A stretch of 63,519 nucleotides of DNA, the filler included, from Octopus bimaculoides (lineage: Eukaryota), in the NCBI RefSeq assembly GCF_001194135.2. It is 4 parts of 4 records of this genome, joined end to end, with 100 filler letters (N's around TTAATTAATTAA, not from the genome) between each part and the next. Parts side by side here need not be neighbours in the genome. Positions count along the whole stretch, not along the records: positions 28,771 to 44,230 come from NC_068987.1; 3 more parts are not named here. One strand, written 5' to 3'. The notes under the pieces are model-generated. The model did no database searches, had not been told where the DNA came from, and worked only from the letters and a program-made list of their open reading frames with translations. Below, piece by piece: positions 1-63,519 of this stretch. The position numbers were made by a program, and so were the translations under genes. Position 1 is the first letter of the stretch, and each line of letters begins with the position of its first letter.

Positions 1-36
<36 letters not shown>

Positions 37-829
37 CACATACATATACGTATTTCATGTTATGCTAAGAAGTGATGCACAATTTTCAACTCCAGAATTT
101 TCAACTGGAGACAAATATAACAAACTACTAAAAATCTTTGTTAGAGTTTCTGTGTTAGTGGAGTCAGGTTTGTATTGGCATCAAGTCTTATAAGTTGCAA
201 TAAAAAGTCAAACCAAATAGTGATATTTTGGAATGTTTTAATGGAGGAAGGTTTGCATAATGGATGCATTTCCTATTCCATATTATACAAGCCTGAAACA
301 TGTATTAAATGAATCCAAAATATTGCTATTTGGTTTGACTTCATTATTACTACTACTGCTACTACTATATATATATATAACAAAGTAAAGTTGTAAGATA
401 CAGCACGAGTGGAAATATATATGAAAGAAGGTTTGAAAATGCAATTTTAAAGATGTTTATTCACTTGACCGGTTTCACTTTTTTAGAAAAAGATTGTCAA
501 AAGTAAAATGTAGAGCTTTGTATGAGCTTTGTTGTGTTAAGTACTGGTTGTCACAAAAGTATCAAAATACATATATACATTCTTTGATAATATTAAGAAA
601 ATGTTAAAAACAGTTTTCAAGAAAGTATTTGAGAAAGTAATCAGAATGGGACTCCAAAAAGTAGAGGTCAATAAAAATCATGTTTATTTTGTAGTATATA
701 TATATATATATATATAAATATATATATATATACATACACAGAAGGAGACATATTTAAGAATTTACAAAAATATATATACTACCAAATATACATGATTTTT
801 ATTGGACTCTACTTTTTGGAGTCCTGTTC

Positions 830-900
830 CACACAGGAATCAAACTCATTACTTCATGATTGTAAGCCCGGTGCTCTAACCACTGAGCCATGCCCCTTCA
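830..900 (-). mobile_element. tRNA-derived SINE head (family D here), truncated
   Basis: Minus strand GGCATGGCTCAGTGGTTAGAGC (A box) ... GAGTTTGATTCC (B-box-like); same head as the copy at 15885. Confidence 0.7.
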
Positions 901-1149
901 CACACACACACACACACACACATACACACACACACACACTCATACACTCACACACACAATATAAAAGATTAGGTATTTGAAATCCAGGCAGACGCCTTAG
1001 GAGCACTCTGATGAAATCCAGATACAGCTAACCACATTGCATGATGGGAAGCATTTAGGATCATTTAAGATAAACAATCAAACCATATTCCTTTCAGTTG
1101 GTAGATCTAGAGTTCACTTCAATGGATTTTATGTAGAATACAGAGTATA

Positions 1150-1490
1150 TAATGAAGAATGGAGAATTATATACATCTTCAAAATTTATTTATTAAAGCA
1201 TTGCTCTTCCTATTATATTCTGACACATGTTTCTGTTGGACACGTATCTTGGTGTCTCTTGATACAATAGCTTTGTATATTTAGTTGATGTATATTCAAT
1301 CAAGTGCAGTACTTGTTCAAATCTGAAAGTATACAATCCTATACAGCTTTATTCGAGGTGCATAAAACTATTATGTCAAAGGATACTAAGATATTTATCC
1401 CAGCAGAAACATGTGTTGAAATGTAATATGGAGAAAATGCTTTAATAAAGATAAGTTTTGAAGATGTATAATTCTCCATTCTTCATTATG
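1150..1490. repeat. Imperfect long inverted repeat (~135-bp arms)
   Basis: TAATGAAGAATGGAGAATTAT...ACACATGTTTCTG (1150-1235) is the reverse complement of CAGAAACATGTGT...ATAATTCTCCATTCTTCATTA (1403-1488); similarity continues inward with mostly transition mismatches. Confidence 0.85.
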
Positions 1491-1736
1491 ATGTCTTGAT
1501 TATGTATATTTATATAAGTGTGCGTGTTGTGTAATTGGAATTAATAGTTCTTCTGACCATCTTTCCTTTACACAGCGAATACATAGAAGCCAAACCAGGC
1601 TCTCAGTGTTTATCTGCAGAAATCTGTTTGGAGCCAAACTGAAATATCACAGTTTTTTTCAACGAATGAAATTATTTGCCATTATTTACTCCTTAAGTGG
1701 CCAGCATCCTCACATGGTCATGTATACATACATACA

Positions 1737-1806
<70 letters not shown>

Positions 1807-2336
1807 CACATACACCACAAATACAGCCAGCTACAAACAGGCGCACAAAGGACTTTATCATTACATTGATCAAAAACAGCATCAAATAACACAATATTGA
1901 TAACATTGTTGTTCTCACTATTACTATCATAATATTCATTACATTTTCATAATATAATGTCTCACAATTTCACTGATAAATTTTGATTTCTTGGCTTCAA
2001 ATAGATAATTTTGTCTCTTCAGTCTATCTTTTTTCACTTTTATTTGCTAGACACAGAGACAGCTACATAGATAGTATTTAACAACATTCACACAATACAC
2101 ACAACTACCTACAAACAAGACAAACACGTCCGTATGCAATGTATAACAAATATATATGTATGCAAACATAACAACTCACATTCATGAAATGAGCCAATGA
2201 TGGAATCTCTGAGGGGTTGCTTGGTTTAATAGAAATAGTAGCCAAATCTTCCTCAAAACACATCCTACTGCCTTATGTATATGTATATGAATGCACTAAA
2301 TATCATCTTTACATATAATATATATATATATATGTA

Positions 2337-3625
2337 TTGGGTCATCCCATAAATAACGTGGTTTTTTTATACTTCTTTTACTTTTCAAAATTAAGATAAA
2401 CAAAGTTCTTTTTTAATCTAAAACATACTCTCCTTCATTTTCAACAATACTCTTCCATCTATCTGGTAGACTTACAAGGCCCCCTCTTCCAAAATTCACT
2501 TGTATGTGATGAAAAAAATTCCTCCAATACTGTTCTGAGCTCATCTACAGAATTCATATTTTTTCCATCCAAATGATTTTGAAGACTGCAGAATAAATGA
2601 TAATCAGATTGGGCAATGTTCAGTGAATATGGTAGGTGGGGCATCGTTTCCCATTCAAACTGCTCCAGCCTTTGGAATGTTATCCTCGCTGTATGTGGCC
2701 GAGCATTATCCTGATGGAAGAACACCTTTCGTCTTGAAACCAAAGACAGTCGTTTTTCTTCTACCGCGGACTTAAGCTGCTCAAGCTGCTTGCAGTGGAT
2801 CTCATTTTTTATCATTTAGTTTGGGTTTAAAAGTTTAAAGTGGACTAAACCTTTCATATCCCACCAAACAGATAACAACACTTTACGTAGGTGAAGACCT
2901 TCTTTAGCCAGGGGTGCTGGTGTTTCTCCTTTCCCTACCCACTGTCTTTGGCACTTGACATTTTTATAGAGAACTCATTTCTTGTCACCAGTCACTATTT
3001 GGTCCAAAAAAGGTTTATTCATGAGATGTGACAGCACAGAAGAGTACACATTCACTCTCTGCACACAATTAGACTCAGAAAGTTTGTGAGGAACCCATTG
3101 ACCCAATTTGCTGAATTTTCCGATGGCATCCAGGTGTCGATGAATGATTGAATGACCAAATCCAAGCTTCTCTGCTAGTTCCTCAACAGTCATGATGGGA
3201 TTTTGTTTCACCAGGGTTTGCAGGATGTCCTCATCAAGCTCTACAGATCTTCCAGGACAAGGCTTGTCTTCTAGGCTGTAGTTTCCGGCTCAGAATTTCT
3301 GGAACCACCATTGACACTGGCTTACGGATATTGTCCAATCCCCATGTATTGCATTAATATTCCTCATACTCTCTATTATGTTGTTGCTTTATTGAACTCG
3401 TAAAGCAAAATATGCTGAATATTCTCCTTTGTCACTTCTATTAAAACTTTGAAAAAAATAACTGTTAAAATCGAACTGCACTCTTCAAAACTTGCTCTAA
3501 CAATAAATACAAAGTAAAATTACTACCTGCTTTTATAGCAAGTTGATGCAGGTAGTTTATCTCATCCTCCTCCAACTTTTAGTTCATGCAATTGAAAAAA
3601 CCATATTGTTTATGGGATGACCCAA
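2337..3625 (-). mobile_element. Full-length (1289 bp) inactive mariner DNA transposon (DD34D, SETMAR/Mos1-like)
   Basis: TIRs TTGGGTCATCCCATAAA / TTTATGGGATGACCCAA, TA on both flanks; peptide fragments GQWVPHKL, IVTGD, FFHQDNARPHTA, PYSLNIAQSDYHLF; stops and frameshifts. Confidence 0.95.
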
Positions 3626-4281
3626 TATATGAAACAAATATTATAAAGAAACAGTATGTTTATATGCCTGAAATAAACATATGTAAACTGCAATAAAGAC
3701 CAATGCATTGCAACACGGCTAAAATATATTTAAAAAATATATGGATGTGTGTGTGCGTGTGCTTGTGCATGTGCGTGTGTGTGTGTGTGTGTGTGTGTAC
3801 GTGTGTGTAGTATGTAAGGGTAGGTAAAAAGTTTCAAACTGCACTCAGTGCCAAGGAAAGAGATTTGTTTATAGTTTATTGCAACCAGAAGAAATATTTA
3901 AATTTTCCATTTTCATTTCATTAGACTAGATATGAAGCCTGATGATTGGGAATGTGAAATTTGAATAACTAGATGTGAGGTGCCAGCTGTAATTACTACA
4001 CACACACACACACACAGATAGACAGATATAGATACATTGCTTAGTGTTGAACCAATGAGAAAGGACAGACTGCTTGGTACAGCAGAATAAAGGGGTTTTT
4101 TTTTTTTTTGAAACTGAAGTTTCAGCTTCAGCTTTAATAAAATATTATATTTCGTTTTTGTCTTTGGTTTGCAAGATTCTTTATGTGAATTCGTGTATTG
4201 AAGCATATTTTATTCTGTCTGGGAAGAGTTATTCATATATGCAATAACAGGCATACATGGATGAAACAAACATTTACATAA

Positions 4282-4703
4282 CCCTTTAGCATTCAGATTA
4301 CTCTGTCAAATGTAATGCTTATTTATTCACATTGTTTTGGATTCATTAGGCATTGTCTCATTGCTTTAAGATTCTGATGATGCGATTGTTTACTTTTAGA
4401 AAGACATTATAGGGTATGTGTGAGAAGCTGGATCTGGCCAGTTTGAACATAAAATAGGTAGAACATTTCAACCAGATATGGTCAGTTTAAATGCATTCAC
4501 ATTATTTTTGTCAAAAATAATGCTTGTTTAATCACATTGTTTTAAATTAATCATGCTTTATCTTGTAGCTTTGAGATTTTGATATGATTGTATATTTTTA
4601 GAATGACATTGTAGGGTAGGTGTGACAGGCCAGACCTGGCCAGTTTGGACATAAAACAGGTTGAATATTTTGGTTGGATATGGCCAGTTTAAATGCTAAA
4701 GGG
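4282..4703. mobile_element. piggyBac-type MITE with internal tandem duplication
   Basis: Ends CCCTTTAGCATT ... AATGCTAAAGGG, flanked by ATAA/TTAA (TTAA target); two ~210-bp internal units; no ORF. Confidence 0.75.
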
Positions 4704-5121
4704 TTAAAGCTACTTTTTATCCCTACCTATGGTCAATATGTGTAAGGCCTGCTTGCATCTGCACATGTATGTGCAGGTCTGGGCAAAACATTTCGAGAAA
4801 GACTAGCAGTTTCCCATGCATGCAAGAATCCCCTCTCCATGCCACCAATGTTTATCCAAGGAAAAAAGCTGTTGATTTGAATCAACACAGCTTGGCATCA
4901 TTGTCATTACAGGTGTTACTATCAGAATATAAATAGCTACTACAAACACTTGTTCTTTGAGGATCCTGCTAGACCCTCTTATAGTTCTGCCAATCTATGA
5001 GCCTGGATTAGTACCTTTTTTATCAACTTGGAAAGATGAAGCACAAAGAAGAGATCAGTGGGATTAGAACACAGAACACAGAACACAGAAAATCAGAAAA
5101 AATATCATGAGGGATGACATC

Positions 5122-5153
<32 letters not shown>

Positions 5154-5449
5154 CACCACCACCACCNNNNNNNNNNNNNNNNNNNNNNNNNNNNNNNNNN
5201 NNNNNNNNNNNNNNNNNNNNNNNNNNNNNNNNNNNNNNNNNNNNNNNNNNNNNNNNNNNNNNNNNNNNNNNNNNNNNNNNNNNNNNNNNNNNNNNNNNNN
5301 NNNNNNNNNNNNNNNNNNNNNNNNNNNNNNNNNNNNNNNNNNNNNNNNNNNNNNNNNNNNNNNNNNNNNNNNNNNNNNNNNNNNNNNNNNNNNNNNNNNN
5401 NNNNNNGCCAAATGTGTTTTTCACAGAAGTGTTGCTCAATGCGTATACT

Positions 5450-5470
5450 GTCAAGACAAGAGCGCACACA

Positions 5471-5514
<44 letters not shown>

Positions 5515-5947
5515 TACATGTATGATGGACTTCTTTCAGTTTCTTATTTCTTTACTGCCCACAAGGGGCTAAACATAGAGGGGACAAAGTAGGACAGACA
5601 AAGTAGGACAGACAAAGGGATTAAGTCGATTACAACGACTCCAGTGTGGAACTGGTACTTAATTTCTCGACCCCGAAAGGATGAAAGGCAAAGTCGACTT
5701 CGGCGGAATTTGATCTCAAAACATAGCGGCAGACAAAATACTGCTAAGCATTTCGCCCGGCGTGCTAACGTTTCTGCCAGCTCGCCGCCTTCTTTCATTT
5801 CCTGTCTACCAACTCCACTCACAAAGCTTTGTTAAGCCCATGACTATATTAAAAGGCACTTGCCCAACATGCTGTGCAGTGGGACTGAACCTAAGACCAC
5901 ATGGGTTGGAAGCAAGCTTTTTAACTACACAGCCATACCTGCACCTA
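5450..5947 (-). mobile_element. tRNA-derived SINE (family B), interrupted by a family A SINE
   Basis: Head AGGTGCAGGTATGGCTGTGTAGTT...GGTTCAGTCCCACTGCAC on minus strand; body ATGATGGACTTCTTTCAGTTTC and (CA)n match the copies at 24905 and 62520. Confidence 0.8.
5544..5788 (-). mobile_element. tRNA-derived SINE (family A), nested, with ~13-14 bp TSD
   Basis: Minus strand GGCGGCGAGCTGGCAGAAACGTTAGCACGCCGGGCGAAATGCTTAGC...GTAAAGAAATAA; flanked by CTTCTTTCAGTTTC (5530-5543) and CTTCTTTCATTTC (5789-5801). Confidence 0.9.
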
Positions 5948-6664
5948 ATGACTCTGCCAATTCGTCATTAGTAGTGGCTAAAATCTGATTAGTATTTTAC
6001 ACTATAGTCATATGTAGCTGTTATTTCTTACAGAAGTTGGATGGGTTTTTTTCCTATTTTGTTTGTTTTTTATAAATAGATTCATCAGACTTATTTGCTG
6101 ACAGAAGCTGAATACAGCTAATGATGAACATAGCTTGAAGTAGATTCAGGTAGAAAAATGTAAAGGAAAGTCTGGCAAAACAGAAGACAATATCTCTAAC
6201 CAAATTATTGCTGCATCAATAGAACTGTTAGGTCAATAAACTGAAATAATTCGAAAAGTCAGTTTGAGCAAAAACAAAAAAGCAAAAGCCTGATTGTTGA
6301 GAAGAATATTAATTCAGTTTTGATATAATTCAGAATATTGTTTCAGCAGGTTTCACAAATTTATTTGTTAGCTAGAGACCTAAGATAGACAACTATATTA
6401 TCATCATAAGTTTTGATGCTTTAGAAGATGATTTTGTATTTTCATTTGAATTNNNNNNNNNNAATTTTTTTTTTTTATTCAGTTTTCTTTAAACATTTCT
6501 TCTTCTGCTTCTACAATCATAACCTCTTCTACCCAGTCTGTTAGTCACATTGCCCCACGCAAACAGAAGCAATAAAGAACGATAAGAGGGTCCTTTTTGT
6601 TCTACAAAAGTACAAGAAAATGGCACTTGTACTGGTGGCATAATAAAATGCATGCAGTACAGGC

Positions 6665-6741
6665 TATAAAATCATTGACGGTCAACCCCTGGATAAATTT
6701 TGGATAGATTTATCCAGGGGTTGACCGTCAATGATTTTATA
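6665..6741. repeat. Perfect 34-bp inverted repeat with 9-nt loop
   Basis: TATAAAATCATTGACGGTCAACCCCTGGATAAAT-tttggatag-ATTTATCCAGGGGTTGACCGTCAATGATTTTATA. Confidence 0.95.
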
Positions 6742-6789
6742 AATTTTGGATAAATTTTGTCAGATGGATAATGTAGGCAACACCTATGT

Positions 6790-7470
6790 TAGATAATGTT
6801 CAGTCTTTTGCCTTGCACAAAACATGGACTGGATGAAATGGTTAAAGGTACCAGAAAACTGACAATAAACAAAGGGTTACATCTGCAGAGCAGTGTCGAT
6901 AGACTAGATATACAACGAAAAGAGAGAAGAAGGAAGCCATTAAATATAACAGATATAATATACTTGACAATTTTAGAGCGAGAAAAGTACGTTGGGAAAA
7001 AGGGAAGATTAAGCTTGCATGTACAACCTGGAAGATCAATGGTGAATTATATAGAAGCAGATAAAGATTGCAACAACAATAACAACAAAAAAGAGAGTGA
7101 GAGAGGATGAAAACTGGAAAGTGAATGGGTTGTATATGCAGTTTGGGAGTCAAATAGAAGATACAAGAGAATAATGGTAGGGTTGGCTAGAAGGTGGAGT
7201 ACTAAAGAGGAAAATAAAAACCTTCATTACAGCTGTGTATGAACAATCTTTTAGAACAAACCTTCCTAAATAAAAATGGACAGAGGCCAACAAAATGGCA
7301 AATGTTGGATGTGTAACTATTTTGATACAGCATATGGATGTAATGAGATGTCACATAAAGGATAGAAAAGAAAACACTAGAGAATACAGGGAATATATAT
7401 ACTCTGGAAACTTGGGAGGTAGATGAAAATGGTATGGCGATCAACCACAATCTGTTACACAAAATGTTTG
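6790..7470 (+). mobile_element. Degenerate Dong/R4-type non-LTR retrotransposon fragment
   Basis: TRKLTINKGLHLQSSVDRLDIQRKE parallels TRKLLTRYGTLHPKSDTGRLYVPRK of the copy at 9382; downstream remnants AVYEQSFRTN and KCWMC. Confidence 0.65.
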
Positions 7471-7924
7471 ATAATAGTTAGATTTTGTGATATTTTCCCC
7501 ATAAATTGGTGACCATGTAATAGACATATACGATCCTCATCAATTCATCATCATCATTTTACATCTGTTTTCCATGTTGACATGGGTTGGATGAGTCATC
7601 ATAACCCAAGTCAGTTTTGAAGTTATTTTCCTCCGAGACTTGGTTAGGAGACTCTTCTCACCTGTACATTTTCTATCAGCTTGGTTTCCACACATGATTG
7701 CTCTTCCTAGCAGCAACTATTCTATGCCATGTATTGGGTGCATTTTATTATGGGACCAGTACTAGAGAGGCTGTCATATCCTTGACAAAATTAAAGGGTC
7801 TTAACCCTACAATTCCTCTGCTCATTTGCCATCCCCTTTATAGAATGTATTGGATATTGTTTTATCATGGCAGTAGCCCTAGTGAGGTTGCCTTGTAACC
7901 TGCCAAATGAAAGGAATCCTCAAT

Positions 7925-7970
<46 letters not shown>

Positions 7971-8349
7971 CATTCAAGGTAGTGTAACAAACATCGAATA
8001 GGAGAGAGGGTGAGGGTACATATAAGAGAATGCAAAAACTTGACCCAGATGGGATTTGTTGTGGAATAGTGCCAGAACAAATACTACAAGGCATTTAATC
8101 CAACTCTCTAATGACTACCAATTTGATGCTGTAGTAGAAAAATAAATCAAAATATGCAAAATCATAGATTTTCAAATGCTGTATGATAGCAGTTACAATC
8201 AAAGAAGTGAAACAACTAATGGAAAAGGAATTGGACTCATTGACTTGCCTTTGAACTGTGAAAATTCTAGGATTGCAAATAAAAATCATAAATAAAAACT
8301 ATAAGAGCTATGGGAGCAATGCCAAAATGTCTGTTCGTTAAAATAAGAA

Positions 8350-8866
8350 GCAATGGAATTCCGCTTGCGAAGACCTGTTGAGGCAAGTGAAATCGAAACC
8401 GGACTAAATTCGACGACTGGCACCCATGCCAATGTCATCTCCTTCATTGGACACGAAACTCAGCTTGCAAAGTCTTATTGGGGCAAGCAAAAGTGAAATC
8501 AGGATGGCACCTGTGCCCATCATCGCCTTTCTGGTACTTGTGCCCATGGCATGTGTAATGGACTTTCGAGCGAGATCGTTGCCAGTGCCCCTGGACTGGC
8601 TCTTGTGCGGGTGGCACATAAAATACACCATTTGAGCGTGGCCATTGCTAGTACCGCCTGACTGGCCTCGTGCGGGTGGCACGTAAAAGCACCCACTACA
8701 CTCTCAGAGTGGTTGGCGTTAGGAAGGGCATCCGGCTGTAGAAACTCTGCCAAATCAGATTGGAGCCTGGTGTTGCCATCCGGTTTCACCAGTCCTCAGT
8801 CAAATCGTCCAACCCATGCTAGCATGGAAAGCGGACGTTAAATGATGATGATGATGATGATGATGA
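8350..8866 (+). mobile_element. Non-autonomous retroposon (family C; RTE-like 3' end, internal ~65-bp repeats)
   Basis: GGCACGTAAAAGCACCCACTACACTCTC...AGGAAGGGCATCC...CCAACCCATGCTAGCATGGAAAGCGGACGTTAAA plus (GAT)n tail; multiple copies in the window. Confidence 0.85.
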
Positions 8867-9155
8867 GTTGCAGAATACTGTCATTCTGAATTCTGAAAAA
8901 GAATCTTTACATGGTATTTGAGATTTGAGGAAAAAAACATCAGCTAAATTTCAAGATATAACCGATCTGAACAACATTGCAGACAGCAATGATAATAATA
9001 ATAATAATGGTTTCAAATTTTGCCACAAGGGCAGCAATTTTCGAGGAGAAGATGAGACAATTACATCGAACCCCACCACCCAACAGTGATCAACTGGTAC
9101 TTATTTTATTGACCCCAAAAGGATGAAGGGTAAAGTTGGCCCCGGTGCAATTTGA

Positions 9156-9172
9156 ACAACAATAAAAATAAT

Positions 9173-9258
<86 letters not shown>

Positions 9259-9381
9259 TAATAATAACATTAATAATAATAACGACAACAATAATAATAA
9301 TAATAACAACAACAACAATAATAATAATAATAATAACAACAACAATAATAATAACAATAATAATAACAATAATAATAATAA
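9156..9381. repeat. (AAT/AAC)n microsatellite
   Basis: Direct observation; source of the poly-N/poly-L ORFs. Confidence 0.95.
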
Positions 9382-10548
9382 ATGGATAAATTGATGGAGA
9401 AAGAAATGACAGAAAAATTTAAGGTGGAGTACTTTCACAGACTGAGACTGATCCTCAAGTCGAAATTAAATGGACGGAATAAGATCAAAGCTATCAACAC
9501 CTGGGCAGTTTCACTCCTTAGATATGGAGCAGGGGTAATTGCATGGACAGTAGACGAACTAAACAGCTTAGACAGAAAGACAAGGAAGTTGCTAACTAGA
9601 TATGGGACACTCCACCCAAAAAGTGACACAGGAAGACTGTATGTACCAAGAAAAACAGTGGAAGAGGACTTATTGGATGTGAACACAGCATTAGAGCAGA
9701 AGAAAACAACATAGCATGGTATGTAAAAAAATGCCACAGAACCACTATTATTTGAAGAAGGAAGGTCAGGCTTGTGTAGGATGGAAGATTGCAAAGATAA
9801 AGCACTATACAGGAAATTGAAAATGAATGAAACTGAAAATAAGTGGGTAAAGAAAAGAATGCATGGTCAATTTCATAGGGATGTTGAAGATAAGACAGAC
9901 AGAGAAAAAAGATGGCTGTAGATGACTAAAAGGGATTTAAAACTGGAAACAGAGGCTCTAATCTGTGCTGCCCAAGAGCATGCACTAAGAACAAACTACA
10001 TAAAATACAGAATAGACAACACAGCAGAAAGTGATAAGTGCAGAATCTGTGGACAAAATGGTGAAACCGTATGGCATATTACCAGCCAATGTACGCCACT
10101 AGCCCAGAAGCAATATAAGAGATGCCACGACAATATAGCCAGTCTTGTCCATTGGACACTTTGCAACAAGTATGGACTTGACAGAGCAAAAAATTGGTAC
10201 GACCACAAACCTGAAGGCATCATCGAAAATAGAAATGCAAAGATCCTATGGGATTTTATGATTCAGTGCAAGCATGAGATAGAGAATAGGAAGCCAGACA
10301 TTGTCTTAACTGAGAAAGAAAACAAACTATGTTGGATCGTAGATATAGCATGCCCAGCTGACAACAAGGTATGCAATAAGGAAGAAAGAAAAGTGGAGAG
10401 ATATGACAGGTTAGCTTGGGAGGTAAAGCAGTTGTGGTCGATGAAAAAGGTAGCAGTAGTACCAATAATTGTCGGATCCCTGGAAACAGTGAGTAAAAAT
10501 CTTGAGAAGGACGTGGAACAAATAGGGGCTGCAATAAGGGTGGAGCAC
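9382..10548 (+). mobile_element. Dong/R4-type non-LTR retrotransposon, 5'-truncated: RT thumb, CCHC knuckle, restriction-like endonuclease
   Basis: KIKAINTWAVSLLRYGAG; CRICGQNGETVWHITSQC; KRCHDNIA (RHD); RKPDIV; IVDIACP; ERKVERY; VVPIIVG; frameshifts; 3' end lost in (CT)n. Confidence 0.9.
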
Positions 10549-10670
10549 TCTCTCTCACCCTCTACCTCTCTTTCTCTCTCTCTATCTCCTTCTCTCTCTC
10601 ACACCCTCTCCCTCTCTTTCTCTCTCTCTCACACAACCTCTGCCTCTCTTTCTCTCTCTCTCACCCTCTC

Positions 10671-10736
<66 letters not shown>

Positions 10737-10750
10737 TCCTTCTCTCCCAT
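10549..10750. repeat. (CT)n microsatellite
   Basis: Direct observation; gives the false SLSLSL tail of ORF 9922-10767. Confidence 0.9.
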
Positions 10751-12652
10751 CACCACTTGATAACTAGTGCGGGTGTGCTTCTGTCCCCATAGCTTTGTGG
10801 TTCAGGAAAAGAGACAAATAGTATAAGTGTCAGGTTCAGGTCATTCAACTAAAGTTCTTCAAGGAAGTGCTCCAGCATGGCCACAGTCTAATGAGTGAAG
10901 AAAGAGAGAGAGAGAAAAAAGATAGAAGGAAAGAGAGGCACACAAACATACATACGCACACACACACCCAAACACACACATACATACATACATACATACA
11001 TACATACATACATACATACATACATACATACACACATACATACATATCTCTTTCCAGGGCTTATACAAGTAATGTGTGTCAGATATAAGTGGCAGATAGA
11101 GAAAATTCTAAATAAAGACAGAAATTAACTGCAAAGGATCCTGCTTGATAGCCAATGAGCAGTCACAAACCAATAATGGCAGCATTCACTGGGGTACAGT
11201 GACCCAACAGACAGCACTGTCGGATCTATAAAAAGATGTAGAAACACTATGATAATGCTGTGACAAGGTGAATGAAGATTTCCTTCAAAGAAATCTTGCT
11301 TCCATCCAGGTTAGATAGAGGCAGCACTTTCCCTCCAGCTGTCATGTTTTGATCTTCCACTTGATCAAAGGTGCAAGAGTTAAGAGGATGTTTGTGCTTT
11401 CTTGGGAATATTTGGACGCTTAAAACAGGAGCAAAGGCATGGTGCATAAAAAGAAATATCTTTTCAGCTACCGAGTCATGCTCCCTTGCAAAGTGTATAC
11501 AGTGTAAATACAGAGAGCAATTATGAAGAAAGACAACACAGGAGGGACAAGGTTTGACAGATATGGTATTAGCTTAATGCTTTAATGGAATGAGAAAAGT
11601 GTCTTAATGTTTTGAACGTTGGTCATTCATCAGAAGAAAGAGAGAAGCAAAGAGGGTGTAAGAAAAAGGAAAAGTTAGTCAGAGAGGAAGAGAGAGAAAG
11701 AAGAAAATGGTATATATTAGCGATAGAAGCAGTATTAATACAGAGAAATAATACTTATCCCCACTTAAACATGGATGTTCTATTAGAACAAACTATACTG
11801 TGGTAGATACCATGAGAGAAATTCTCATATTGGTTTTTGATGCAAAATACACTCTTGTTTATATTGCCAGTAGGGAGATAAATTCCCACCATCTCCAGTG
11901 CTGAGACCACCAGATCACACGATTTCAACCTTCTTTGCTCTTGTCAATGATGGACGCTCAACCACTAGAGATAGCAGCTACTCATCTCCCTGCCAGCGAT
12001 ATATATAGAACAACAGTGTCAGAACAGGTGCTAGTGTCATGATTAGCCAGTAAGCTTGTTCAAAAGTATATATTAGCAACAGAGGCAAACTATACTGCAG
12101 TAGATACTGTTGTATCGACGCCCCCAGGCGAAGAAGTAGGATCTCCCAAGACAAATAAATAGAGATAGTCTGGCTGTGGTAGGAGTGTTGAGTAGCAGTC
12201 AAGTAGCAGTAGTGTAGCGGTTGAGTAGAGATCATCCGAAGGTGCTAGATAGCAGTACCTTGAGACATAACAGATACCATNNNNNNNNNNNNNNNNNNNN
12301 NNNNNNNNNNNNNNNNNNNNNNNNNNNNNNNNNNNNNNNNNNNNNNNNNNNNNNNNNNNNNNNNNNNNNNNNNNNNNNNNNNNNNNNNNNNNNNNNNNNN
12401 NNNNNNNNNNNNNNNNNNNNNNNNNNNNNNNNNNNNNNNNNNNNNNNNNNNNNNNNNNNNNNNNNNNNNNNNNNNNNNNNNNNNNNNNNNNNNNNNNNNN
12501 NNNNNNNNNNNNNNNNNNNNNNNNNNNNNNNNNNNNNNNNNNNNNNNNNNNNNNNNNNNNNNNNNNNNNNNNNNNNNNNNNNNNNNNNNNNCTGGAAAAT
12601 CTGCCTCAATGAATCTTATCTGCCCCATGCAAGCATGGAAAATGATGATGAT

Positions 12653-12683
<31 letters not shown>

Positions 12684-25955: not shown

Positions 25956-26876
25956 TGCTTCCACTTTGAATTCTGACATGCAATAAGGAATTCTGGACAT
26001 GTTACTTTCTATACCTTTGCCCAGTCTATTCTGTATGCTACTTGTTCAGCTTTGGGTTGAATACCTTAACCACTAAGCCACATGCCTTCAAAATTGTTAT
26101 TTTAAAGAAATGGAAGATTACATGATTACATTATCTGATATGTCCTTCTCTTACTCTCACATCATCAAATCAAAACTTTGCCCAGTAGTCTGTCTGGCAA
26201 ATGGATTGATAGAATCCTCCAAGTGTCAGATAACATGCCTTATGTAATATTTGGTTCCATTCCTTCACATTCTGAGGATAAACCTTGCTGGAGTCAACTT
26301 TACTTTTCATCCTTCCAGAGGGATTGATAAAACAGAGTATAAGTTAACTAATGCTGGTGGGTACTTCCTAAATGTGAATGGAATTATGAGAGACAGAGAC
26401 AGACAGACAGACAGAGAAGAAAAGCATCTTTTGAAAATATTTTCTGCCACAATTAATATCTGTTATATTTTTCATCATCTAACATTATATCATTTAGTTG
26501 ATTGCATATTTCTATAACAACAGCCTGATATTCTGTATTGTTGCTTTCATTAATATTAGATACAGAAGCTGATGAGAGCTAATATGGTTCAAATCCAACC
26601 AGTATGAAAACTGACTGGGTATTTCTACTATTTCTACTGCACCCAGTCTTAATTTTTTTAAAAATCCTTTTTCATCCAATCCTAGATTAAGTCATCAAAC
26701 AATTTTATGTATTTATGACAATGTACTTCGATTGCCAAATTCAGATGACTTCACAAAGTTTTAAGTCTAAAATTATTTTACAGCAATAGAGAATATTTAT
26801 TACATTGTAATTTTTTTACATTTCTTTTGAAGTCTAATCTAGGCTGAAATAAACAATGCATATTTGTATATTGATA

Positions 26877-26915
<39 letters not shown>

Positions 26916-27844
26916 TAAAATTAATATATATACATATTTATATATTTTAATCTTAGTGTAAATATAAAACAAAGGATCTATTGAAAAGACTCAAATTAAA
27001 TAGCACTTGATGACACAGTTCTGTTGCTCAATCATCTGGGTTTGCATCAAACTTTAAACAGATTAAATATTTATTATGTCTAAAAATTAATTTCTTTGTT
27101 TGCTACATGGTGTAGTATATAATCATTATCATTGGAAATATCCTGTGAAGCAAACATCTGACATTCTGTAATAAAATTTAAAATGATGGTTAGTTTAAAC
27201 AGTAGTTCCCATATTAACTAGCAAATTAACAAATATCATACACCATGTTATTCTCTTCATACATAGAAAAAAAAATAAAGGAGATTGTCCTGATATATCT
27301 CACAATTTGTTAGTCACTCAAAAGAAGACAAGTATTCCTTTAACCTTCTACCTGCAAAACAGAAGTTAAAATAAATTGTTGTTTAAATCAAACACAAGCC
27401 AGAACTTAGATGTAAAGATTAAACTATTTAAGATGCTGTATGTTTATTGGTATAATTAGTTAATTAATAAATATTTATGTACAACACACAATGCATAAGA
27501 AACCCAAGATAATTCATAGTTAAACTATAGTTTGTTATGCTGCTTTCACTATGAAACTTAGAACAGATGTAAATACCCCAGCATTTAACTATTTAAAATT
27601 GATCTCAGGTTTCTGATACACAGATATTTATTAACTAAAATCAATTATGTTACAAGTTGTAACCATCATTTCACAAAGAGTACTAAAATTCAGGGTACTA
27701 TAATTTCCTCATATACTACTTGGTGTAGTATCTAATTATAATCATTGGATATAATAATATCCAATGATATTATGGAAAGAGTACTAAATTCAAAGTTATT
27801 CAACCATATTGCAATGTACACAAATTTTGATATTGTATGTTAGC

Positions 27845-28232
27845 GTAAAGACCCCCCCCCCCACTTCGGTCATAAATGACTATGAGATTGCACCTAGAAA
27901 GTTACCCTCTGAGGCACAAACCTGGGTACGGTTGTTTTATGGAAGGTGCTCCAGTATGGCCGCAGTCAAACGACTGAAACAAGTAAAAGAGTTTCCCATG
28001 CGTACCAGCCTCCCCTCTCCATGCCACCGATGTTATCCAAGAGTAAAGCAAAGGCCAATACAGTTTAGCACCAGTGATGTCGCAACTCATTTCTACAGGT
28101 GATTGAACTGAAACAACATAAAATAAAGTGCCTTGCTCAAGAACACAACACACAGCCCAGTCTGAGAATTAAACTCACTGCCTCGTGATTGTGAGCCCAA
28201 AGCTCTAACCACTGAGCCATGCACCTTCACTT
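27845..28232 (-). mobile_element. Family D SINE containing a short family B 3' fragment
   Basis: Head GAAGGTGCATGGCTCAGTGGTTAGAGC on minus strand; GGTGCTCCAGTATGGCCGCAGTCAAACGACTGAAACAAGTAAAAG inserted at ~27945-27990. Confidence 0.75.
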
Positions 28233-28630
28233 ATTGTACTTTAACATCATTTTTAAAAAAATAGTGTATCTCTAATTTTTATTTTTTTTTCCTATTCAGT
28301 ATATTTCAACATTTATTGGTTTAATGTCCACTTTTCCTTGCTCACGTGTGTCAGACAGAATTTGTTGAGGCAGATTTTCTAATGTCTGATGCCCTTCTTC
28401 TTACCAACCTTTACCTCCTTCCAAATAAAATAATATTTCTTCATGATCAGACATGCTTCAGAGAAGACTGGAAACAAAGATACTGCTTGCATGATGGTGA
28501 TACTCGTTTACAACTATCATATCATGTCAAGACAAGGAGACTGTAACACACATACACACTCATATACTCACAAACGCATACATATATGCACATATTTAGA
28601 TGGAAACTGAAAGAAGCCTTTATATAAAAA

Positions 28631-28670
<40 letters not shown>

Positions 28671-28770
28671 NNNNNNNNNNNNNNNNNNNNNNNNNNNNNN
28701 NNNNNNNNNNNNNNTTAATTAATTAANNNNNNNNNNNNNNNNNNNNNNNNNNNNNNNNNNNNNNNNNNNN
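28671..28770. other. Artificial scaffold-joining spacer
   Basis: 44 N + TTAATTAATTAA (stop in all six frames) + 44 N = 100 bp. Confidence 0.95.
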
Positions 28771-29043
28771 AACCTAGGTATGGCTGTAAAAAAAGAAGGT
28801 AGAAGTTTTTATTTTTCATTACCTTCGAAATTGCTCTTAAATGTGGTTTTGGTCATTTACTTTATAATTGCCTTTAGATAAACCTAAATTTAGTACCCCT
28901 GTAAATTCATACTTAGCTTATATATAAAACAATATGGGTATCTTCACAACTTAAAATTAAATTGCTTAGATTATAATTAAATTAATATATAGTTATGTGT
29001 ATATATACACATATATGTATATACATATGTACATATATATATA

Positions 29044-29578
29044 TAATAAATCTCTGAGCGAGGTATAAACAGTAGCTGCATGATATCGTGAAGTATATTT
29101 GCCACCTAAATGTGGCTGACCTTTAAGCGTTGATGCTACTGTAGGTTGTAGCCCCAGGAAGACATCTCCTCCAGCTAGCTAATGACACATTTTCTGTGCC
29201 TTATCAGTATTTGTGAAGGGAAGTCATCTTTCCAATCACCAACCTGATGCGATGCACACGGACCCAAGTTTCTAGTTATTGACCCGTTATCAGCATGTGA
29301 CAACCACCGGCTGGCGATGGGAAATGATTCTCAATGCAAATATATATACTTTTTCCAGTGACGAAAAGTCACTGATCTCGAAAAAGTGGAAACAAGCAAT
29401 AATAAATCTCTGAGCGAGGTATGAACAGTAGCTGCACGACATTGGGAAATATATTTGCCACCTAAATGTGGCTAACCCTTAAGGGTTGATGCTACTGTAG
29501 CTTGTAGCCTCAGGTAGACATCTCCAGCTGGCTATTGACACACTTTCTGTGCCCTATCAGTATTTGCAAAGGGAAGGC
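29044..29578. repeat. Two ~180-bp direct repeats separated by ~175 bp
   Basis: ATAATAAATCTCTGAGCGAGGTAT...TATCAGTATTTG..AAGGGAAG at ~29044-29224 and ~29399-29578. Confidence 0.85.
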
Positions 29579-29589
29579 AAATATACTTC

Positions 29590-29925
29590 ATTTACTGGCA
29601 CTTTGCTGGTGGCACATGAAAAAACATTCGAGTGAGGTCATTGCCAGTGCTGCTGGACTGGCTCCTGTGCAGGTGACACATAAAAAGACACCATTTGTGT
29701 GTGGCTGTTGCCAGTACTGTCTTACTGGCCCTCGTGCCGGTGGCACGTAAAAGCACCCACTACACTCTCGGAGTGGTTGGCGTAAGGAACGGCATCCAGC
29801 TGTAGAAACTCTGCCAGATCAGATTGGAGCCTGGTGCAGCCATCTGGTTCGCCAGTCCTCAGTCAAATCGTCCAACCCATGCTAGCATGGAAAGTGGACG
29901 TTAAACGATGATGATGATGATGATA
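29590..29925 (+). mobile_element. Family C retroposon
   Basis: Matches family C units, 3' end and (GAT)n tail. Confidence 0.85.
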
Positions 29926-30299
29926 TTACTATATATTTCCCTCTCACTTTATGCCAAACTAGCTTCTTAACTCATACTTTTATTTATACCTAAGCATAGT
30001 CAATGTATTACCTATCTATACTTATTAAAAAAATTTTTATTACTCTCATTCGTAGCTCCATTATCTCCCCTACATTGTTATTTTCAGTTTACCTCTAATT
30101 AAACCTCTGAACGTTCTTTTTAATATTTATAACCACAGCAAGTATTTACTATCTAAATTTGTAATATTAACAACTAATTTCCTATTTTTACCTTATATTT
30201 AATACATACAAACGAATATTAGTTTTTACACTAACACAACTCCATTTTATGTAGCTCTTTAAGCATTTCTACCCCTTAATACTTGTTTTCATTACATTC

Positions 30300-31150
30300 T
30301 AGCAGCCATCCATATACTTAATTCTTGAGTTTAATTTTATTATCACGTGCAATTTTTTAAAATACACACCACATCTAGTATTGTTTATAACTGTCAGGTC
30401 ATATCCTAATTCAAACGTAACTATGCTTTTCCATTGGACATTTCTATAAAACTTCCTTACATACCTAGCCCTCACACTAAATTTCTCACTGAAGTCATTG
30501 TTGACTCCCACTTTATTTACTGTGTCTTTGTACCTGGTTTGTACAGCTCTCACAAACTGTTCCTCAATGCTTAGTTTCCCTAGTGACCACAATATCACTA
30601 TTTGTGACACCCTTTCAAATGCCTTCTCCAAGTCAATGAATGACGGGATTAATGGTTTGCTTTTTGTATAACTTGATTAACTATTTAGGTGGTAATCCTG
30701 TACTGGATATTTTGAGCATCTCAGCAATTATCTCTGATGGGCCTTCTCTGTCTCTCTTCCTGTCCTCAATTGCCTTAGTTACTTCACTGCTATCAATTTG
30801 AATTGCTGGTCCCTCTTTAAGTTCAGTATAAGGTAGTGCCCCTTTATCCCAGGCATTCTCCATGCTCTTAACAGCCTCTCATAATAGCAATTCTATATCA
30901 CTTTCTTGTCTTCCACAATGATGACAAGTATGCCTTCATCATTTCAAATACATTTCTCACCATTGACATTTTGGTTCTCTCTCATGTGATTTTGAACACT
31001 TCACACCTCTGATCCTCACATTGCAAGACATGCACCAGCCTGTTCCTCTCTGCTTCACCCTTAGCCAACCATACCAGTCACCTAGTTGTCCTTCTAGTTA
31101 TTTGGTAATGCTGCCTACTACCACTTTGCTTCCTTTTTTTCCTTCCAAGA
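30300..31150 (-). mobile_element. Degenerate RTE-clade LINE fragment (linker and RT start)
   Basis: EGPAIQIDSSEVTKAI...GPSEIIAEMLK; (D)LEKAFERV...LWSLGKL..EEQFVRAVQTRY. Confidence 0.75.
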
Positions 31151-32451
31151 TCCACTCCCAAATTTTATGAAAATCTGTATTAGTTGATATCGTTGGAGTT
31201 ATCTCTTTTATTCATTATTTTTAGCTTTTAAGACCTTTTGGAGAAAGTTTAGTTTGCAAAGGTGATTTCAGTTAATGGAAATTTTTCAACTCACCATATT
31301 ACGTATGTGATACTCTATTGTGCATGTCATACTTACATGAGCGGGATTTTTTTTTCTGAGAGAATTTATGGTCAGTATTAGAATGTCTTTTGTACACTAC
31401 TAACTATTACAGCCATGAATATCTGAAAAAATGATGTTACCACTCATATTGCTGGTTTTGTTTTTATATATAAACAATTGATCATATATCAAATATGTTG
31501 AATAGAGCTGCTAAAGTGAGCTGGGTATTTAATATCCAGAGAACTTGTAAAAGTTGCAAAGAAATTTATTTTGCTCAGTAGTCATTGATTAAAAAAAAAT
31601 TGTAATTTTTGAGTTTCTAGAGCAGACATCAAAATAAGTAATCAGTTAAATAGAAAAACATGATATGAATAGTGACACTTAATTTTGTTTGGTGGGGATG
31701 TCATTACATTAGATGGGTTAGAATGTGGTCATGGTGCATAATAAACTGTCAATATGTTCTGTTTCATATTGTCTTGCACATCAAAACTTAGATAATTAAT
31801 TTTCAATCCTGGAGCCTTAATTTATTGTAGTAGTGTTAAAAGTAAGGTAGTTATGTGTGCAATTCTATTTGTGGCCAAAACTTATAGGAAGTCATAAAGT
31901 TATCATAGTAAGTTAACAAAACACTGATCAGTTTTACAGTGTTACTGGTAATGTTTACAACTGTAAACCATACCACTCCATTTCAACTACTTACCTACTG
32001 CAGCTAGGTGATTGAAGCAGTTCAGAGTTAAATAAGTATCTTGGTCATGCTTACAGTACGGTTCTAGTAACAGAGTATGAACTACAAATCCTATGACTGA
32101 TGTCTAGAAGCATATAATCTATGACTCTCATTAATATACTTCTACACTATTTCACAGTAGGGAGCCATTACATTCTGTGATATATACTCATAATAAAGTA
32201 GACAGTACTACTGGGAGTTAAATGTGTGTATAGGCCCTCAACCTATACACTTGTTACCATATGCCAGGATATAATTTGTTGACAACCTCAGCTTCTTGTT
32301 TTATACTCTTGTTTTTACAGTACTCTACTGTTTTTGTTATCTGTTGCATTCAGACATTGGTAACATATAAGAAATATTAAAATCTTAACAAATGTGCACT
32401 AACCAAACCAGAGTATTTTTGTGACAATTGATTAATCTGTTACTTTTACAG

Positions 32452-32522
32452 AGATAGAAAAAGCCCTGTTAGCAGAAGAAGAAGTAGTTCTAGAAACAGA
32501 GATCGCCGCCATCGTTCACCTG
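32452..32522 (+). CDS. PRPF38A: Internal coding exon (71 nt, phase 2 to 1), RS domain of probable pre-mRNA splicing factor 38A
   Basis: ttttacag|...|gtaagt; (R)DRKSPVSRRRSSSRNRDRRHRSP; splices in frame to the next two exons; Prp38 domain itself not in the window. Confidence 0.7.
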
Positions 32523-33030
32523 GTAAGTACCTTTTAATGTTAAAACATTTATTTCTTATTAAAGTATAATTATGTTTCATTGTTTGTGTTTAGAGTTCTA
32601 ATTAGGTGGAGCAGTAGTTTTAAGTAAATAAGTGCCTTAACCTTCCCTCTGAGAAATACTTGTCATTGCTTACACTTTCTTCTTGTACATTTTCATTCAT
32701 TATTCTCCCACTTACTGTCTGGTATACTCACCTCTCTCACATGTTATACTTAGTCCTTTTCATGTCAGAAGATGTTATAACACCTTCATGTTAGTCAACC
32801 AAATCCATTCTATGTTTCAGTTTCTGCACTTTCCCTCATTTCTTTCTTATCTTTTCTTCTGGATATGTGTCTTGCTCATCATAGAAGTAACTTCAGAGTT
32901 TTACTGGCCATTTTAGAATAGACAATGTTTGGCTAAAATCTGAAGCAATAAGCTGTTATTTTATCCACTTCATTAATTCACTTTCAAATTTAAAGATGTT
33001 GACTGAAAAATGTTTGCTTCTGTTTTTCAG

Positions 33031-33055
33031 TTACAAGGCACAGAGATGATGACAG
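33031..33055 (+). CDS. PRPF38A: 25-nt coding microexon (phase 1 to 2)
   Basis: tgtttttcag|TTACAAGGCACAGAGATGATGACAG|gtaac; (V)TRHRDDD(R); required to keep the frame between the flanking exons. Confidence 0.7.
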
Positions 33056-34650
33056 GTAACTAAAACATTAATTAAACTTTATGTTGATTGTTTATTTTTA
33101 TCTTATGCTTATTTGATGTCAATTACTTTATCATGTTTGTTAAGCAAAATATTCTTTCTACTGTGTGTTTGCTAAGACATGTTTGTTTATGTTAATATTG
33201 TTGAAACAAATATGAGATGGGGTGAGAGCAAGATTTTAAATTTGGATAACAGCTTTATGAGTGGTAGTGGCATAATAAATACAAGCATTTATTCCATTGA
33301 TTGTAGAAAGGCCTTCAAACAGTAAGATCATTAGCCACAGGTGAGAAAATACTATATTCCACACTAATGTATTTCGAAAATCAACATACCACTCAAGGGG
33401 CCATGAAGTGCAGATGTATACATGCATTACTTATTTTATGTACTATATTCAGGATAATTAGTCCATTACCTTCATAATATTCATTTTGCCATGCAGAAAT
33501 GAAGCACAAATTATATATCTTCTCATATATGAAGCTAAACATTCTGATCACTTCTTCCTATATCAACCTAGCTCTTCTTTTGATCTGGGAGTCCTTCACT
33601 TGACAATGGAGACCTTCCACTGTCAGCATATTTCACCCAACATGTGTCATCCATACATCATGTGCAGCCATAACAGTACAGCTGCTTCCTCTCCAACATA
33701 CATCAAGTTACACCTTTTAATGTCCAGCCACTCTTCTCATCTTATTTATGCTGTCTTTGGGCATTCAGTAGATTATATTCTATTCACTTCTCATTGCCAA
33801 AGTTTTATTATTATTAGTATTACTACTGCTTCTACTGAGGCAGCAGGCTGGCAGAATCATTAGCATGCTTAGTGGAATTTTGTCCATCTTTATGTTCTAA
33901 GTAAATTCTACTTAGATCAATTTTGCCTTTCATCCTTTTGGGGGTCTATAAAATAAGTACCAGTCTAGCATTGGGGCTGATAAAATTGACTAAACCCCTT
34001 TCAGGCCTTGTGCCTATAGAAGAAAGGATTATTATTATTACAACACTTTTCACAAAGCATCACCTTTCACTTAGGTTTACTGGGTGGTACAACACAATAT
34101 TATTCACTGTCCTTTCTATTTGGAGAATAGAAAAATAAAAAAGTAAAATCAGATTGTGTAATTTCTATATTTGAAAAGGTTAATCAGAAATCTAAATAGT
34201 TAAAAACAACAAGCCAACAATATATATATCAATACAAATGTTGAGTGAAAATTAATTTTACATTTACATGTAAATAAAATGGAACTTTGTAGTATACCAG
34301 ATTAACAAAAGCAAAAAGACAGGTTACTGGCTTGATCCACTGTAAACTTATTACCTGCTACTTACATACACTCACATTTGCATTTCCCTCTTGCCTTCCC
34401 TCTCCTTCTTTCTTACACTCCATCTTCCTTCTGTCTCCCCCATTTTCACTTCCTTCTCTTTCCTTCATTTCTCCTTTTTCTCTCATATTCCTTTCTTCCC
34501 TCTCATAACTTCCACTCCTTCTCTTATAATTTCTCTCTTTCTCTTTACCCGTTCCTCTTTCTCCAACAAAAGCACATATACAGATATGCTATATCTAACT
34601 TTATATTTTATATTTTTGCTACTTTTAAAAATATTTTCATAAAATTTCAG

Positions 34651-34852
34651 AAAGAAACGCAATAAGAAAGCCAAACGGGATCACAGAGAACGCAACCGAG
34701 ATACTGACAGGCACCGGGATAGAGGCCGTGAGCGTGAACGTGACCGTGATGACAAGAGAGACAGAGACAGAGGTCATAGAGGGGGCCGTGACGAGATTCG
34801 AGAGGCCAATGAACTCAGAGCCAGGCTTGGGATGGCCCCTCTTAGGCCTTAG
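34651..34852 (+). CDS. PRPF38A: Terminal coding exon: RD repeats plus C-terminal HIND motif
   Basis: aaatttcag|; KKRNKKAKRDHRERNRDTDRHRDRGRERERDRDDKRDRDRGHRGGRDEIREANELRARLGMAPLRP*; TAG at 34850-34852. Confidence 0.75.
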
Positions 34853-34930
34853 TGTGAATGCATTCAAGCTTTAGTGTTTGTACAAACATTAAAACCAAAG
34901 GAAACCACTCCAGTTCATCATCTCTTTGTA

Positions 34931-34936
34931 AATAAA
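34931..34936 (+). promoter_or_regulatory. Candidate polyadenylation signal AATAAA
   Basis: 79 nt after the stop, followed by a T-rich tract. Confidence 0.5.
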
Positions 34937-36959
34937 TTCATCTTTGTTATAAACTTATCATTTTTATTAATTCCTCATTGTTATTAATTTATCAACTTTC
35001 TATTTTCTCTCTGTCTTAGTTATTAGTACTAGTGGTCAAAGGACAGTGCATTGATATAATTGTTAAAGCATCAAACAAAATACTTTGTAGTTGTTTCGTC
35101 TCTTCATGTTCTGAGTTCAAATTCCACTGAAGTCAACTTGCCTTTCATCCTTCTGGTATCAATAAAATAAAGTACCAGTGAAGTATTGGGATCAAATATT
35201 ATCAACTCCCTCACCCCCCCCCCNNNNNNNNNNNNNNNNNNNNNNNNNNNNNNNNNCCCCCCCCATTTGCATATTTTAGAAACAGTTGTTATTGTTATTA
35301 TTTCTTGCATAGGTGCTAGGCTAGTAATTTAGATGTGGGAAAACAACCAATGACATTAGTCCACTATTTCAGGTTGGAGGGATGGAAAACAAAAACAGAT
35401 CTTGCAAAGTTAATTTTGACTTTCATCTTGATGGGGGTCAATAAAATAAATATCAGTCAACTGTCCCCCATCCCAAATTTCAGGCCTCGTGTCTATGGTA
35501 AGAAAATATTATTAAGGCAGTATGCTGGCAGAATTGTTAGCACCTTGAACAAAATGCTTAGTAGCATTTCTCCTGAGCTTAAATACTGCCAAAGTCAACT
35601 TGCCTTTCATGCTTTAAAGATTTATGAAATGAATGAATACCAGTCAAGTACTTAGGGCTAGTGATATTGACTAACCCTGACCCCTCAAAATTGTTGGCTA
35701 AGTACCAGTTGTTGTTTTGTTATCAGTAACATGTCACTTCAAGTTGCTTGTAAATTTTGTCTGCTTTAACTATTTCAAAAGACTGTTTACAACTGTTTAC
35801 TCTGTGTTTCTTGTAAAGTGACCAAGCTTCTGAGGAGTTCCTCAGTTTCATTGTACTTTCACCTTTTGGGATAGAATTGTAGTTATCTGTGTGAAATTTA
35901 CATGTTTCTTTTTTAAAAATTTCAAAGCATCACATCAAAATATTCGACAGAAAACCAGAGGAATTTAAACATGGATTGGAACAACAATGTTAACACTGCC
36001 TTCTACACATTAAACCAAAGTACTGCCTCCACCAGTTCCAACAGAAATATTCCTTTCTACTATAGGCTCAAAGCCGGAAATTTTGGGGGAGGGGTTGTCA
36101 GTTACATTGACCCCAGTGTTCAACTGGTACTTATTTCATTGATTCTGAAAGGATGAAAGGCAAAGTTGACATCAACAGAATTTGAATCCAGAACAGAAAG
36201 ATGAACAAAATGCCATTGAAAATTTTGTCTGGCATGCTAATGATTTTGCAAGTTCACTGCCTTAGTGCCAACAGAAATAATGACAATGAAGATGAGAGCC
36301 ACAAAAACAAAATTAACACACCTGCTAATGATGCTAATGCAGAAATAATAACTACCATCATTACCATCACCACCAGCATTAACAGTAAAATAATAAATAA
36401 TGAAAACAGCATGCCAAAAATATCCATTGGTTGCAGTTTTATTGATATCTGCACAGAGGAAGAAAATTTTTGTATGTGATGACACAGACCATCTTAAGGT
36501 TTTCTGTCCACAGCAAAGGAGGGAAGAAGGCAAACCTCCACTACTGCTGATACCATCACCACATCAGCAACTGTAATGGTAAAATTAGCAGCCATGAAAG
36601 CAGCAACAAAAACATCAACAGTTGAAGCAACAGTAACAAAAGAAACACTATTCATTACCACCAGCAACAGCAACCGAAATCCACCAAATAACTAGAGAAC
36701 AAAAAGGCAAGCACCCCCAGAACATTCCCCTCCCAGCTTGGAACCATTGAAACATGTCATATAGCAAAGGTGACAAGAAAGAAACCAAATTGAAGGAGGC
36801 AATCAAGCAAAAAGAGAAAGAGAAAAAGGTCACCTCAACAAAAAAAGCTGGGAAGTTTGAACAGACAGAAGAAACACCTTCAACAACACCATCACCGCTA
36901 CTACCACAGTCATCATCAACATTGCAAATACTAACACAACCTAAAATCCACACTTAAAA

Positions 36960-37170
36960 GAACTACTCTCATAGTTGGAAGAGGTCCTGTGGTAAGCCCA
37001 GCACCTGATAGCTGGACATGATTAAGGAGGATCCCCAAAGGCTCGATGTCACCTTGGAGGATGCAGAGGAGCTGGCATAAGACTGCCAGCAATGGAGAGC
37101 ATTGGTGGACCTGTTCAACTCTACACACAATGACTCCTTTGGGACTGCTAACCTGGCATAACCCCAGCCC
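36960..37170 (+). mobile_element. RTE-type LINE 3' end fragment
   Basis: LDMIKEDPQRLDVTLEDAEELA*DCQQWRALVDL. Confidence 0.7.
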
Positions 37171-37469
37171 CATCAAGCAATAGCATACAGGGAGAGAGAG
37201 AGAGAGAAAACCAACAAGAACAGCACCTGCAAAGAAACTTCATACATGACCATAAATACCAACAACAAAGATATCATACAAAAACACACTAACATTACTC
37301 TCCATATCAACACCAATTTTTATGTGTTTATATTATTTGTATAATATCAACATATATTATAATCACCTTGAGATGCCACATTTTTTTGTGATTTCAATGA
37401 GCATATTTTTCTGATTTCTGAGCCTGTTACATTCTTTTACCAAAATATATTGCGAAATCAGCATTTTGG

Positions 37470-37927
37470 ATCTATTCATTTTTCCATCACATTAGCTTGG
37501 TAGTTCTGGGTCACTAAGCTTTGGTCTTGAGCTGCTGAGATGAAGCCTTCACTTTCTGCCTTTATCCCTGAGCTTCCTAGCCACTGATGGGTATGATTCT
37601 GGTCAACATCAGCTTGTTTGCTACAAGCCACATATTTTCTCCTATGCTTTTTGTTCGCCATTAATTTTACTTTCTTTGCAACAATAGATTCCACACTTCC
37701 CTTAGGTTGTTCAGTCTGGGTATCATTCATGAAATCAATAGCAAATTTTTTTGTCTACTTCAAGATAGAATGAAACTTCTTAACTCTCTTATGATTTTCA
37801 ACAAGTTTTAGTTGTTTCAAGACATTTGGCTTGTCCAGTTTTGGTGGTTTGGTAAGAAATTTCAACTGGATCAAGCTTCAATCTCCTTGGATTCTGGGAA
37901 AGTAAAGACAATCTACAAATTTTTCTA

Positions 37928-37988
<61 letters not shown>

Positions 37989-38570
37989 TCACTGATGTTC
38001 CAGTTCGATATATTGAAGCTATAAGTATAAATTGGAACTTCTTAGAAATTTATGACTAACATCTTGCTATTTGCATTTAGCTCAGGTTTCAGAACTGCTT
38101 GTACCCTCCTATGACATTCCTTCCTGATTTGTTTCATGCTTGCATGCTAAATGCCAGAGCCTTCATTTATTCCTAGGTAATTATTGGTTTCTTCCTGCTC
38201 AAGTTTTTTTATAACTGTTTTAACATCTAACCCAACTGAATTTGAGTTTATCAATTTCCCTTTCTGAAAAGTGGTCTTGGCATACTTATCAAGGCCAAAC
38301 TCCATCCAATGTCATCACTGAATGCTTTCATAGAACATAATAGGCTTTCAAGCTCATCTTTGCCTCTGAGTTTTAAGTCATCCGTATAAAATAGAAAGAG
38401 TTTATTTTCTTGTCAATTTTATAATCATACCCTGTTCTGTCAAGTTCATTTATGAGGTGCATTAGAGCTATTAAAAAAAATTACAGGTGAAAGTAAGTTG
38501 TCTTGGAAAATGCCACAGCTGATGCTAATATTGCTTGAATCTAGTACTCCATTAGAATGATATAACTGGA
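37470..38570 (-). mobile_element. Dong/R4-type retrotransposon RT fragment
   Basis: CGIFQDNLLSP; LFYTDDLKL (YxDD); HQWLGSSGIKAESEGFISAAQDQSL. Confidence 0.8.
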
Positions 38571-38631
38571 AATTATACTTCAGAAAGTTTGAAATTACTA
38601 TTATCATCATTATTATTATTAGCCATAGTGA

Positions 38632-38930
38632 GGACGCATGGCCTAGTGATTAGGGTGTTGCTCTCATGACTGAGATCAAAGTTTCAATTCCTGGACTGGG
38701 TGGGGCATTGTGTTCTTGAGCAAAATACATCTCATGTTGCTCTGTGATCACTTTTGACACCTGACGCATGGTACACCATGCACCTGTTTAGGTGGTGTTG
38801 ATTTAATGGAGGGAGTGAGCCAATGTACAGCATATATATTTGATCACTATAAACAAATTTTTTGTGCAGCTTGTTCCACAAAAGCTGAGCATTCATACAT
38901 TGTCCTTGACAGGAGAGTCCTTCATTATCG
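38632..38930 (+). mobile_element. tRNA-derived SINE (divergent family)
   Basis: GAGGACGCATGGCCTAGTGATTAGGG A box; GTTTCAATTCC B-box-like; GTTCTTGAGCAA shared with family D. Confidence 0.65.
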
Positions 38931-39069
38931 TCATCATTATTATTATTATTGTGCATGAATAAGGTGGTAGGCTGGCAGAATTGTTAGCACGTTTGATGAA
39001 ATGTTTTGCAGTATTCCACCTGTTGCTGTGTTCTGAGTTCAAATTCAACTTGTGCCTTTAGTAGGAAAG

Positions 39070-63519: not shown

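What the first reader, a model, noticed from the sequence alone, without database searches (positions are those of the whole stretch)
34790..34852. HIND (Hub1/UBL5-binding) motif at the C-terminus of an apparent metazoan Prp38
Seen: DEIREANELRARLGMAPLRP*. Established: the SART1/Snu66 HIND reads like SIEETNKLRAKLGLKPL, with the conserved Arg. As I recall, a C-terminal HIND on Prp38 was described for plants, amoebozoans and Plasmodium, while human and yeast Prp38 lack it. The exon phase pattern (2-1, 1-2, last exon starting in phase 2) matches my recollection of the last PRPF38A exons. Inference: this lineage retains or regained a Prp38-HIND, possibly giving two Hub1 docking sites in the spliceosome.
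Basis: partly seen in the sequence, partly recalled or inferred. Interest (0 to 1): 0.7.

Follow-up and report, generated by a model that had tools for sequence, protein, structure and literature searches.

The report
Octopod PRPF38A tail with HIND motif
The flagged peptide is a real UBL5/Hub1-docking (HIND) motif at the end of an octopus-like splicing factor PRPF38A, but most invertebrate animals have this tail and it is already published for a nematode, so it is ordinary.

Summary
Window 34790-34852 (+) encodes DEIREANELRARLGMAPLRP followed by a stop. It closes the last of three canonically spliced exons: 32452-32522, 33031-33055 and 34651-34852. These exons match residues 239-333 of the annotated PRPF38A-like protein of the octopod Argonauta hians. 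That protein has an N-terminal PRP38 domain (Pfam E=5e-69). The match is 23/24, 9/9 and 79% identical for the three exons, with identical splice positions and dN/dS 0.05. The Prp38-domain exons lie upstream of the piece's edge, so they cannot be seen in the window. The motif keeps the HIND arginine and six of the eight Hub1-contact positions of human SART1. AlphaFold2 predicts it as a confident helix. A survey of the 120 best-scoring PRPF38A-type proteins found the same C-terminal HIND in molluscs, an annelid, a brachiopod, a nemertean, a priapulid, a nematode, a scorpion, a sea spider, hemichordates and a tunicate. It is absent in vertebrates, insects, spiders and a tick. The lineage therefore retains an ancestral feature. 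A metazoan Prp38 HIND that binds UBL-5 was published for C. elegans in 2022. UBL5 binding by this tail, and whether cephalopod SART1 also has a HIND, remain untested. Verdict: correct reading, low novelty.

The parts
32452..32522 (+). Antepenultimate coding exon of PRPF38A (71 nt, intron phases 2 then 1). It encodes (R)DRKSPVSRRRSSSRNRDRRHRSP(V), part of the RS-rich tail.
   Evidence: The acceptor is ttttacAG and the donor is G|gtaagt. It is 23/24 identical to Argonauta P0093 residues 239-262. DNA identity to L008 23347-23459 is 81.6%. Pinctada L006 has the same phases.
33031..33055 (+). A 25-nt microexon (phases 1 then 2) encoding (V)TRHRDDD(R).
   Evidence: The splice sites are tttttcAG|TT...ACAG|gtaac. 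It is 9/9 identical to P0093 residues 263-271. DNA identity to L008 25993-26057 is 87.7%. Pinctada has an equivalent 28-nt microexon encoding DKRRKDDDD.
34651..34852 (+). Last coding exon (starts in phase 2). It encodes an RD/RK-rich stretch followed by the HIND and the stop codon.
   Evidence: The acceptor is atttcAG|A. It is 79% identical to P0093 residues 271-332, with one 4-residue indel. The last intron splits an Arg codon as AG|A or AG|G before K[KHS] at the same position in L002, L004, L006, L007 and L008.
34790..34849 (+). The HIND (Hub1/UBL5-interaction) motif DEIREANELRARLGMAPLRP at the extreme C-terminus.
   Evidence: It hits Pfam PF19252 with E=6.4e-4 and 19.5 bits, against a gathering score of 25. 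A, N, L, R, A, L, G, P and L are invariant in 28 aligned terminal-exon peptides. AlphaFold2 predicts a helix with mean pLDDT 95 for residues 51-60 of the exon product. It aligns to yeast Snu66 HIND-I and HIND-II.
34817..34819 (+). Codon AGA for the conserved HIND arginine, equivalent to R127 of human SART1, the partner of Hub1 Asp22.
   Evidence: The assignment rests on alignment with SLSIEETNKLRAKLGLKPL and the contact list in PMC4141198. The residue is invariant in alignment A3.
34931..34936 (+). AATAAA, a candidate polyadenylation signal 79 nt after the stop codon (inference only).
   Evidence: It was read directly from the sequence. No transcript evidence is available.

Best explanation
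The window holds the last three coding exons of the PRPF38A (Prp38) gene of an octopod-like cephalopod. The protein ends in a HIND, a short amphipathic helix (EIREANELRARLG) followed by MAPLRP. By analogy with solved HIND-Hub1 complexes, this helix docks the ubiquitin-like protein UBL5/Hub1 non-covalently. The docking would use a salt bridge between the HIND arginine (codon 34817-34819) and UBL5 Asp22, plus hydrophobic contacts from I, L, L, M and L. This would tether UBL5 to Prp38, a B-complex-specific spliceosome protein. Shown here: the sequence, the splice structure, orthology to an annotated PRPF38A, purifying selection, the helix prediction and the phylogenetic distribution. Inferred: UBL5 binding and its role in recruiting UBL5 to the spliceosome. 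The tail is an ancestral metazoan feature kept in this lineage and lost in vertebrates, insects, spiders and ticks.
For: The peptide and splice sites are as stated. Argonauta hians 'pre-mRNA-splicing factor 38A-like isoform X1' (P0093, 333 aa) has a PF03371 PRP38 domain with E=5e-69. Its residues 239-333 match the three window exons colinearly: 23/24, 9/9 and 79% identical. At the DNA level only these three exons, plus interspersed repeats, are conserved with the Argonauta locus L008, and in the same order. Splice positions are identical, and dN/dS is 0.046, with 36 of 48 differing codons synonymous. All seven independent loci fetched around HIND-ending terminal ORFs carry Prp38-domain exons or ORFs upstream on the same strand: L004-L007 and L010-L012, including Pinctada imbricata. 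For the HIND itself, Pfam gives E=6.4e-4 and the only PDB hit is yeast Snu66 HIND-I/II. Of the eight human SART1 contact residues, five are identical and one is conservative (M for L), and the key Arg is kept (PMC4141198). AlphaFold2 gives pLDDT 95 on the HIND helix. Prp38 HINDs bind Hub1/UBL5 in Arabidopsis (PMC6857937) and C. elegans (GST pull-down, PMC7615767).
Against: The Prp38-domain exons are not in the piece. The physical link between this tail and a Prp38 domain therefore rests on orthology, not on contiguous sequence or a transcript. The Pfam HIND score (19.5 bits) is below the curated cut-off of 25, and only profile positions 10-21 of 25 match. Two human contact positions differ: L118 is D here and T123 is A. 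The C. elegans PRP-38 HIND gave no yeast two-hybrid signal and was positive only in a lysate pull-down, so Prp38-type HINDs may bind weakly. In the human B complex UBL5 Asp22 contacts MFAP1 R358 (PMC10943123), so HIND binding can only be one transient step.
Confidence: 0.85

Rival explanations
1. The tail is a genuine PRPF38A C-terminus, but the HIND-like sequence no longer binds UBL5, or binds too weakly to matter. It would then be conserved for another reason, such as another partner or nuclear targeting.
For: The Pfam score is below threshold. Two contact positions are substituted: L118 to D and T123 to A. The C. elegans PRP-38 HIND was negative in yeast two-hybrid assays.
Against: The Arg and the hydrophobic register are invariant across phyla. 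Selection is strongly purifying. Prp38 HINDs from Arabidopsis and C. elegans do bind Hub1/UBL5, and according to those papers so does the Plasmodium one.
Confidence: 0.1
2. The three exons are a partial duplicate or decaying copy of the 3' end of PRPF38A, not the functional gene.
For: The upstream exon (P0093 residues about 199-238) is not found in the 3.7 kb before exon 32452, whereas the corresponding Argonauta intron is only about 1.3 kb. The Argonauta assembly has two loci encoding the same protein.
Against: The reading frame is intact, all splice sites are canonical, and dN/dS is 0.046 against Argonauta. The intron holds repeat insertions that can explain its greater length. Intron sizes differ widely between the two species for the other introns too.
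Confidence: 0.04
3. The exons belong to a different RS-rich gene (SART1/Snu66 or another) that happens to carry a HIND.
For: Within the window itself no Prp38 domain is visible. The PRP38_assoc Pfam hit is insignificant, with E between 0.5 and 1.
Against: There is a colinear 98-residue match to annotated Argonauta PRPF38A, including a 9/9 microexon. SART1 HINDs are N-terminal or internal and read S[IV]EETN, not a C-terminal EIxEAN. All seven C-terminal-HIND loci examined were Prp38.
Confidence: 0.01

Closest known systems
Argonauta hians pre-mRNA-splicing factor 38A-like isoform X1 (P0093; NCBI annotation of GCA_054771915.1)
   Same: It has the same three terminal exons, splice positions and phases. 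About 87% of the last 98 residues are identical, and the segment GHRGGRDEIREANELRARLG is identical.
   Different: The species differs, with dS about 1.6. There is a 4-residue indel in the RD-rich stretch, and the ending is ...LGLNPLRT rather than ...LGMAPLRP. Intron lengths differ.
C. elegans PRP-38 C-terminal HIND (PMC7615767)
   Same: It is a metazoan Prp38 with a C-terminal HIND. It is reported to pull down UBL-5, and C. elegans SART-1 also has a HIND.
   Different: It comes from a nematode, not a mollusc. I did not have its sequence. Binding was weak: yeast two-hybrid assays were negative. Nothing has been tested experimentally for cephalopods.
Arabidopsis thaliana and Plasmodium falciparum Prp38 HINDs (Mishra et al. 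2011, as cited in PMC4141198, PMC6857937 and PMC8431670)
   Same: The HIND sits at the C-terminal end of Prp38 and has the conserved Arg. It binds Hub1/UBL5.
   Different: These are not metazoans. In plants Snu66 lacks a HIND, so Prp38 is the sole HIND carrier. The situation for cephalopod SART1 is unknown.
Human SART1/hSnu66 HIND, SLSIEETNKLRAKLGLKPL (PDB 4PYU), and yeast Snu66 HIND-I/II (PDB 3PLV; 5NRL chain E)
   Same: They share the core I-x-E-x-N-x-L-R-A-x-L-G-[LM]-x-P-L, the same Arg and a helical conformation.
   Different: The host protein differs (Snu66, not Prp38). Their position is N-terminal rather than at the extreme C-terminus. They read S-I-E-E-T-N rather than E-I-R-E-A-N, and the L118-equivalent residue is D here.
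Vertebrate PRPF38A
   Same: The Prp38 domain and RS tail are orthologous; the invertebrate query is 81-84% identical to vertebrate proteins over the domain.
   Different: It ends ...SPERSKKSHKKSRRGNE with no HIND in mammals, birds, frogs and fish. Lamprey and hagfish end ...KRSHKGE, also without a HIND.

Membership tests
PRPF38A / Prp38 (Pfam PF03371 family) | An N-terminal PRP38 domain encoded by the same gene. | not testable with these tools
   The piece starts at 28771, and no Prp38-domain exon lies in 28771-34650. In the ortholog P0093 the domain is present with E=5e-69. In the Argonauta locus it lies 4-20 kb upstream of the RS exon.
PRPF38A / Prp38 (Pfam PF03371 family) | A C-terminal RS/RD tail colinear with that of an annotated PRPF38A ortholog. 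| tested here: met
   The window exons match P0093 residues 239-262 (23/24), 263-271 (9/9) and 271-332 (79%).
PRPF38A / Prp38 (Pfam PF03371 family) | Conserved exon-intron structure at the 3' end of the gene. | tested here: met
   Splice positions and phases are identical to Argonauta L008. Pinctada L006 shows the same 2-1 / 1-2 / 2-end pattern, and the last intron is at the same position in L002, L004 and L007.
HIND (Hub1-interaction domain; Pfam PF19252) | Score against the Pfam HIND profile. This is an operational criterion, not the biological definition. | tested here: inconclusive
   E=6.4e-4 and 19.5 bits against a gathering score of 25, over profile positions 10-21 of 25. Nine of the ten annotated metazoan PRPF38A proteins scanned score 14.6-19.5 bits, all below the cut-off, and one showed no hit. 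Only the S-V-A-E-T-N variant of oysters carries a precomputed PF19252 hit.
HIND (Hub1-interaction domain; Pfam PF19252) | The conserved arginine that forms a salt bridge with Hub1/UBL5 Asp22 (R127 of human SART1). | tested here: met
   The R in ELRARLG (codon 34817-34819) aligns with R127. It is invariant in 28 of 28 aligned tails.
HIND (Hub1-interaction domain; Pfam PF19252) | The hydrophobic contact register (human L118, I120, T123, L126, L130, L132, L135). | tested here: met
   The window has D, I, A, L, L, M, L at these positions. Four of the seven are identical, M for L is conservative, T to A is a small change, and L118 to D is lost.
HIND (Hub1-interaction domain; Pfam PF19252) | An alpha-helical peptide. 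| tested here: met
   AlphaFold2 with a 28-sequence alignment predicts a helix up to L59 of the exon product. Mean pLDDT is 95 for residues 51-60, against about 60 for the RD-rich part. This is a prediction only.
HIND (Hub1-interaction domain; Pfam PF19252) | Direct non-covalent binding of Hub1/UBL5. | not testable with these tools
   This needs a pull-down, ITC or a complex prediction. Only single chains from the window could be submitted for structure prediction.
HIND (Hub1-interaction domain; Pfam PF19252) | Carried by the spliceosomal (tri-snRNP / B-complex) protein Snu66 or Prp38. | tested here: met
   The host is PRPF38A by orthology. All seven C-terminal-HIND loci examined were Prp38.

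The most novel reading that the evidence does not exclude
The papers read here treat a Prp38 HIND in animals as a peculiarity of C. elegans, alongside Plasmodium. The survey here suggests instead that a C-terminal 'EI-x-EAN-x-LRA-x-LG-x-PL' HIND on PRPF38A is the ancestral and prevailing state in Bilateria. It is seen in molluscs, an annelid, a brachiopod, a nemertean, a priapulid, a nematode, a scorpion, a sea spider, hemichordates and a tunicate. It appears to have been lost independently in vertebrates, insects and spiders/ticks. This subtype is also missed systematically by the Pfam HIND threshold. If SART1 keeps its HIND in these lineages, two UBL5 docking sites per spliceosome would be the metazoan norm, and the single-site vertebrate arrangement would be the derived state.
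Probability: 0.4. Interest if true: 0.3.

Novelty: already known. Interest (0 to 1): 0.15.

Why it matters
It matters little for this locus. The exons are the expected 3' end of a conserved splicing-factor gene, and its close relative is already annotated. Three practical points follow. First, automated annotation under-calls this motif: Pfam scores are below threshold, and in Pinctada imbricata the HIND exon is annotated as a separate 66-residue protein. Second, vertebrates and insects, including the usual model organisms, are the lineages in which PRPF38A lacks a HIND. Third, anyone studying UBL5 recruitment to the spliceosome in invertebrates should consider Prp38 as well as SART1 as a docking site.

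Tried and rejected
(1) tblastn of human PRPF38A (recalled from memory, used only as a lead) against the piece found no Prp38 domain, so the link had to come from relatives.
(2) The first protein search, with the low-complexity tail as a single query, found nothing at E<=0.01.
(3) An exhaustive phmmer search with the last exon found only two terminal-exon fragments. A three-sequence profile then found 84, all of them short ORF calls on eukaryotic contigs.
(5) Mishra et al. 2011 (PMID 21614000, PMC3587138) is not held, so its supplementary species list could not be checked.
(6) I tried to find SART1-type HIND loci in order to test the 'two docking sites' idea. The S[IV][EQ]ESNAMRAKLGLKPLK* candidates P0045 and P0035 turned out to be Prp38 C-termini as well. 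No cephalopod SART1 was reachable.
(7) Rfam and ARAGORN scans of the piece found nothing.
(8) Pfam scans of the retroelement-like ORFs gave only weak RVT_1 hits.
(9) The PRP38_assoc (PF12871) match of the tail is insignificant, with E between 0.5 and 1, and I did not use it as evidence.
(10) The antisense stop-free stretches over the last exon (34640-34870, minus strand) were considered and dismissed. They are a by-product of the stop-poor RD-rich coding sequence, and nothing supports them.

Full report
**Observation.** The peptide ends a stop-free stretch that begins at a canonical acceptor (atttcAG|A, exon start 34651). Upstream lie a 25-nt microexon at 33031-33055 (tttttcAG|TT...ACAG|gtaac) and an RS-rich exon at 32452-32522 (ttttacAG|A...CCTG|gtaagt). 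Joined, they read (R)DRKSPVSRRRSSSRNRDRRHRSP-VTRHRDDDR-KKRNKKAKRDHRERNRDTDRHRDRGRERERDRDDKRDRDRGHRGGRDEIREANELRARLGMAPLRP*.

**Is it a HIND?** The 24-residue tail hits Pfam PF19252 (HIND) with E=6.4e-4. The score is 19.5 bits, below the curated cut-off of 25, and covers profile positions 10-21 of 25.
- The only PDB sequence match is yeast Snu66, where the window motif aligns to both HIND-I (SIEETNEIREKLGMKPI) and HIND-II (SIEETNELRASLGLKLI). The match is weak because it is short, E=0.095.
- The crystallised human SART1 HIND is SLSIEETNKLRAKLGLKPL, with contacts L118, I120, T123, L126, R127, L130, L132 and L135 and a salt bridge from R127 to Hub1 D22 (PMC4141198). At those positions the window has D, I, A, L, R, L, M, L. 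The arginine (codon 34817-34819) and most of the hydrophobic register are kept. L118 is lost and T123 is Ala.
- AlphaFold2 on the last-exon product with a 28-sequence alignment predicts a helix ending at ...RARL. Mean pLDDT is 95 over residues 51-60, against about 60 for the RD-rich region.

**Which gene?** No Prp38-domain exon lies in the piece, so the attachment had to be shown through relatives.
- An exhaustive phmmer search with the last exon found two terminal-exon fragments ending ...EANxLRAKLGLxPLRP*.
- A profile built from these found 84 more. All were short ORF calls on eukaryotic contigs, and most ended in EI-x-EAN-x-LRAKLG-x-PL.
- I fetched the flanking DNA for seven loci around such terminal ORFs: L004, L005, L006 (Pinctada imbricata), L007, L010, L011 and L012. 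Every one had Prp38-domain exons or PF03371-positive ORFs upstream on the same strand.
- In Pinctada the three terminal exons have the same phases and similar boundary sequences...RHRSPT|G, a microexon encoding DKRRKDDDD, then R|KSRRKH....

**Decisive match.** A search with an invertebrate Prp38 domain returned annotated full-length proteins. One is 'pre-mRNA-splicing factor 38A-like isoform X1 [Argonauta hians]' (P0093, 333 aa; an octopod).
- Its residues 239-262, 263-271 and 271-332 match the three window exons at 23/24, 9/9 and 79% identity. P0093 has a PRP38 domain with E=5e-69.
- In the Argonauta locus (L008) the gene spans about 24 kb in nine exons. The window and L008 share DNA similarity only at these three exons, in the same order, and at interspersed repeats.
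- Splice positions are identical. Over 92 aligned codons dN=0.074 and dS=1.62, so dN/dS is 0.046, and 36 of 48 differing codons are synonymous.
- The window is therefore the 3' end of PRPF38A from a cephalopod related to, but distinct from, Argonauta.
- The exon for residues about 199-238 must lie upstream of 28771. That intron is more than 3.7 kb here, against about 1.3 kb in Argonauta, and it contains repeat insertions.

**Distribution.** I inspected the C-termini of the 120 best Prp38 hits.
- A C-terminal HIND is present in molluscs: bivalves, gastropods, a chiton and the cephalopod. It is also present in Owenia (annelid), Lingula (brachiopod), Tubulanus (nemertean), Priapulus, Panagrolaimus (nematode), Centruroides (scorpion), Nymphon (sea spider), Ptychodera and Glandiceps (hemichordates) and Clavelina (tunicate).
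- It is absent from vertebrates, including lamprey and hagfish, and from insects, spiders and a tick.
- The simplest reading is an ancestral bilaterian feature with several losses. The cephalopod lineage retains it.

**Mechanism.**
- Shown here: a conserved, selectively constrained, predicted-helical C-terminal motif with the HIND arginine, on PRPF38A.
- From the literature: HINDs bind Hub1/UBL5 non-covalently through the Arg-Asp22 salt bridge and hydrophobic contacts (PMC4141198). Prp38 HINDs bind Hub1/UBL5 in Arabidopsis (PMC6857937) and in C. elegans, by GST pull-down but not by yeast two-hybrid (PMC7615767). Transplanting the HIND to other tri-snRNP proteins preserves Hub1 function in yeast (PMC8431670).
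- Inferred: this tail tethers UBL5 to Prp38, a B-complex-specific protein. In the human B complex UBL5 Asp22 contacts MFAP1 R358 (PMC10943123). HIND binding and the exon-channel position of UBL5 would therefore use the same surface, so the HIND is more likely a recruitment or hand-off site than a permanent anchor.

**Comparison and novelty.** The HIND on Prp38 has been known since 2011 for plants and Plasmodium, as cited. For a metazoan it was published in 2022, together with a SART-1 HIND in the same animal. The nearest relative's protein is already annotated. The finding is therefore a correct identification of an ordinary, already known feature.

The only mildly new points are two. First, the motif is broad across Bilateria, whereas the papers read here single out C. 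elegans. Second, this subtype is under-called by annotation: Pfam scores were 14.6-19.5 bits against a cut-off of 25 in nine of ten annotated orthologs scanned, and the HIND exon is split off as a separate protein in the Pinctada annotation.

**Untested.** UBL5 binding by this tail has not been tested.

Noticed in passing
window 29761-29924 (+) and 43007-43092 (-): An interspersed repeat of about 160 bp is present twice in the piece; the inverted arms 29848-29924 and 43016-43092 are 95% complementary. At least 25 copies lie in the Argonauta PRPF38A locus L008, so it looks like an octopod-wide SINE-like family. ARAGORN and Rfam found no tRNA-like part in it.
   Followed up: partly
window 40317-41060 (-), 41958-44089 (+), 30302-30878 (-): These are degenerate retroelement-like ORFs. 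Pfam RVT_1 hits are weak: E=1e-3 for 40866-41060 (-) and E=0.11 for 42590-42949 (+). The long ORFs at 41958-44089 look like a reverse-transcriptase element by eye, but no Pfam hit supports that.
   Followed up: partly
window 37930-37987; 35224-35256; 34477-34544; 34932-34994: There is a run of 58 T, a 33-N assembly gap, a CT-rich repeat of 20-nt period in the last intron just upstream of the HIND exon, and a repeat of 17-nt period starting 80 nt after the stop codon that overlaps the candidate AATAAA signal.
   Followed up: no
window 29043-29226 and 29399-29579: A direct repeat of about 185 bp (88-91% identity, spacing about 355 bp) lies in the intron upstream of the RS exon.
   Followed up: no
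L004 10121-10380 (ENA ERZ25069853, unknown invertebrate): The HIND-coding end of PRPF38A, its stop codon and about 25 nt of 3' sequence form a unit repeated three times in tandem (EIREANELRAKLGMAPLE*HLATSHSF*). Only the first copy is in frame with the CDS. It could be a recent tandem duplication or an assembly artefact.
   Followed up: partly
L006 9950-10201 (Pinctada imbricata VSWD01000010.1): The GenBank annotation calls the HIND-bearing last exon a separate 66-residue 'hypothetical protein FSP39_014824, partial'. Prp38-domain exons lie 1.7-5.6 kb upstream on the same strand, so this is probably a split gene model.
   Followed up: partly
P0086-P0186 (annotated metazoan PRPF38A proteins): Pfam PF19252 (HIND, gathering score 25) scores the Prp38-type EI-x-EAN HINDs at only 14.6-19.5 bits. 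Standard domain annotation therefore misses them. Only the oyster S-V-A-E-T-N variant carries a precomputed HIND hit.
   Followed up: yes
L008 and L009 (Argonauta hians GCA_054771915.1, contigs BAAFZT010000004.1 and BAAFZT010000078.1): Two loci encode the identical 333-residue PRPF38A with the same exon order but slightly different intron lengths. They could be a haplotig or a recent duplication.
   Followed up: no
L010, L011, L012: Terminal ORFs ending S[IV][EQ]ESNAMRAKLGLKPLK*, which look SART1-like, are in fact Prp38 C-termini in compact genomes: PF03371 ORFs lie 0.7-1.5 kb upstream. Neighbouring ORFs hit EsV_1_7_cys, which hints at a brown-alga or stramenopile source.
   Followed up: partly
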